From positions 1-54,477 of IMG/VR virus record IMGVR_UViG_3300037313_000433: DNA of 54,477 nt. One strand, given 5' to 3'. Under the pieces are notes generated by a model. It did no database searches and was not told the DNA's origin. It worked only from the letters and a program-made list of their open reading frames with translations. Of this stretch, positions 1 to 54,477 are shown in pieces. The DNA is from a virus. How positions within the stretch are numbered: the stretch's first letter is position 1; each line of letters begins with the position of its first letter. The position numbers and the translations under genes were made by a program.

Positions 1-124
1 CCGCGTCAATTCTTCAATACCGGAAATATTGCAAGCTCGCCAAAGCCGCAGCGAAGGTGGTCGAGGAGGCTGATCGCATCCACGACAATGAGCCGTGGCC
101 TGTGAAATATAGAGCGCCATGGGA
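1..124. repeat. Terminal direct repeat: bases 1-124 identical to 54354-54477 (circular closure or terminal redundancy of a ~54,353-bp unit)
   Basis: Direct comparison of the two window ends; an ORF starting at 53786 continues in frame through the junction to a stop at 210-212. Confidence 0.9.
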
Positions 125-212
125 AGCAATCACCGGTTTGCGCAATGTGCTGGCTACCCAAGCGTATCACGGCGACGCACCAAATCCCAAGGAAGGCGAC
201 GGCAATGACTGA
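3..212 (+). CDS. 3' portion of junction-spanning hypothetical protein (same gene as 53786..54477)
   Basis: Frame open from window start to TGA at 210-212; in frame with the ORF that runs off the right end once the repeat is collapsed. Confidence 0.6.
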   Translation, partial: ASILQYRKYCKLAKAAAKVVEEADRIHDNEPWPVKYRAPWEAITGLRNVLATQAYHGDAPNPKEGDGND

Positions 213-405
213 CGCCGATTTACTGGTCAAAGCCATCTACGCCCGCCGTGCGATCCGCGACCGTGAGATCAAGTCGTGGGAATGCCTGTCTGAATACGCC
301 CGCGAATACTGGCGAGGCATGGTCCGCGATATGCTGACAGCACAGGAGGAATTGCGGGCGGCTGTTGAAAACGGGGAGAAGTCAGTTGACCCTGTTGACG
401 CCTGA
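205..405 (+). CDS. hypothetical protein (66 aa)
   Basis: ATG at 205 overlaps the upstream stop (ATGA); inside ORF-track 145..405. Confidence 0.5.
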   Translation: MTDADLLVKAIYARRAIRDREIKSWECLSEYAREYWRGMVRDMLTAQEELRAAVENGEKSVDPVDA

Positions 406-715
406 CCAAGCCGCGAAGGAGCTTGCAATATCGGTCCGGCAGTTAAAGGATCTGACCGATCAGGGGGCGATCCGGTGGATCAACATCGGCCTGGGAGAAA
501 AGCGCCCGACGAGGCGGTATGAGCCGGCCGATATCGAAGAGTTCAAACAGGAGCGATCGGCAAAATGTCGGTCTATAAGCGAAAAGCCGCCGAGACCTAC
601 TCTTACGACTTCTGGCTCGGAGGTCGTCGATTTTCAGGCGATACTGGAGAGACTAACAAGCGAGAAGCCATTGCCGCCGAAAAAAGGAAACGCGCCGAGC
701 AGGCCGTCGCGGTAG
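386..715 (+). CDS. excisionase/AlpA-like helix-turn-helix DNA-binding protein
   Basis: LTPDQAAKELAISVRQLKDLTDQGAIRWINIG...RRYEPADIEEF resembles MerR/Xis-type HTH; GGGGAG RBS 5 nt before TTG at 386; directly upstream of int. The 3' 150 nt overlap int in another frame, so the true end is uncertain. Confidence 0.55.
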   Translation: MTLLTPDQAAKELAISVRQLKDLTDQGAIRWINIGLGEKRPTRRYEPADIEEFKQERSAKCRSISEKPPRPTLTTSGSEVVDFQAILERLTSEKPLPPKKGNAPSRPSR

Positions 716-1716
716 AGCAATTTGCCCGGTCTCACGGCTCTGAGATGACCTTTGGCGTTGCGGCTGCGCGCTGGTGGGCTGAAGTTGGCATCCACAACAA
801 TGAGAATGGTCACGCCACTGCGGAGAGAAATCTGCGCTGGCTGATCAAGTCTGTCGGCGCGAACACCGCGCTTCGCGATATCGATGACAATGTCGTGGCT
901 CGGGTGGTCGCAAAGCGGCGAGGAGAGCGCGTCAAAGGGAAGAAGGACGCGCGGCACGTATCCCCAGCGACGGTCAATCGGACGTGCACACAGCCATTGC
1001 GGGAAATCATCCTTCGCGCGGGCAAGGTCTGGAAGGCGAGTGTCGGGGAGATCGATTTCGGCAAGCACATGCTGAAGGAGCCGAGAGAGCGAGTCAGAGA
1101 GGCCAGCGTTGACGAGGAGGCTGCAATCCTGGCTGAACTCGGGGAAGGATATGACGCTGCGGTGCGCTTCGCCTTCCTATCTGGATGCCGGCGAATGGAA
1201 ATCCTCGGCCTGGAATGGCCGCACGTTGATTTCTTCTCGCGCCGCTTCACCGTTACTGGCAAGGGCAATAAGATCCGCACAATTCCAATGTCGCAGGCGA
1301 TCTATGATCTACTGTGGGCGGAGAAGGATCACCACAAGACGAAGGTCTTCACCTTCGTGGCGCGCCGGACACTGAAGCCGCTGAAGTTGGTCAAGGGTGA
1401 GAGATACCCGTTGACGGAGTCCGGCCTGAAATCGGCAATGCGCCGTGCGGTGCCGGCGGCCAAGGTGAGCGATTTTCGTTTCCACGACACGCGCCACACC
1501 GCGGCGACACGCACGCTACGCACGTCGAATTTGCGGGTGGTGCAGAAGCTGCTCGGTCACTCCGATGTCGAGACGACAGCGAAATACGCCCATGCACTTG
1601 ATGAGGACATAAGAAGCGCCTTGGACGCTGCGGCGACTAAGAGTCCCACGAAAAGTCCCACGAGCACCATATACACAAGACGTAAGATATTGGGGAAGAA
1701 GGGGAAAAAGGACTGA
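565..1716 (+). CDS. int: tyrosine recombinase (phage integrase)
   Basis: 383 aa; C-terminal catalytic signature FHDTRHTAATR...LLGHSDVETTAKYAH (R, HxxR, Y). Confidence 0.92.
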   Translation: MSVYKRKAAETYSYDFWLGGRRFSGDTGETNKREAIAAEKRKRAEQAVAVEQFARSHGSEMTFGVAAARWWAEVGIHNNENGHATAERNLRWLIKSVGANTALRDIDDNVVARVVAKRRGERVKGKKDARHVSPATVNRTCTQPLREIILRAGKVWKASVGEIDFGKHMLKEPRERVREASVDEEAAILAELGEGYDAAVRFAFLSGCRRMEILGLEWPHVDFFSRRFTVTGKGNKIRTIPMSQAIYDLLWAEKDHHKTKVFTFVARRTLKPLKLVKGERYPLTESGLKSAMRRAVPAAKVSDFRFHDTRHTAATRTLRTSNLRVVQKLLGHSDVETTAKYAHALDEDIRSALDAAATKSPTKSPTSTIYTRRKILGKKGKKD

Positions 1717-1892
1717 GGCGACTTTTCCCCCAGTCAAGTGCGCTACCAGGCTGCGCTACACTCCGGCCGTGGAGAAGCCTTTATATTCAAGCCATTTAGC
1801 AAGCAAGCCAAAAATCCAGATATTTTGAAATTTGGAACAAACCGAGTAGAAATGCGTACGATGGAACAACGAGTCCCACGAAAGTCCCACGG
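1641..1892. other. attP candidate: tRNA-derived core flanked by arm-type repeats
   Basis: GAGTCCCACGAAA(A)GTCCCACG occurs at 1641-1664 and 1871-1892, on either side of a 39-nt tRNA 5' half (1727-1765); immediately downstream of int. Confidence 0.6.
1727..1765 (-). other. tRNA 5'-half fragment (acceptor 5' strand, D-arm, 5' anticodon stem and loop; anticodon position reads GGG, Pro-like); not a complete tRNA
   Basis: Minus strand reads CGGAGTG TA GCGC AGCCTGGTA GCGC A CTTGA CTGGGGG. The following bases (AAAAG) cannot pair with the anticodon stem and no T-arm follows. Confidence 0.65.
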
Positions 1893-1920
1893 GACGTTCA
1901 TCAATCGTTCCGAGGTGATT

Positions 1921-2022
1921 ATGCCACCCATGCGCCAAGCCGAAATCATCTGGATGATCGTCTTCGTGCTGCTGCCGATCGCGCTTGTCGTTGGATTGGC
2001 GCATAAGTTTGGATGGATATAG
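1921..2022 (+). CDS. 33-aa hydrophobic membrane peptide (candidate)
   Basis: GAGGTG RBS 4 nt before ATG; MPPMRQAEIIWMIVFVLLPIALVVGLAHKFGWI contains one TM helix; AT-richer cargo region. Confidence 0.35.
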   Translation: MPPMRQAEIIWMIVFVLLPIALVVGLAHKFGWI

Positions 2023-2031
2023 GAGAGAGAA

Positions 2032-2508
2032 ATGCGCATTTATCCGGCAGGCATGGAAGACAGGCATGTGCTCGAAGAGACGAACGACATCGCCTTGCGC
2101 TTTTTTATGGGTCCGAGACTCCTAAAAATGAAATACGGTGAAGCGGCAAATATACCAGGACCGGTTGTCCGCAAAGCGTGGCACCCAACTGGAGATCACG
2201 ATCACTCCTTTGCTGGGGCGATGAGAGCTATTTCCTTATCTAACAGTGGAAACCGCCCGGAATCAAGCTACACGACAGAAGAGCGTATACAAATGGATCT
2301 CGATGACAGTTTCGAGGTCGCGTATTATCCGCACGATGATCAATGGATTTTCAGGCGGAAACTTGCGTGCTGTCCGCATTGTCATGGATTTGGGCGAGTA
2401 AGGAAGATATCTGAAATGCCGCCTGTTGCCTTTGTGGATTACATGAAAATACCGTTCTCCAGCATTGAGAAAGTCGAATACGAAACCTGCAAACATGACC
2501 CAGCGTGA
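2032..2508 (+). CDS. hypothetical protein (158 aa, C-terminal CxxC...C/H cluster)
   Basis: Strong RBS AGGAGAGAGA before ATG 2032; strand opposite to the late operon; AT-richer than surroundings. Confidence 0.6.
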   Translation: MRIYPAGMEDRHVLEETNDIALRFFMGPRLLKMKYGEAANIPGPVVRKAWHPTGDHDHSFAGAMRAISLSNSGNRPESSYTTEERIQMDLDDSFEVAYYPHDDQWIFRRKLACCPHCHGFGRVRKISEMPPVAFVDYMKIPFSSIEKVEYETCKHDPA

Positions 2509-2770
2509 ACGCCAACTGAAATATTCGTGGGAAAGGACATGGGCCGACCGAGAGACGGACTATGTCGCCAAGGACGGTGAGATCAGGTTCGGCCGAGTGC
2601 AGCTGCACACCACCGGCCCGGAGAAAGTCTGGACATGGCATCTATGGGGCGATGCCTTTGCTGATTTCTCGGTGCAGTCCTTGAACGGATCGCACCCTGA
2701 CAAAATTGAAGCCTGCCGGGAATTGGAAGCCGCCTATGATGCGGCGAAGGCGAAGGCTACCCGCGCTTGA
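2495..2770 (+). CDS. hypothetical protein (91 aa)
   Basis: Internal ATG (MTQRERQ...) of ORF-track 2465..2770; follows the 2032 gene on the same strand. Confidence 0.5.
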   Translation: MTQRERQLKYSWERTWADRETDYVAKDGEIRFGRVQLHTTGPEKVWTWHLWGDAFADFSVQSLNGSHPDKIEACRELEAAYDAAKAKATRA

Positions 2771-3113
2771 TGATTTCTCGATTGATGCGCAGTTCCTCCC
2801 GCATCCGATCAAGCTCGATCGCCATGTGATCGAAGCACTTCGCCAGCGCCTTGCCGGTATCGAGCATTTCTTCCATGACGCCGGTCTGCTTGTTGACCGC
2901 AGCGGTGAGCGCATTGAGCGCGGTAGGATCGACCACGACGGCAGCGACCTGTGCCGCTGGCACACCCTTGGCCGGGTCGAGTTCCCTACCCTTCAATATT
3001 CCTCGCCAGGAAACGGCGATGACGGCACCGAAGACTGACACAAATGCAATGGCTGCCGGCAGAGGAAGGCTCGCGACAAACTTACCGAGTTCTTCCATAG
3101 CTTTCTCCGACAT
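2757..3113 (-). CDS. hypothetical membrane-anchored coiled-coil protein
   Basis: MSEKAMEEL... start; one TM segment (LPLPAAIAFVSVFGAVIAVSW); last gene of the minus-strand late unit. Confidence 0.5.
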   Translation of the reverse strand: MSEKAMEELGKFVASLPLPAAIAFVSVFGAVIAVSWRGILKGRELDPAKGVPAAQVAAVVVDPTALNALTAAVNKQTGVMEEMLDTGKALAKCFDHMAIELDRMREELRINREIIKRG

Positions 3114-3546
3114 CGTGTGCAGCGCGATAGACGTTGACGAGCTCCACCAGCACAAACGGCGGGTAGATAGCTATCCAGGTGCTCACAATTCCGGAATGCG
3201 CAAAACAATACGAAATGCCTGAAAAGATGATGCAGCCGATGGCCGCAGATCCCATGCGAATGTGAGGCGTAACATTTTTCCGGGCGCCATTGACGATCAG
3301 CCCGAGGATACGAAGCACCCCAAGAACCAGCATCAATGTGCCCAAATATCTCTCCTCGCCGAAGACTTGGCGAAAGTAGGAGAACGCCGGCTGGTCGAAC
3401 TGATTGCCGGTGCCGAGGATCACGGCGCCCCATAATGCCGTGATGAAGGCCAGCAGCCATTCCGTCTGCCGCGTGCGGAAGCGGTGCGTGATCCGGATCC
3501 AGATACCAGGGCCGAGATAGCCACGCTCAAGAGGATGTTCTGTCAT
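3082..3546 (-). CDS. integral membrane protein (about 4 TM helices)
   Basis: Start MTEHPLERG with AAGGAGAG upstream; hydrophobic segments LLAFITALWGAVILG, LGTLMLVLGVLRILGLIV, AAIGCIIFSGISYCF, WIAIYPPFVLVELV. Confidence 0.55.
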   Translation of the reverse strand: MTEHPLERGYLGPGIWIRITHRFRTRQTEWLLAFITALWGAVILGTGNQFDQPAFSYFRQVFGEERYLGTLMLVLGVLRILGLIVNGARKNVTPHIRMGSAAIGCIIFSGISYCFAHSGIVSTWIAIYPPFVLVELVNVYRAAHDVGESYGRTR

Positions 3547-3608
3547 TCTGCGCCAGGCTCTCCTTAGCTGGTCTGCGTCGATGGTTTCCACGGCATGCCT
3601 CCCATGGC

Positions 3609-3752
3609 CTAGTCGTTCCCCAACGTCCGGATGGCGTGTTGATTGACGGAGACCGCCAGCGACATTTTCGCGCTCCGCGGCGCAACCCACAAGGCAAGCA
3701 TGATCAGGCCGCGGGATATAAACGTGCGGATCTCCTGGATTGCCGAGATCAT
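3609..3752 (-). CDS. small membrane protein (47 aa, candidate)
   Basis: GGGAG RBS 6 nt before ATG 3752; MISAIQEIRTFISRGLIMLALWVAP...; follows the o-spanin stop. Confidence 0.4.
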   Translation of the reverse strand: MISAIQEIRTFISRGLIMLALWVAPRSAKMSLAVSVNQHAIRTLGND

Positions 3753-3780
3753 GGTTTTCTCCCGCCGTTGGTTGGTATGC

Positions 3781-4089
3781 TCAGTCTTTGGCCAGACGGT
3801 CGCGGACGTCGTCATAGAAGCCAACACACCGCCTCCCGCGGGCGTTCTGCCGGTCGAGCGCAGCCCGCTCACGGACCAAGACAGCGCGCAATTCGGTGCC
3901 GGCCGTCAGCGCGGCGTGCGCTTCCTGCAGGCGGCAATCGTCAGGCTGTGGCGGAAGATGCAAGCCAGCCCTTGCCTTGCCCTCAGTGGTGGCCGAGGCT
4001 GTCACCCGGCCCGCTATCGTGTTGCAGGAACTCAATGTCACTGCCATCAAGAGCGCAGTCGCGATGCGCAGCAGCCAATTGGGCCTCAT
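3781..4089 (-). CDS. o-spanin (Rz1-like outer-membrane lipoprotein), overlapping the i-spanin 3' end in another frame
   Basis: MRPNWLLRIATALLMAVTLSSC has a signal peptide plus lipobox LSSC; overlapped architecture with 3983..4375. Confidence 0.6.
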   Translation of the reverse strand: MRPNWLLRIATALLMAVTLSSCNTIAGRVTASATTEGKARAGLHLPPQPDDCRLQEAHAALTAGTELRAVLVRERAALDRQNARGRRCVGFYDDVRDRLAKD

Positions 4090-4375
4090 AGCTTGATATC
4101 CTTGTTTCAAGATCGGCGTTTGCTTTCGCCTCTGCGGCCTTCGCTGAAGCGAGTTTTGCATTCAGGGCATCCGTGGCGGCTTTGGTCGCTGCCGCCTGTC
4201 GTTGGGCTTCCTTGGCCTGCGCTTCGGCTGCTTGCTGCTCGAAGGACTTCACCATCTCTTCCCTGATGGCGTGATCATGCGAGGCGAGCCAAATGCGGAG
4301 GCCTATCAGGACGGCAATGACCAGCGCGAAGATGCCGAGGGCCTTGCCGATCGGTGAGAAGAGGAAGGCGATCAT
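3983..4375 (-). CDS. i-spanin (Rz-like)
   Basis: N-terminal TM (IGKALGIFALVIAVLIGLRIW) followed by an Ala/Glu/Lys-rich coiled coil; ATGA overlap with the holin stop. Confidence 0.6.
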   Translation of the reverse strand: MIAFLFSPIGKALGIFALVIAVLIGLRIWLASHDHAIREEMVKSFEQQAAEAQAKEAQRQAAATKAATDALNAKLASAKAAEAKANADLETRISSYEAQLAAAHRDCALDGSDIEFLQHDSGPGDSLGHH

Positions 4376-4692
4376 TGCTTCGGCTCCGATGAGGTTGTCA
4401 CCGTCGCGCTATTGTCGGTGACTTCCGCCGTGACGGTGGTTGCGGTGTTGGCCGGCGGACCGGCGATGTTCGTTTGCTTTGCCACCCAGTCGGCGCCGAA
4501 GGCTGCGGTCACGAGCGCGAACATGTAGGGGGCCAAGGTCAGCCAGGCAGCGAGCGAAGCATCCGGCGCGAGTTGCGTGATCGGGAGGCGGATCGTGAGG
4601 TAGCAGGACAAGCCCAGCCAGACCAAGAAGACGAACGATGCAAACTCGCGCTTGAGCGTGCTGCTGGTGAGGTACCGGGCCAAGCTTTTCAT
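4372..4692 (-). CDS. holin (candidate, 2 TM)
   Basis: 106 aa with two hydrophobic helices; sits between endolysin and spanins with ATGA coupling on both sides. Confidence 0.5.
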   Translation of the reverse strand: MKSLARYLTSSTLKREFASFVFLVWLGLSCYLTIRLPITQLAPDASLAAWLTLAPYMFALVTAAFGADWVAKQTNIAGPPANTATTVTAEVTDNSATVTTSSEPKQ

Positions 4693-5240
4693 TCAGCCGC
4701 AGCCTCGATCGCACTCAAAAACTTCTGCGCATACCCGGCGATCGTCTGCGCCTTATCGGTGCCGTTGATGATCTGGCGGGCATTGACGAAGTCCGTCTTG
4801 CTGTCGTTGAGATAATCAGACAGCTTCTTGCCGGTGAACCAGCCCTCGGTCATGCCCTTGATCATGATGTCGGCGGCGTGCCGTGGATCGAGCGCCTGTT
4901 CAGGATGCTGGACGAAGTCGACGCCCAGCTCGTCCTTGGCCTTCTGATAGTTCTGGATCCAGGTCAGCTGTACCAAGCCGCGCCCGTAATAGACCTGCGA
5001 AAACTGGCCAGTAGGACGGCCGTAAGATCTGCCCTTCCCTTTGCCGTATTCCTCAATCGGCTGCATGTGCTGCGCCGTCTCATGGAAGGCTGTGGCAAGC
5101 ATATAGGCCATATGCTCTGCCGGGAGAGGGTACGGCTGGAAAGCGTCAAGGATGGCGCTCATCCCATCGACCTGGCTTTGCGATAGGTGACCGGCGAACA
5201 AGCTCGTCCGCACGGCAGCGAAGAAAGCTGCGCGATCCAT
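4689..5240 (-). CDS. endolysin, glycoside hydrolase family 19 (chitinase-like lysozyme)
   Basis: ATAFHETAQ...YYGRGLVQLTWIQNY motifs typical of GH19 phage lysins; internal ATG (MDRAAFF) chosen. Confidence 0.8.
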   Translation of the reverse strand: MDRAAFFAAVRTSLFAGHLSQSQVDGMSAILDAFQPYPLPAEHMAYMLATAFHETAQHMQPIEEYGKGKGRSYGRPTGQFSQVYYGRGLVQLTWIQNYQKAKDELGVDFVQHPEQALDPRHAADIMIKGMTEGWFTGKKLSDYLNDSKTDFVNARQIINGTDKAQTIAGYAQKFLSAIEAAAE

Positions 5241-5327
5241 TGTATAGCGTCCTTTTTGACGAAGGTTGTAGCTAGACAACACCAATGTGTTGTGCTTTCC
5301 TCTCAGCATTGGAGAGGGGAAATTTCC

Positions 5328-5669
5328 ATGAAACTCAGAATTTCGGCCGCCGTCGCGGTCTGTCTACTTGCGTCTTCCTGCAAGACGACGAACTCAGGGC
5401 AGAAACAGTGGGTGCAAATCCAGGCCGGTGACGTGTTCGATGTCGCCGATGCGAAGTGCAAACTCTATGCGCAGAATTTTCAGCAAGGGCTCTATGCCCA
5501 AGGTTCACCCGGCTTCGTGCTCGGTGCCCAACTCGGCAACGCGATCGGCAATGCCGTACGCATGCAGGAGGCCTACAAGAACTGCATGGTCATCGAGGGC
5601 TGGAAGCAGGTTCCGGTGGTCAAGCCCGCTCCCAAGAGGGTTGTGGTGGTCAAGAAGAAGGCCGGGTAG
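5328..5669 (+). CDS. secreted lipoprotein (moron; candidate superinfection-exclusion factor)
   Basis: GGAGAGGGGA RBS; MKLRISAAVAVCLLASSC has a signal peptide plus lipobox; opposite strand to the flanking late genes. Confidence 0.7.
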   Translation: MKLRISAAVAVCLLASSCKTTNSGQKQWVQIQAGDVFDVADAKCKLYAQNFQQGLYAQGSPGFVLGAQLGNAIGNAVRMQEAYKNCMVIEGWKQVPVVKPAPKRVVVVKKKAG

Positions 5670-5717
5670 ACACCGCGGCGGGGTTGTGGTTCGATGCTCC
5701 GATCATTGGAGACAAAT

Positions 5718-6002
5718 ATGACCGAGAACCCGCTCAAATTCGCCGAGGCCGATGGTGCGCCGTATGTCACGGTTGACACCATCTCAAGCGCCGCCTTGGT
5801 CGAAGGCATCATACAGATCAATACCTATATCCGAGAGTTGCGCTCGGAGACTGATGGTCGAGTGTCCATGGTCAACGTACCAAGCGGGCATTTGCGGATG
5901 ACGCCGCAGGCCGCAAAACGGCTTATAGCTGCGCTCCAAGACAGCCTTGAACTCGCGAACCCCGAAAAGATGCAGCCGCCATCGGGCGTCACACGTCAAT
6001 GA
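5718..6002 (+). CDS. hypothetical protein (94 aa)
   Basis: Internal ATG (MTENPLKF) of ORF-track 5694..6002; co-oriented with the lipoprotein gene. Confidence 0.45.
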   Translation: MTENPLKFAEADGAPYVTVDTISSAALVEGIIQINTYIRELRSETDGRVSMVNVPSGHLRMTPQAAKRLIAALQDSLELANPEKMQPPSGVTRQ

Positions 6003-6005
6003 TTT

Positions 6006-6449
6006 TCACGTGTAGGCGAGCGCCTGCATCCACGCAGCATCGATCTGCTCGTTTGTCTTCCCGAATGCGGCCGCAAGCTGAGCAATAAGCGGATGCGATC
6101 GGGAATAGCTATCGCTGTCCTCCCATTCGATCTGTGCAATCTCGCGCTGGTTTTCGTCGGGAATGGCGGCAAGGGCTGCATCGATCATTGCCGATGTCAC
6201 GCCCAGGTCACGCATGCCAAGCCTGAACTGCTTGCGGCTCAGGACAGGCATTGCCGCACGGGCTTCCTGGGCGCTTGGTGGTACGTACGGGGCGATGTTT
6301 CCCGCTTCCACAGCCGATGCGTATAACTCCCGCCCGTGCTCCGCGACGTCGTTCGGATCGGCAGTGAACGGCCACCATTCATCGCCCACCTGGATCTCCA
6401 TATCGATGGTGCCCAAGCGGTTATATTTGGCGTTACGGAATTCCATCAT
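6006..6449 (-). CDS. hypothetical tail-associated protein (147 aa)
   Basis: ATGA overlap with the stop of the host-specificity gene; position equals that of tail fibre accessory or assembly genes. Confidence 0.5.
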   Translation of the reverse strand: MMEFRNAKYNRLGTIDMEIQVGDEWWPFTADPNDVAEHGRELYASAVEAGNIAPYVPPSAQEARAAMPVLSRKQFRLGMRDLGVTSAMIDAALAAIPDENQREIAQIEWEDSDSYSRSHPLIAQLAAAFGKTNEQIDAAWMQALAYT

Positions 6450-9400
6450 GCCACCCTCAAGAATGTCGTGACTTGACCGGCGGGTGCGCGCCCCATGCAC
6501 TGCCAAGTGCCCGATGGCGATGATCCTGTTGACCCACCATTGTCTGAATAGACCAGGTTAGAACCGGCAGTTGTTGAACCGTTGCCGATCAGTGAGCCTG
6601 TCGTGTTTTTGCAGGTTGCGATGGTTCCGAGATCGCCGACGGAGAGTGTGGCGCTCGCATTCTTCACCAGAAATGGTGCGTCGCTCATCTTGGCATAGGT
6701 GACCGAACCGTCAACGAGCTGCCCCGTGTCAATGCCGGGGATCACGACTAACCCTAAAGACACCCAATTTGATTTCTGTCCTGAACGATTAACGTGCCTT
6801 GCCCACGCTGTCGACAGTGCGCGCACATCACCAACGTAGATAAAGCCTCGGGCAGAACTGTTCGTATTCGTCAACGTGCAGACGTATGGCGTTACATCTG
6901 TCGGCGCTGGAGTCGACCCAGAATTGAATAAGACCTCGGTATACCAATAATCCAGGTCAACCGGGGTGTGCATGAATGGGAAAACTGCCAAGGGGCCAGA
7001 GGCTATTCCGCCGCTGGTCGGATCGGCCGGGGCTGTCGACCTTCCCGCCGGCTGTAGGGCCGATGTCAAACTTGACCAAGTTCCCGGCTGACCATATGCG
7101 TTTCTCGCCCGCACACGGGCCTTGTAGAAATAATTGACGTTGCAGGGGTATGACCACGTTAGATTGTTCGTGACGCCGCCAGCCCCGATGACTGTATACG
7201 TGCCGCCAGATGTCGTTGAGCGGCTGATCTCCACCTCATAGCTCGTCGCGTTCGTGACCGCGCCCCAGGCGAGCGAGATCGCCATATCGACGGTGCCGTC
7301 GCCGTTCAGATCAGTATTGTTCTGAGCGTGCGAGGAAATCGTCGGCGCAGAGAGTGCGGTGGTGTCGAAATCGTTGTCAGATGCGACGGCCGAGCCGGTG
7401 CGATAGGTCTGCGGGTTGTTGCTTGCCGCCACCCACGCCGACGCGTTACCAGACCTGTCAACTGAACGAATGAAGCAGTAATACGCCTGCCCGATCGTAA
7501 GATCGGCTCCGTACAGGAAATCATCTCCGTTTCCAGCCTTGACGATAGTGCCGCCCAATGAACTGGAGTTGGTTGTGTTCACATACCATTCGTAGCGGCG
7601 AATATCCGCGTCGGCGGGCTGCGTCCAAGCGCCGCGAAGGCCCTTTGGCTTCGGAGTGATCGAAAATCCGGTTGGGGCGGTCGGCAAGGCGCTTTTCTTC
7701 GACGGCTGGAACGCCGAGGTGAGCGACGACCACGTCCCCGGCACACCAGCAAAGTTGAACGCTCTGATTCTCGCCTTGTACCAATAGGTGGTTTTTGCCG
7801 GGAAACGCTTCTTGTTCTGTTTCGTCGTTTTGTTGTCGATGACCGTATAGGAACCGCCCGAGGAGGTCGCTTGGCTAAGTTCGATCTCGTAATATTTGGC
7901 GGTCGCCCCCAAATCCGTCCATGTGAGTAGGAGTGCGATATCGACCTTGCCGTCGCCATCGACGTCGATGTTGTCTTGACTGATTGTGAGCCCAGACGGA
8001 GCCGCCAACGCCGTCTGATCAGTCATCCCGTCCGTGACAGCCGGACGGGCATAGCCATGCGAACCAAAGCCAGTACCGGCGGTCTGGTTATAGATCGCGA
8101 ATTCGAGGCAGGCATAGGCCGCACCCGCCGGCACAGTCGCCAGCGCCCCGATCTCCTGCCAGGACGTGGTTATTGATGTCGTCGCGGCAAGCGCCGTGTC
8201 TCCAATCTCGGTGTTGGTGTCGTCGCGCCAGGAAAGCCGCCAGCCCATATTGGTCGAGGCAAAGGAGCCATCCTTCTTGACCATGCCGCCGAAATAGTAC
8301 TGTTCCCCGGCGCGCACCGGGAACACCATATTGTTCCGGTTTACCCAGCTGCTCGCCAATCCGGTATAGGCCCGCTTGATGACATAGTTGCCCTGGAAGG
8401 CGTTGGTCGGGTCATTGATGATCGTGGCCGGATCGGTCCAGCCGATGTTCGGGCCAAGGCTAAGATCTGTGTTCTCGGCATTGGCGTGCATGTCGAGGAT
8501 CGCCATGTCCGACGCCGTCACCCGTCGGTAGACCTGCGGGTTATTCGACGCCGATATCCAGGCAGACACATTGTCAGAGCGATCGACCGAGCGCAGGAAG
8601 CAATAATAGTTCTGCCCGACCGTCAATTCAGCCGCATAGAGGAAATCGTCTCCATTGCCGGCCTTGACCAGCGTTCCGCCGGACGAGCTCGAGTTTGTCG
8701 TGTTGACGTAGAGCTCATAGCGCTTGATGTCGGTGTCTGCTGCCTGCGTCCAGTTCGCCCGCAGTCCTTTCGGCTTGGGCGTGATGCTGAAGCCGCTCGG
8801 CGCCCCAGGCGTCGCGCTCTTCTTCGATGGCTGGAAAGCAGTTGTCAGCCCTGACCATGTGCCGGGATTTCCGAACGCGTTCAGAGCCCGGATGCGGGCC
8901 TTATACCATTTCGTCGTCTTCGCCGGGAAACGAATGGCATTCTGCTTGGTGGTCTTGTTGTCGATGACCGTGTACGTGCCACCGGATGTTGCGGACTGGC
9001 TGAGTTCGACTTCATATTGCTTCGCCGCAGAGCCAAGGTCCGTCCAACTCGTCAGGATTGCAATATCGACCGTGCCATCGCCGTTCAGATCTGCATTGTC
9101 CTGGGTGAGGGTCAAGCCAGTGGGCGCGGAGAGCGGAGTAATGTCGCCATCGTCGTCCACAAGCCGAACCGTCGTCGCCGAGACGCCAGCGGTATTGCTT
9201 GCCGGATATTTCGAACTTTCGTTGCCAGACCGGTCTTCGAACGTCACCCAATAGTAGCGAGTCTTGTTGTTGGCGAGGTGATCATCGACACCATGCACCC
9301 CACCGTTCCTGTCGACCTCGGCCGCCGTCGTGAAATCGTTCGTGTCCGAGCCGTAAAAGATCGCACGCTTGAAGTCGGCATCCGGGCTCTTGTTGACCTT

Positions 9401-11767
9401 CAGGATAACCCGATGATTTTCGCCTGTCGCTGTCAGGCTTGTAGGCGCCGTGGGAGCGGTGTTCTTCTTCGTGACTGTTGTGGACGCCGTAGGCGAGAAG
9501 CTGCCCACAGAGCCGCCGTCGCCCTCAGCAACCGCCCTGACATCAACCGTGTAGGTTTTGCCAGAGGTAACCGGGATGCGATAGTTGTTGTCTTGCGTCC
9601 GATAGGTCCGCGTCGAGCCGCCCGTGATCGCCACGCGCACTACATAGGTCACCGTGCCAGCGACGGCGGTCCAGTCGATATCGAGGAAGAAATTCAGCGT
9701 GCCGTCATCGGCGAGGTCGGAAATCCGGGTGAGCGTCGGCGCGGTCGGGATGTCGATGTTGAAGAGTGTGACGCTTTTCCACGCCGTCCAATTGGTGTCT
9801 CGGCCGCGCTGAGACGGAACGGCCATGAGCCTGACATCGTATTGCTTGCCGAACCTGAATGCCGCGCTGGTGATGGTCCGGGATCCCTCATCGACATTAT
9901 GCGACTTGCCGGAAGCGATGACTTTCGTCGTGCCGTGCTTGCGGACTTCCCAACGGATGCTCTTGACGCCATTGTCGAAGCCGCCCCAGGTCCAGGCAAT
10001 ATTGATCGCTGGCTTATCCTTGCCGCCTGTGTCGTTATCGACCTGATCGGCCGTGACGGTGAAATCGAGACCAAGCGTGCCCGGTCGGACCGGTGTCAGC
10101 GTGCCGACGGATTCCGGCAGTTCAAAGCTCGTGTCCCAATCATAATCGGTCGGATCGGTCTCGCGGATCATGACCAACTGATTGCAGTTGGGCAGGTCGT
10201 CGATGCTCTCGACGCGGAATTTCTTGTTCACATAGCCGTTGCGATCCGAGGTCCATGTGACGACGTCGAAGGGCTCAAGGATATAGGCCTCTGGCGGCAG
10301 TTGGAGAACGTGCGTGATCTGTCGGCGGCTGTCCTTGACCGCGGCGCGCATAAGGCGCTGCGCCTGGTTGCCAAGGGTGACCATCGGCAATTGGACAGAA
10401 GCGATAAGGCGATAGCCGTCTTCTGAGACCAAGTCATCGGAGCCGCCGGAACCGTCGAAGTCAATGGGGGCTGCATCCTTGCTCACCCAACCGGCATCCG
10501 GCCGGGTATAGGTCGCACGCGCGCCGTTATAGGTCTCCTGCAGCGGCCGGAACAGATTGTCGGTCTGGTCCTCGGTGATGATGATATCTTCGTCGGTGAA
10601 CGAGAACACCGATGCGCCTGGCGGTCCGCTCCAGGTCTTCCACAGGCCGCCATATTCGGTCGTGTAGCCAGCGCAGGCCTTGTCGAGTTCCTTGATCGCA
10701 TCCATCGGCTGGGTGTCGACGCTGATCTCGGCGCCGGCATAATAGCGCTTCACCGAGCCGCCGCTGGCGAGCGAAACCGTCTCGTCGCAATGGTTCATCG
10801 CTGCAAACCAGTATGACAGCGGGAGATGCTGTGCCTCGACCCCCTGCCCTCCCCATACCCATTCGCCGTTATAGGAAATGCCGCGCAGGATATTGTATTT
10901 CATCACCACGGGGTTTTCGGAATAGCCCCATGTCGCCGGGTTATTCCAGCGCTGTGAACCGGAGCCGCCGACGCTTGAATCCTTGCGCGGATCATAGAGC
11001 GGAATGCCCCTGACCACGAACTTGAACTCAGGGACGCCAGACCAAATGCCCTCATCGGAATAGACGCACACGACGACGACATAGGCGCAGCCCTTGCCAA
11101 TCATGTCGTCCGTCCACGGCTTATCCGGATCGCTTCCGAACGTCGCCTTCAGCCATGGATCGGCGGCCGTCTGCGTGCCATCATAGAACCGCATCCAGCA
11201 GTATTGCGTGTTATACTTGTCGCCGCCGCGCTTGTCGTACTCAACGATGCGGAAATAGCCCGGCCGCGGGGAATAAGAGGCGAATGTGGTGCCATCGTCG
11301 GCCGGATCAACCGGAGAGGCAAAGCTGTCATCGACGGTGGCCTTGTCGCCATTGATCCAGAGTATATCGGAAAAGCCGCTCACGGGCAGTTCCGACAGGC
11401 TGATGACCAAAACCAGCTTGTTGTTGGGCAGGTCTCCGTCATCGACCTGGTTGACATAGACCAGCTTACCAGGGGTCGCATATTCACCCATGATGAACGA
11501 GATGGGGTTATCCCCGCCGCTGGACAGCTTCTGCTTGATACCGACCGGGTCCGGCTCCTTGGGCGCCAGTAGCTTAGACAGGAGCATATTGGCGCCCATC
11601 GACACCACAGCCGACGCCAGGGCTCCGAGAACGGGAATAGATTGGATCGCCGTGAATGCCGCACCAATCGCCGCCACAAGCGGGCCGGCATGCGCGTCAG
11701 CTGGCGAGAATGCAAGCGCCGTCGAGGCCGCGAGGACGACCTGCCAAATAAACCTGGATTTCTTCAA
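6446..11767 (-). CDS. host specificity / central tail fibre protein (lambda J / GTA g15-like) with multiple fibronectin-III-like repeats
   Basis: About 1770 aa; hydrophobic Gly/Ala-rich N-terminus then the conserved J-like region; repeated FN3-like modules. ORF is open to 11872 but the TTG at 11767, just after the upstream stop, is the more likely start. Confidence 0.85.
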   Translation of the reverse strand: MKKSRFIWQVVLAASTALAFSPADAHAGPLVAAIGAAFTAIQSIPVLGALASAVVSMGANMLLSKLLAPKEPDPVGIKQKLSSGGDNPISFIMGEYATPGKLVYVNQVDDGDLPNNKLVLVISLSELPVSGFSDILWINGDKATVDDSFASPVDPADDGTTFASYSPRPGYFRIVEYDKRGGDKYNTQYCWMRFYDGTQTAADPWLKATFGSDPDKPWTDDMIGKGCAYVVVVCVYSDEGIWSGVPEFKFVVRGIPLYDPRKDSSVGGSGSQRWNNPATWGYSENPVVMKYNILRGISYNGEWVWGGQGVEAQHLPLSYWFAAMNHCDETVSLASGGSVKRYYAGAEISVDTQPMDAIKELDKACAGYTTEYGGLWKTWSGPPGASVFSFTDEDIIITEDQTDNLFRPLQETYNGARATYTRPDAGWVSKDAAPIDFDGSGGSDDLVSEDGYRLIASVQLPMVTLGNQAQRLMRAAVKDSRRQITHVLQLPPEAYILEPFDVVTWTSDRNGYVNKKFRVESIDDLPNCNQLVMIRETDPTDYDWDTSFELPESVGTLTPVRPGTLGLDFTVTADQVDNDTGGKDKPAINIAWTWGGFDNGVKSIRWEVRKHGTTKVIASGKSHNVDEGSRTITSAAFRFGKQYDVRLMAVPSQRGRDTNWTAWKSVTLFNIDIPTAPTLTRISDLADDGTLNFFLDIDWTAVAGTVTYVVRVAITGGSTRTYRTQDNNYRIPVTSGKTYTVDVRAVAEGDGGSVGSFSPTASTTVTKKNTAPTAPTSLTATGENHRVILKVNKSPDADFKRAIFYGSDTNDFTTAAEVDRNGGVHGVDDHLANNKTRYYWVTFEDRSGNESSKYPASNTAGVSATTVRLVDDDGDITPLSAPTGLTLTQDNADLNGDGTVDIAILTSWTDLGSAAKQYEVELSQSATSGGTYTVIDNKTTKQNAIRFPAKTTKWYKARIRALNAFGNPGTWSGLTTAFQPSKKSATPGAPSGFSITPKPKGLRANWTQAADTDIKRYELYVNTTNSSSSGGTLVKAGNGDDFLYAAELTVGQNYYCFLRSVDRSDNVSAWISASNNPQVYRRVTASDMAILDMHANAENTDLSLGPNIGWTDPATIINDPTNAFQGNYVIKRAYTGLASSWVNRNNMVFPVRAGEQYYFGGMVKKDGSFASTNMGWRLSWRDDTNTEIGDTALAATTSITTSWQEIGALATVPAGAAYACLEFAIYNQTAGTGFGSHGYARPAVTDGMTDQTALAAPSGLTISQDNIDVDGDGKVDIALLLTWTDLGATAKYYEIELSQATSSGGSYTVIDNKTTKQNKKRFPAKTTYWYKARIRAFNFAGVPGTWSSLTSAFQPSKKSALPTAPTGFSITPKPKGLRGAWTQPADADIRRYEWYVNTTNSSSLGGTIVKAGNGDDFLYGADLTIGQAYYCFIRSVDRSGNASAWVAASNNPQTYRTGSAVASDNDFDTTALSAPTISSHAQNNTDLNGDGTVDMAISLAWGAVTNATSYEVEISRSTTSGGTYTVIGAGGVTNNLTWSYPCNVNYFYKARVRARNAYGQPGTWSSLTSALQPAGRSTAPADPTSGGIASGPLAVFPFMHTPVDLDYWYTEVLFNSGSTPAPTDVTPYVCTLTNTNSSARGFIYVGDVRALSTAWARHVNRSGQKSNWVSLGLVVIPGIDTGQLVDGSVTYAKMSDAPFLVKNASATLSVGDLGTIATCKNTTGSLIGNGSTTAGSNLVYSDNGGSTGSSPSGTWQCMGRAPAGQVTTFLRVA

Positions 11768-11769
11768 GA

Positions 11770-12183
11770 TTATCCGACCCTGAAAGCTCGATTGGCCTTC
11801 GTCAAAGGCAGCGCGCCCTTGCCACGAAGTGTCATGCAAATGATGTGTGGGCCGCCGACGATAGCGAGGCATGGCCCATAGCCGGGCATCTCAACGGAGG
11901 CGAGATCGCCCACGCCGGCCTCACCTACTGCGATCTCCGGGAAATGGTAGGCTGCGATATCCGCCACCGTCTTGAAGCCGGCCGCCTCGATTGCCGCCTT
12001 GGCCCCATCCTCGTCGACATACTTGCCGTGGAACGGTTCGGCGAAGTCCGCGCCCGTCATCGCGGCCACTGCGCCGGCAGCGAATAGCGCGCAGTCGATC
12101 GCGCCCCATTGAAACGGCTTGCCGTCGCAGCCATCAAGATAGGCGTCCAACTGCGCCCTCCAGTCCTTGAGCCGAGCGATCAT
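11770..12183 (-). CDS. NlpC/P60-type cell wall peptidase-like tail protein (lambda K / GTA-like)
   Basis: 137 aa; candidate catalytic Cys in WGAIDCALFAAGAV; position between L-like and J-like genes. Confidence 0.6.
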   Translation of the reverse strand: MIARLKDWRAQLDAYLDGCDGKPFQWGAIDCALFAAGAVAAMTGADFAEPFHGKYVDEDGAKAAIEAAGFKTVADIAAYHFPEIAVGEAGVGDLASVEMPGYGPCLAIVGGPHIICMTLRGKGALPLTKANRAFRVG

Positions 12184-12872
12184 TTGAAGAAATGCTCCTT
12201 CGGGCGCTCATTGGTGTTGTCCTTGATGGCTTTTTCGTCCTGGCCCCACCAGATGCGCCAAGCGCCGGCCACGTCGAGATAGGTGCCGAACAGGTCACCG
12301 GCTCGCTTCTTCAGCATCTCCATCGAGAACAGCAGGCCACTTGTCCGGGTGAGGATGCGAGAACGGGAGACGCATTCCAGTTCGATACCGCCTTCGCCGA
12401 CCTTGCCGCCCTTTTCTTCCTTGGGAACGTTGATCGGCGCGGCATTTATGTAGCCGGAGAAGCGGCACATCGCTGGATCCACGATCTGTCCGGTATCGAG
12501 ATCGAATATCCCGCGATGGATCTCGATCACGGCCATGCGAGCATCGTAGAGGCGGATGGCATCGAGCACGGCCGGAGAAAGCCTGGAGATCTTCAGGCGT
12601 ATCGTCCTGACCTCCAGCGCCATGCCAGCCGGGATTGAAGGGACGACAAGCTGGCCGAGCGGCTGGTAGGTTCGAGCCGATCCTGTTGATGCGCCGGTCT
12701 CCGGATCAATCACAGGGACAACGGTCGGAACTTTGCCAGCCCAGAGCCCGATTTCCTCGATCACACCCGTGCTGCGGTTCTTGGCCTTGATCCAGACGAG
12801 ATCGCGCATGATCAACCCGTCTTGCCGCGCATTCTGGAACGCGGTGAGCGTGTTCGTGCCGACGTCCTTCAT
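12180..12872 (-). CDS. tail tip/hub protein (lambda L-like, DUF2163-type)
   Basis: 230 aa; gene order TMP-M-L-K-J; ATGA coupling. Confidence 0.55.
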   Translation of the reverse strand: MKDVGTNTLTAFQNARQDGLIMRDLVWIKAKNRSTGVIEEIGLWAGKVPTVVPVIDPETGASTGSARTYQPLGQLVVPSIPAGMALEVRTIRLKISRLSPAVLDAIRLYDARMAVIEIHRGIFDLDTGQIVDPAMCRFSGYINAAPINVPKEEKGGKVGEGGIELECVSRSRILTRTSGLLFSMEMLKKRAGDLFGTYLDVAGAWRIWWGQDEKAIKDNTNERPKEHFFK

Positions 12873-13532
12873 TCAGGGCACCTGCTCGCACGAGAACGAA
12901 ATGCCGGATGTGAAGACATCCTTGCGCGTTCCGTAATCGATGGATTCAGCGATGATCTTCATCCTGCATGAGGCTTTCTTGAAGGTCATGGGCTTGCCAG
13001 TGGCGAGGCTGGGATCATCCAACCGCGGACGGAATTCAATGAAATCGGTGTTGCCGCTACCGTCGGCGGTGTCGCCCGCAACGATTTCATGGAGCGCACG
13101 GTAGGCGCCGCTGCCATAGTCGAAGCAGAACCGATCGCCAGCCGTGAGCACATAATGCGCCGGCAGACCGGCAAACTTCATCTGCTTGCCATTGCCGGCG
13201 ACGAGCGAATTCGTGACTGAGGAAGAGCCAAGGATCACCCCGCCCGGATCATTGATCGGATAGGCGCAGACCGGGTCATAGAGGTAGAAGTCGTTCATGC
13301 CGCCTTCGAAACTATGGATTAGCGCCTGGAGCGCGCGGGCGGCGCCGCTGTAGAGCGGACGGATCACCACATCGGCGCACCAATAGGACGGGCGAGGATT
13401 GGCTGGGATGATCTGCCCGGTGCCCAAGCCGGAGAGTTCTACCGGGTCGACCGGATAGAATTTCAGGCTCTCCAACTGCAATCCATTGGCGAAGTCGGAG
13501 ATCCCTAGTGGGAAGGTCAAAGACGGCATCAA
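12873..13532 (-). CDS. distal tail protein (lambda M-like / GTA g13-like)
   Basis: 219 aa immediately downstream of the tape measure gene. Confidence 0.55.
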   Translation of the reverse strand: MMPSLTFPLGISDFANGLQLESLKFYPVDPVELSGLGTGQIIPANPRPSYWCADVVIRPLYSGAARALQALIHSFEGGMNDFYLYDPVCAYPINDPGGVILGSSSVTNSLVAGNGKQMKFAGLPAHYVLTAGDRFCFDYGSGAYRALHEIVAGDTADGSGNTDFIEFRPRLDDPSLATGKPMTFKKASCRMKIIAESIDYGTRKDVFTSGISFSCEQVP

Positions 13533-16500
13533 TCACCCTTGCGCATATTTGTCATCGGCGATCTGCCGAACGCGCGCCGGCAGGTTGTTGTTGGAGAAGT
13601 TCTCCAGATGCCCCGGAACGCGCTCGTCGACCGTCTTGACCGATACCGACTTCACGAAGCTCTGAAGATTACCGTTCTTGTCGACGCTCGATTTCGTCTC
13701 GACGGTGACATGGAGCCTTCCGCCCTGCCCCGAGCCCTGCGGCGCGGAGGGGATCATTGGTGCCCCGCCGACATATCCGCCATCGGCATAGCCCTTGTTG
13801 ATGGCGTGCAGCAGCGGCATGAACAGCGAGGTGGCGCTGGCGTTGATGACATATTCGCCGCGGTGAACGATACCCGCTGGCTCGTGCTTGCCACCATCGC
13901 CGGTATATCCGCCGGATGCGAAGCCAAAAAGATGGAAGAGCGCGCCAAAGAAGCCGCCGCCGGAGCTACTGGACGCAGAGGGTGCCGCCCCGAGCGTGCT
14001 GGTGAGGTCGGTAAAGCTGGTGCTGACCGTTTTAGAGGAGTCACCAAGAATATTGACGTTGGAAGCAGCAGACGTCGAAGTCGTTGATAGGCTCTTCAGC
14101 GCTGTGTTTGCCTGCTGCACATTGAGCGGCTGCGCGCCTTTCTGCACCTCAAAGTGCATCGGGTCATATTTCGAGTGCCAATCACCGCCCCATGCCAATC
14201 CATATCTCGATGCGGTTTCAGAAATGTCCGACGGCATATTGGTCGTGAGCGGCTGCCCTTTGCCAGGATAGGTGACGGGGTTTTGATATGGATTGATATC
14301 GATCGCATCGCCGAAAGCATGATTGCTCAGCGTGTTCGTACCAGCGATGTTGCGGTAATTATAACCGCCGATGCTGTTGATCTGATAGCCTTGGGATTGC
14401 AGGTCGTTGACGAAACCCTGGAAATTGCCCGCATATTGGCTGTTGACTTGAGCCGTTAGACCGTTCGTCGTCGAAATTGTTGAAAGTGGAATGCCAGTTT
14501 TTGTATATCCAGCATTGGCAAGTGGTGAAATGTTCTGGTTGGCCGCCGGAGGCACGTTGATAAGCCCTGCGGCATTCAACGTCGGCGCCGCGTTCTGATT
14601 GGCTGCAGTGGCCGCGAGATTGACCTTCGTGGATGCCCCAAGGCTGGGAAGCGTTGCACCGGTCAAGCCAGGCAACCCAGGGACGCCACCATTCACATTC
14701 ACCACGGCAGCCGTAACCGTCATCGTGCCTGTCGTCTGGGCCGGAATGCTCGGTGCAGTCAGTTTTCCCGAGAACAGATCCGACAGAGTCGGCAGGTTCG
14801 AGCCGGGAATGAGCGCGTTCTTGAGCGGGTTCGCAATGGCGAGCTGATTGAAGAGCGACAACGCCGATTGCGCAATGTTCCGCAGAGTGTCTTTCCAGCT
14901 GCTGCCCGCAGTCGTAGCGCCGTTGACGAGTTGGTCGATCATGTCGCCTTCGGTTTGGGCGAGCGACTGATACGCGGCTTGCTGGCGCTGAAGCTGGACA
15001 TTGAACGAGGCGTTCGCTGCGGCTTGCGCGACGTCCAACTGTGCGGTTTTCGTCTGGAGATCGACGCCGGCTTGACGAAGCTTCTGTTGTTCCTGAAGAG
15101 CAGCCGTCTCGCGCGCTACCTGATCCGCACTAGCCCCGATCAGATTCGCCTGAAGCTGAAGCTGCTCAGTCTGGTCGACCTGGCTCTGAAGCATCTTCTG
15201 TGCGGTGATCTCAGAATTGAGCTTCGCGACAGCAACGGCATTGGCCTGCGCTGCGGCGACTTCCGCCTGGTTTGCTGTCGCGCCGCGCCTTGCGGCTTCG
15301 TCTTCCAGCGCAGCCTTGGCCTGGTATGCCGCAATCAACTGATTTTGGACGGCAACGTTCTGCCCGGCAATGCTCACTTCGAACTGAGCGGTTGTGACAC
15401 TACGAGCGGATGCGGCTTCGCGATCCTTCTGGGCCAGATTTAGAGCATTGACTGCCTGCGCATAGGCAAGCGCGGCCGCAGCGTTGGCCCGGTATTGACG
15501 ATTTATCTCGTCTTCGCCCTTGTTCAAGGGCTGGGCCAAAACGTTCTGGCGAGCCGCCTCGGCAAGCTCCAATGGTGTCCGCGCCCCGATCGATGAAAGG
15601 GCGGCTTGCTGTTGCCTCTGCAAATCCCGGAGGGCTGTCGCATTATCAAACGCGCTCTTCAGTGCAGCTTGATCACCGGCATTCTTGATTGCGGTTTGCG
15701 AGTCAGCAGTGTTGATGTCGGCGCCCTGGCGCAATAGGTTCTGCTTTTCCCTCAGTTCGGCGACCTGCCGCGCGTATTCGTCGCCAGCTTTCCCAGCTAA
15801 CTTTATCTCGAGCGCTAGGGTATCCATGCTGTCGCTTTGGGACTGAAGCTCGCGCTTTACCCGCAGCTGGGCATTGAGCTTAGCGACAGCCGCGGCGTTC
15901 TGTTCTGCAGCCTTCATTTCATTTGGATCAGGCTTCACATGGTTTGCTGCCGCTTGAGCCTCGATCGCGGCGCGCGCCTGGAATGCGGCGGTAAGGGCAT
16001 TCTGCTCGCCAACCGTCTTGGTCGCGATATCCAATTCATACTGTGCCTGCACTACCGTGGCAGCAGAAGCACGCTCACGGGCCTCCTTGGCCTGGCGGAG
16101 TTGAATTTCGGCTGCGGTTAGAGCCTTGGTCTGCGCCAATTCGGAGGCATTGTCCTTAACCGGCTGCGATGTGGTCAAAGGTAGATTCGCAATAGCAGTA
16201 AGACCCGCAGCCTTGGCCTTCTCAGAGGGTGATTTGGCCAGCAATTCGGCATTTTGAGCGGCGATCTGCAGCCTGAATTGAGCTGTGGCGTTGGCAATGG
16301 CCTCCTGGTCTTCCAACTGCATCTTTTGATACGCGACCATTTTGTCGGTATCAGCGATCGGGTTTGCTTTGCCCGCAGATGTCAAAAAGCCGATGCCGGG
16401 TCGGCCTTGATTTGCCGAGAGCTCATTTATGAGCTTGTTTGTGTCTTCGAGCTCATCATTGAGCAGTTTGACGTCCTTGATGTAGTCTGTCACCTGCTTT

Positions 16501-17648
16501 GCCGCGACCTGTAAGGCGGGATTAGTGCTCGCAGCGTTGTTCACGCCATTAATGAATTTGTTGACATCCTGGTCCTTGCCCAGGGCCTTAAACTGGTCCT
16601 CGAAAGGTCGGAAAGCCGGCATGGCCTTAAACATGTCGGCGGCTGTGCCGTTCAAAATAGCAGCCGCTGACACGGATTGGGAGCTGAACCTATTCTGATA
16701 TTGGGCCAGCAGCTCGGCTTTGCGTTGGGCTAGCTCCTCGGTGCTCTGTTGCGTTGCGTTTCTGGCAATAATCTGGTCGGCGGTGCCGTAGCCGACAGCC
16801 TTCTCTTTCGCCAGATCATATGCCTTCCCCAACGCCGCAATGTTTGCCGCATGCGTCTTCAATATTTCGTCTGTCGACTTAGACTGGCTTGTTTCGAGCG
16901 CGAAAAAGGCGCCAGCGGCCACAGTGACAGCCCCTATAGCGATTCCGACAGGACCGAGGGCAGTTGCGGCCGACGCAGCCAACGCGCCGACAGCGGCGAG
17001 GTCTGACTTGACCGCAGCCATCCCGCCACCCGCACCCATGTATGCTTGGGCAATCTGCGGCCCCTGTTGCGCCGCGATGATCGCTGGCGACAGGCCAGAA
17101 AACAGACCTTGCCCAACGTCGAACGCCTGGTATCCGAGATTGGTGCGGCGGAACGTGGCGTTGTTATTGTTTGCGGCAGGAGGTGTAGGCGGAGCCTTAT
17201 TAAGGCTTGCGAGAAAGGCGTCATGCTTGGCTTTCGCTGCGGTCTCGGCCTGGGCGAATTCCTGCGCGCTGATCGCGCCGGCATCGAGCATCTTCTTGTA
17301 TTCGACCAGGCTCGCGGTCAGCTTTGCGTGAGAGCCAGCGATCGGGTCAAGGGCGGCGCGAAGGGCGGTAGCCTTGGCGGTGTAGTCGACGACCTTGGCC
17401 GCCGCGCCGCCGGTCGCGGCACTGACGCTATTAATCGCAGTCGCCTGCTTATCAAGCGCAGAAGCCACAGCAGACGCCGCAGGAGCGAGTTTCGCCGTCG
17501 CCGTGGCCGCGGCAGTGGCGCTGGTGGAAAGCGCGTCAGCGGCGCTCTCCGCCTTGACGGCAGACGTGACAAGCAGATCGAGGGCGGAGGTACCCTTCTC
17601 GATCCCGCTGCTGTCAACTGAAAGCCCGAGGGCTGCTACGTCTGCCAC
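13533..17648 (-). CDS. tail tape measure protein with embedded M15 (VanY/DD-peptidase-like) peptidoglycan hydrolase domain
   Basis: 1371 aa, Ala/Gln-rich coiled coil, downstream of the G/GT chaperone. [12 protein letters not shown]...DPMHFEV matches an HxxxxxxD...H zinc peptidase signature (about 14130-14430). Confidence 0.85.
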
Positions 17649-18381
17649 TTGCTCTTGTCCTCACGTTCCCGCTGATCGCGGTATTCCTGTGCCAGCGCCC
17701 TGATGAACGCGGCGTCCATATCCCGCAGAGCGCGGATTTCAGCCGGCGTCACGAGCGTGCGCGTCAACTGCATCCATGCTGCGATGTCTTGGAAGGTGAT
17801 CGGATCGGGACCGTTCTGGTTATACCGGCGGGAGGCCGATAGATCCCAAAACCAGTCCCATATCCATCGGTAAGCCCGAGGGGTGATCGACCGGGGCGCC
17901 AAGTTGGCGCAGTCGAAGCGGGCATATCGTTCCCGGCGGGTCTCGCCATCCTTGTCCGGCGTTTCATACCGGACATAAACCGCTACGCGGCGGCTGAGGT
18001 ATTGCGAGACCCGGCGAGAAAGTTTCCCGCTTTGGCCAGGTGGGCGTCAATCTGCCGGAAGATGACCGGAACCTTGAGCAGCGCGAGCTTGTTGGCGTCG
18101 TTGCACTCGGGGTTTTCCTTGCCGTTGAGCGTCAGCCCCTTGGCCCACGTCCAGGAGACGATTGTCGCCGAATACTGTCGGCGCGTGTTCTCCTCCTGAC
18201 GTTCAGGCGTGTAGGAGTCCGGACCGAGCTCCGCATTCTCGGACTGGATTTCGCGGAGCACGGCCTTGACCGGGTCGCTGTCGATCGCCTGCAGCTCGAG
18301 CGTGACGCCGGACGGTTTGCCGTCGGCGCCCTTGAGTTCGAGCTTCGATGTGACCGGTTTGAACTGTTCGAGGAATTCCAT
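17636..18381 (-). CDS. tail assembly chaperone GT-like fusion made by programmed -1 frameshift at GGGAAAC (18022-18028)
   Basis: The -1 frame is open from 18046 to the stop at 17636 and overlaps the G ORF; in the G frame the heptamer reads G GGA AAC (X XXY YYZ). Confidence 0.65.
17983..18381 (-). CDS. tail assembly chaperone (G-like, frame 0 product)
   Basis: 132 aa between the tail tube and tape measure genes; contains the GGGAAAC slip site near its 3' end. Confidence 0.7.
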   Translation of the reverse strand: MEFLEQFKPVTSKLELKGADGKPSGVTLELQAIDSDPVKAVLREIQSENAELGPDSYTPERQEENTRRQYSATIVSWTWAKGLTLNGKENPECNDANKLALLKVPVIFRQIDAHLAKAGNFLAGSRNTSAAA

Positions 18382-18389
18382 GGCTCACC

Positions 18390-18872
18390 TTACGGCTGGG
18401 GATTGACGCGGATCGGGACTTGGTTGAGGCGAAGCGTAAACTTCTCCAGATCGAATTCATCCGATCCACCGCCCGGATACATTAGCCCGGAAACCACGCC
18501 GCGGCTGTAGATGATGGTGTTTGTCGAATAGCCTGACGGCTTATCGTTGCGCTCGATCTTGATCGCCATGTTATGCTGGTTGAGCGGATCGGCGAAGGTG
18601 CGCAAGATGATCTGGCCCGGGTCGTCATAGATTGAGGCGACTTCCAGATCGGGAGCGCCAGCATCGGCAACGCCCTTTTGGTGGGTGGTAACCGGTTCAT
18701 CAAGGGTATTGTAGGTGACGTCGTTGGCGGTGGCGCCGAAATCGCCGATCTTGCCCACCTTGCCGACCTGAACCCAGGTCAGGGCCTCATAGCCCGCCTG
18801 TACAAGGTCGCTGTCCTGCGCGGTCGAGCAGACATAGATCTTGCTGCCCTTTTTCGTCGTCTTATTGGTCAT
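18390..18872 (-). CDS. major tail tube protein
   Basis: 160 aa; position upstream of the chaperones; sequence resembles siphovirus tail tube proteins. Confidence 0.65.
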   Translation of the reverse strand: MTNKTTKKGSKIYVCSTAQDSDLVQAGYEALTWVQVGKVGKIGDFGATANDVTYNTLDEPVTTHQKGVADAGAPDLEVASIYDDPGQIILRTFADPLNQHNMAIKIERNDKPSGYSTNTIIYSRGVVSGLMYPGGGSDEFDLEKFTLRLNQVPIRVNPQP

Positions 18873-18875
18873 GTC

Positions 18876-19286
18876 TTAAACCTCCGGTTCGAATGCATGC
18901 CAGGGTATCGTTATGGGGATCGACACCCGATCGGCTTCCTGTATCGGGCTTGCGGCCCATGGTTCGCGGTCAACAGTGATCCGCGTTGCGCCGGCCCAGA
19001 GGACCAGGTTCTTGAAATGGTTGATGACGGCGCCGGCGGCGTTCAGGGGCTTGATCAGCCCCTCGCCTGACACCCACACGACCGTCACCTGAAGCAAGCC
19101 GCGTTTCTGCTGCGGATCATCGCCGATGGTGACCTGTCGCGTCTGGTTTGGCAGGAAATCGGCCCTGAGATAGTTCGGGCCGGCGGTGAAATCGATGCCC
19201 GGGTATGCTACCGGCAGCGGCGGCGTCAGAACCAATAGCCCAAGCCGGTCCATAAGCGCGGCGAGGATGTCACTTTCCGTCGACAT
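18876..19286 (-). CDS. tail terminator / tail completion protein (DUF4128-like)
   Basis: 136 aa immediately upstream of the tail tube gene. Confidence 0.55.
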   Translation of the reverse strand: MSTESDILAALMDRLGLLVLTPPLPVAYPGIDFTAGPNYLRADFLPNQTRQVTIGDDPQQKRGLLQVTVVWVSGEGLIKPLNAAGAVINHFKNLVLWAGATRITVDREPWAASPIQEADRVSIPITIPWHAFEPEV

Positions 19287-19650
19287 CGGCCTCTACCGGC
19301 TGCTCTTCCTGCTCGACGGCTGCGGCCAGCTCGGGCTGTGGCTGTGGCTCCGGTTCCGCCGCGGGTTGCTTTTCCTCTTCCTGCTCTGGCTCGGTGACCG
19401 GTTCGGGCTTTGGCGAAATGCGGATCTCGACCTTGCCGCGGATCGTCTCCTCGACGTAGCTATCACCGTCCTTTTTCAGCGCGCCTTTGTCATCGCGGAC
19501 ATAGTGCCGAACGAAGTTCTGCAGGTCGTCGGCTTCGAATACGTCATAGACCGGCTCACCATCCACGAATGTATCCACGAGCACTCCGGCACTCCGGAGC
19601 CCCTGAAAGACCTGATAGCCGGCGTCTTGCTTGTTTACAGAGAACCGCAT
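19270..19650 (-). CDS. hypothetical protein with acidic Pro/Glu-rich C-terminus
   Basis: 126-aa ORF co-oriented in the head-tail joining module. Confidence 0.5.
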   Translation of the reverse strand: MRFSVNKQDAGYQVFQGLRSAGVLVDTFVDGEPVYDVFEADDLQNFVRHYVRDDKGALKKDGDSYVEETIRGKVEIRISPKPEPVTEPEQEEEKQPAAEPEPQPQPELAAAVEQEEQPVEADVDGK

Positions 19651-19863
19651 GGTCGATATTCCTTCTTTCGATGTCAGAAAAACCGCCCCTCAGCGATAAC
19701 CAGGTCCATGACCGCCTTCATGCCGCGTGGCTCGCTCTCGGGACAGAGGCGGGAGAGACAGCCCGTGGCAACACTTCTATCCAGGCCGCTCGCCGTGCGC
19801 TCGCCATACTTCAATTAGGCTTGGTCGCCGCGATGGAGGCAGAGAGCGACGTGAACAGGGCCA

Positions 19864-20421
19864 TCAAAGCCCCAGACGCCCCTTAAGCTCGGATGCCTTC
19901 TGATCAACGATTTCTTGCCAGCGCTGAGCGGCAAGGGCAACGAAACGCCTTGGGGCGCGGCTCTTGTAGCCATATTCAGCGGCGCGCGCGTAAGCGGCCG
20001 TATAGCCGAAATAGAGCGTCTCGCCGATCTCAGCACCCGAGATCACCGCTTCGATCTCACCCTCGTTGTAGGCGTAACTCTTGCCCTCTTCAGGATGAGC
20101 CGACGCTTCGATCAGCGGCATGGATGATGTCGATGCCAGCAGGGAAGCGCGAAGAAAGCCGGTATCCACTGGAATGTTTCCAGAGCCGCCGGAATGCACC
20201 GGGCCGAACGCCTTCTTGCTGTTGCCGCGCGAACCGTCAGCCTTGATCTTTCCGAGCCCAGCGCCGATCGCAATTGCCTTCTTGGTGGTCGCCGCCGAAG
20301 GCCCTGGCTCCTGCATTACCGAGACGACTTCCTGTGCGGATTCCTTGAATATGGCTTCGGTCGCGCCCTTGACATTCTTTGCCCATTCAGCGATCTGGCC
20401 CGCAAAGGACTGGCTGGCCAT
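19864..20421 (-). CDS. HK97 gp10-family head-tail joining protein
   Basis: PVDTGFLRASL motif; shares its start/stop base with the upstream gene. Confidence 0.6.
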   Translation of the reverse strand: MASQSFAGQIAEWAKNVKGATEAIFKESAQEVVSVMQEPGPSAATTKKAIAIGAGLGKIKADGSRGNSKKAFGPVHSGGSGNIPVDTGFLRASLLASTSSMPLIEASAHPEEGKSYAYNEGEIEAVISGAEIGETLYFGYTAAYARAAEYGYKSRAPRRFVALAAQRWQEIVDQKASELKGRLGL

Positions 20422-21461
20422 CAGATGGCCTCCGCCTTGAACCGCGAGACCACAGAGGCGAAATAGTCGACCTTATAGTCTAGCCAGCACCGGCAACCGA
20501 TGATCTCGGCAGCTGGCGCATTCGGATCGCCGGGATACCTGAGATGTGCGCCGGACGGGCTGACGAATACCGCATCAATGCCGACCTTCTGGCCGTTCAA
20601 GATGCGGTGCGTATGCCTCACCCGATGGTCTCCAGCCGACCGCCACCGCTTGGTGACATCCTGCGCCGCAACCTTTCCAGCGGCTATCTGTTGCCGCATG
20701 GCGCTCTCGCGCGCGGTGCCCAGCGCGGTCATGGTTTCAGTCCGCGACAGCATTTCAGCGCGAAGCTTGAGATTGTTGTCCGTCAGCCGGCCGATGATCT
20801 TGGTGACGGTGTCCTGAGGCAGAGTCTTACCGTCGCGAATGGCGGCATTGACCGTGGCGTCGAAACGCTTGTCCCTTGTCTGGAGCCCGAGATACTGCTT
20901 CATCGCTGCCGGATCGCCGGAGAGCAGGTTCGCCCGTGCTCGCTCGACAAAGTCCATCTGGTTACCGGTGAGCCCGAGCAGGCCGCCTTCCCTCCGCTTC
21001 GTGACTGGATTGACGCGGCCGACGATGTCGAGCGCGGTTGATGTCGGGTTCCGTCCGGCAGCCAGTCCTTGAGAGAGAACAGTACGCAAGCCGTCCTTCT
21101 GGTCATTCGTGATCCCGACGACGAGATCGGCAGAATGTTGGGACAGTTGGCGCTCGCCTTCGGTATTCCGCACGCCGAAGCGCCATATCACCCGATTTCC
21201 GTTCGGGTCTCTGACACTGGGCAGTTCACCGACCGCTGCCACGCCGCCGGCATTGTAGGCTTGGGCTATGACCTGCTCCAGAGCCGCGAACGCCTCCGGA
21301 TCAAGCTGCAGCGCGGCGATGGCACCGTTGATGTCCTGCTTCTCCAGACGATCGACAAACACCTTCAGGATCACCGCATCGCGAATGCCTTGGATGGCAT
21401 CGCGAAAGGCCTTGGCAACCTCGGGCTCGAAGGTCGCCAGGAGATCGTCAATCGGCGACAT
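20421..21461 (-). CDS. minor head protein, Mu F / SPP1 gp7 family
   Basis: C-terminal DHRVRHTH...PGDPNAPAAEIIGCRCW signature of the phage Mu F domain. Confidence 0.75.
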   Translation of the reverse strand: MSPIDDLLATFEPEVAKAFRDAIQGIRDAVILKVFVDRLEKQDINGAIAALQLDPEAFAALEQVIAQAYNAGGVAAVGELPSVRDPNGNRVIWRFGVRNTEGERQLSQHSADLVVGITNDQKDGLRTVLSQGLAAGRNPTSTALDIVGRVNPVTKRREGGLLGLTGNQMDFVERARANLLSGDPAAMKQYLGLQTRDKRFDATVNAAIRDGKTLPQDTVTKIIGRLTDNNLKLRAEMLSRTETMTALGTARESAMRQQIAAGKVAAQDVTKRWRSAGDHRVRHTHRILNGQKVGIDAVFVSPSGAHLRYPGDPNAPAAEIIGCRCWLDYKVDYFASVVSRFKAEAI

Positions 21462-21988
21462 CAGGCCGAACGCATCAAGAGTGCGATTTGATAGGTGGCC
21501 GGGCCACCGGAGCCGTTGGCAATGCGGAGGATGTCTCCCGTGCCAGCAGTGATCGTCGCCAGCCCCGTGGCATCCGGGTTCATGAGGACGAAGCAGCCGC
21601 CCGGCTTGATTGGTCCAACCGTCGGCGTGGTGCCGCCGAGGAAGCCGACAACCGGATTGCTGCCGCCGCCGAGCGTCAGATTGGAGACGTTTGCCGGGCT
21701 GCCAGCCTTCGGTGCATTGATGAGGACAATGCCGACGAGTTCGACAGACGTGATGGTGGCGCCGAAGATGTCCGTGAGCACGCCCGACAGATCGAGGTCA
21801 TCGTTCGTGCTCGCGTTGACCGTCCGCTCGGCCATATACAGCTGATCGAACTTGTTGGCCGTCGTGCCGCCCGAGAATGCCTGGACGAGCGACATCGCGC
21901 CGTTCCAATAGGTGCTTCCGAACGAGTTGTTGCCGCTGTTGAGCGAGGCTTTGAAGCCGATGGAGAGTTCTGCGCTTGCGACCGTCAT
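21461..21988 (-). CDS. hypothetical virion protein (175 aa, Gly/Thr/Ser-rich)
   Basis: Co-oriented, tightly packed in the structural module. Confidence 0.5.
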   Translation of the reverse strand: MTVASAELSIGFKASLNSGNNSFGSTYWNGAMSLVQAFSGGTTANKFDQLYMAERTVNASTNDDLDLSGVLTDIFGATITSVELVGIVLINAPKAGSPANVSNLTLGGGSNPVVGFLGGTTPTVGPIKPGGCFVLMNPDATGLATITAGTGDILRIANGSGGPATYQIALLMRSA

Positions 21989-21991
21989 GGA

Positions 21992-22345
21992 TCAGCTCCT
22001 TGCTTGAATTTCCCAGAAGACGACCGTTCCGGCCGGTGAGAGAGGTTTGATGTTGATGATCTGGTAGGCGGTTTCGGCCACGATGCTATCCGCCTCTGTG
22101 GGCGTGATCGAAAGCCCTTCGGTTGACAGATAGATCATCTTGTCGGTCCGCCGAATAAGCGATCCGTCGATCTTGCTATCCTCGTAATTGAGGACGACCA
22201 GCTTGCAGAGATAGTCTGTCGTCGTGAATGACGGATCGTAGGCCGGTCCGGTGGAAGTCTTGCGGCGGATCGCTCCGGCCATGCCGAACTTCGCAATCAA
22301 CCGTTCCGCCGTGGCGCGGGATCGCGCATAGTCGAAGCTGGTCAT
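21992..22345 (-). CDS. hypothetical head-tail module protein (117 aa)
   Basis: Start MTSFDY with ATGA overlap to the upstream stop. Confidence 0.5.
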   Translation of the reverse strand: MTSFDYARSRATAERLIAKFGMAGAIRRKTSTGPAYDPSFTTTDYLCKLVVLNYEDSKIDGSLIRRTDKMIYLSTEGLSITPTEADSIVAETAYQIINIKPLSPAGTVVFWEIQARS

Positions 22346-22602
22346 TGGAGCGCGTCCGTACGCCGATGAACATACTCGTGCTGAAGCCATGCGATAGCGC
22401 CCAGCATTTCATACACATTGGGGTGGATGTCGCACCAAAGCGCCAACCGATTTCCTTCCTGTGTGAAGCCCGTGGCAATCATGCTTTGAAGCCGACCGGA
22501 CTCGGCCATTGCAAGCATGTCTCTAAGCGCGCGGATCAGGCCTTCGTTCGGCTCGCCAAGCTGAGGCGGGCGTTCACCGAACAAACTGGTGACATTGCTC
22601 AT
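22342..22602 (-). CDS. hypothetical protein (86 aa)
   Basis: ATGA-coupled on both sides. Confidence 0.5.
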   Translation of the reverse strand: MSNVTSLFGERPPQLGEPNEGLIRALRDMLAMAESGRLQSMIATGFTQEGNRLALWCDIHPNVYEMLGAIAWLQHEYVHRRTDALQ

Positions 22603-23126
22603 ACCCGATATGCCTCACCGACAAGCGAACTGCTCCCGCCGCCACAAAGGAACTGACTGATCATGTCAGCCACGGCCATCAGGACAGGACGCTGCGACTC
22701 TGCCGAAATGAACGAATTCGCATATTCGACAGACAGCGAACCGACCTGCTCGCGCTTCACGACGCTTGCGGCAATGAAATCCGGGTTCATGGCGCCGGGC
22801 GAGACCAGTTCCCGAAGGGCGATCTCGGCAACGGCGTTTTTCACCTCAACCGGGATTTCATCGATCAGGATGGCATATCCTTCACGATCAACGACGCCAG
22901 CGCGAGGCCATGCAAGCGATTGCTTCCGGCCCCTGGTGCGATAGCCCGCCCATGCATAGCCGCTGCTGATGAAGGCGGTAGCCCGGCGGATGGCCTGTTC
23001 CTTCAGGCTGTCATCGCCTGTCCACGTCGAGTTGCCATTGGCGGTGTGATAACTGTCCGCGAAGGCGACCGAGATCAGGGCGTCGGCATTAGAGAGGCCC
23101 GTGCCGTCTTCAACCACAAGGCTCAT
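22599..23126 (-). CDS. head-tail adaptor (gp6/DnaT-like connector family)
   Basis: N-terminus MSLVVEDGTGLSNADALISVAFADSY resembles head-tail connector adaptor proteins; position after the head genes. Confidence 0.5.
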   Translation of the reverse strand: MSLVVEDGTGLSNADALISVAFADSYHTANGNSTWTGDDSLKEQAIRRATAFISSGYAWAGYRTRGRKQSLAWPRAGVVDREGYAILIDEIPVEVKNAVAEIALRELVSPGAMNPDFIAASVVKREQVGSLSVEYANSFISAESQRPVLMAVADMISQFLCGGGSSSLVGEAYRV

Positions 23127-23128
23127 GT

Positions 23129-23350
23129 TCAGGGTTCCTCATCGGCCAACCGAAGAAGCTTCAGCTTGGCGCGTTCCATGTCCCAGATCGCGGTGCCGCC
23201 ATCGGGCTCAGAGGATGCGAAATATTCAGCGCCTTCCTTGTCGATGCCGATGATCAGAACTCGTTCAAGCTGCCCAACGGCCGCCTCAAGCAGCCGATCA
23301 GGATTCAGCGGAAGTTTCGTGATCCCGGTGAAGCCAACGACATTGCTCAT
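23129..23350 (-). CDS. hypothetical protein (73 aa)
   Basis: ORF in operon context. Confidence 0.45.
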   Translation of the reverse strand: MSNVVGFTGITKLPLNPDRLLEAAVGQLERVLIIGIDKEGAEYFASSEPDGGTAIWDMERAKLKLLRLADEEP

Positions 23351-23353
23351 CGC

Positions 23354-24844
23354 TCAGAGCTGCCGCTTGTCGATCGCGAAATGCCGCCAGTTGATCGTCG
23401 CCGATCCAATGCCGGAGAAATAGTGATCGAGATGGAACGAGAGATACCCACGGGTGCCCGGCTGAATGATCACCGGCATGTAGAAGTTCAGGGTTTCGGT
23501 GATGTCACCCGGCCCAGCCGTTCCAATGCCAGAGGTCGCGCCGACTAGGTCGATATAGTCGACGCTATTGGGATTGAACGTTGTCTGATTGTATTCGGCG
23601 AAGAATTCTGCCGCGACCAAGTTCGTGGCGCTGGTGATTGTCGCCTCGATATAGCAATCAAGAATGTCACCGGGACTGTCATTGCCAGCCGCAATGTCCA
23701 TGAACACGCGGGCGCGACCGGCTTGGCCTGCCGAAATTGACAACGCCAAGTCTCGTGTCCCATCGGCATTCGCTGGCGTGGTCATTGAGCCAGAAATGCC
23801 GGTGTCCAATGGAGCACTTGTAATGCCAGCCGGGCCTGGGCCTGTCCAGCTGCCAATGGAGCCGCCAGTCTGCGTCAGGAAACCCGGATTGCTGAATAGT
23901 TGCTTGCCGAGCGCGGGCGTCTCGCCGCCGAACACCTTGCGCGTCGGGAGCGCTGGCACGAGCGGGGTCATCAGGGTAGCGAAGGCACGGCCAAGCGGCA
24001 CCGCGGCATTGACTAGGAAATGCGTACCATCGGCGGAAAAACCGGCCTTGAAAGCAATCGTCGTCGTGGTGAGGTCGAGAACCACAGAGGCGAGATCAAA
24101 GACCACCACCTTGCCCTTGGCGCGCGAGCGGCCCGCGTACGCGTTGATCTGCGAATTGTACCGTTGGAACGCTGCGCGCGCATTCGCGCTGCCCGCCACG
24201 CCCGTCTGCCCAGGTTCGGTAACGAGAATGACATTCATGCCGGCGGCCAAGAGCTGCTCGCATGCGGGCTGGATAACGTTTGTGAACGGATCGCTGGCGG
24301 TGTTGTTGGCGATGTCGTTGACAACGCCGAAAATAATTGCCCAAAGCGCGTCGGTCGCAATCATCTGGTTGATGTTCGCTTGGGTCAGATACTGATCCGA
24401 CCGGAAGCCTGCAGTCGCGCAGTTGAGTACCATCTTCATCCGCTGGCCCATGCGGACATTGGCCTGATTGAAGAAATGGGTCGAGGTGAACTGATATTGT
24501 GGGGTATCGTTGAACATGGTCGACATGCGGCTGTCGCCATTGCCGACAAAATGGTTCGGGTTCCTCTGGGCCGCGCCGTCTGCAGCAGTCACTAGGTCAG
24601 CATTGAGGGTGCATGTCAGCGTGCCTGCATAGCACTCCGCCATGATCCGCTTGGCAAAACTGTACGGCCCGATCAGGACTGAGGACGATGCTGCAATCAC
24701 GCGGGAAGCGGCGTCCTGAAGCAACCCGTGACCTTGGGCGATCCAAACCTTGCCATTCGAGTTGGCGTCAGCAGTTACCCTCAGCACGTCACCTTTGGCG
24801 AGCGTGAATGTTTCCGGCAATCCGGCTCTGATGATGTCGGCCAT
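23354..24844 (-). CDS. SGNH/GDSL-type hydrolase (esterase) domain protein, probably virion-associated
   Basis: Block I FVGNGDSRM, block III FGVVNDI (GxND), block V ADGTHF (DxxH) in the correct order; extra N- and C-terminal domains. Confidence 0.55.
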   Translation of the reverse strand: MADIIRAGLPETFTLAKGDVLRVTADANSNGKVWIAQGHGLLQDAASRVIAASSSVLIGPYSFAKRIMAECYAGTLTCTLNADLVTAADGAAQRNPNHFVGNGDSRMSTMFNDTPQYQFTSTHFFNQANVRMGQRMKMVLNCATAGFRSDQYLTQANINQMIATDALWAIIFGVVNDIANNTASDPFTNVIQPACEQLLAAGMNVILVTEPGQTGVAGSANARAAFQRYNSQINAYAGRSRAKGKVVVFDLASVVLDLTTTTIAFKAGFSADGTHFLVNAAVPLGRAFATLMTPLVPALPTRKVFGGETPALGKQLFSNPGFLTQTGGSIGSWTGPGPAGITSAPLDTGISGSMTTPANADGTRDLALSISAGQAGRARVFMDIAAGNDSPGDILDCYIEATITSATNLVAAEFFAEYNQTTFNPNSVDYIDLVGATSGIGTAGPGDITETLNFYMPVIIQPGTRGYLSFHLDHYFSGIGSATINWRHFAIDKRQL

Positions 24845-24914
24845 GACGCTCTCTCAATTTCGCGGGGAAGGAAGCCCGCCGATCGGTGCCGGCGGGCGGT
24901 GTAGTGCTATTGCT

Positions 24915-25466
24915 TCAGGAAGCCGGCTTGCTTTCGACCGCGGTGGCGATGATCTCGCGGGCCTTGGCCGCATCAAGATCGGTTTGCCCGCTGATCTCCT
25001 GGGCAAGGTTGACCTGCTGCTTCCAATGCATGCTTTCCCAATCCGGGGGGATTTCGACGGGCTTGATTCCGCCAGGTGCATCCGGAAGCCCGCGTTCGGC
25101 CCGAAGGTCGGCGGCAGACTTGCCGACGAAGGCGCCCATGTTGTTCTCGAACTCGGTAGCCTGCTTGTCCGGGAACCGGATATCAGTCGGCGTCGGGGTC
25201 GAATAAGTGCCGCTCGGGTTCTTGTCGGCCGCGTCTGCCGGCACCGGGTCAGTCTTGGTCACGCCACGGTTCGCGTCGACCTTACGCTTTGCTTCGAGCT
25301 TCGCGAGCATGTCGCGCTCTTCATCGGTCAGACCGTCGTCGCCGGCAACAGCGGCCTTGCTCTCCTTGTCGTAGAGCTTGTGCTCGTTCGGGTCATAGTC
25401 GGACTTGTTGATGATCGCATAGCCCCTGGTCGGGTGCTTTACCTTGACGGTTTCGATGTCGCCCAT
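24915..25466 (-). CDS. hypothetical head protein (183 aa; possible decoration/accessory)
   Basis: Immediately downstream of the coat gene. Confidence 0.45.
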   Translation of the reverse strand: MGDIETVKVKHPTRGYAIINKSDYDPNEHKLYDKESKAAVAGDDGLTDEERDMLAKLEAKRKVDANRGVTKTDPVPADAADKNPSGTYSTPTPTDIRFPDKQATEFENNMGAFVGKSAADLRAERGLPDAPGGIKPVEIPPDWESMHWKQQVNLAQEISGQTDLDAAKAREIIATAVESKPAS

Positions 25467-25496
25467 GGCGATGATCCTTTCCTTGGTGGTGAGAGA

Positions 25497-25520
25497 GCCG
25501 CCGGACCGAAGCCCGACGGC
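25497..25520 (-). terminator. 10-bp GC-rich hairpin with UUCG tetraloop just downstream of the coat gene (attenuator or mRNA stabiliser)
   Basis: Minus strand reads GCCGTCGGGC TTCG GTCCGGCGGC; followed by TCTCTC rather than a clean U-run. Confidence 0.4.
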
Positions 25521-25544
25521 GATGTTTCCCGCCCCTTATTCCGA

Positions 25545-26696
25545 TCAGCCGAGCAGCAGAGCGATATGCTCCGGGTTCGGCGCGCCCGTGCCCCAGGCCA
25601 TCGCGACCTCGTAGCGAGCGCGACGGTATTCCTTGTAGAGGGAGACTTCGAAGTTCAGGCCGGAGACGGTATCGGTTATCGTCATGCGGTCTGCCGCGGA
25701 GTCACCTTCCTTGGGGAGTGCCGGCGCACGGGCGGCGAGCACGAGGCCGTCAGAACTGAAGGCAATGTTAGGCGTGTAATTGCCGCCGACTGTGATCGCG
25801 GTGTTGTCCGCGGCCGAGGCCAACAGACCAGGGCCTTGCAGCACGATCTGGTTGGACGCCAGAGCGGTCTTGACCACATACTTGTTGCTGTCGCCTGCGA
25901 AGGTGACCACGTCGCCGGCCAGGATCGTGCCGGTGCCGGTATCAACCGCAATCGTGGTCGAACCGATGGGGTAGCCTGCGGCGTTGTTGACGAGGTAGCC
26001 TGAGCCCGTGCCCTTGGTGACGGTCTTCAGGCCGGCAGAGAAGCCCATGCCGAAGCCCTGGAGATCCAGCATCTCACGACGGCGGAGCAGACCATCAGTG
26101 CCAGCTTCATTCGCCTTGAATAGCACGGACTGCTTGCCTTCCAAGTTGAAGCGCGAAGCCGAGTTGACGATCATGGTGCGGCCGCTCTGCGGGGCGCCGT
26201 TTTCATCCAAGATCTTATTCGGACCGGCGAGGTCAGTCAGGTCGCCAGCGGTGCCGAACGGCGTCGTGCCAGCGGTGCCATAGGCACGAGAGGCAGCCGT
26301 TGCGCCCTGCACGGCAAGGTCAACTTCGATCTGGTTGACCAGCCAGCGCATGGATTCAGCGAACTGCATAGCGAGCAGCATGTTGTACATGACGCCATCG
26401 GGGCCAAGGGAAAGCTGTTCTTCGCCGTTCCAACGCACGGGCGAATATTTGGACTTGCTGATCTGGATCGGCAAAGTCGTCATCGCTTGGTCGCCATCAT
26501 CCGGGGGGATAGACGCCGGGGTGATGTTGCCGCCGGTGGCAGCCGGTACGATCGGCACGTTGACGGTCTGCCCGACGGCAGCGCGTTCGAGGGTGATGTC
26601 GCGCTGCACGTTCGGGATGAAGCCGACGAGTTCGCGAGAGACCTGCCGCAGCCCCGCATACAGCGAGGGCAGCACAGCGGTAATGGTATTCGCCAT
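25545..26696 (-). CDS. major capsid protein (P22 coat-like family)
   Basis: 383 aa; N-terminus MANTITAVLPSLYAGLRQVSRELVGFIP resembles P22-type coat proteins; follows scaffold and portal. Confidence 0.75.
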   Translation of the reverse strand: MANTITAVLPSLYAGLRQVSRELVGFIPNVQRDITLERAAVGQTVNVPIVPAATGGNITPASIPPDDGDQAMTTLPIQISKSKYSPVRWNGEEQLSLGPDGVMYNMLLAMQFAESMRWLVNQIEVDLAVQGATAASRAYGTAGTTPFGTAGDLTDLAGPNKILDENGAPQSGRTMIVNSASRFNLEGKQSVLFKANEAGTDGLLRRREMLDLQGFGMGFSAGLKTVTKGTGSGYLVNNAAGYPIGSTTIAVDTGTGTILAGDVVTFAGDSNKYVVKTALASNQIVLQGPGLLASAADNTAITVGGNYTPNIAFSSDGLVLAARAPALPKEGDSAADRMTITDTVSGLNFEVSLYKEYRRARYEVAMAWGTGAPNPEHIALLLG

Positions 26697-26808
26697 AACA
26701 GCGTTCCTTTCAGAGGTTCACGATGGGGGTTTTCAGGAGTGGGCTATCCGGCCCGGAGCGCCGCCCCCATCCGGGTTCGGCAAAAGGATCGCCGTGGAGG
26801 CGATGAAA

Positions 26809-27576
26809 TCAGTCGGTGACGGTGAAACCGGCAGCCATCTTCGTGTTGCGCTCGACAGGCCCAAGGGCATCAAATTCCGCGCGCGTCATTGTCTTGGCAC
26901 CGGCGGTGGCGCTCTCGTTGCCAGGCTTGCCGCCGCCGCCAGAATGACCATTGCCCTTGAGGATGCTGGCCTTTTGCGGGTAGGCGTCGACAAGGATCTC
27001 AAGCGCTTCGTCGAAGTCAGCCAGTTCACCGGGACGAGCCTTGGAATAGATCTTGTTGCCGGCCTGATCGTGTCCAACAACCTTGCCGTCCTCACGCTTG
27101 AAGTTCTTCTCGAATCGGCTTTGGACGAAGTCGGCCGGGATAGCGAGTTTCTCTGCGGCGAACTTTGACCGGGCGAATGACCCGCCGATCATCTCGTTGT
27201 CGAGCAGCGTCTTCAGGTCGTCACGCTCCTTCAGGACGGGAGCATATTTCTCCTCGATCGCCTTGATGGCTTCGGCCTTAACCTTCTCCACCTCGCCAGC
27301 ATCGATCAACTTCTTGTCATCGATCGTCTTGAGCTTGGAAATCGCGTCCTTTGCTGCGGCTGCATCGAGACCTTCGAAGGCCTTCAATGCGGCCTCAGCG
27401 ACCTCCTTGCCTTCGCGGTGTGTTTTGGCTTCGGCATTCAGGCGCGAAATCGTCGCTGCGGTGCCGGGAGCATCGAATGCGACTTCCTTGCCGTCATCCG
27501 TTGTATAGACGGGCTTGCCGTCCTGGATTTCGGCGTATTGCTTGCCATCGGCTGCGGTGAAGAGTTTGAGTTTCAT
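26809..27576 (-). CDS. scaffolding protein
   Basis: Lys/Glu/Ala-rich helical protein between the portal and coat genes; ATG (MKLKLF) chosen. Confidence 0.5.
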   Translation of the reverse strand: MKLKLFTAADGKQYAEIQDGKPVYTTDDGKEVAFDAPGTAATISRLNAEAKTHREGKEVAEAALKAFEGLDAAAAKDAISKLKTIDDKKLIDAGEVEKVKAEAIKAIEEKYAPVLKERDDLKTLLDNEMIGGSFARSKFAAEKLAIPADFVQSRFEKNFKREDGKVVGHDQAGNKIYSKARPGELADFDEALEILVDAYPQKASILKGNGHSGGGGKPGNESATAGAKTMTRAEFDALGPVERNTKMAAGFTVTD

Positions 27577-27721
27577 GGCTGGTCTTTCTCGGGCATCCAC
27601 CCGTTGCTATGGAGCATCCGCTCCGTTCGCCCGTCCGCATCCGCTCGCGGGCATGAGGTATCGCGCCGCCGGGATGATGTCGGCGACGTTGGAAACCGCA
27701 CTGGCGGTCAAATCTGTGGGA

Positions 27722-29257
27722 TTACGCGGCCTTCGGCTGCGGGGGTGTCTGTTGCGGCTGCGGCGCTCCGCCCGTCAAGCTTGCGGCCAGTTCTTCATCT
27801 GATGGTTCGGATGGCATCTCATCGATGATCGCTTGCTCTTCATCGTCCGCATCGAACTCGGGCGACAGGATATTGCGTCGGCGCATCTCGGCCCAGAGCG
27901 TGCGTTGAGACAGATCGCCGTCTTCGCGCATCTTCAGCAGCGTGTCCGGCCCCTTCTCATCGTTCGGATCAAGATCAAAATCGTCATGCACCAGCACTTC
28001 CGGCTCAACGGTCTCCCGGAGCCACATGGCTGTGATCTTCATCGCGTTTTCCAGAGCGTCGCGAAGATTGAGCGCCCAAGCCTGGATCGCGCTGTTGCCC
28101 TTCTGCGCCGCAAAGGCGGTCGTGACCACAGTCAGGTTGCCGGTCTGCGCTGTCAGCGGTTGGCGGCCAAGCTCGCGAAGCTGCTGCTCGGTCTGCTTGA
28201 TATCGTCGGCCAGGAACTTCAAGGATTCAGCCGACGGCTCGATGAATGTCCATTGCCCGGGCCGGCCCTCACTGCTGGCAGGCGCATAGAGAACTGATTT
28301 GGGGCCGACAGGAACCGGTACAGGCTTGCCATCTGCGCCCATCTGCGGCGTGACGCCATTGCCAGCGAGCATCGGGAAGCACGTCAGTTCCTTGGCATAT
28401 TTCAGGCCGCTTTCCTGCTGGTAGTGCTCGATCTGCAGGAAGGCAGCGTCCTTTAGCGGAGGTGTCAGACGCCAGGAATGCCCAAGCCGGCGACCAGTGA
28501 TGAACGGCACCAATGGGATTATGCCGATCGAGAGCAGCCCCGCACCCTTCTCTATCCAGCGTTCGGCGACACTCCCGACAGCATCGACCTTCTCCAGAAC
28601 CTGCCATGTTGCCGGTGCCGCGCTGATTGCCTCGCCGTTGCCGTCATATGTCACGACGCGGTTCAGGATCCGGACGCGCTCGACAGTCTTCTCGCCATAG
28701 CCATCACGCTCTGTCGTGTCTTCCTTGATGCGTGCATGCACGAAGACTTCCACGCCGCCGATCATCTCGGAATAGATGGCCAGCAAATTGCCGCACGGCA
28801 CTGGCACCCAATACGGCCGGGCACCGATCCGCTGCTCATCGGCCTGCGTCGCGTTCGGCGGCACATTCTTCGTGTAATCAATCAGGATCCAGTCGATCGC
28901 ATAGGCGATGCCACGGAAGAAGCAGTTGGCAGCGAACACGTGGATATGATCGCCCTGCCCTGAAATATCCTCCGCGAGCGTCTTTATCCGGTCTGGCGTG
29001 GTGTCGCCAAGCGTCACTTCCTTCGAGAACGGCTTCGCGGCTAGGTTCTCTACGATGTCCCGGAAAATGTTGGTGAACTTGCCATTCTTCCGGCGGAAAT
29101 CGTAATCGGCGTCAGTCTCATTCGCGAACTTCGGCAGATAGGCCGGGCCAGCTGCCCGCATTGCGTCGGCGCCGCCAAGGATCGTCGCGACCATCTTCCA
29201 ATATGGGGCCATCGCCTCATAATCGGAACTGACGTCGTTCGGCTTCTTTTCAGTCAT
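27722..29257 (-). CDS. portal protein
   Basis: 511 aa directly after the large terminase (shared start/stop base); acidic C-terminus. Confidence 0.7.
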   Translation of the reverse strand: MTEKKPNDVSSDYEAMAPYWKMVATILGGADAMRAAGPAYLPKFANETDADYDFRRKNGKFTNIFRDIVENLAAKPFSKEVTLGDTTPDRIKTLAEDISGQGDHIHVFAANCFFRGIAYAIDWILIDYTKNVPPNATQADEQRIGARPYWVPVPCGNLLAIYSEMIGGVEVFVHARIKEDTTERDGYGEKTVERVRILNRVVTYDGNGEAISAAPATWQVLEKVDAVGSVAERWIEKGAGLLSIGIIPLVPFITGRRLGHSWRLTPPLKDAAFLQIEHYQQESGLKYAKELTCFPMLAGNGVTPQMGADGKPVPVPVGPKSVLYAPASSEGRPGQWTFIEPSAESLKFLADDIKQTEQQLRELGRQPLTAQTGNLTVVTTAFAAQKGNSAIQAWALNLRDALENAMKITAMWLRETVEPEVLVHDDFDLDPNDEKGPDTLLKMREDGDLSQRTLWAEMRRRNILSPEFDADDEEQAIIDEMPSEPSDEELAASLTGGAPQPQQTPPQPKAA

Positions 29258-30801
29258 CAGCGGTTACCATATGTCCCGAATAGAGCCGGCAGTGATTGGG
29301 GCTTGAGAAGGCGTCCAAAGGCGCCGGAAGACGCGTCGACCTGGTCCTTGAACGATCCGCCAGGGAATAGGCAAAGCTCATCAAGGTAATCCTCATTCCA
29401 CTCGCCCTGAACGAGATAGACGTTGCCGGCCTCGCATTGGCTGGAGAACGGTTCCGCTCTCGTGACCTTGTCGCCGGTTTCCGGCTCTGCTTTGACCTTC
29501 CAGCCGGCCAGCATCGAAACCATGTCCTGCGCCTGCACCTTGCCTGCTTGGCCAGGATCTTGCGGAAGGCTGATCTCCACGTCTTTACCGTCGAGCTCGG
29601 CGGTGCCTCTGATCAAAGCGCGCACCTTTTGCCCTTCGTCTTGCGTCTTGACGACATGCCCGACGATAAAGGAGCCATCTGGAGCGCGCCCAAGCTTCAC
29701 ACCTGCTGTTCTCGCGGCGGTGATCTTCTTTGTGGCGGCCAAGTCCCAATGCCTCACCCAAACCGTTCCTGTTGGCGCCTGCCGAATGATCTTGCCGGCG
29801 AACCATTCCCGCTTGAACATGCCGCCTTCGCGGGGAACCGGCCGCTGCTGGTATTGACCGGCATAGGCGTAATCGCCCTTGTCTCGCTTCATTGCGTCCA
29901 CGGCCGCACGCGGGAATCGAACCGGGTCGAGCAGATCGCCATCATGATTCCGCGGATCGGCAAACCCGAGCGCGTTGATCTTGGCACGCTCCGGCTCGAA
30001 CTCCATCGGGAGCATGAGATGCGTATAGCCCATGCCCATCTTGAGGATCGTGCCCGAGACGTCATCTTCGTGCAGCCGCTGCATGATCACGACGATTGCA
30101 GATTTCTCCAGATCGTTGATGCGGTCTGTGGCGCCCTCACGAAATTTGCGCGTTGTCGCCTGCCGCTCTGCCGCTGATTCCGCTGTTTCCGTCGAATGCG
30201 GATCGTCGATTATCAGCCTGTCACCACGTTGTGACGTCAGAGACCCGAAGGCGACGCCCTCACGCGTCCCCGTGTCTGCATTGGCGAAGCTCGTCTCACC
30301 TGCGCGGATAAGCCTGACCTCGGGCCAGAGCGATTGATACCATTCCGACCTGATCAGATCACGGCACTTGCGAGTGTCGCGCGTCACCGGGCCGTCGTTG
30401 AAGGCCGTGGTCAGATATCGCATCGATCGCAGATGCGGGAACGTCCATTCCCAAGCCGGCCAGATCACAGACGTCGTCAGCGACTTCGATGATCCAGGTG
30501 GAACGTTCATCAGCAGCCGGTTTATCTTGCCTGCTGTAACCGCCTCCAGGTGCTCGCATATCGCGTCAAGGTGCCAGTTCCATACAAGAGTGGCCCTCGG
30601 CTCGAGAACGCGCCACGCCTCTTTCATGAACCCGGAAAGCGTCTTGCACTTCGCCCGGATGCGCTCGGCATCTTTGGCAATGCGCTCGCGCTCGCGGTCA
30701 GCCGCTCTCTTCGCTTCCTCCGCTAGGATCGCCTTCATCATCGCCGCTGGGTCCACCGGCAAGAGGACCGAAGATAGCTTTGAGTGCTGCAAGGTGCTCA
30801 T
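29257..30801 (-). CDS. terL: terminase large subunit
   Basis: Walker A-like NVPPGSSKS, LIIDDPHS Walker B-like, C-terminal nuclease region; the start may be internal (MMKAIL). Confidence 0.85.
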   Translation of the reverse strand: MSTLQHSKLSSVLLPVDPAAMMKAILAEEAKRAADRERERIAKDAERIRAKCKTLSGFMKEAWRVLEPRATLVWNWHLDAICEHLEAVTAGKINRLLMNVPPGSSKSLTTSVIWPAWEWTFPHLRSMRYLTTAFNDGPVTRDTRKCRDLIRSEWYQSLWPEVRLIRAGETSFANADTGTREGVAFGSLTSQRGDRLIIDDPHSTETAESAAERQATTRKFREGATDRINDLEKSAIVVIMQRLHEDDVSGTILKMGMGYTHLMLPMEFEPERAKINALGFADPRNHDGDLLDPVRFPRAAVDAMKRDKGDYAYAGQYQQRPVPREGGMFKREWFAGKIIRQAPTGTVWVRHWDLAATKKITAARTAGVKLGRAPDGSFIVGHVVKTQDEGQKVRALIRGTAELDGKDVEISLPQDPGQAGKVQAQDMVSMLAGWKVKAEPETGDKVTRAEPFSSQCEAGNVYLVQGEWNEDYLDELCLFPGGSFKDQVDASSGAFGRLLKPQSLPALFGTYGNR

Positions 30802-31081
30802 CCGAAGCGTTGGTCAGGTCGACGGTCTGCATCTGCATCGGGCCACCTTTGGGGCCGCTGTGCTGAACAGATGCGAGCTTTGCGTGCATGTAAGGGGCGG
30901 CGTCCTTGGCGATCGATGCAGCGGCATCCCAATCCTTCTCTTCCGCATGCTTGCGCATTGCCTTCAGCATGACCTCCAGCGGCGTCAGGCCGTCCCGTGA
31001 TGCTTTGTCCGCGATCGCCCTGGTTTTCTTTGTAGCGGCCCCTCTGGGGCGCCCTGCACCCTTCCGACTGCCACCGCGCAT
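30698..31081 (-). CDS. terS: terminase small subunit
   Basis: MRGGSRKGAGRPRGAATKKT...GLTPLEVMLKAMR...AAPYMHAKLA is typical of small terminases upstream of terL. Confidence 0.65.
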   Translation of the reverse strand: MRGGSRKGAGRPRGAATKKTRAIADKASRDGLTPLEVMLKAMRKHAEEKDWDAAASIAKDAAPYMHAKLASVQHSGPKGGPMQMQTVDLTNASDEHLAALKAIFGPLAGGPSGDDEGDPSGGSEESG

Positions 31082-31106
31082 GATTTGATTTCCGGTTTGA
31101 TTAATT

Positions 31107-31283
31107 TCAAACGCCTATGAGGACGATCAGCTTCAGCACGACCAGCACGATGGCGATAGCCGAGATCGCATAGACGCCCCACTCGCGGAGATCGCCATCA
31201 AGGAAGCTTGCCTTGCGCACCAGCAGAATCAGCAGCCCGGCGACGAGCAGGATGATCACCACTGAGATCAGGATCGATTGCAT
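31107..31283 (-). CDS. 58-aa two-TM membrane peptide (below the ORF-track size cut-off)
   Basis: GAGGAG RBS; MQSILISVVIILLVAGLLILLVRK...YAISAIAIVLVVLKLIVLIGV. Confidence 0.5.
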   Translation of the reverse strand: MQSILISVVIILLVAGLLILLVRKASFLDGDLREWGVYAISAIAIVLVVLKLIVLIGV

Positions 31284-31294
31284 GGCAATTCTCC

Positions 31295-31552
31295 TCAGTT
31301 ACCGCACGCTGGCGCCATGACGATCGCCGTATGCAGCTTTCCGTCCTTGCCGACGTAGACGACCGAGGCGACGACATATCTCGCACAGGACTGCTTTGTG
31401 GCGACAGGAGATGTTTCCTGTACTGGCTTGTCAGGGTGAGTGGCGGCGTGGGCTGGCCATGCTGCAATGATTGCTGGGATAATCACCAGCCACAGGACGA
31501 TAACAGGAATGAAGCCATCGGCTCTGATCTGGGCGATTAGTATCTTTATCAT
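31295..31552 (-). CDS. 85-aa membrane/secreted protein
   Basis: TM/signal-like GFIPVIVLWLVIIPAIIAAWPAHA; ATGA-coupled to the upstream mini-ORF. Confidence 0.5.
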   Translation of the reverse strand: MIKILIAQIRADGFIPVIVLWLVIIPAIIAAWPAHAATHPDKPVQETSPVATKQSCARYVVASVVYVGKDGKLHTAIVMAPACGN

Positions 31553-31683
31553 CGCCGCACCTTCTTCTTGAAGACCAGCACCGGCCCTCGAATGTATGTG
31601 TGGGCCGTGACGTTGTTTGCCTTGCAGTAGGCCATTAGCTTGACGAGCATGGCTTCGAAACGAGGGTCTCGGCTCGGGCTCAT
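31549..31683 (-). CDS. 44-aa mini-ORF (candidate)
   Basis: ATGA overlaps at both ends. Confidence 0.35.
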   Translation of the reverse strand: MSPSRDPRFEAMLVKLMAYCKANNVTAHTYIRGPVLVFKKKVRR

Positions 31684-31796
31684 ATCCGGCCAGCGCCTTC
31701 TATCGCTCGATCAAAAAGGCTTTTGAGCAAGATGATCGGCGAACAGAAGCCAGCGATAAAGCCTTGCTTGAATGCTTGCCATTCGGAGGTGTTCAT
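31680..31796 (-). CDS. 38-aa mini-ORF (candidate)
   Basis: ATGA overlaps at both ends. Confidence 0.35.
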   Translation of the reverse strand: MNTSEWQAFKQGFIAGFCSPIILLKSLFDRAIEGAGRI

Positions 31797-31918
31797 CCCA
31801 CCCTCATCCTGAACCGTGGCCATGCGCAGCGGATGCGGACAAGCGCTCGATCTTTCTCGATGCGCCTGAGACGTTCACCGTAGGCTACCATCCTTGCCAG
31901 CCAATGCGTGGAGTTCAT
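31793..31918 (-). CDS. 41-aa mini-ORF (candidate)
   Basis: ATG at 31918 just after the tRNA terminator; ATGA-coupled to the next ORF. Confidence 0.3.
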   Translation of the reverse strand: MNSTHWLARMVAYGERLRRIEKDRALVRIRCAWPRFRMRVG

Positions 31919-31936
31919 GGCGTCACCCGCTGGTGA

Positions 31937-31969
31937 AATGAAAAGCCCGACACCTTGCGAGTGCCGGGC
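31937..31969 (-). terminator. rho-independent terminator downstream of the tRNA pair
   Basis: Minus strand reads GCCCGGCAC TCGCAAG GTGTCGGGC followed by TTTTCATTT. Confidence 0.7.
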
Positions 31970-31979
31970 TGTGGATAGG

Positions 31980-32071
31980 CGCGAGGCGGGGAGTCGAACC
32001 CCAACTGGCTGGCCAAGCCAAAACCCTCCAGTGCATTTAAACTGGCGCTCTCCCACGTGAGCTACACTCGC
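31980..32071 (-). tRNA. aberrant tRNA-like gene: canonical D- and T-arms, apparent 8-nt anticodon loop (UUAAAUGC), ~24-nt extra arm, imperfect acceptor stem; isotype not assignable
   Basis: GCGAGTG TA GCTC ACGTGGGA GAGC G CCAGT TTAAATGC ACTGG AGGGTTTTGGCTTGGCCAGCCAGT TGGGG TTCGACT CCCCG CCTCGC. Confidence 0.5.
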
Positions 32072-32075
32072 ATGT

Positions 32076-32151
32076 TGGAGCCGGAAGCCGGATTCGAACC
32101 GACGACATCTTGCTTACAAGGAAAGCGCTCTTCCAACTGAGCTATTCCGGC
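32076..32151 (-). tRNA. tRNA-Thr (anticodon UGU), CCA encoded
   Basis: GCCGGAA TA GCTC AGTTGGAA GAGC G CTTTC CTTGTAA GCAAG ATGTC GTCGG TTCGAAT CCGGC TTCCGGC T CCA; perfect acceptor, one U-C mismatch in the anticodon stem. Confidence 0.85.
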
Positions 32152-32186
32152 GTATCTGCTTTGCCCATGAGGGCGAAACTGTTTTC

Positions 32187-32831
32187 CTATGCCGCAGCCT
32201 TGCGGCGCTTCTCTTCTCGCTGCCGGCGGCGTTTGTTCTGCGTCTCGGCCCAATCAAAATTGCCAAGGTCTGTATCGAAATCACAGCCGAATGTCAGATT
32301 TTCAGGAGAGGCCCAAGATGTGCGCGGCTCTTCGATGTTGACGCAAATATCGCCGATTTCGGCCGCAGTTGGCAACAGGCTCTCGAAGGTTGAAACGTGA
32401 GTAGAATTGCCGTTTACGCTAATATTTTTCTTCAAAATCGAAAAGATTGCACGATCCTTGCGTCTACGGCCTGTTTCTTCGTGAATTCTTTCGTCCTTCC
32501 TGCACCAGACAGAGAACGGCACCCCGCCCGCTTTGGCGATTGCCCAATTGAGCAGGCATCGCCGCTGGCTATCGTTCTCGACCAAACCGACGAGGGTATT
32601 AGCCCGTTCCCATAGGGTGACTTGATCTGGCCTGATTTTCTGCTGGTCGGGATCGAGCCATGCCCATTCCCGCGCCTTCTTGTCTTCGGAATCCCACCCG
32701 TTGATGTCGGCCCAATCGTGAACATAGGGGAGCGACATGGATTTTGCCTTGCTTGGCCCTGCCGAAATGGGCAGGCGCCGATCAATCTCGGCAGCTTGAA
32801 TGAAGAGTTCTTGCACTTCCTCGGCTGTCAT
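32187..32831 (-). CDS. hypothetical protein (214 aa; basic C-terminus; possible late-gene regulator by position)
   Basis: Last protein gene before the tRNAs and packaging genes; ATGA-coupled upstream. Confidence 0.5.
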   Translation of the reverse strand: MTAEEVQELFIQAAEIDRRLPISAGPSKAKSMSLPYVHDWADINGWDSEDKKAREWAWLDPDQQKIRPDQVTLWERANTLVGLVENDSQRRCLLNWAIAKAGGVPFSVWCRKDERIHEETGRRRKDRAIFSILKKNISVNGNSTHVSTFESLLPTAAEIGDICVNIEEPRTSWASPENLTFGCDFDTDLGNFDWAETQNKRRRQREEKRRKAAA

Positions 32832-33286
32832 CCTGCTCTCCTGCGGCGATCATCCAACAAGTCGCCCTGATCAATACCAAAAACACGCTTCACCCGCTCG
32901 TACATTTGGCCGGCCATTGCGCAGCGACGCGGAATGATCCCGTCGAGGTCACGCGCCCAATCCTGAAGCCAGGCGATAGGAAGCCCGTCCACGAACTTAA
33001 ACCACCGTTCCGGATCACCGGGTAGCAGATCGGGGAAATTCCTCTCCACGGCCTTTATGGTGTCTGAGAGCGCCCACATCGTCGGGGCGTCGAGCACCGT
33101 CTTCCTGACATTCGTTTCTTTCCATGTGAGGATGATGAACCGAGCGTGCTCAAAGCCGCGATGGTTGACGATCTTCTGTAGGCTGCGCACCGCTTTCGTC
33201 TGCCCCGGGCGCGGATGGCCGCTCGAGGGGATTACTTCCACCCCGAATTCAGTCAGGATTGCCATGGCCTCGGGACAATCAATCAT
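32828..33286 (-). CDS. hypothetical protein (152 aa)
   Basis: ATGA-coupled ORF. Confidence 0.5.
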   Translation of the reverse strand: MIDCPEAMAILTEFGVEVIPSSGHPRPGQTKAVRSLQKIVNHRGFEHARFIILTWKETNVRKTVLDAPTMWALSDTIKAVERNFPDLLPGDPERWFKFVDGLPIAWLQDWARDLDGIIPRRCAMAGQMYERVKRVFGIDQGDLLDDRRRRAG

Positions 33287-33732
33287 TCAGCCGCCGCCTT
33301 CGCCGCTTCCATCTTTCGCAGCGTGTATAGGATGGTCGAATGATCGCGGTGGAACAGACGGCCCAATTGCGGGAGACTGAGCCGCGGGAAGTTCTCTCTC
33401 ACCTCGACAATCAATTGCTGGCGAGCCTGCCATACCGATTTCTTGCACCTGGAATTGGCGATGATCAGGTCATAGGTCACGCCGAGCTCTGGCGCGCGCT
33501 TTCTCATGTAGGCGGCAGGCCGAGTGCCAAATTCGATATTGTGCCGATACCAATCATCGACATGGGCTGAGAACGAGACCGATTCTGTTTTCCATAGAGG
33601 CGGCGGCGCAGGCGGAGTAATAGTTAGAATGATAGTATTACCGCGTTTCCCGCGCAGTCTGATCCACCGCTCGGCATAGGCGGCGCGCATCTCAGATGTG
33701 TTGGCGTATTGGGTGGCCTTCACCTGGATCAT
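33283..33732 (-). CDS. DnaA domain IV-like helix-turn-helix DNA-binding protein
   Basis: C-terminus SRCKKSVWQARQQLIVEVRENFPRLSLPQLGRLFHRDHSTILYTLRKME resembles the DnaA C-terminal DNA-binding domain. Confidence 0.6.
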   Translation of the reverse strand: MIQVKATQYANTSEMRAAYAERWIRLRGKRGNTIILTITPPAPPPLWKTESVSFSAHVDDWYRHNIEFGTRPAAYMRKRAPELGVTYDLIIANSRCKKSVWQARQQLIVEVRENFPRLSLPQLGRLFHRDHSTILYTLRKMEAAKAAAE

Positions 33733-34031
33733 CCGGCGATCTCCTTCAGCGCCTTCCGGAGCTTCATTTCGACAAAGGCGCGCTTGCCGCTCTTGCTCCG
33801 CGGCTGTGCTGGCAGTTTCACTTGTCCAGGAGAGAGCCGGATGGCTTCTATCCGCTGCTCTGCTTCATATAAGCGACGCCAGGCGAAGCTTTCCGCTTGC
33901 CAGCGGTCATGGAACACCCGGACCTGCCCGCGCTCGTCTGTGACCTTCATTTGGGCGGTCGTCCAGTAAGGTGAGTAGATCGCGACATAGCCCGAGCCGT
34001 TCCATTGGGAGAATGCGTGGGAGGTGTTCAT
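33729..34031 (-). CDS. hypothetical protein (100 aa)
   Basis: ATGA-coupled ORF. Confidence 0.45.
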   Translation of the reverse strand: MNTSHAFSQWNGSGYVAIYSPYWTTAQMKVTDERGQVRVFHDRWQAESFAWRRLYEAEQRIEAIRLSPGQVKLPAQPRSKSGKRAFVEMKLRKALKEIAG

Positions 34032-35569
34032 GCTGCGTCATCCCTTTCGGCCATGATCTCCTCGACCATCTGAATCCGCCGCCCTATCCAACGCATAACG
34101 TTGACGGCCATAGAATTCCCCAAGGCTTTGTACTGAGGGCCATCGGGGGATTCAGGCTTGCCGCGCCAAGGGATGTTGCAGAAGCCGTCCCTGAAGCCCT
34201 GTAGGCGGTGGCACTCTGTCGGCGTAAGACGGCGGACTGCCCACGCTGATTGAATCGCTTGGACTTCCTGTCTTGCCTCCAAAGTGTAGGCGATACCCTC
34301 TTGAACGCCGACGCCATCAGGGCCGCTCTCCGGGTTCTCTCGCAGCGCTCCAGCCTGAATGGCGATCGCCCCAACGCCTATTCCAGCGCGGCCACCGTTC
34401 GGCGTGAGAACAGCATTGGCCGTGCCGTCCTGTCGCCATTCGAGATCAGGCTCGCCATTGCGGCCACGGATGGCGAGTGTCATAGGATAGGCGACAGCCT
34501 GCCCGCGCTCACTAACGGTGAATGCAGGATCGCCTATTTCGCCGACACCGACTCCTGGCGCTCCACCAGAGCCAGACGATCGAACATTCGTGATCTTCTC
34601 ACCGCGGCTGGCTTGGCGCATATCGATTGGCACTATAGGCGTTCCCCGCCCCGTGCCGTCCTCACTGGCGTCGAATCCTTCGCCTCGCAGGCTGTGTGCG
34701 ACGAAGGTCTCACTCTCGAAATCCATCCTCCCAGCCGGACCACCATGAGCGTTTACTGCTGTAGCTACGTCAATTGGGCCTCTTGTGTTGTTGCCACCGA
34801 AAGGCAACAGTCCGCCGTCGAGGTCGAAATCGGTTCCGAGTCCGCCACCGCCTGTAGGGCGCGAGCTAATTGTGGGGGCAACGTCTTTCCCCGCTTCTCG
34901 GCGCGGCGGAGAATCCCCGCGCATGCCTTCGCGCTCAAGTAATACCGCTGCGGCACGTCGCCAGTCTCCAAGATATCCGACAACGAACACACGCCGTCGT
35001 CTCTGAGGGACAGCCCGCCCAAATCCGTCCACTCGGATATATTGAGCGTCAAGCACTCGCCATGCGAGGCCGTATGCGCCTTGGTAGCCTGGGACAACTC
35101 CCGCATTCCGCCATCCATCGTGAGGGACTTCAACCCTTCTCCCGGAGAGCAATCCCAGAAGGCTTGCAAATCCTCGTCCTCCATCGTCCGAAAGGACGCC
35201 GGGGACGTTTTCCCAGACCACCCACGAGGGGCGATATCGTTGAGCAATGGCACCAAAGGTGAGCATGAGGTTGCCACGCGGGTCATCCAGTCCCTTGCGG
35301 AGGCCGGCGACCGAGAAGGATTGGCAGGGCGTTCCTCCGACAAGAAGGTCAATTGCATAGTCTGGCCACTCCTCGAATTTGGTCATGTCGCCAAGGTTGG
35401 GGACGCCGTTCGATGACGGCTCCTCCCCTGGCATGTTGCTGCCGTAGTGGTGCGCAAGCACGGCGGAGGGGAATTTCTCGATCTCGCTGAAGAAGGCCGG
35501 TGACCAGCCGAGCGGATGCCAAGCATGCGTTGCCGCCTCGATGCCAGAACAGACGGAACCGTACATCAT
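34028..35569 (-). CDS. dcm: DNA (cytosine-5)-methyltransferase
   Basis: Motif I GSVCSGIEA, IV GGTPCQSFS, VI ENVPG, VIII PQRRRRVFVVG, IX/X LQGF...ALGNSMAVNV. Start MMYGS is ATGA-coupled to the upstream regulator; the longer 627-aa ORF extension is rejected. Confidence 0.9.
   Translation of the reverse strand: MMYGSVCSGIEAATHAWHPLGWSPAFFSEIEKFPSAVLAHHYGSNMPGEEPSSNGVPNLGDMTKFEEWPDYAIDLLVGGTPCQSFSVAGLRKGLDDPRGNLMLTFGAIAQRYRPSWVVWENVPGVLSDDGGRGFASLLGLLSGRRVEVPHDGWRNAGVVPGYQGAYGLAWRVLDAQYIRVDGFGRAVPQRRRRVFVVGYLGDWRRAAAVLLEREGMRGDSPPRREAGKDVAPTISSRPTGGGGLGTDFDLDGGLLPFGGNNTRGPIDVATAVNAHGGPAGRMDFESETFVAHSLRGEGFDASEDGTGRGTPIVPIDMRQASRGEKITNVRSSGSGGAPGVGVGEIGDPAFTVSERGQAVAYPMTLAIRGRNGEPDLEWRQDGTANAVLTPNGGRAGIGVGAIAIQAGALRENPESGPDGVGVQEGIAYTLEARQEVQAIQSAWAVRRLTPTECHRLQGFRDGFCNIPWRGKPESPDGPQYKALGNSMAVNVMRWIGRRIQMVEEIMAERDDAA
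34765..35358 (-). CDS. candidate overlapping gene: 197-codon alternative-frame ORF nested in the methyltransferase gene
   Basis: Same strand, shifted one base; balanced protein-like composition; GAGGAG 10 nt upstream of the ATG; see findings. Confidence 0.3.
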   Translation of the reverse strand: MQLTFLSEERPANPSRSPASARDWMTRVATSCSPLVPLLNDIAPRGWSGKTSPASFRTMEDEDLQAFWDCSPGEGLKSLTMDGGMRELSQATKAHTASHGECLTLNISEWTDLGGLSLRDDGVCSLSDILETGDVPQRYYLSAKACAGILRRAEKRGKTLPPQLARALQAVADSEPISTSTADCCLSVATTQEAQLT

Positions 35570-35874
35570 CCTGCTTTCCTCACCAGCCGATAGCCGAGAA
35601 ACCGCTCCCATGTGATTTCCCACCCGAGCGGCTCTATCTTCTTGCGGATGTGCGTCAGGCTCGACTGCACACAGTTCCTTGCGCTCTCCGGGCCGCCGTC
35701 CGGGTGGTCTCGATAGACAGAGTCCACGATCTGGTCGTTCGAGACCAAAGCGCCCTTGGCTTCCATCAGCCGCAACAGGACTGAGCGCTGAAGCGCGCTT
35801 AGCTTTACGCATGCGAGTTCCGGCGCGTATGGCGATGTCGAGTGCTGGTAGCCGCAGTTGGGGCAGATGGTCAT
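35566..35874 (-). CDS. Zn-ribbon + OmpR/PhoB-type winged-helix DNA-binding protein
   Basis: CPNCGY... then LSALQRSVLLRLMEAKGALVSNDQIVDSVY...VQSSLTHIRKKIEPLGWEI...GYRLV. Confidence 0.65.
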   Translation of the reverse strand: MTICPNCGYQHSTSPYAPELACVKLSALQRSVLLRLMEAKGALVSNDQIVDSVYRDHPDGGPESARNCVQSSLTHIRKKIEPLGWEITWERFLGYRLVRKAG

Positions 35875-37322
35875 CAGAACAACTCCCGTTCCTGGTGCCG
35901 GCGGGAGACATACCGGGTGTAAAGTGCCTCGAACTTTAGCTCCTCGCGCAAGGAAGGGTCACCGAAGCGTGACTTTACGACTCCGACCTCTGCAATGTCC
36001 TTCCACTGCTCCTCGGCGCCGAAGACCTTGTTGATGCGCTTCCAATCTTGATCGGAGGCGGCTATCGCGGCGCGCTCCTCGCGGTATTTCTCCGGTCGGT
36101 AAAGCCACAGGATCGCGTCATAGTCGGCCTTGGCCCCTTCCCCACCATATAGGTCTCGAGCGATCGGCCGCGGGTTGTCCCGCTTAGTCCCCTCGCTATT
36201 GCGCTGGTTCAGGATCATGACCGCAGACGAGGTTTCATCGGCGAAGGATTTGAGCTCTACCGTCACGTCACCCGAGATGCGGTCGGCCGAAAGCTTCGGA
36301 TCGCGCGGCTTCACCTTGCCAATATGGTCGATCACGATCAGCGGTGTCTTGCCGTTGCCGTAGCGCTTCACGAAGCGGCGCCCGTAGGCGACCAGCTGGG
36401 AAACGCCTTCCCGCTGGCAGCGGATAATTTCGAGCGGCCGGTGGTTCACCCACATCGCGAAATCCAGGCACTTGTTCTGCTCTTCAGGCTTCAGGAACTT
36501 TTGCGGGTCACGCTGCCGGCGAACTTCGATTCCGTGGACCTGGGCAATCATCTGCCGCACGCATTGGCCCGCAGACTGGTCATAGGAGAGGAACAGAACC
36601 GGGTGGCCACAATATACCGCATGATAGATGATCTGCATTGTGAGGCTCGTCTTGCCCTCGCCGGAGCTCGACAGGAAGCCGTAGAGATTGCCGGCCTCGA
36701 ACACAGGCTCGGATAGCACCTTGGCTATTTCAGGCAGGCAGATCGGGACACCGGCAACGCCATCCTTGGCGATCGAGCCCTCGAACATTTTCAGATAAGC
36801 GTCGCCGGCTGAAACCCGCGAGGCGTCACCGGTGCGCTCCGTTCTGATCTCCGCGAGCTGATCCTCAACTGATTTGATATCGTCCGGGATTTCGAGTTCG
36901 TGCTCAAAGGCGATGTCGATCAGCCTGTTTCCGTTCTGGATGAGCCGGCGGCGGTCGGCGCCATCCATGATGGCTGATACCAGCCCTGCCGCGCCTGCTG
37001 GCCCTACCGCCTCGCGCAGCATGGCAGCAAGGTATTGGCCGAAGGTCAATCCCCCGATTGTATCTGGAGCTCCTGGTAGAGCCGTCTTGACCGAAAGAGG
37101 GTTAACCAGTTTGCCGGAAGCGTGCAGCCGTTTCATTTCCCGGAACAGCGCGGCGTGAAAGTCGTCCTCGAAATGCCGGTCATCGAATTCTGTCGGCAGT
37201 TCATCGAGCAAACCGTTGTGCATCATCAGGCAGCCGAGCAGGTTCTGCTCATTCTCTGTCTGTGACGGCAACTCTCGGCGGATCGGCGCCGGATTATCCC
37301 GTGCTGCTGCCATGGCGGTCAT
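35874..37322 (-). CDS. dnaB: replicative DNA helicase (DnaB family)
   Basis: DnaB N-terminal ENEQNLLGCLMMHNGLLDEL; Walker A SSSGEGKTS; internal ATG chosen after the upstream stop. Confidence 0.8.
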   Translation of the reverse strand: MTAMAAARDNPAPIRRELPSQTENEQNLLGCLMMHNGLLDELPTEFDDRHFEDDFHAALFREMKRLHASGKLVNPLSVKTALPGAPDTIGGLTFGQYLAAMLREAVGPAGAAGLVSAIMDGADRRRLIQNGNRLIDIAFEHELEIPDDIKSVEDQLAEIRTERTGDASRVSAGDAYLKMFEGSIAKDGVAGVPICLPEIAKVLSEPVFEAGNLYGFLSSSGEGKTSLTMQIIYHAVYCGHPVLFLSYDQSAGQCVRQMIAQVHGIEVRRQRDPQKFLKPEEQNKCLDFAMWVNHRPLEIIRCQREGVSQLVAYGRRFVKRYGNGKTPLIVIDHIGKVKPRDPKLSADRISGDVTVELKSFADETSSAVMILNQRNSEGTKRDNPRPIARDLYGGEGAKADYDAILWLYRPEKYREERAAIAASDQDWKRINKVFGAEEQWKDIAEVGVVKSRFGDPSLREELKFEALYTRYVSRRHQERELF

Positions 37323-37339
37323 TCGTTTGTCGTGGGCGT

Positions 37340-38092
37340 TCACCGGTAATCCTCCGCGCGTTCGAGTTGCTTGCGGCACGGCGGGATCCAGACCAGTTTC
37401 GTCCCTGGCACGTCTCTCATCCACACCAGCCAGCAATAGGCCGTGGCCGTGGAGCCGTCAGCGGTCAGCCGGCCTTTGACCATTGGGACGCGCTCGGTGA
37501 ATTGGGCGACGATGTTGGGAGGATCGACGGAGAAAAGGTTTTGGTAGCGCCCGACGCCTTCCAGAAAGGATGTTCGGACAATCATGGCCACGCCAACCTT
37601 AGCGATCTCGCGGGCTCGGGCGATGAACTGTTCAGCGAGCCGAAATGGCGGGTTGCTGATAATCCAGTCGACACCTTGGGCGGCGATGCATGGCGACTCG
37701 GATCCTGGCCAAAGGAAATCGATCACGCGCTCCTGGCCATCATATTCAGCGCTGTAATCGAAGATGTCGGAGGTGAAGACCCGTCCGAAGTATTCCGCCA
37801 ACGGCCTGGCCATATGACCGCGGTTGCAAGCTGGCTCCCAGACCTTCAGACCTTCGATGGGGAATTTCGGCGGGATGATTGCACCGTTGGGGCAGACGAT
37901 GTCTCTGGTGAGCTGCTGGTGGCGATAAAGCACGGTGTCGGGGCAGGATTGATTCCAGTCAGGTTTGCCGAGCCGGAAGATCACATGCTCGCACAACGCC
38001 CGCGTCGCCCATGGCTGCGTCGGAAAATCATCCAGGCTGTCGTGCGGCTCGACACGCTGCGCCATGACTGCGCTCGAGGTGTTCTGTGCCAT
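37340..38092 (-). CDS. DNA methyltransferase, amino-methyltransferase type (NPPF motif; N6-adenine or N4-cytosine)
   Basis: VWEPACNRGHM (SAM-binding-like) and DWIISNPPF catalytic motif. Confidence 0.7.
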   Translation of the reverse strand: MAQNTSSAVMAQRVEPHDSLDDFPTQPWATRALCEHVIFRLGKPDWNQSCPDTVLYRHQQLTRDIVCPNGAIIPPKFPIEGLKVWEPACNRGHMARPLAEYFGRVFTSDIFDYSAEYDGQERVIDFLWPGSESPCIAAQGVDWIISNPPFRLAEQFIARAREIAKVGVAMIVRTSFLEGVGRYQNLFSVDPPNIVAQFTERVPMVKGRLTADGSTATAYCWLVWMRDVPGTKLVWIPPCRKQLERAEDYR

Positions 38093-38093
38093 C

Positions 38094-38231
38094 CTACGCC
38101 GCCCTCTTCTTCTCGGAGGGCGTGACTGGCGCGGCGACAGGCTTTGTCGGCCGATCGCACTTGTTGCACCAGTTTTCGATTTCTTCGGCAGGGCCAAGGG
38201 GCTTCTGGCAATGTTCGCAGTGGAACGTCAT
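38094..38231 (-). CDS. 45-aa zinc-ribbon protein
   Basis: MTFHCEHCQKPLGPAEEIENWCNKCDRP; ATGA overlap with the resolvase stop. Confidence 0.45.
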   Translation of the reverse strand: MTFHCEHCQKPLGPAEEIENWCNKCDRPTKPVAAPVTPSEKKRAA

Positions 38232-38911
38232 GCGGCGGTCCTTTCGTCCTTGGAATTGGGGCGCTGCAGCAGTTCGATGTAGCGGTCGAAGGCGCGCTTC
38301 TCGGGGATGTTGATCCGCTTGTGGCAGCGCCACATCATCGCGATCAGTGCCGCTTCGGCCGCGTTGTGGGAGATTTCTTTTTTCGCCGGCAGAGAGATGC
38401 CAAGGCTCTCGCACTTCTCTACCGCGATATCGCCCCAGTCCTTCGACTTGAACAGCGGCTTGCCGGTTTTCTTGTCGCGTTTCTGATTGCGCTGCCGGTC
38501 GAGATCTGGGATGAGCGGCGGCTTGTAGCCTTCGCCATATGCGGCGGCGCGCCAGGACTGCACCGGGATCGTGCCGAACAGAACGCCCATGGTGCAGCAA
38601 TGGCTGTAGATTGCCCCGTGGATGGCGTTGGACATCGCGAAGCCTCCGTCGCCCGTCTTGGAGAAGCGAAGCCGCTCCTCGACCAGCACTAGGTCAGGCT
38701 TGAACTCTTTCATGAGCTTGTAGATCTTGGGGCCGACCTGGGCGACCCGCCAATCATCCCAGTGGTAATCGGTCTTGCCGGTGTTCGGCAGCTTCCTGGC
38801 TTCGGGAAGCTCGATCACGCCAGCGGTGATCGCTGAGACATGGGCGCTGCTATCCCAGAATCCGTAGCCGGTGCAGGTGGACACATCTAAGCCGAGGACG
38901 CGGACGCTCAT
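38228..38911 (-). CDS. RuvC-like Holliday junction resolvase
   Basis: VLGLDVSTCTGYGFW, DLVLVEE, HNAAEAALIA match the RuvC-fold acidic motif pattern. Confidence 0.65.
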   Translation of the reverse strand: MSVRVLGLDVSTCTGYGFWDSSAHVSAITAGVIELPEARKLPNTGKTDYHWDDWRVAQVGPKIYKLMKEFKPDLVLVEERLRFSKTGDGGFAMSNAIHGAIYSHCCTMGVLFGTIPVQSWRAAAYGEGYKPPLIPDLDRQRNQKRDKKTGKPLFKSKDWGDIAVEKCESLGISLPAKKEISHNAAEAALIAMMWRCHKRINIPEKRAFDRYIELLQRPNSKDERTAA

Positions 38912-39258
38912 GGGCCGCACTCCCTAGGGATAAGACGGTACGAACCTTTGTTGCCTGTCCCGCCGCGATTGCTTCCGACAACATCCCAACCAAACTTGGA
39001 CACCGATTTGCGCAAGCGTCCGATTTGGACCGAAATGATGTTGTCGCTGTAGTCCGGGCCGCCATCGTATCGGTCGCCATAAAGGGCGAACATGATCGAG
39101 TCCCGCGGCACATTTCTGCCGACCTTCTTCGCCAGTAGATCGAAAATCGTCCTCTGCTGGCCGTGCGGCAAAAACTCCGCCACGTGCTCAGGCGCGGCCG
39201 CCTCTCCGATATACCCGCCACAGCATGGGCAGGTGAAAGCCTGTCTCTGATTGAGCAT
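38908..39258 (-). CDS. Zn-ribbon + OmpR/PhoB-type winged-helix DNA-binding protein (paralog of 35566..35874)
   Basis: FTCPCCGG... QRTIFDLLAKKVGRNVPRDSIMFALYGDRYDGGP...SVQIGRLRKSVSKFGWDVV...SYRLI. Confidence 0.6.
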   Translation of the reverse strand: MLNQRQAFTCPCCGGYIGEAAAPEHVAEFLPHGQQRTIFDLLAKKVGRNVPRDSIMFALYGDRYDGGPDYSDNIISVQIGRLRKSVSKFGWDVVGSNRGGTGNKGSYRLIPRECGP

Positions 39259-39270
39259 TTCGCATCCGCC

Positions 39271-39298
39271 ATTCAAAAGCCGGCCTTCACTCCGGCTT
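39271..39298 (-). terminator. candidate intrinsic terminator (second of a tandem pair)
   Basis: Minus strand reads AAGCCGG AGTGAAGG CCGGCTT TTGAAT. Confidence 0.4.
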
Positions 39299-39331
39299 GG
39301 GAAGAAAGAGCCTCCCGACCGAAGCCGGGAG
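39299..39331 (-). terminator. candidate intrinsic terminator with UUCG tetraloop
   Basis: Minus strand reads CTCCCGGC TTCG GTCGGGAG then GCTCTTTCTTCC. Confidence 0.5.
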
Positions 39332-39380
39332 GAGTTTGGGCCGCGAGCACGATGAGGAGGGTAGCGGCCCGAGGGAGCGG

Positions 39381-39923
39381 TTAAGCGGCGTCCGCGAAGG
39401 GGTCGTCGCCATCGGTCGACGGCGGAGGCTCTTCGTTCGTGCGCCTGGAATTGCTCTTGGTCATCGCCGCTTCGAGATTGTCGCGCATGATCGCTTGACC
39501 TCGGTCGTAACCGCGCTTCCATGCCTTGTCGTCGGCGGAATCAGGGGCGTAATCCGAGAACCGATCCTTGCCCGCCAAGCCGGCAATCTCGCCCTGCCCT
39601 TCGATCTTCTCGTCACGCGGCGCGCGGTCGGCGAACAGGTCTTCGTTGTAGGACGGGATGATGTTCAGCCATTCCATGATCTTCAGCTGGTCGTTGACCT
39701 TCTGGGTGATCGTGGCCTTGTCCTCGGCGTCGAGCGCCTTTTCGGCGAAGTCGATGCGGGAGAGCGCGATATTGTCGGCTTGGGCGAGCTTGCGGTCCTG
39801 CTTGCGCTGCGCCTGCAGTTCCTGGAGCTTTGCCTTCGTCGCCATGTCCTTGCGGACGTGGTAGAAGAAGAGCGCCTTCTCCTCGGCCGGTGTGAGCGCG
39901 CTATTGTGGCCTACCTCTGCCAT
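39381..39923 (-). CDS. hypothetical protein (180 aa)
   Basis: Strong AAGGAGAA RBS before ATG 39923 (MAEVGHNSALTP...). Confidence 0.55.
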   Translation of the reverse strand: MAEVGHNSALTPAEEKALFFYHVRKDMATKAKLQELQAQRKQDRKLAQADNIALSRIDFAEKALDAEDKATITQKVNDQLKIMEWLNIIPSYNEDLFADRAPRDEKIEGQGEIAGLAGKDRFSDYAPDSADDKAWKRGYDRGQAIMRDNLEAAMTKSNSRRTNEEPPPSTDGDDPFADAA

Positions 39924-40004
39924 GCCATTCTCCTTTAGTTGTCGGAGAAATCCGACGGTTTTGGTCAAAGAAAAAGGACGCCGCCTCAGGCGTCCTCACG
40001 AAGC

Positions 40005-40379
40005 TCAGGGGCGATCCAGAGCGCGAACGAACGCGCGGAACGCATCAACGAACGGGCGATGGAAATCCGGATCCGGGCCGTCCAAGAGAGCGTCCGCCTT
40101 GGCGATGAGTTCATCGATGCTGCGGACCTCTGCGCGTCCATATTTGACATCTGCTGTTTCCTCGATGACCCGCATTTCGTCGACGTCGATGGACACGCGC
40201 GGGTCGGCGTACCAGACGTCCTTGGTTCTGCTGACGGACCATCCGAGCTTTCTGGCGGCGTATCTGATCCGTGCTTTGACTGTCGGCGCGCAACCCGCTG
40301 GCGCGATCCGGGTCTGTAAAGTTTTCGATGCGAAAGCGACGCTCAACATTTCGGATTTTCCCACTTTCATTTCGGACAT
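40005..40379 (-). CDS. hypothetical protein (124 aa)
   Basis: ORF in operon context. Confidence 0.5.
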   Translation of the reverse strand: MSEMKVGKSEMLSVAFASKTLQTRIAPAGCAPTVKARIRYAARKLGWSVSRTKDVWYADPRVSIDVDEMRVIEETADVKYGRAEVRSIDELIAKADALLDGPDPDFHRPFVDAFRAFVRALDRP

Positions 40380-40627
40380 CTTCGAAGCCTTCTGTGCGAT
40401 TGATTGATCGTCACACAGGGCCTCGATGGTGAAGAAAGGAGCCGTTTGCCCTACCCCTTTCGAGTTTGCCGGTCCCGAGAAAGGGGCCGGCGGTAGTCAC
40501 TGGCAGGCGGCCCAGCCGGGAAGCATCCGGCCGCCACGCCAAATTCAAATTCATCTGCCAAAGACCAGCCAGATCACGAAGATCAGGAAAGCAGTGTCGA
40601 CAGCATGAGAAAGAGCATCTCCAATGG

Positions 40628-40816
40628 TCACAGAGCGATCTCCGCCAACCGGCGCTCATTGTCGCGCGCTGCGTCCAAGCTGTTGTAGACGGTCGCCTCC
40701 GAGAGGCCCTTGGCCTGTGCAATCTGTTCGGTGTCCCAGCCCATGCGAAAGAGCTTCAGAGCCGGTAGTGTGGAGAGGACCAACGGAATGCCATCAGCTT
40801 TGCGTTTCGCGCTCAT
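40628..40816 (-). CDS. small helix-turn-helix protein (LuxR/sigma-70 region 4-like)
   Basis: GWDTEQIAQAKGLSEATVYNSL. Confidence 0.5.
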   Translation of the reverse strand: MSAKRKADGIPLVLSTLPALKLFRMGWDTEQIAQAKGLSEATVYNSLDAARDNERRLAEIAL

Positions 40817-41004
40817 GGTGCCTGCCTTTCTCTGCTGCGGAGGACGGCGTTGAAATCGCCTTCGGCGGCACCTGCATCGTCCGTGGCGTCCTTGATCACG
40901 TTGCCGTGCTCATCGCATTCCGGAGCGTTGTAGATTTCATATGCGAGCCAGCCGCCGAAGCAGATCAACACGACCGGAAAGGTGACGAGAAATGCATAAA
41001 GCAT
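40813..41004 (-). CDS. 63-aa membrane protein
   Basis: N-terminal TM MLYAFLVTFPVVLICFGGWLAY; ATGA-coupled. Confidence 0.45.
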   Translation of the reverse strand: MLYAFLVTFPVVLICFGGWLAYEIYNAPECDEHGNVIKDATDDAGAAEGDFNAVLRSRERQAP

Positions 41005-41270
41005 CAGACGATCTCCTCGCCCGAAAGCTGACGATCGGCGACAGCCGCCTTCACGAAGGCCTCGACATCGGCAACGGTATTCCAGTCGTCAGAAGCGCCG
41101 GTTGGAATTTCGATGTTGAAAGCTTCTTCCAGCGCCATCTCCAGTTCGACATAATCGAGACTGTCGAGCGTCAGATCTTCGTTAAGTGCGGCTTCTGGCG
41201 TTACCGCGTCGACGCCGACGAAATCGAAGGTGCAGAGAATGATTTCCTTGAGTTTGCCGAAGGTGGTCAT
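41004..41270 (-). CDS. acyl carrier protein-like (phosphopantetheine attachment motif DSL)
   Basis: LNEDLTLDSLDYVELEMALEEAFNIEIP matches the ACP helix II region including the Ser attachment site. Confidence 0.7.
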   Translation of the reverse strand: MTTFGKLKEIILCTFDFVGVDAVTPEAALNEDLTLDSLDYVELEMALEEAFNIEIPTGASDDWNTVADVEAFVKAAVADRQLSGEEIV

Positions 41271-41486
41271 CTATTCCTCCCCTGCTTTTGCAGCGAGAGC
41301 GGTGGAGATGGCGGAACGGAGAGCGGTAATAGATTCGCCCCCTTCGTCAGCTATCGGCGTGAAATCGCTCAAGTCGCCGTCACTGGAGACGAAACTGGCT
41401 TCCCAGCGCCCTACTTGCCTGTGGGCAGCGCAGACACGTTCTATCGCCTTCTCTACTTCCTCTGGGAGGGGGTGTTCGGGGGTCAT
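41271..41486 (-). CDS. hypothetical protein (71 aa)
   Basis: Abuts the ACP gene. Confidence 0.45.
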   Translation of the reverse strand: MTPEHPLPEEVEKAIERVCAAHRQVGRWEASFVSSDGDLSDFTPIADEGGESITALRSAISTALAAKAGEE

Positions 41487-41489
41487 GGG

Positions 41490-41684
41490 TCAGGAATCCT
41501 TCAACCAAGCGACGGCGAGCATATGCGTCTTGCCCATCATTTGGATCGACTTGACGTAGCGACGGCCAGCCGTGACGATCAGGTAGTCATTGTCGACAAT
41601 CTTCTCTTCCAAGACCTTTCCAGTCTCAGGATCGGATACTGTGACCTTGATGGGGCCTTTGCCCTCCTCGCTGATGTCGCTCAT
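41490..41684 (-). CDS. hypothetical protein (64 aa); paralog of 49858..50055
   Basis: About 89% nucleotide identity over 161 nt to the plus-strand copy, with mostly synonymous differences. Confidence 0.6.
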   Translation of the reverse strand: MSDISEEGKGPIKVTVSDPETGKVLEEKIVDNDYLIVTAGRRYVKSIQMMGKTHMLAVAWLKDS

Positions 41685-42049
41685 GCCTGCGCTCCGTTAT
41701 CGGGATTGGTGGGGGTGGAATGAGAGCGCGCGATACGGTCCAAACGTTCGATTTCAGCGACGATCAACGCGCCGGCTTTGACAAGGTCGCGGCGACGGTC
41801 TGTCGGTTTCCACCAACTCGCGTCAAAAGGCCAATATGCAGGCGGAGTTTTGTTCGATTGACGAAAACTGTCGCTGGCGAATGTGTGCTCGGCATACGCA
41901 GCGGCAGCGAGAGCCAGTTCGCCAAGGGTGTGCTGATCATCGTGTTCCGCCGTCCAGCCTTCGTCATCCACCTGACGTTGGCGTTCTGCCCAGATATCCC
42001 GCAGCGCTACGGAGAAGCGTTCGCGCTCAACCATGATTGCTTCGCTCAT
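41681..42049 (-). CDS. hypothetical protein (122 aa)
   Basis: ATGA-coupled ORF. Confidence 0.5.
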   Translation of the reverse strand: MSEAIMVERERFSVALRDIWAERQRQVDDEGWTAEHDDQHTLGELALAAAAYAEHTFASDSFRQSNKTPPAYWPFDASWWKPTDRRRDLVKAGALIVAEIERLDRIARSHSTPTNPDNGAQA

Positions 42050-42268
42050 TCACGCCTCCCGCTTGCAAAGCTGCCAACGAATATCGCCCTGGTCTTCTGG
42101 ATGTTCCTTCCATGCCTCGAAGAGCGCAAGTCTCGCGTCCTGTGGGTGGACGGAGCCCCGAGCGAATGTGCAGCCTTCGCTTTGAGCTTCAATGGCTCTC
42201 GCCTTGAACCAATCGCTATGGTTCTCGGATTGCTGATGAACTTGTGCGATATAATCGGGTTCAGACAT
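42050..42268 (-). CDS. hypothetical protein (72 aa)
   Basis: Abutting ORFs. Confidence 0.45.
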   Translation of the reverse strand: MSEPDYIAQVHQQSENHSDWFKARAIEAQSEGCTFARGSVHPQDARLALFEAWKEHPEDQGDIRWQLCKREA

Positions 42269-42778
42269 TCAACCCTCCGTAGCGCCGAGCGTGGAGGAAA
42301 CGATCGTGCCGACCACGTTGCCGTGTTGGTCACGAAGTCTGTCTCCGTCGACGGTCACAAGGAGTACCCCAGCAGGTTGCCGCGGGGCCGCACGAACGAC
42401 ATCAGAAGGCTCCTGAAGCGACAACCGCGATGGCCGCTCGAAATGAGACGCATAGAAGCGAAGTGCAACCTTCGCTGCCAAACTCACAGACATTCCCATT
42501 CCTTCGCAAAAACACTCCAGATGATCCATCTCGTCATCGCGGAATGCGAGCGTCACCGTCCTGCGATCGTCACTGACGCCTTCCAGCATGTGGCGCACCA
42601 TCGCCTCAGCCTGCGTCGCATCAAACAAGTTTGTGCCGCGAGGCTCATGCTTCATTGGGTGTGTGGTGTTTTCATTGAACCACCGCTTGAAACTGATCCC
42701 TGCATCGGGCCTGAAGTTCTCAGGAAGCTTCCAGTTGAGGAAGCGGTCAACCATGTGCTTGATTTGCTCTTCGGTCAT
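42269..42778 (-). CDS. hypothetical protein (169 aa)
   Basis: Abutting ORFs. Confidence 0.5.
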   Translation of the reverse strand: MTEEQIKHMVDRFLNWKLPENFRPDAGISFKRWFNENTTHPMKHEPRGTNLFDATQAEAMVRHMLEGVSDDRRTVTLAFRDDEMDHLECFCEGMGMSVSLAAKVALRFYASHFERPSRLSLQEPSDVVRAAPRQPAGVLLVTVDGDRLRDQHGNVVGTIVSSTLGATEG

Positions 42779-43033
42779 TCATTCCTCCCCACGAATGAGT
42801 TTTGCTATTTTCCTAGTCGCCATATTCCAGCCATCACTCGTGCCACCGTTGTCGAATGGCATGGATGGCCCCTCGCCATGCTGATCTTCGGCGAGGTTGG
42901 CGCAACGTTCGCGCTCTGCAAGGATGGCTTTCGCTATGTCGTCCACCGCTTGCTGCTTCCACACGTGCGTGCTTTCTATGCGCAGCACGATGTCGAGAGC
43001 TATTTCGCCGAGGTCTTCCGGATATTCAGCCAT
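42779..43033 (-). CDS. hypothetical protein (84 aa)
   Basis: Abutting ORFs. Confidence 0.45.
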   Translation of the reverse strand: MAEYPEDLGEIALDIVLRIESTHVWKQQAVDDIAKAILAERERCANLAEDQHGEGPSMPFDNGGTSDGWNMATRKIAKLIRGEE

Positions 43034-43501
43034 TCAATCGTCCTCCCACGCTTCGAACGGGTTCAGGAGTTGAGCCTTGCGGCCGTACTCGTCTCGGTAT
43101 CCGGTGAGGCGCTTCCATATCCAGGGGAACAGTCCCCAATAGAACGGGGACGGGACGCTCTCGACCCACGCTCCCAATTCCGTGTCGTAGGTCATCATGT
43201 CGAAGTTCGCGGTGACTTTGGCACTAACCCCCATTTTGAAAGCCCGGTCGATTGCTGGTGCCGCGAGGCCGTGCCACCACTTGTTCATGTCCTCTTCGAA
43301 GCGCGTCCCCTTCGTTTCTGGGATTGCCGGCATGTGCCGCAACACGCGGACAAGGCTGATGGTGATCGGGCTTTTAGCGTCTTCGGAAAGAGCGTGGGCT
43401 GCGTCCCTGAGAAGCGTCTTGAAGCGTTCAGACTGGTTTTCCGCCATATGCGGATTATCGATTGCCTCGCGGAGGCGCTGCGCTGTTGCTATCCGGTCCA
43501 T
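43034..43501 (-). CDS. hypothetical protein (155 aa)
   Basis: Abutting ORFs. Confidence 0.5.
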   Translation of the reverse strand: MDRIATAQRLREAIDNPHMAENQSERFKTLLRDAAHALSEDAKSPITISLVRVLRHMPAIPETKGTRFEEDMNKWWHGLAAPAIDRAFKMGVSAKVTANFDMMTYDTELGAWVESVPSPFYWGLFPWIWKRLTGYRDEYGRKAQLLNPFEAWEDD

Positions 43502-43798
43502 TCAGGCCACCTCATTCGCTTCGTAGCAACAGCGCGGGCAGCAGACAGGCGCACCGCAGCGCAGGCAGCGATTGATGACTTCGGCGCCGCATTCGTCGCA
43601 CTGGAAGCCAGCAAGGCTCGGGAGAAGGTCAGAGAGCTTGTCTACCGGCTTTCCTGTCCACGGATCAAAAACGTCAGCCGTGAAACCCTCCTGAAGCGTT
43701 GGATAGATCACATTACCGCCTGTGGCCTTCTGTTGGATTTCATTCCATGCCTTTGCCATTTCGACCATCTGGGGCGTGACTTTTACCTCGCGTTCCAT
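43502..43798 (-). CDS. hypothetical protein with C-terminal Cys-rich zinc-ribbon-like cluster
   Basis: FQCDECGAEVINRCLRCGAPVCCPRCC. Confidence 0.5.
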   Translation of the reverse strand: MEREVKVTPQMVEMAKAWNEIQQKATGGNVIYPTLQEGFTADVFDPWTGKPVDKLSDLLPSLAGFQCDECGAEVINRCLRCGAPVCCPRCCYEANEVA

Positions 43799-43842
43799 TT
43801 AGCGGCCTTCCCATTGGTTTGTTTCGGTGTTGGACTGAGGGG

Positions 43843-44394
43843 TCATGCTGCGGCGCCCTTCCCGTTCGCATGGAATTCGCGAGGAACCTTGTGGTAATTC
43901 TCGCGTGCGATCCGGCTGCGTCCCTTTTTTGTCATCTTCTCGATCTGGTTGAGGATCGATCCCAAGCCTGCGCTTTCCGCCCGCGTGATCGACGGCCACA
44001 GCGTCATTGCGCACAGCCAGTAATCATCGTCTGTCTGCATGGCGCTCGGCTTCAGGCCATAGGCTCCAAGGAAAGCCTTGAGGCGATCAAACAAAGCCTT
44101 GTCTACTGCGGCTCGCGCCTTCTGCCTTGCGACGAATGCCGGCGAATTCTCGTTCTGCTTTGCCACGACGCGCCGATGGGCCATGAACTGCTCAAGTCGC
44201 CCAAGCTGGCGGTATCCGTTCTCTTCCGTGACCGTGTCGAAGTCGAAGCCGCCGAACTCGGTCAAATCCTCGTCCTTGAATTCATCCGCCACGCACGCCG
44301 CCGCCCAGAAGGCATTGAAGCCTGTCTCGTCCAGTCTGACATGTTGGAAGTGCAGGCGCTTGGCGCATTGGGGATAGGCGGAGAGGTTCAGCAT
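43843..44394 (-). CDS. hypothetical protein (183 aa)
   Basis: Internal ATG (MLNLSAY) overlaps the upstream stop by one base. Confidence 0.5.
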   Translation of the reverse strand: MLNLSAYPQCAKRLHFQHVRLDETGFNAFWAAACVADEFKDEDLTEFGGFDFDTVTEENGYRQLGRLEQFMAHRRVVAKQNENSPAFVARQKARAAVDKALFDRLKAFLGAYGLKPSAMQTDDDYWLCAMTLWPSITRAESAGLGSILNQIEKMTKKGRSRIARENYHKVPREFHANGKGAAA

Positions 44395-44732
44395 CAAAGC
44401 GTCCCTCGGTCGACGTTCGGCCACTTTGCCTTGGCCTCGAACATGCGCTGGTCAACTCCAGTGTGGCCCGTCAACTCGCTCCGCGATGGGATGCGCGATC
44501 CGAGGAAGTGCAGCAGTTCCGGAAATTCCCAGAGGAGATGCGCTTGACCACCATTGATGACCGCAGTCACGACTTTCTTGAGCAGAGTTGCCGGATTGAC
44601 GTCGAGTTCACCGACGCAATCGACTGGCTCTCCGCTGACCATCATCGCCTCTTTGTTGGCGAGCGCCTTTTCGATGCGCTCGGGCGTCAACAGATTGGAG
44701 CCGCAGACATGGCAGGAAATTGGAGCGCTCAT
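44394..44732 (-). CDS. hypothetical protein (112 aa)
   Basis: MSAPISCHVCGSN start, ATGA-coupled. Confidence 0.5.
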   Translation of the reverse strand: MSAPISCHVCGSNLLTPERIEKALANKEAMMVSGEPVDCVGELDVNPATLLKKVVTAVINGGQAHLLWEFPELLHFLGSRIPSRSELTGHTGVDQRMFEAKAKWPNVDRGTL

Positions 44733-44929
44733 GCTGCCTCCGGCATTTCTGCCCAATGTGTCGCCTTGAAGCGGCCAAAGCCCATGGGGTCGCAGGAGTG
44801 AAATATCGGATATGGGGCCTTATCCAGCCACTCGCCATATCCAGCGGCGACGGTCTTCATCTCGGAATTCGAGAGGAGAATTACCGGCCCGATCGGAGCT
44901 GTTTTGATGTCTTTCCATTCGGTTTTCAT
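44729..44929 (-). CDS. DUF551-like small protein
   Basis: EWKDIKTAP...ATHW pattern; a second DUF551-like gene lies at 50048..50269. Confidence 0.5.
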   Translation of the reverse strand: MKTEWKDIKTAPIGPVILLSNSEMKTVAAGYGEWLDKAPYPIFHSCDPMGFGRFKATHWAEMPEAA

Positions 44930-45129
44930 GCCGCATCTTCCTCGACCGGCATGAAATCGTCTGCGGTGACCTGGCCGCCTGTCGCGGCCCTGATCTTGGC
45001 AATCAAATCCAGGCGAGGTGTACGCTCGCCGCGAAGGATTCGGGTGATCGTGGACGGGGCCACGTCAATGCTGGCAGCGAACGCCACCGGCTTGATCTCT
45101 TTTTCGTGGAGGTACTGTTCGAGCTTCAT
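44926..45129 (-). CDS. Cro/YdaS-like helix-turn-helix regulator
   Basis: VAFAASIDVAPSTITRILRGERTP HTH; divergent from the cI-like gene across the operator cluster; ATG 45129 preferred over the track TTG 45138. Confidence 0.65.
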   Translation of the reverse strand: MKLEQYLHEKEIKPVAFAASIDVAPSTITRILRGERTPRLDLIAKIRAATGGQVTADDFMPVEEDAA

Positions 45130-45137
45130 AATTGCCA

Positions 45138-45166
45138 AAGTTGCCAGATGGCACTTTATTTGTCAA
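45138..45166 (-). promoter_or_regulatory. leftward early promoter candidate (TTGACA-17 bp-CAACTT) overlapped by an operator
   Basis: -35 at 45161-45166, -10 at 45138-45143; the -10 ends 8 nt before the Cro-like ATG and no SD is present. Confidence 0.4.
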
Positions 45167-45209
45167 TTGGCATTTGCCACTTGGCGCTGGAAAAAATTTC
45201 CATCTGGCA
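45142..45209. promoter_or_regulatory. operator cluster 1: four copies or variants of TGCCA-N2-TGGCA
   Basis: 45142-45153 TGCCAGATGGCA; 45161-45172 TGTCAATTGGCA; 45175-45186 TGCCACTTGGCG; 45198-45209 TTCCATCTGGCA. Confidence 0.65.
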
Positions 45210-45222
45210 AAATAGTGCGCTG

Positions 45223-45924
45223 ATGGCAAACCAGATCAGAAAAATACGGAAGTCGAAGGATATCACGCTTGAAGATTTGGCGGAGCGAACTGGCATCTCC
45301 ACGACCTATCTTCAGCGCATGGAAACAGGCGCGCGCGGACTCAGTCTCGAAAATCTCATCAGGATTGCTCGCGGGCTCGAAGTCGAGCCGATCGAGGTAT
45401 CGAATGAATTTGACCATGAGCAGTTGGCCGGCGCCGACCGCGTGCTAGCCGAAGAGGCGAAGCCGCGCGGCGATTTGATCGACCAGATCGACATTACCGC
45501 CGGCCTGGGTGGCGGTGGCCTATCAATCATTGAGGCCACATCGGGCGCTACCGGCCTCTCGTTTCATAGGGAAGCCGTAAGCGACTATTGGAGGATGCCA
45601 GCTTCTGTGATGGCTCGCCTCGGCATCCTGCCTCACCACGTCAAAGCCTTCCCCGCCCAGGGGGACAGTATGGCCCCGACGATCGAGGATGGCGATGTCG
45701 TGTTTGCTGACACTCGGCACCGCGTGCCTTCGCCGCCTGGCGTCTATGTTCTCGCCGATCAGTTCGGCGGCGTTATCGTCAAGCGGCTAGAGGTGATATC
45801 CCGGCCCGGCGACGAGACTGTCAACGTCAGGATTTCATCCGACAATCCGAAGCATCGCGACCAAGAGCTGACGCTAGACGAAATTCAAATCATCGGCCGT
45901 TATGTCGGTAGGTTCACTGTCTGA
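45223..45924 (+). CDS. cI: cI-type repressor (XRE HTH + S24/LexA-like autopeptidase)
   Basis: N-terminal ITLEDLAERTGISTTYLQRMETG HTH; C-terminal GDSMAPT (Ser) and VIVKRL (Lys) dyad. Confidence 0.85.
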   Translation: MANQIRKIRKSKDITLEDLAERTGISTTYLQRMETGARGLSLENLIRIARGLEVEPIEVSNEFDHEQLAGADRVLAEEAKPRGDLIDQIDITAGLGGGGLSIIEATSGATGLSFHREAVSDYWRMPASVMARLGILPHHVKAFPAQGDSMAPTIEDGDVVFADTRHRVPSPPGVYVLADQFGGVIVKRLEVISRPGDETVNVRISSDNPKHRDQELTLDEIQIIGRYVGRFTV

Positions 45925-45977
45925 CCTCGCCCTTCCAACAACTCCCCTCAGAGCAAGACCAGAAGAAAATAAATAGA

Positions 45978-46047
45978 GTCCGTTATAAAGCTTGTCCGTT
46001 ATAATGGGTGCATAATGGCGCACCTAGTCAGGTGCATGGTGGCGCAC
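45978..46047. repeat. two pairs of short direct repeats in the convergent gap between cI and the winged-helix gene
   Basis: GTCCGTTATAA at 45978-45988 and 45994-46004; GGTGCATAATGGCGCAC at 46007-46023 and GGTGCATGGTGGCGCAC at 46031-46047. Confidence 0.6.
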
Positions 46048-46048
46048 G

Positions 46049-46396
46049 TCACTTAGGGACTGCATCCTCGACAGCGACAATCTGGTAAGAGTTAAACAGC
46101 TTCGGATTACCGTTGAGGCGTGTTCGCCGCGCCTCGATCAAGCCCATCGCCTTCAACTTCGAAACAGCGCTCTTCACCACCCGGATTTTCAAGTCCAGGT
46201 CTTTCGCTATGCGCTCTTGGGAAATCACCCACGACTGATCTCGCGGATTCATCTTCTCGGCAATGAAAACCGCAATCGCCTTCTCGGTGAAGGACATCTC
46301 GGCTTTCGGAATTTCCAGCACGAATTTTATCCAGTCATCGCGCCGCCGGTAAAACATGCCGGAGAGCGATAGCGGTTTTTTCACAACATTGGTCAT
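46049..46396 (-). CDS. winged-helix DNA-binding protein (MarR/GntR/replication-initiator-like wHTH)
   Basis: ISQERIAKDLDLKIRVVKSAVSKLKAMGLIEARR; AAGGGG RBS before ATG 46396; AT-richer. Confidence 0.55.
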   Translation of the reverse strand: MTNVVKKPLSLSGMFYRRRDDWIKFVLEIPKAEMSFTEKAIAVFIAEKMNPRDQSWVISQERIAKDLDLKIRVVKSAVSKLKAMGLIEARRTRLNGNPKLFNSYQIVAVEDAVPK

Positions 46397-46405
46397 GCCC
46401 CTTTG

Positions 46406-46471
46406 TGCCACATGGCAATTATTTTTGCCAGATGGCATTTTGCCAATTGACACCTTTTTTGCCAGGTGGCA
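46406..46471. promoter_or_regulatory. operator cluster 2: four copies of TGCCA-N2-TGGCA
   Basis: 46406-46417 TGCCACATGGCA; 46426-46437 TGCCAGATGGCA; 46441-46452 TGCCAATTGACA; 46460-46471 TGCCAGGTGGCA. Confidence 0.7.
46418..46446 (-). promoter_or_regulatory. promoter candidate for the winged-helix gene (TTGGCA-17 bp-AATAAT) with an operator in the spacer
   Basis: Read on the minus strand; -35 at 46441-46446, -10 at 46418-46423. Confidence 0.4.
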
Positions 46472-46475
46472 TATT
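46447..46475 (+). promoter_or_regulatory. rightward early promoter candidate (TTGACA-17 bp-CATATT) overlapped by two operators
   Basis: -35 at 46447-46452, -10 at 46470-46475. Confidence 0.45.
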
Positions 46476-46549
46476 CCTTCTCACCGGACCACGAATGAGC
46501 CACGCAAGGAAGCGAACCGCGGTCCCGGGTGAAACAAGAGGACGAGACG

Positions 46550-46768
46550 ATGGAACGCTCAGAGAAATCCGAAACGCAATATGGACCGGCGCTGAGTGTG
46601 CTTGGCGTCAAGAAGGCTCACGCCCAGCGCGCAATAAAGTGGCTCAAGGATCGCAGCTTCTTGGCCTTCTACGTGGCCGCAGATCAGAGCCTCAACATGC
46701 ACGAATATCCTAAGGGTCGCGAGTGGACCTACGAGACCATGAACAAGGCGCTGGAGGCGACCCGATGA
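46550..46768 (+). CDS. hypothetical protein (72 aa), first gene of the rightward operon
   Basis: AAGAGGA RBS before ATG 46550. Confidence 0.5.
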   Translation: MERSEKSETQYGPALSVLGVKKAHAQRAIKWLKDRSFLAFYVAADQSLNMHEYPKGREWTYETMNKALEATR

Positions 46769-46929
46769 GCGACGATCGGATCGAAAGCTTGGTTAGCGCC
46801 ACATGGTACGGCCTCACCGAAGACCTTGGTGACGAAGTTGAGGTCGAAGAGTTCCCGTCGATGGGCGAGTTGGAAGTCGTCTTCAAAGACGGAAAGAAGT
46901 TCCGGATCGAGATCACCGAAATCACCTGA
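46765..46929 (+). CDS. hypothetical acidic protein (54 aa)
   Basis: ATGA overlap with the upstream stop. Confidence 0.45.
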   Translation: MSDDRIESLVSATWYGLTEDLGDEVEVEEFPSMGELEVVFKDGKKFRIEITEIT

Positions 46930-46940
46930 CCGCTTAGGTG

Positions 46941-46962
46941 CTGGCCTTCGGGCCAGTTTCTA
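46941..46962 (+). terminator. candidate intrinsic terminator (tR1-like) with UUCG tetraloop
   Basis: CTGGCC TTCG GGCCAG then TTTCTA. Confidence 0.5.
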
Positions 46963-47011
46963 AACGATCACCCGCCGCCACGAAGCGGCCAGAACGAGAG
47001 AGGAATGAGAC

Positions 47012-47365
47012 ATGGCAACCGAAACGACCAAACAAGCCGTCTGCGAACTGTGCGGTCATCCGATGCCGGAAGGCGAGCAGATGTTCAAGTTCCACGGCTA
47101 CAGCGGCCCATGCCCTGACAAGCCAACCCCATCGTTTGCAGTCCAGATGTTCAAGGGGGCCTTGGCAACTATTAGCCACAGCCGCGCCGGCTGGGACTAC
47201 GAACTGCCGAAGCACCAGCGCGAGTTAGAGAACCGCCAGGAAAAGGGCGCTCTGGAGAGAGTAAGGGCCATATGGGCCGAAAACGCTGAGCTCCACGATG
47301 ATCTTCGCAAGGCTTTCAAGGAAGTGAAGCCGCTGGCGACTATGAGCGAGATCGAGCGCTCCTAA
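47012..47365 (+). CDS. hypothetical protein (117 aa, N-terminal CxxC)
   Basis: GAGAGAGGAA RBS. Confidence 0.5.
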   Translation: MATETTKQAVCELCGHPMPEGEQMFKFHGYSGPCPDKPTPSFAVQMFKGALATISHSRAGWDYELPKHQRELENRQEKGALERVRAIWAENAELHDDLRKAFKEVKPLATMSEIERS

Positions 47366-47412
47366 CCCCCATCCCCCTACCGCCGGTAAGCGGACAAGAG
47401 AGAGGACGAGAA

Positions 47413-48012
47413 ATGTTGAAACTCTGCCCGTTCTGTAACGGTGAGGCTCATCTCTTCAACCCGGACAAATTCAAGAATGTCACGGTTAGATGCAGCCAGT
47501 GTGGTGTCCAGACGGCACCGATCATGGATCACAAAGGCGCATCGGTAAAAGCTATTGAAGCTTGGAACCGTAGAGATACATCGTTGGAAAGCCGTTTAGC
47601 CGATACGTACCGCGTCTTATCAATGGTCCAGTCATGGTGGCTGTCAGAAGGTATGCATCAGTTCAATGGTGCTCCTTATGCTATGTTTGCTGTGAGAAGC
47701 ATCCTGGATGGCGTGGGGACTATTTCTGATCCCCTCAAGAAAGAGATTTCCTCCATTCGAGAGATACTGGCTGGCGGAGACATTGCAAGCCTGCCGCGCG
47801 ACAACGGAACCGCTGCTATGGCTGCGAACCGTATGGACGAAATCTCGAAGCTCCGTTCTCAATTTTTGGATACCTGTTCAAGGGCAGAGAAGGCAGAGCA
47901 AGCGCTGCGCGAGATCATTGATCTTGTAGATGATCCTGCATGTGATGCCGACCCTGAGGAAAGCACCATTGCCTTTGCAAAGGCTGTTCTGGCCAAAGCG
48001 GAGAGCAAGTGA
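47413..48012 (+). CDS. lar: Lar-family restriction alleviation-like protein with C-terminal extension
   Basis: CPFCNGEAHLF...VRCSQCGVQTAP...AIEAWNRR matches the Lar zinc-ribbon pattern. Confidence 0.6.
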   Translation: MLKLCPFCNGEAHLFNPDKFKNVTVRCSQCGVQTAPIMDHKGASVKAIEAWNRRDTSLESRLADTYRVLSMVQSWWLSEGMHQFNGAPYAMFAVRSILDGVGTISDPLKKEISSIREILAGGDIASLPRDNGTAAMAANRMDEISKLRSQFLDTCSRAEKAEQALREIIDLVDDPACDADPEESTIAFAKAVLAKAESK

Positions 48013-48200
48013 TGCACTTTGCACAAACGATATTGCAGGCCAACAGCTTCTTCAAGCGCGGCGAGATATCTGCGGCATTGAAGCTCTATACCGACGCGCA
48101 GCGCCATCTCCTGTTCAAGGAAATGCTGCCGATCACAAATCCTCAGGTGTCGGAGTTGCAGCAACATCGCTTCGCCTGCTTCCGGCTTCTGGATGCCTGA
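48012..48200 (+). CDS. hypothetical protein (62 aa)
   Basis: TGATG overlap with the Lar stop. Confidence 0.4.
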   Translation: MHFAQTILQANSFFKRGEISAALKLYTDAQRHLLFKEMLPITNPQVSELQQHRFACFRLLDA

Positions 48201-48215
48201 ACCAAGGACACGACG

Positions 48216-48560
48216 ATGACCACCATCACAGACCGCACGATCCATCTCACCCGCATAGGCTATGCCCTAGCGACGGCCAAGGAAGCGTTTCTCCATAGCT
48301 ACGGCATGGAAGACGACCAGAAGGCAATCAAAGCGCTGGTGAACGAATTTGGCCGGAACCTGCGTGATCTGGTCGAGGTCTGCACCAAGGATTTCCACGA
48401 CGAGCAAGCCAAAGCTTACCTCGACGGCATCGAGAACGCAATCAACGATGAAGTCGACAACGAATTTGCCGACGCGATCACCGTTCGCGACCAAGCCGCC
48501 GAAGACGCTCGCGATCCTATCCTCCGTGCCGCTTCCCGCTCCGATGCGCGGGCGGCGTAG
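48216..48560 (+). CDS. hypothetical protein (114 aa)
   Basis: AAGGA RBS. Confidence 0.5.
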   Translation: MTTITDRTIHLTRIGYALATAKEAFLHSYGMEDDQKAIKALVNEFGRNLRDLVEVCTKDFHDEQAKAYLDGIENAINDEVDNEFADAITVRDQAAEDARDPILRAASRSDARAA

Positions 48561-48569
48561 GAGGCGGGG

Positions 48570-48896
48570 ATGTCAGAACTCACACGCCTTTCCGATCAAG
48601 AACTTGTCATTCGTCTACACGACACAATGGAACGTCATGACCACCTCATTGATAGCTGCGACATGGGCGACGAGCGCATCTATTTCGCCAACAAGGAATG
48701 CGAGGCGATCAAGGCCGAACAGCGGCGGCGCGGGTACAAGACATGCGACCTGTGTTTTGACTTCGGCGACGTAACCGACATGCACGGCGACTTCTACGGC
48801 TTCTGCAAATGCCCCGCCGGAGTTCGCCTTCGCGAAAAGACAGAACGCCGCATCGCTATTCGCGAAGAGCTTTCTAAGGCAGAGGAGGGCAAGTGA
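48570..48896 (+). CDS. hypothetical protein (108 aa, Cys cluster)
   Basis: GGAGG RBS. Confidence 0.5.
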   Translation: MSELTRLSDQELVIRLHDTMERHDHLIDSCDMGDERIYFANKECEAIKAEQRRRGYKTCDLCFDFGDVTDMHGDFYGFCKCPAGVRLREKTERRIAIREELSKAEEGK

Positions 48897-49204
48897 TGTC
48901 CATGAGCAGAACCCACGAGACATACTTCGAGCGCGAAGACGGAACTGAGGTCTGTGTCGAATACACGATCACACCGTACGATCCAGGCGTTTCCAGTGGC
49001 CCGGCTGAAATATGCTACCCGCCAGAAGGCGGCGAAGTCGAGATCATAAGCGTCAAGGACGAGAGCGGCAAGTCGCTTGATTGGACGGCGGACGAAGACC
49101 AAAAATGGTCCGTCAGCATCTTTGAAAACCACGATTTCGATGACGGTCCCGATCCAGATTGGGAGCGCGAAGTCAGGTGGGAGGACGAGCGTGATGCGAA
49201 CTGA
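48896..49204 (+). CDS. hypothetical acidic protein (102 aa)
   Basis: GGAGG RBS; TGATG overlap. Confidence 0.5.
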   Translation: MSMSRTHETYFEREDGTEVCVEYTITPYDPGVSSGPAEICYPPEGGEVEIISVKDESGKSLDWTADEDQKWSVSIFENHDFDDGPDPDWEREVRWEDERDAN

Positions 49205-49379
49205 ACCAATCCCTTCAAGAGCAGAACAGAAGGCGCAGGCACTCCGCTGCGGTTGCCGCGGCTCGGATGACTATTGCTGCTGCCAGAACGTGCCGGATCG
49301 CGTCACGCGCCAATATCGGGCCGCTGAACGGATTGCGGTCGTCCTAGCCTCCACCGTTCTCGAGCAATCCGCCGCCTAA
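49194..49379 (+). CDS. hypothetical Cys-rich protein (61 aa)
   Basis: ATG 49194 inside ORF-track 49077..49379. Confidence 0.35.
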   Translation: MRTEPIPSRAEQKAQALRCGCRGSDDYCCCQNVPDRVTRQYRAAERIAVVLASTVLEQSAA

Positions 49380-49433
49380 CCCCATCCGCGCCAGGTCTGT
49401 CCCGGCGCTCACCATACCAGAGGAACACGGAAC

Positions 49434-49865
49434 ATGAGCGAAGAGCAAAGCATGCATACGCCGACGCCGTGGAAGGTAGTCAGTGTCCCGGATTTTAACA
49501 GCGGTCTTGTTTATACGTCAATCCAGCCGGTGACGGTCGATGAAGAAGCAATGAAGCCTTTGGCAATGGCGAATGGTGAATATCACGTTTGCAGGATGAG
49601 CCACACAGCAGCGGAATGGCGGTTCAATTATCACCGAGCAAACGCCGCATTCATTGTCGAGGCAGTCAACTCCTACGCTCACCTACAAGCCGAGAACGAA
49701 AGGCTGAAGGCGGTAGCGATCGCATATCGCGAATGGGAAGCCGACCTTGTTTTGAATGGCGACTGGTCAGGAGACGCAGTTCTGATGTCGCAAGCACAGC
49801 ATGACCGGATGCTTGAAATCCAGGCCATGCGTGAAGCTGCTATCGGGAGCAACGGAAATGGGTGA
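49434..49865 (+). CDS. hypothetical protein (143 aa)
   Basis: AGAGGAA RBS. Confidence 0.5.
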   Translation: MSEEQSMHTPTPWKVVSVPDFNSGLVYTSIQPVTVDEEAMKPLAMANGEYHVCRMSHTAAEWRFNYHRANAAFIVEAVNSYAHLQAENERLKAVAIAYREWEADLVLNGDWSGDAVLMSQAQHDRMLEIQAMREAAIGSNGNG

Positions 49866-50055
49866 GACAAACGCAGGCCCCATCAAAGTCACCGTCTCCG
49901 ATCCTGAAACTGGAAAGGTCTTCGAAGAGAAGATTGTCGACAACGATTACCTGATCATCACGGCTGGCCGCTGGTACGTCAAGTCGATCCAGATCATGGG
50001 CAAGACGCACATGCTAGCCGTCGCGTGGTCAAAGGAGGAACCTTCAAATGGCTGA
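49858..50055 (+). CDS. hypothetical protein (65 aa); paralog of 41490..41684
   Basis: GPIKVTVSDPETGKV(F/L)EEKIVDNDYLI... shared with the minus-strand copy. Confidence 0.6.
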   Translation: MGETNAGPIKVTVSDPETGKVFEEKIVDNDYLIITAGRWYVKSIQIMGKTHMLAVAWSKEEPSNG

Positions 50056-50269
50056 ATGGAAATCCATCGATAGCGCGCCAGAGGGCGTCGAGATCATGAC
50101 CAGGATTACCGACCCGGACACTGGTGAGTTCTGGAATGAACAATCTCTTGTCAAGAGGACGAGGATTCCGGGCGAAACCAACCCGCTTTTCTGGTTTCCG
50201 GACGGTTCCATGTACGTCTACTACACGCCGACGCACTGGAAGCCGATTGTGGGCCATTCCAATGAATAG
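50048..50269 (+). CDS. DUF551-like protein
   Basis: AAGGAGG RBS; EWKSIDSAP...PTHW. Confidence 0.55.
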   Translation: MAEWKSIDSAPEGVEIMTRITDPDTGEFWNEQSLVKRTRIPGETNPLFWFPDGSMYVYYTPTHWKPIVGHSNE

Positions 50270-50564
50270 CGCCCTTCGAGACATCTACGCCGCCGGCCAT
50301 AGCGCTTCATCACCGCCAGTCCCGGAAGGCTGCGCTCAACTGTTTGCACCTTGCCTAGACATCCACTGCGAAAGGCCCTGCGGCGCTCACCGTCCCTACA
50401 CAGCCGCCGCAAAGGCAATCACCGCGGATATGGTCGCAACCAAGCAAAAGGCTGGGCTGCTGCAGTATTTCGCTGCTTTCCTTGCCATCGGGATCATCAT
50501 TACTGGAGCCGCCTATTGGGGGCTGTCCAGGGCAGAGCACGCTTACCAGATCGAAAGGGTCTGA
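50262..50564 (+). CDS. hypothetical protein with C-terminal TM helix (100 aa)
   Basis: LLQYFAAFLAIGIIITGAAYWGL. Confidence 0.4.
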   Translation: MNSALRDIYAAGHSASSPPVPEGCAQLFAPCLDIHCERPCGAHRPYTAAAKAITADMVATKQKAGLLQYFAAFLAIGIIITGAAYWGLSRAEHAYQIERV

Positions 50565-50566
50565 TC

Positions 50567-51484
50567 ATGGGCATCCACGAAATCCAGACACCACCGCAGG
50601 TCTCTCCGGAAACCATCGCCGACCTACCAGATCAGCCGCTTGACGAAGGCGTGAATCCGATCGGCGAACTCAGCGCGCATGTCGCCATCCTATCACGGAA
50701 AGGAAATTCAATGTCGAATGCAATCGAACCAGCGAGGCCGGCGGAAACTGCAAAAGCCTTGGCGAACGTCGCCAACCTGACGCCGATGGAAATGCTCAAT
50801 CGCGCCGTTGCCCAGGGCGCCGGAATCGAAGTCCTCGAAAAGCTGATGGCCCTGCAAGAGCGATGGGAATCCAATCAGGCGCGCAAGGCATTTGACGAAG
50901 CCATGTCATCGGCCAAATCGGAAATCCCGACGATCACCAAAAACCGCCAAGTCGGCTTCGAATCCAAGAAGGAAGGCGCGCGGAACACAAGCTATCGGCA
51001 TGAGGACTTGGCCGAGATCGCCCGCACTGTCGATCCGATCCTCAGCAAATACGGCCTGTCTTATCGCTTCCGCACGAAGAACGAGCCGAACCAGCCGATC
51101 ACCGTCACATGCATCGTCTCTCACCGAGACGGACATTGCGAGGAAAACACCTTGCAGGCAGGCCGGGATGACACTGGCAACAAGAACAGCATTCAGGCCG
51201 TCGGCAGCACCATAACTTATTTGCAGCGCTACACTCTCAAGGCCGCGCTCGGGCTAGCCGCATCGAACGATGATGACGGCAAGCGATCGGAGGAGCCACC
51301 TGTCGGCCCATTGACCGAGGAGCAGGTTATCCAGTTGCGCGAGAAGATCGAAAGCGTCGGGCTCGACAATGTTCGCTTCTGCGCAAAGTGGGGGATTGAA
51401 TCGGTCGCCGATTTCCCAGCTGCCAAATTCAACGAGGCGATCTCATCCCTAGACTCCTATGCAAGGAAGCGCACCAATGGATGA
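50567..51484 (+). CDS. erf: ERF-family single-strand annealing protein
   Basis: YRHEDLAEIARTVDPILSKYGLS...HRDGH...IQAVGSTITYLQRYTLKAALGL pattern; the start could be 50711. Confidence 0.75.
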   Translation: MGIHEIQTPPQVSPETIADLPDQPLDEGVNPIGELSAHVAILSRKGNSMSNAIEPARPAETAKALANVANLTPMEMLNRAVAQGAGIEVLEKLMALQERWESNQARKAFDEAMSSAKSEIPTITKNRQVGFESKKEGARNTSYRHEDLAEIARTVDPILSKYGLSYRFRTKNEPNQPITVTCIVSHRDGHCEENTLQAGRDDTGNKNSIQAVGSTITYLQRYTLKAALGLAASNDDDGKRSEEPPVGPLTEEQVIQLREKIESVGLDNVRFCAKWGIESVADFPAAKFNEAISSLDSYARKRTNG

Positions 51485-52112
51485 GATCATTCAAGGATCT
51501 GCCGAATGGCGTGCGCTGCGCTGCGGCAAGGTGACAGCTTCGCGCGTCGCTGACGTAGTCGCCAAGACGAAAACCGGCTGGGGCGCCATGCGCGCCAACT
51601 ATGCGGCCGAGCTTATTGCCGAACGCCTGACTGGCGTATCGGCTGAAGGCTTCACCAATGCGGCAATGCAGTGGGGAACAGATCAAGAGCCCTTCGCCCG
51701 TCGCGCCTACGAGTTCTATTGGAATGTCGATGTCGAGCAAGTCGGCTTCGTCGTCCACCCGACGATAGCGGACTCTGGTGCTTCTCCAGACGGCCAGGTT
51801 GGCGCTGAAGGGCTGATCGAGATCAAATGCCCCAACACTGCCACGCACATCGAAACGCTTCTCCAAGGCGTCGTGCCGGCGAAATACGTCACACAGATGA
51901 TGTGGCAGATGGCATGCACTGGACGGCAGTGGTGCGACTTCGTTTCGTTCGATCCGCGCCTGCCGGAAAGCATGCAGATGTTCGTCAAGCGCGTACATCG
52001 TGACGACGCCGTGATTGACGAGCTTGAGAGTGCTGTTGTTGAATTCCTCAAAACTGAGGTCGAGGCAAAGGTCGTCGCGCTGCGTCGGCTTTACGAGCAG
52101 GAGGCCGCATAA
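51477..52112 (+). CDS. YqaJ-like viral recombinase exonuclease (PD-(D/E)XK)
   Basis: GSAEWRALRCGKVTASR...SPDG...IEIKCP. Confidence 0.8.
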   Translation: MDEIIQGSAEWRALRCGKVTASRVADVVAKTKTGWGAMRANYAAELIAERLTGVSAEGFTNAAMQWGTDQEPFARRAYEFYWNVDVEQVGFVVHPTIADSGASPDGQVGAEGLIEIKCPNTATHIETLLQGVVPAKYVTQMMWQMACTGRQWCDFVSFDPRLPESMQMFVKRVHRDDAVIDELESAVVEFLKTEVEAKVVALRRLYEQEAA

Positions 52113-52955
52113 ATGGGCCGGGCTCTTCTTGTTCTCGAAACGCCAGCCGAACGTGAAAAGGCAATCAGCTGGATCAATAAGGCCCCTGTTGGCACGCGCG
52201 TCGAGTTCAAGGCGTCGAAGCGCAGCCTGCCGCAGAATGATTTGATGTGGGCACTCCTGACGGACATCGCCCAGCAGCTCGAGCACGGTGGCCGTAAATA
52301 TGACGCGACGGAATGGAAATGCATCTTCCTGCACGCCTTCGGCCGAGAGATCACGTTCCTGCCCAGCCTGGATAATCGCACATTCCTGCCGATCGAAATG
52401 TCATCGTCCGATCTGTCGAAGGACGAGATGACCGACTTTATCGAGTTCATCATGAAGGAGGGCACCGAGCGCGGTGTCACTTTCCACATCCCTAAGGAAA
52501 CCAATTCCGGCGACCAGTCCCCTCCTGACCAGCCGGCAGACGACGCCACCGCCAAAGAGGCGTTGTCAAATGAGCCGTCGAAGGATTCCTCGCCCGACGA
52601 TGGCTCAAACGGAGAGCCGGCCGGCAATCAGCCCCCGACGGCCGGCTCCCCTTCCGATCATGAACCGATCCCTGAAAAGGATCTGCCAGTCCTCCGCCGC
52701 TTCGCCAAGGACGTTCTCAACCGAGCCGCCGATCCGAACACGAGCGGCGACCTCATGTCGAAAGTCCTTCGGCACTGGCTGAACGTCGATATCCCGAAAC
52801 TGTCGGAACAGGGTCAGGCGGCGGCCAGAGGCATTGCGAAATCCGTCAAGGCTATCATGGCCGGTGATGTTAGCTTGGAGCCAGCGATCGAATTCCATGC
52901 TGAAGGACTCGGTTGCGAGCCTGGGGATTTGGCGGAGGAGCGCGCCGATGGCTGA
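52113..52955 (+). CDS. ninB: NinB/Orf-family recombination mediator with low-complexity linker and C-terminal extension
   Basis: KRSLPQNDLMWALLTDIAQQ...ATEWKCIFL. Confidence 0.6.
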   Translation: MGRALLVLETPAEREKAISWINKAPVGTRVEFKASKRSLPQNDLMWALLTDIAQQLEHGGRKYDATEWKCIFLHAFGREITFLPSLDNRTFLPIEMSSSDLSKDEMTDFIEFIMKEGTERGVTFHIPKETNSGDQSPPDQPADDATAKEALSNEPSKDSSPDDGSNGEPAGNQPPTAGSPSDHEPIPEKDLPVLRRFAKDVLNRAADPNTSGDLMSKVLRHWLNVDIPKLSEQGQAAARGIAKSVKAIMAGDVSLEPAIEFHAEGLGCEPGDLAEERADG

Positions 52956-53397
52956 GAAGGAATATCACGGCAGTATGACTATGGCCGATGGCACCCGACA
53001 TGCACTGTCGGCGGACGAAGCGAAGTCGCTTTGGGAGCAAATGGAACGTGTGCAGGCCGAACGCGCCGCTGCCATGCCGGACACCCATGCTGCGCTTGCC
53101 ACGCTCGTCTCGGCGCAAAGCCGCATGCGCGAACTCGGATGGTCACCAAGCCAATATTGCCCGCGCAATGGTTCTGCTTTCGCCGTGTGCGAGATCGGCT
53201 CTACCGGAATATGGCTTGCCCACTTCGCCGGCGCCTACATCCATTATGGCGACAGTGTAAGCGCTCCCGGCTCTCATATGTTCTGGAAGGCTGTCGACAA
53301 GCTAGACGAGGCCGAGAAGGCCACCATGGCCGAATGCGGCAAGTCGGAGGCGGAATATATCGAGCGAATCGCCAGAGCGTTTGGAGCGCAGTTCTGA
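52948..53397 (+). CDS. hypothetical protein (149 aa)
   Basis: ATG 52948 overlaps the upstream 3' end. Confidence 0.5.
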   Translation: MAEKEYHGSMTMADGTRHALSADEAKSLWEQMERVQAERAAAMPDTHAALATLVSAQSRMRELGWSPSQYCPRNGSAFAVCEIGSTGIWLAHFAGAYIHYGDSVSAPGSHMFWKAVDKLDEAEKATMAECGKSEAEYIERIARAFGAQF

Positions 53398-53789
53398 TGT
53401 CTGGCTTCCGCGTCGCCTCCTCACTTACACCGCGCGCCATCCCAAAGGCCAAGCCGAAGAAGGAAAAGGATTACCTCTCCTTCATCCACCGTCTGCCGTG
53501 TGTCGTGACGGGCACCTATGGCGTCCAGGCAGCTCATCTATCGAGCGCGGCCCCGGCATTCGGCCACTACGGGCGCGCCAAGGGCCATAAGGCTCCGGAT
53601 CGTTGGGCGCTACCTCTTTGCGAGCGGGAGCACACCAGACAGCACCAGGGCAACGAGATGGAATACTGGCGGCTCGCTGGCGTCAACCCTCATGTGCTCG
53701 CGCTGTCGATCTGGGGGCTTTGGACAGAGCTAGGCGACGATGCCGAGGAATATGCGGCGGCGCTGATCAGTGGAAGGATTTGGGGATGA
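53397..53789 (+). CDS. putative Cys/His nuclease-like protein (DUF968/Ref/HNH-like pattern)
   Basis: FIHRLPCVVTG...QAAHL...GHKAPDRWALPLCEREHTRQH. Confidence 0.45.
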   Translation: MSGFRVASSLTPRAIPKAKPKKEKDYLSFIHRLPCVVTGTYGVQAAHLSSAAPAFGHYGRAKGHKAPDRWALPLCEREHTRQHQGNEMEYWRLAGVNPHVLALSIWGLWTELGDDAEEYAAALISGRIWG

Positions 53790-54477
53790 GCTTGGAAATC
53801 AGTGACGCGATGGTCGAGGCTGCACTTGAGGCCTACGGCGTACCCAGCGACATCACATCGGCCGGCACAGGACGTGCCGCGAGAGCGATGCGCAAAGCCA
53901 TTTCAGCCGCCCTCGCCGCCCGTGAAGCGGAGGCAGGAGCGGTGTCACATCCGACCGATCGAGGGAGTCACAAGAGGTCGTTCCTGGCGGGATGGATGCG
54001 CTACGACACCTCAGCCGATTGCGACATTGAGCGCGCTAATTCCGAATTCGATGCTTGGTGGCCAGAAGGCGACCTTGCTGCCAGTGAAACGGAGGCAGGA
54101 GCGGTGAACATTGCTGGCGTCGACAACCAGGTTATTGTGGCCGCCGCCGAAATGGACAGTACCCAGAAGCTTCAGCCATTTTGGCTTTGGTATGACCGAG
54201 ACGAAAAGCCTAGTTTTGGTCGCTGGCAGAAGCACAAATATCAAGCTCCATACATCCGCGCTGATCTGGTTCTCGCCTCCCCCGCTCCGCATGTAGCGGA
54301 AGGGTGGGATGGCAAGCCGATGCCGCGCGGTGGCGTTGAGACTGATTGGCAGGCCGCGTCAATTCTTCAATACCGGAAATATTGCAAGCTCGCCAAAGCC
54401 GCAGCGAAGGTGGTCGAGGAGGCTGATCGCATCCACGACAATGAGCCGTGGCCTGTGAAATATAGAGCGCCATGGGA
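53786..54477 (+). CDS. hypothetical protein, 5' part; runs off the window end and continues at 3..212
   Basis: ATG at 53786 (ATGA overlap with the upstream stop); no stop before the window end, so it is absent from the ORF track. Confidence 0.6.
   Translation, partial: MSLEISDAMVEAALEAYGVPSDITSAGTGRAARAMRKAISAALAAREAEAGAVSHPTDRGSHKRSFLAGWMRYDTSADCDIERANSEFDAWWPEGDLAASETEAGAVNIAGVDNQVIVAAAEMDSTQKLQPFWLWYDRDEKPSFGRWQKHKYQAPYIRADLVLASPAPHVAEGWDGKPMPRGGVETDWQAASILQYRKYCKLAKAAAKVVEEADRIHDNEPWPVKYRAPW
54354..54477. repeat. Terminal direct repeat copy (identical to 1-124)
   Basis: Direct comparison. Confidence 0.9.

Follow-up and report, generated by a model that had tools for sequence, protein, structure and literature searches.

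The stretch of DNA analysed here (IMG/VR record IMGVR_UViG_3300037313_000433, 54,477 nt in full and hereafter called the window) is the complete circular genome of a temperate phage of 54.4 kb, with a 124-nt terminal overlap. Its temperate-phage genes include those for an integrase (565-1716), ERF and NinB, and further phage genes encode a DnaB helicase, a C5-methyltransferase, TerL, the portal and the major capsid protein. On the minus strand, the replication genes are followed by a gene for a DUF6362-like protein, then by a short cassette of RNA elements and finally by the downstream genes, which comprise small membrane-protein ORFs, a TerS-like gene, TerL and portal. In the 5′ to 3′ direction of that strand, the cassette (31934-32177) consists of a hairpin, a tRNA-Thr gene, 3 nt, a second, tRNA-like gene, a 7-nt spacer and a terminator. 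The coordinates of these features are collected in Table 1.

Table 1. Elements of the minus-strand cassette and the gene bordering it
Feature	Coordinates	Strand	Basis and remarks
Gene of the 214-aa DUF6362-like protein	32187..32831	-	phrog_37864; 5′ border of the RNA-cargo site
Leader hairpin TTCGCCC-N4-GGGCAA	32161..32177	-	exact motif recurs in related phages
tRNA-Thr(UGU), canonical, CCA encoded	32076..32151	-	ARAGORN; Rfam RF00005; locus model R1
Aberrant tRNA-like gene, 95 nt	31978..32072	-	ARAGORN 'tRNA-???'; Rfam; MFE cloverleaf
Aberrant tRNA-like, core	32071-31980	-	3′ end G73-CC, then U at 31977
Anticodon arm of the tRNA-like	32028..32045	-	stem CCAGU/ACUGG, 8-nt loop UUAAAUGC; pair probabilities ~0.68
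Variable region of the tRNA-like, 25 nt	32003..32027	-	own 5-7 bp helix; MFE fold, pair probabilities
Intrinsic terminator	31934..31970	-	11-bp stem, 5-nt loop, tail UUUCAUUU

An earlier, sequence-only reading of this locus had described the upstream gene as a canonical tRNA-Thr(UGU) with an encoded CCA, and both ARAGORN and Rfam agree: the gene scores 62.5 bits on RF00005 and 81.3 bits on the locus-derived model R1. The same reading had placed a clean terminator after the two tRNA-type genes. Indeed, positions 31970-31944 together with the U-tract form a structure of 11 pairs with a folding energy of -19.5 kcal/mol (z = -4.95). The leader hairpin, which in this phage reads TTCGCCC-TCAT-GGGCAA, lies 9 nt upstream of tRNA-Thr. 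Its motif was matched exactly 13 times, with L082 being this phage itself and L083/L091 a single contig; it is found at 12 related-phage loci, on the same strand and 3′ of the homologous gene.

The 214-aa protein encoded next to the cassette has 66 homologs in prophages and metagenomes, several of which carry PF19889 (Rhizobium, Agrobacterium, Nitratireductor). Since these are prophage homologs from Rhizobium, Agrobacterium and Nitratireductor, the host of the phage is probably a member of the Rhizobiales. The Arg-rich C-terminal tail of the protein is kept, with N199, R201-R203 and R205 conserved, and a search of solved structures with this protein gave nothing significant. In 933W-type lambdoid Stx phages, the canonical tRNA genes ileZ-argN-argO, which serve rare codons, lie in the late-operon leader, between Q/pR′ and stx. 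The window resembles these phages in that a temperate phage has tRNA genes with a regulator gene on one side and the terminator or late genes on the other, so that they are transcribed with the late leader. It differs from them in that the gene in the regulator position encodes the uncharacterised DUF6362-like protein, whose role in antitermination is putative.

The downstream member of the cassette is called by ARAGORN as 'tRNA-???' with the 4-base anticodon AAAU, and its minimum-free-energy (MFE) fold is a cloverleaf (-34.2 kcal/mol). A stem of 4 bp (GCUC/GAGC) and an 8-nt loop (ACGUGGGA, in which A14, G18, G19 and A21 are kept) make the D-arm class I. The T-arm consists of the stem GGGG/CCCC and the loop UUCGACU. 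The fold thus contains the textbook D-arm and T-arm elements already recognised by the sequence-only reading. The anticodon stem (32045-32041 / 32032-32028) encloses an 8-nt loop (32040-32033), as that reading had claimed and as both the ARAGORN anticodon and the MFE fold indicate. A canonical 7-nt-loop fold that might have been overlooked does not appear: the anticodon arm has no alternative fold of any kind within 1.8 kcal/mol, a 7-nt loop occurs in none of the ten best suboptimal folds, and the 8-nt loop is real. Reading the loop as that of an ochre suppressor (UUA) or of a Leu tRNA (UAA) requires, in each case, breaking the 5-bp stem, and both readings were discarded.

The variable region measures 25 nt, close to the ~24 nt estimated before, and forms a helix of its own next to the class-I D-arm. 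This helix has two possible registers, with pair probabilities of about 0.4-0.5 (0.41-0.52), and the region reads as a class-I AGG..UU loop into which a hairpin of ~20 nt has been inserted. The sequence of the inserted hairpin occurs only once in the window, which speaks against a repeated or mobile source. The acceptor stem, for which a bulge or mismatch near positions 6-7 had been proposed, has 5 bp, a bulged U6 and then 1-2 further pairs; one nucleotide is absent from the 3′ acceptor strand, leaving U6 unpaired. Finally, at the 3′ end stands G73-C-C-U, which one base change would turn into an encoded CCA; the sequence-only reading, whose description is otherwise borne out in full, had missed this defect. 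The gene therefore carries four lesions, namely the 8-nt anticodon loop, the inserted hairpin, the bulged U6 and CCU in place of CCA. On the other hand, all five helices are intact, with 0 mismatches in ~42 stem nucleotides, and the elbow nucleotides are all present (U8, A14, G18, G19, A21, G53, U54, U55, C56, A58, C61); the 15-48 pair is atypical (C15/U48).

How far this gene departs from a tRNA can be read from covariance scores. On the Rfam tRNA model (RF00005) it reaches 25.9 bits, below the curated gathering threshold of 29, so that it is missing from an Rfam scan at gathering thresholds; a local search with this model gives E = 0.0027, and the locus-derived tRNA model gives 25.3 bits with E = 4e-5 over 328 kb. 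In the Rfam alignment, one loop base is extra, 21 nt are inserted and the 3′ side of the acceptor stem has lost a position. Related phages carry canonical tRNAs at this locus that score 48-62 bits on the Rfam model. The shortfall relative to every genuine tRNA of the homologous locus is about 30 bits. The long arm alone cannot explain the low score, since genuine long-arm tRNA-Ser(GCU) genes at the locus in relatives reach 54.8 and 56.1 bits. The folding energy is unremarkable for the G+C content (z = +0.36 against shuffles), and the tRNA signal lies in tRNA-specific architecture and conserved nucleotides, less in stability. Nevertheless the resemblance is real and more than chance, given the E values, the distance of 3 nt from a bona fide tRNA and the presence of tRNAs at this site in relatives.

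Known RNA classes accommodate the gene poorly. Compared with a canonical tRNA, it falls short in score, in the 7-nt loop, in the unbroken 7-bp acceptor stem and in the 3′ CCA, and it retains the conserved elbow nucleotides. With class II tRNAs (Ser/Leu/Tyr) it shares a long structured variable arm (25 nt, 5-7 bp helix), but its D-arm is class I and its anticodon is not one of Ser, Leu or Tyr, as a comparison with the tRNA-Ser genes of relatives L125 and L136 illustrates. The match to YrlA (RF02553) amounts to 16 bits against a gathering threshold of 69 and is a generic T-arm/D-arm match across the junction of the two tRNAs; tmRNA, Y RNA and other Rfam families gave sub-threshold noise only.

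Homologs of the tRNA-like were sought in several collections. In IMG/VR, its exact anticodon arm and its variable/T arm had 0 matches each, and the anticodon stem with any 8-nt loop had 1 chance match, within a coding region. A pattern joining the D-loop to the terminator retrieved only normal tRNA-Ala genes or chance matches from GTDB representative genomes, and blastn against INPHARED and PLSDB returned only generic tRNA matches of 23-25 nt. The gene is absent from all 80 TerL-related IMG/VR loci; a metagenome scan with the flanking protein yielded one short contig that stops short of the cargo site, and exact-protein look-ups with the downstream ORFs and TerL gave no additional contigs. The sole identical contig, L082, breaks off inside tRNA-Thr. 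The comparison with related phages for compensatory changes in the stems, suggested by the sequence-only reading, therefore had no homolog to draw on in the collections searched, and neither conservation nor covariation argues for a function.

Several possible origins of the gene were considered. Its identity to the tRNAs of the locus does not exceed 62%, which rules out a duplicate of the adjoining tRNA-Thr or of another locus tRNA. A tRNA-Ala has a similar D-arm and the 'UGCAC' string, but G3:U70 is missing here; the similarity to a tRNA-Ser, in the T-arm and the G73 3′ end, is offset by a D-arm of the wrong class. That the acceptor and anticodon stems pair makes a simple chimera of two tRNAs unlikely.

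More information came from relatives anchored on the 214-aa protein (34 IMG/VR loci) than from the 80 TerL loci. They define an RNA-cargo site that lies 3′ of the DUF6362-like gene and 5′ of the pre-packaging terminator. At 15 of the 34 loci, a total of 17 canonical tRNA genes stand directly 3′ of the DUF6362-like gene; tRNA(CAU) accounts for most of them, in several cases of an initiator-like form, and Thr(UGU), Ser(GCU), Gly, Asn and Gln make up the rest. The tRNA(CAU) of loci L117-119 is irregular: its D stem has 6 bp and a tetraloop, its T stem 4 bp. Two further aberrant tRNA-likes were found. The one at L083 (5452-5524) has a 6-nt loop, is called by ARAGORN with a '2-base anticodon' and scores 34.8 bits on the Rfam model, while in the one at L116 (3130-3203; 34.9 bits) the anticodon arm and the T stem are broken; a second relic at L116 has only an initiator-like 3′ half left. 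Encoded CCA separates the two groups: it is present in 19/19 canonical locus tRNAs (the 17 genes, that of L117 and the tRNA-Thr of the window) and missing in 3/3 aberrant tRNA-likes (window, L083 and L116).

Other RNAs occupy the same position in other phages. L083 has an orphan abiF motif (52.5 bits), alongside which an AbiF-sized ORF was looked for and none was found, and L112 has a DUF3800-VII motif RNA (50.4 bits). The relatives with the most similar flanking protein (82% and 67% identity) have a DUF3800-VII-type RNA instead of tRNAs, that of the 82% relative being similar in sequence to the DUF3800-VII motif of L112. The pairing of tRNA-Thr with a tRNA-like was seen only in the window among everything sampled. 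Taken together, these loci show that the site is a small-RNA hot spot with rapid gain and loss in Rhizobiales temperate phages, decayed relics included.

The tRNA-like of L083 is followed by a terminator homologous to that of the window, with the shared motif CAGCCCG...CGGGCTTTTCATTT. Homology between the two loci starts only at the pre-terminator spacer (TATC..CAGCCCG), and the two tRNA-likes are therefore not orthologs. The occurrence of two non-orthologous tRNA-likes, both lacking CCA, before the same terminator type is a hint of possible selection for a tRNA shape without CCA at this position. CCA-less precursors are natural substrates of RNase Z, and the tRNA-like could accordingly be a deliberate processing signal, or 'tRNA punctuation', for cleavage by RNase P and RNase Z before the terminator; upon terminator read-through, the late mRNA would be cut from its leader and begin with a protective hairpin. 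The distance of 8-13 nt between the CCA-less tRNA-likes of the window and L083 and their terminators is consistent with such a role. There are only two cases, however, and most relatives have CCA-bearing tRNAs or no tRNA at this position, so that the function would be dispensable. We consider selection for punctuation improbable, the least probable of the alternatives weighed here.

The company of other small RNAs at the site brings a different function into view. The tRNA-like might be a non-decoding decoy that titrates or misdirects a host immune effector directed at tRNAs, while tRNA-Thr replaces the depleted host tRNA. Such an effector, for instance a nuclease or a toxin modifying the acceptor end, would sense the elbow, the acceptor end or the long variable arm, and it is the helices and the elbow that are intact here although the anticodon loop is non-functional. 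Relatives have defence-linked RNAs at the same site (the orphan abiF of L083 and the DUF3800-VII RNA of L112), and abiF-motif RNA is an antitoxin neutralising the AbiF toxin (PMC12373285). Initiator-like tRNA(CAU) genes are common among them, and initiator tRNA is a known target of VapC (PMC10264068); more generally, phage tRNAs are established counter-defences (PMC10264068, PMC11555353). On the other side, the aberrant tRNA-likes are all singletons, each with different defects, and the loop UUAAAUGC is unlike any natural anticodon loop and so cannot stand in for the substrate of an anticodon nuclease. Furthermore, a cognate defence system is neither known nor identifiable here, and we found no precedent in the literature searched for a non-decoding tRNA decoy in phages. 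A decoy thus appears unlikely, if still the least improbable alternative.

The sequence-only reading had given prominence to yet another possibility, a quadruplet-reading frameshift suppressor. Like sufD/sufB2-type +1 suppressors and engineered quadruplet tRNAs, the tRNA-like has an extra loop nucleotide, U33 and a purine after the 4-base anticodon (PMC9094753 and bioRxiv 10.1101/2020.12.31.424971 on suf-type tRNAs with 8-nt loops); its own arrangement is U-U-[AAAU]-G-C. Unlike them, it does not have an otherwise normal body: suf-type suppressors are canonical and chargeable apart from one inserted base, whereas the gene studied here has three more lesions, sub-threshold scores, no genomic target and an anticodon that begins with A34, a nucleotide nearly unused at this position in bacterial tRNAs. 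Moreover, an 8-nt loop alone does not establish that a tRNA reads quadruplets. Natural tRNAs with such a loop include the yeast mitochondrial tRNA-Thr(UAG), which reads triplets, namely CUN codons; unlike the tRNA-like, it is conserved and charged (PMC7609411).

Given the anticodon AAAU, the codon read would be AUUU. The complete genome was scanned for ATTT sites that follow a long open frame, with that frame ending shortly past the site and the +1 frame continuing. Seven candidates had this geometry and 0 had coding-type GC3 (>= 0.7) on both sides (upstream in frame 0, downstream in frame +1), the third-position G+C of real genes in this phage being 0.71-0.78. In-frame ATT-T occurs 28 times in 68 predicted genes (~15,100 codons), and T follows 17% of ATT codons as against 15% of all codons starting with T. 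AUUU is thus not avoided; avoidance would be expected in the presence of an efficient AUUU reader, and its absence counts against decoding. The proposed suppressor consequently finds no support, in view of the low score, the extra lesions, the missing AUUU target, the lack of avoidance and the lack of a homolog.

Decoding could also be preserved in a weaker form, if trimming of the 3′ end and repair of the CCA turned the product of the gene into a functional irregular tRNA, for which SerRS would be the most plausible charging enzyme. Such a tRNA would decode the AUUU quadruplet or, with an expanded loop, a triplet (AAU or AAA), with the effect of low-level frameshift or missense suppression. 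The CC-U end could be trimmed and then repaired to CCA by the CCA-adding enzyme, and G73 with the long extra arm is the SerRS identity set; both points count against regarding the gene as a remnant. The 8-nt loop with its U33 and the G 3′ of the 4-base anticodon, the intact helices and the tertiary nucleotides (U8, A14, G18, G19, A21, U54-U55-C56, A58) point in the same direction, as do the irregular tRNAs found at the site in L117-119. Active irregular tRNAs are indeed known, alpha-proteobacterial phages included, where they lie in polycistrons with others and some probably take no part in translation (Mukai et al., PMC5389517); the irregular and allo-tRNAs of that study resemble the present gene in their long variable arm, G73, non-7/5 acceptor branch and bulge. 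However, allo-tRNAs combine a 12-bp branch, divided 8/4 or 9/3, with a long, tetraloop-capped D stem (PMC5389517), while the tRNA-like folds into a 7-bp bulged acceptor stem over a 4-bp T stem (11 bp) with a class-I D-arm (4-bp stem, 8-nt loop); an 8/4 fold does not fit it.

Further points weigh against a working adaptor. The score is under the Rfam threshold and the acceptor stem is bulged; the combination of a class-I D-arm with an arm of class-II length occurs in no known class; A34 is almost unused in bacteria; and CCA is missing though present in all true tRNAs of the locus. In addition, the complete genome offers no +1 site and leaves its 28 in-frame AUU-U sites unavoided, and no homologs exist in the collections searched. 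An irregular but functional tRNA is in our view distinctly unlikely. When the proposition is put as that of a selected non-canonical RNA, either a shape decoy within an RNA-based anti-defence cargo site or a Ser-type expanded-loop tRNA recoding AUU(U), we regard it as unlikely as well.

We incline, with modest confidence, to the view that the tRNA-like is a pseudo-tRNA or tRNA mimic that no longer decodes and is co-transcribed with tRNA-Thr in the leader of the late operon. Phage tRNA pseudogenes and relics are likewise tRNA-derived, bear multiple indels, have lost CCA, are unconserved, and stand beside functional tRNAs in regions of fast turnover. The present gene is unlike neutral relics in its unusually intact stems. 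That the helices are intact despite four lesions argues against neutral decay, which is expected to damage stems too, and the neat hairpin formed by the inserted segment itself also counts against a remnant. The sequence-only reading had listed a pseudo-tRNA, a decoy and a processing element as alternatives, and these are sensible.

If the gene is such a non-decoding remnant, the transcript would begin upstream of the conserved hairpin, span both tRNA-type genes and stop at the terminator. RNase P would still recognise the acceptor, T-arm and elbow of the tRNA-like and cut at its 5′ end; tRNA-Thr would then be left with a 3-nt trailer past its CCA and be freed from the terminator hairpin. The released tRNA-like would be neither productively aminoacylated nor used by the ribosome, and its residual role, if any, would be that of a processing spacer and not of an adaptor.

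Taken alone, the tRNA-like is a modest curiosity: phage genomes often yield aberrant tRNA calls, and irregular tRNAs have been documented before. A natural quadruplet decoder would, if true, be important for the biology of the genetic code, but the evidence gathered here is against it. The more useful lead is the cargo site, where a family of temperate Rhizobiales phages exchanges small RNAs; canonical, initiator-like and irregular tRNAs, decayed tRNA-likes, an orphan abiF RNA and a DUF3800-associated RNA are found there. The site is also suited to asking whether non-decoding tRNA mimics have roles and, if its cargo serves counter-defence, it would be a good place to mine for RNA-based anti-defence factors.

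The DUF6362-like gene is always found just upstream of the hairpin, RNA cargo, terminator and late genes, and across the protein family that it encodes the C-terminal tail is rich in Arg and almost without variation (N199, R201-R203, R205; QNKRRRQREEKRRK). The hairpin, TTCGCCC-N4-GGGCAA, lies 3′ of this gene and 5′ of the tRNAs and the terminator, and the same element occurs in the comparison loci L083, L112, L113, L114, L125, L128, L130, L136, L152, L153 and L154. Its stem is invariant, while the tetraloop varies and the copy number is sometimes 2; in several loci the conservation reaches on to ...cggaatgcgaggcggcgctgaaa(c)gcagaagcgc. This hairpin bears a likeness to a nut/boxB-type site, and the DUF6362-like protein may be an N/Q-like antiterminator. 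A search of solved structures for a relative of the protein found none.

Features of the leader (cargo) site and of the integrase region; L plus number, contig locus fetched for comparison, mostly from related phages
Feature	Location	Strand	Match or motif
DUF6362-like protein gene, C-terminus	window 32187-32831	(-)	
Conserved hairpin	window 32161-32177	(-)	
abiF RNA motif	L083:4723-4759 (IMGVR_UViG_2818991448_000002)		RF03085, 52.5 bits
DUF3800-VII RNA motif	L112:939-1029		RF02967, 50.4 bits
Similar to DUF3800-VII RNA	L116:2416-2530; L110:2160-2213		
Small HNH-endonuclease-like ORF	L116:2570-2910		...CVDCGEDDPIVLEFDHRD...NCHRRRT
Initiator-like tRNA(CAU)	L124:3132-3208; L132; L133:3206-3282; L136:1679-1755; L151; L003:2010-2086		
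tRNA(CAU) with C1 x A72	L117:3141-3214; L118; L119		
5′ half of tRNA gene (GGCCGGAGTGTAGCGCAGCCTGGTAGCGCACTTGACTGGGGG)	window 1725-1765	(-)	model R1 (built from cargo-site tRNAs), weak, 13.6 bits
Integrase gene	window 565-1716		

The RNAs carried at this site are not all tRNAs. In a related phage (L083), the leader that follows the DUF6362-like gene contains an abiF RNA motif, and no AbiF-sized ORF was found near it. Since abiF-motif RNA acts as antitoxin to the AbiF toxin (PMC12373285), such an orphan, phage-borne copy could be an anti-defence decoy, for which pseudo-ToxI offers a model. In the closest relatives (L112, L116 and L110) the same slot holds the DUF3800-VII RNA motif (PMC5737381) or a similar sequence; no adjoining DUF3800 gene was found within these short contigs. 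The HNH-like ORF of L116 is inserted in the leader, with the DUF3800-VII-like RNA on one side and tRNA relics (an aberrant CCA-less tRNA-like gene and a second remnant) on the other, and a homing endonuclease could be the driver of cargo turnover here.

Irregular tRNA genes also occur in the relatives. In the initiator-like tRNA(CAU), conserved in six loci, neither 1:72 (G x A) nor 2:71 (U x C) forms a pair, and comparison of L124 with L003 reveals a compensatory change at 6:67; this phage tRNA is irregular yet evidently under selection. The tRNA(CAU) of L117 (also in L118 and L119), which encodes CCA, has a D stem of 6 bp with a tetraloop and a T stem of 4 bp, an architecture resembling Sec/allo-tRNA, and its top Rfam match is tRNA-Sec (34.6 bits). 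Separately, an unrelated IMG/VR contig, retrieved through a chance pattern match, has at L081:7673-7747 a tRNA that ARAGORN calls tRNA-Pyl and whose anticodon is CUA (amber-suppressor).

In the only other assembly of the window's phage (L082, Logan SRR35147159), the sequence stops within tRNA-Thr, after some 30 nt of it (L082:2822-2851), which suggests that the tRNA-Thr sequence is common to another replicon in that sample, for example the host. The window itself carries a perfect 124-nt terminal direct repeat (1-124 = 54354-54477) and so represents a complete genome, assembled as a circle of ~54,353 bp. Beside its integrase gene lies the 5′ half of a tRNA gene, probably the attP core; if so, this would point to integration of the phage into a host tRNA gene.

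What the first reader, a model, noticed from the sequence alone, without database searches (positions are those of the whole stretch)
34765..35358. Protein-like 197-codon alternative-frame ORF nested in the conserved core of the C5-methyltransferase gene
The MTase frame across this stretch carries the universally conserved motifs (GGTPCQSFS, ENVPG, PQRRRRVFVVG), so it is certainly coding.

Shifted by one base on the same strand, an ATG at 35358 (GAGGAG 10 nt upstream) opens a 197-codon ORF. Its product (MQLTFLSEERPANPSRS...GECLTLNISEW...CSLSDILETGDVPQRYYLSAKACAGILRRAEKRGKTLPPQLARAL) has balanced composition. It is unlike the Arg/Ala/Pro/Ser-rich products of the many spurious off-frame ORFs in this GC-rich window. 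The L-x-D-I-L-E...Y-Y-L-S segment resembles, from memory and unverified, a motif seen in target-recognition regions of C5 methyltransferases.

By eye, third positions of the alternative frame are mostly G/C, while third positions of the MTase frame are mixed here. In the MTase N-terminal part outside the overlap they are G/C-rich. Caveat: alternative-frame position 3 equals MTase position 1, which is G-rich because of the Gly/Ala/Val/Asp/Arg content, so this skew is not decisive.

The region could be dual coding (overprinting) inside an anti-restriction enzyme gene.
Basis: partly seen in the sequence, partly recalled or inferred. Interest (0 to 1): 0.7.

Follow-up and report, generated by a model that had tools for sequence, protein, structure and literature searches.

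The report
Hidden second gene inside phage methyltransferase
A second protein is encoded one base out of step inside this phage DNA cytosine-methyltransferase gene; the arrangement is kept by selection in related genes of phages of many bacterial phyla (including phage P1), and the protein carries a standard piece of such enzymes that the main protein lacks.

Summary
The 197-codon +1 ORF (34765-35358, minus strand) has its own GAGGAG plus ATG.

In 80 homologues picked by the methyltransferase (MTase) frame alone (GC 39-69%), the +1 frame stays open for about 150-210 codons. About 4 stops per gene are expected by chance, and the +2 frame is open for only about 30 codons.

From motif VIII to about 40 codons downstream, the +1 peptide is 80-100% conserved and the MTase peptide only 20-50%. 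The three-base periodicity of variation switches to the +1 frame there, and both signals end at the ORF's limits.

The conserved C-terminal module (…CSLSDILE…RYYLSAKACAGILRRAEKRGK.LP) is homologous to the segment that ordinary C5-MTases carry in frame just after motif VIII. The main frame of this family lacks that segment.

The closest precedent is M.EcoHK31I, whose essential β chain lies in another frame inside the α gene. Split actinophage MTases also start their second gene in this +1 frame.

My best explanation is a separately translated β-like polypeptide that works with the MTase. That function is inferred, not shown.

No Pfam or NCBIfam family and no paper was found, although the family has 4,726 cluster representatives among public predicted proteins.

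The parts
34028..35569 (-). Host gene: phage-type C5 DNA cytosine methyltransferase, 513 aa (frame 0), with motifs I, IV, VI, VIII, IX and X in one polypeptide
   Evidence: PF00145 E 3.5e-35; phrog_116 and phrog_864 methyltransferase regions; motifs read directly from the translation
34765..35358 (-). Embedded +1-frame ORF, 197 codons plus stop (the finding)
   Evidence: 2153 homologous predicted proteins and 4726 representatives at 50% identity. Open in 80 MTase-selected homologues. Expected 3.5 stops, P = 0.022 for this gene.
35369..35374 (-). Shine-Dalgarno-like GAGGAG, 10 nt upstream of the alt ATG; lies in MTase codons F-E-E-W
   Evidence: Direct reading. AAGGAG, GAGGAG or AGGAG with 7-10 nt spacing recurs upstream of the homologous start in most family members.
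35356..35358 (-). Start codon ATG of the embedded ORF (MTase codons Y-A, taT Gca)
   Evidence: Among MTase-selected homologues whose +1 frame is open from motif IV, most have ATG about 10 codons upstream of the PCQ codon; about 15 lack ATG and have TTG or GTG nearby, so their start is not pinned. The MTase residues there are variable.
35383..35385 (-). Upstream +1-frame stop (TGA inside MTase G-D-M-T: gac aTG Acc) that bounds the open +1 stretch
   Evidence: same position in most homologues (open run begins about 57 codons before ENVP)
34843..34992 (-). Most conserved part of the alt product (residues 123-172, VCSLSDILETGDVPQRYYLSAKACAGILRRAEKRGKTLPPQLARALQAVA). It overlaps the end of MTase motif VIII, the 'VLLERE' element and the poorly conserved MTase linker.
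   Evidence: Alt identity 0.8-1.0 against MTase identity 0.2-0.5. Periodicity switches to the alt frame. AF2 pLDDT 95-97 for helices 143-156 and 162-174. Homology to the canonical post-motif-VIII segment.
34976..35008 (-). MTase motif VIII (PQRRRRVFVVG), read in +1 as ..LRDDGVCSLSD..
   Evidence: Direct reading
34850..34975 (-). MTase-frame linker (YLGDWRRAAAVLLEREGMRGDSPPRREAGKDVAPTISSRPTG). After 'VLLERE' it has no counterpart of the canonical VGDILE..KYxLS..W.G..RK segment.
   Evidence: hhalign of the MTase-frame family against canonical MTases leaves those canonical columns unmatched; low MTase-frame conservation
35312..35338 (-). MTase motif IV (GGTPCQSFS), read in +1 as EERPANPSR
   Evidence: Direct reading

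Best explanation
The +1 ORF is a genuine second gene inside the methyltransferase gene.

Shown: it is kept open, it has its own ribosome-binding site and start codon, and it is under purifying selection across phages of Proteobacteria, Firmicutes, Actinobacteria and Cyanobacteria. In its last ~50 codons that selection is stronger than the selection on the MTase frame.

Shown: this C-terminal module is homologous to the segment that ordinary C5-MTases carry in frame directly after motif VIII (F.FP.P - VGDILE - KYYLS - helix). The main polypeptide of this family lacks that segment.

Inferred: the ORF is translated independently from the MTase mRNA into a ~20 kDa protein. The N-terminal ~120 residues are mostly disordered, their sequence largely dictated by MTase motifs IV-VIII. 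The C-terminal module is folded and helical.

Inferred: this protein acts as a beta-like partner of the methyltransferase. It would supply in trans the displaced hinge / variable-region-proximal segment, as the embedded beta chain of M.EcoHK31I supplies motif IX.

The arrangement probably descends from a split enzyme whose second gene began in the +1 frame inside the first, as still seen in actinophages.
For: Openness. In 80 loci chosen by the MTase frame only, the +1 frame is open for 150-215 codons around motif VIII and the +2 frame for about 30. Synonymous resampling expects a mean of 4.2 +1 stops; P(open) has a median of 0.01 per gene and is lowest at low GC. For the N part alone, 77 of 86 genes are open against 2.5 expected stops.

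Selection. Observed +1 identity is 0.36 against a null of 0.245 in the N part and 0.64 against 0.22 in the C part. It is at the null before and after the ORF. Nucleotide identity by MTase codon position is .68/.73/.34 outside and .54/.72/.73 in the C part. The Tyr of motif VII is TAT in 65 of 72 genes, against 45% TAT overall; this keeps a Met in the alt frame.

Start signals.

Breadth. tblastn finds the peptide in the +1 frame of annotated MTase CDSs of an Escherichia P1-like phage (RCS47) and of Vibrio, Streptococcus, Ruminococcus, Mycobacterium and Enterobacter phages. The family has 4726 representatives.

Homology to the canonical segment. hhalign score 29.2, P 4e-4, aligned to the columns right after motif VIII; 0 of 200 column shuffles reach that score. 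The alt peptide of phage 5093 matches the in-frame segment of Bacillus phage H2 at 16/29 identical, E 4e-7, and matches the window alt product at E 6e-9. The MTase frame lacks the segment.

Precedents. M.EcoHK31I beta lies entirely in another frame of alpha and both chains are required (PMC2836561; PMC3404938). Actinophages RedBird and Juno112 annotate a second MTase gene that starts in the +1 frame 65-80 codons inside the first; in Relief the annotated overlap is only 23 nt (about 8 codons), although the +1 frame is open 54 codons further upstream.
Against: There is no expression, interaction or activity data. Translation is inferred from evolution only.

AF2 gives a confident fold only for residues ~140-175 (mean pLDDT 63), and there is no structural or sequence match in the PDB.

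Here the main polypeptide keeps all ten motifs, unlike EcoHK31I alpha, so a partner may not be needed.

The homology to the canonical segment rests on a short module (~30-60 residues).

The need for the segment in C5-MTase folding or activity was not tested.

Confidence: 0.6

Rival explanations
1. The alt ORF is a real, selected protein, but its function is independent of methyl transfer. It could be a regulator of MTase expression or another early phage function (anti-defence, DNA or RNA binding through the basic helical module) that merely shares the DNA.
For: The main polypeptide has all ten MTase motifs, so it may be self-sufficient. The product is mostly predicted disordered with a short basic helical hairpin, as in many overlapping viral accessory proteins. 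It has no hit in any curated family.
Against: The module is homologous to a structural segment of C5-MTases that the main frame has specifically lost. The ORF is tied to this MTase clade in phages of very different hosts, which argues for an MTase-linked rather than a host-specific role. In some variants the alt frame gains a module resembling the MTase's own target-recognition modules.
Confidence: 0.25
2. The conserved +1 module is reached by programmed +1 ribosomal frameshifting from the MTase frame near motif VIII. This would give a truncated isoform (motifs I-VIII plus the canonical segment) rather than an independently initiated protein.
For: The strongest +1 conservation begins right at motif VIII. 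Such an isoform would restore the canonical order motif VIII - LSDILE - KYYLS.
Against: The +1 frame is kept open for about 100 codons upstream of motif VIII in 77 of 86 genes, against 2.5 expected stops. Most members have an ATG preceded by a Shine-Dalgarno-like motif about 10 codons upstream of the PCQ codon; in about 15 the start is only a nearby TTG or GTG. The +1 identity upstream is also above the null (0.36 vs 0.245). No slippery run is visible in cagagacgacggcgtgtgttcgttgtcgg (read by eye, not tested formally).
Confidence: 0.08
3. The ORF is a chance open frame in GC-rich DNA. Its apparent conservation is a by-product of strong constraint on the MTase frame, or it is a decaying relic of a former split gene.
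For: The window has 59% GC and many long spurious ORFs. Part of the +1 sequence (e.g. GKT on W-E-N, EERPA on GGTPC) is dictated by MTase motifs.
Against: The frame is open at 39-44% GC, where 4-10 stops are expected. The +1 frame is better conserved than the MTase frame where the MTase is least constrained, and the variable position is the alt wobble. The controls before and after the ORF sit at the null. The arrangement persists between MTases only about 30% identical.
Confidence: 0.03

Closest known systems
M.EcoHK31I (heterodimeric C5-MTase of E. coli HK31; alpha and beta chains)
   Same: A second polypeptide is encoded entirely within the MTase gene in a different reading frame. It carries a conserved MTase element that the main chain lacks. 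In EcoHK31I both chains are required, and N-terminal truncations of beta progressively weaken its association with alpha (PMC2836561; PMC3404938).
   Different: In EcoHK31I the displaced element is motif IX and alpha lacks it. Here the displaced element is the segment just after motif VIII, and the main chain keeps motifs I-X. EcoHK31I belongs to a restriction-modification system; this is a phage orphan-type MTase. Sequence relatedness could not be tested. A requirement for the alt product is not shown here.
Split C5-MTases with overlapping genes in actinobacteriophages (RedBird gp71/72, Juno112 gp41/42, Relief gp78/77); two-subunit M.AquI
   Same: In RedBird and Juno112 the second gene starts in the +1 frame inside the first, upstream of motif VIII; in Relief the annotated start lies at the very end of the first gene, though the +1 frame is open 54 codons further upstream. 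The +1 'SGM' sits on the same MTase 'LGY' codons as in the window's family. M.AquI shows that C5-MTases can work as two chains split in the variable region (PMC3404938).
   Different: In those enzymes the first gene stops after motif VIII and the +1 gene runs on through the target-recognition region and the C-terminal motifs. In the window the MTase frame runs through to motif X, and the +1 ORF stops about 25 codons after its conserved module.
Overprinted overlapping genes of viruses (general class; review PMC8227390)
   Same: A long same-strand overlap with selection on both frames. The most constrained part of one frame lies where the other is least constrained. The product is largely predicted disordered.
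   Different: The conserved module is not a de novo sequence; it is homologous to an in-frame segment of ordinary C5-MTases.
dcm-vsr overlap in E. coli (from my own knowledge, not checked here)
   Same: A C5-MTase gene overlaps, in the +1 frame, a functionally linked gene.
   Different: That overlap is only a few codons at the 3' end, and Vsr is a folded endonuclease unrelated to this product.

Membership tests
C5 DNA cytosine methyltransferase (Pfam PF00145) - host gene | Conserved motifs I, IV (PCQ), VI (ENV), VIII (QxRxR), IX and X (GNS) in one polypeptide | tested here: met
   PF00145 E 3.5e-35. SVCSGIEA, GGTPCQSFS, ENVPG, PQRRRRVF, RRLTPTECHRLQGF and GNSMAVNV read in the translation.
M.EcoHK31I-type MTase with embedded beta polypeptide | Second ORF lies entirely inside the MTase gene in another reading frame | tested here: met
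   34765..35358 lies inside 34028..35569, frame +1
M.EcoHK31I-type MTase with embedded beta polypeptide | Embedded ORF carries a conserved MTase element that the main chain lacks | tested here: met
   The alt module aligns to the canonical post-motif-VIII segment. The MTase frame has a gap there. The element differs from EcoHK31I, where it is motif IX.
M.EcoHK31I-type MTase with embedded beta polypeptide | Both polypeptides are required for methylation and they associate | not testable with these tools
   Needs a silent knockout and trans-complementation, or binding assays
M.EcoHK31I-type MTase with embedded beta polypeptide | Sequence homology to EcoHK31I alpha/beta | not tested
   The sequence is not in the accessible collections; no supplement is held
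Split alpha/beta C5-MTase with overlapping genes (actinophage type) | First gene ends shortly after motif VIII | tested here: not met
   The window MTase frame continues for 513 aa through motifs IX and X
Split alpha/beta C5-MTase with overlapping genes (actinophage type) | The +1 gene continues into the target-recognition region and motifs IX-X | tested here: not met
   The alt ORF stops at 34765, about 79 codons after the Q of motif VIII
De novo overprinted gene | The new frame has no homology to pre-existing proteins | tested here: not met
   The C-terminal module is homologous to the in-frame segment of canonical C5-MTases
Functional overlapping (dual-coding) gene | The frame is kept open beyond expectation, and purifying selection on the second frame is bounded by the ORF | tested here: met
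Programmed ribosomal frameshift site | Conserved slippery sequence at the frame junction and no need for an independent start | tested here: inconclusive
   No slippery run seen by eye near motif VIII. A start codon and SD-like motif in most members (ATG in most, only TTG/GTG in about 15), and an open upstream frame, argue against it. No formal scan was done.

The most novel reading that the evidence does not exclude
A large clade of phage C5-methyltransferases, including the enzyme (Dmt) of phage P1, may in fact be two-chain enzymes. Their hinge / variable-region-proximal segment would have been moved into the +1 frame and be delivered by a separately initiated, mostly disordered polypeptide. 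That embedded polypeptide may control assembly, activity or even target choice: some variants add a recognition-like module to it in the alt frame. Current annotation would then miss a required subunit in thousands of phage genomes.
Probability: 0.4. Interest if true: 0.85.

Novelty: new variant of a known kind. Interest (0 to 1): 0.8.

Why it matters
Long same-strand overlapping genes with firm evolutionary support are rare in phages and bacteria, and annotation pipelines forbid them.

Here one is conserved across phages of at least four bacterial phyla and sits in a well-studied enzyme class. It includes the methyltransferase (Dmt) of the model phage P1.

It also explains a recurring annotation error. 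Gene callers often report the alt ORF plus a truncated methyltransferase.

If the product is a subunit or regulator of the enzyme, three things follow. Expression of these methyltransferases from codon-optimised synthetic genes would silently destroy it. Predictions of phage methylation specificity would be incomplete. The M.EcoHK31I curiosity would become the first example of a widespread design.

The case is directly testable with mutations that are silent in one frame.

Tried and rejected
Curated families. Pfam, NCBIfam and PADLOC scans of the alt product gave nothing. PHROGs gave only a weak hit to phrog_16143, 'DNA methyltransferase' (E 3e-4); I suspect, without having checked, that this family is the alt ORF as called in some phages.

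Solved structures. A PDB sequence search with the family profile gave nothing at E <= 10. Foldseek of the AF2 model against the PDB gave no match with E <= 0.001, and the model is confident only for two helices.

Full alt alignment A2 against the phage H2 MTase. hhalign produced an uninformative hit caused by N-terminally extended members. A focused comparison of the C-terminal module worked.

Negative controls. I expected distant MTases to lack the ORF. Bacillus phage H2 and Citrobacter Citrof4 do lack it. Streptococcus phage 5093 and Brevundimonas Bambus turned out to carry it, and the Gordonia and Mycobacterium enzymes carry a different +1 peptide.

Long 'alt + MTase C-terminus' proteins. 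I considered these as evidence for a natural beta subunit in this family. The two loci examined look like a deletion (L092) and a 1-nt frameshift in a metagenome-assembled genome (L099), so I do not rely on them.

N-terminal Q-L-[TS]-[FMI]-[FL]. It resembles a sliding-clamp-binding motif (from memory). It is largely dictated by MTase motif IV codons and is absent from the P1-like and Firmicutes members, so I dropped it.

EcoHK31I sequence. I tried to fetch it and failed.

Literature. Five of the seven literature searches and paper look-ups were aimed at this ORF; none found a description of it.
Full report
**1. What is there**

The minus strand carries a C5 DNA cytosine methyltransferase (MTase) gene at 34028..35569. 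It encodes 513 aa, starting MMYGSVCSGIEAAT (PF00145 E 3.5e-35). The longer ORF that the ORF listing shows up to 35911 is an upstream read-through of the frame.

The gene's ATG overlaps the stop of a small Trans_reg_C gene (ATGA). A DnaB-type helicase lies upstream and a DnaA_C-like HTH protein downstream. This is a phage or prophage replication module.

The quoted motifs and product are exact.

The composition claim also holds. MTase-frame GC3 is 0.78 before the overlap, 0.55 within it and 0.61 after it. GC3 of the alternative (alt) frame is 0.73.

**2. Is it more than a chance ORF?**

The alt product has 2153 homologous predicted proteins. A profile of them finds 4726 representatives at 50% identity among 1.84 billion proteins, 3502 of them at E <= 1e-10.

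I examined two genomic contexts. In both, the 'hypothetical protein' is again the +1 ORF nested in a homologous MTase. The gene caller had preferred it to the MTase N-terminal half, even where the MTase ORF is intact.

tblastn against GenBank phages finds the peptide in 131 records. In every case inspected it lies at offset +1 of the annotated MTase CDS. These are Escherichia phage RCS47 (P1-like dmt), Vibrio K453, Streptococcus Javan105, Ruminococcus NatCom_3870, Mycobacterium NihilNomen and Enterobacter CobraSix. P1 and P7 themselves are among the hits.

To avoid selecting on the alt frame, I collected 80 viral loci with MTase-frame patterns only. They have 50-70% identity to the window MTase and GC of 0.39-0.69.

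In essentially all of them the +1 frame is open for 150-215 codons. The open stretch runs from about 57 codons before ENVPG to 55-80 codons after the Q of motif VIII. The +2 frame is open for only about 30 codons at the same place.

Resampling synonymous MTase codons with each gene's own usage predicts 1.4-10 (mean 4.2) +1 stops in the interval. P(open) has a median of 0.01 per gene. It is 0.000-0.002 in most genes at 39-44% GC and 0.022 for the window. For the part upstream of motif VIII alone, 77 of 86 genes are open against 2.5 expected stops.

**3. Selection on the alt frame**

I built a codon alignment of 38 MTases that are less than 70% identical to each other.

- Upstream of the ORF, MTase identity is 0.5-0.8, +1 identity is 0.2-0.3, and identical codons at identical residues are about 0.35.
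- From motif IV to motif VIII, +1 identity is 0.3-0.5 and identical codons are 0.45-0.6.
- From 'RVFVVG' to about 40 codons downstream, +1 identity is 0.8-1.0, MTase identity only 0.2-0.5, and identical codons 0.8-1.0.
- After the alt stop everything drops to background.

Against a synonymous-shuffle null, +1 identity is 0.357 vs 0.245 in the N part and 0.639 vs 0.220 in the C part. It is 0.265 vs 0.253 before the ORF and 0.115 vs 0.110 after it.

Nucleotide identity by MTase codon position is .68/.73/.34 before the ORF. In the C part it is .54/.72/.73. The variable position there is the wobble of the alt frame, not of the MTase frame. This rules out an RNA or DNA element or a by-product of MTase constraint.

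A local example: the Tyr of motif VII 'GY' uses TAT in 65 of 72 genes, against 45% TAT for all Tyr codons. This preserves the Met of the alt 'SGM'.

**4. Start signals**

In the main subfamily most members have an ATG about 10 codons upstream of the PCQ codon. About 15 members lack an ATG there and have only a TTG or GTG nearby, so their start is not pinned. It is preceded by AAGGAG, GAGGAG or AGGAG (within MTase F-(K/E)-E-W) at 7-10 nt, although the MTase residues there are variable.

A second subfamily comprises the P1-like, Vibrio, Enterobacter and Firmicutes members. It starts 10-25 codons before ENVPG, at MTase 'A(N/D)AID' (aATGcaa) or 'TNG'.

**5. What the product looks like**

AlphaFold2 with a 107-sequence alignment gives mean pLDDT 63. 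Only residues ~140-175 are confident (pLDDT 95-97). They form two helices, KACAGILRRAEKRG and PPQLARALQAVA. The first ~120 residues are low-confidence with a few short helices.

There is no Pfam, NCBIfam or PADLOC family, no PDB sequence match and no fold match.

**6. Relation to ordinary C5-MTases**

A profile of the alt C-terminal module (86 sequences) was aligned to a profile of 119 small Dcm-like MTases. It lands on the columns right after motif VIII ('F.FP.P....VGDILE..vd.KYtIS.klW.G..RK...GKGFGY'), with score 29.2 and P 4e-4. None of 200 column shuffles reaches that score (mean 12.4, max 24.5), and the reversed alignment scores 12.9.

The small MTase of Streptococcus thermophilus phage 5093 (GC 0.40) has a 138-codon +1 ORF ending ...VCSLLDILEENVDEKFFLSQEMTQRLITNAQK. 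That peptide matches the in-frame LREILEEYVDEKYYLSEEKTSKLIEQIEK of the Bacillus phage H2 MTase at 16/29 identical, E 4e-7. It also matches the window alt product at E 6e-9.

Conversely, I aligned the MTase-frame family to the canonical profile. 'AAVLFERE' pairs with 'F.FP.P', and the VGDILE-KYxLS columns are left without a counterpart.

So the segment that standard enzymes carry in frame between motif VIII and the recognition region is missing from the main polypeptide here. It is encoded in the +1 frame instead, on nucleotides that also encode motif VIII, 'VLFERE' and a poorly conserved linker. H2 and Citrobacter phage Citrof4 have the segment in frame and have no long +1 ORF: 16 and 5 stops in 200 codons.

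**7. Precedents**

M.EcoHK31I is a natural heterodimer. [quoted passage not shown] Alpha has motifs I-VIII, the recognition domain and motif X. Beta carries motif IX. Both chains are needed, and truncating the N-terminus of beta progressively weakens association (PMC2836561; also PMC3404938, which notes two-subunit M.AquI and fragment complementation with breaks between motif VIII and the recognition domain).

In actinophages the annotators list two overlapping 'DNA methyltransferase' genes:

- RedBird: 1441..1989 and 1793..2518.
- Juno112: 1492..2091 and 1853..2650.
- Relief: 1402..1935 and 1913..2497.

The second gene is in the +1 frame. In RedBird and Juno112 it starts 65-80 codons inside the first gene. 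In Relief the annotated overlap is only 23 nt, though the +1 frame is open 54 codons further upstream. The first gene stops after motif VIII, and the second runs on through the recognition modules and C-terminal motifs. Its N-terminal '..PTSGMTR..' sits on the same MTase 'LGY' codons as 'NSGMGSP' in the window's family.

**8. Interpretation**

Shown:
- The ORF is a conserved, selected, separately startable coding region.
- Its conserved module is a displaced canonical MTase segment.

Inferred:
- It is translated as a ~20 kDa beta-like chain that associates with the MTase and supplies that segment in trans. Alternatively it regulates the enzyme.
- The arrangement descends from a split enzyme with overlapping genes, after the main frame became continuous.

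I put 0.6 on this package. About 0.95 of my belief is that the ORF is a real gene, and about 0.4-0.45 that it is an MTase partner.

Rivals:
- An MTase-independent function: 0.25.
- A frameshift isoform: 0.08.
- Chance or relic: 0.03.

**9. Novelty**

Five literature searches or look-ups aimed at this ORF found no description of it. [quoted passage not shown]

Because M.EcoHK31I and the split actinophage genes exist, I class this as a new variant of a known kind. It is notable for its breadth, for coexisting with a full-length ten-motif enzyme, and for the identity of the displaced segment.

Noticed in passing
L091 (1-1397) and L100 (1-943); proteins P0096, P0122, P0133-P0137 and others: In one subfamily, about 50 codons are inserted between the usual SD (KFEEW) and motif IV. 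In the alt frame the insertion reads as a module very like the MTases' own target-recognition modules (VYAIQATVIDRTEKAGPQGRGWSEDVMFTLNTADRHAV), making an N-terminal extension of the alt protein. In the MTase frame it reads as a Cys-containing loop (CxC...CxxC). About 15 of the top 150 representatives look like this, judged from match offsets and 3 sequences read.
   Followed up: partly
P0100/L092 (546-1511), P0121/L099 (2501-3628), P0132, P0139, P0185, P0188, P0205, P0234, P0245: Proteins of about 310-415 aa in which the complete alt protein continues in frame into the MTase recognition region and motifs IX-X. The two loci examined are a deletion (L092) and a 1-nt frameshift after GGGGFGTDFEAAGG in a metagenome-assembled genome (L099). 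They could be mutants or assembly errors, or working split enzymes.
   Followed up: partly
L094 (CDS 1174-2508, Gordonia phage Fitzgerald) and L098 (CDS 1141-2601, Mycobacterium phage Hamulus): Single-ORF actinophage MTases have +1 open runs of 104 and 117 codons across motif VIII. These read M(D)LFS.HS.PYSET.PTSGMTRNG.LLPLP...SSSPT(L)PTPRATDGTKGGPNQ, a module of the same type as the in-frame LLPTPxAxD repeats further downstream in the same enzymes.
   Followed up: partly
L005 895-4182 (Escherichia phage RCS47 dmt): The P1-like Dmt carries a large intein-like insertion inside motif IV (GGTP|CFTAGHMVL...VVHN|CQAFS). The +1 ORF there starts downstream of it.
   Followed up: no
window 35566-35874 (-) and 35566-35569: A 102-aa Trans_reg_C (winged-helix) gene ends with a TGA that overlaps the MTase start (ATGA), which suggests translational coupling. 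DnaB-type helicase at 35874-37436; DnaA_C-like HTH protein at 33283-33732.
   Followed up: partly
window 34877-35404 (MTase gene nt 166-693): blastn at 60-80% identity links this stretch of the window to phages of Vibrio, Mycobacterium, Enterobacter, Burkholderia and Roseobacter. In the listed hits the matches largely fall in this stretch, which lies almost entirely inside the dual-coding stretch; the two best hits (Pan4, DMCA) also extend beyond it.
   Followed up: no
L008 1787-2904 (Mycobacterium phage NihilNomen genes 123/124): The MTase is annotated as two genes (231 aa with motifs I-VIII, then 116 aa in another frame with motifs IX-X), with the alt ORF (MTSDQLDLFPSAEF...) nested in the first. 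This may be another split arrangement.
   Followed up: no
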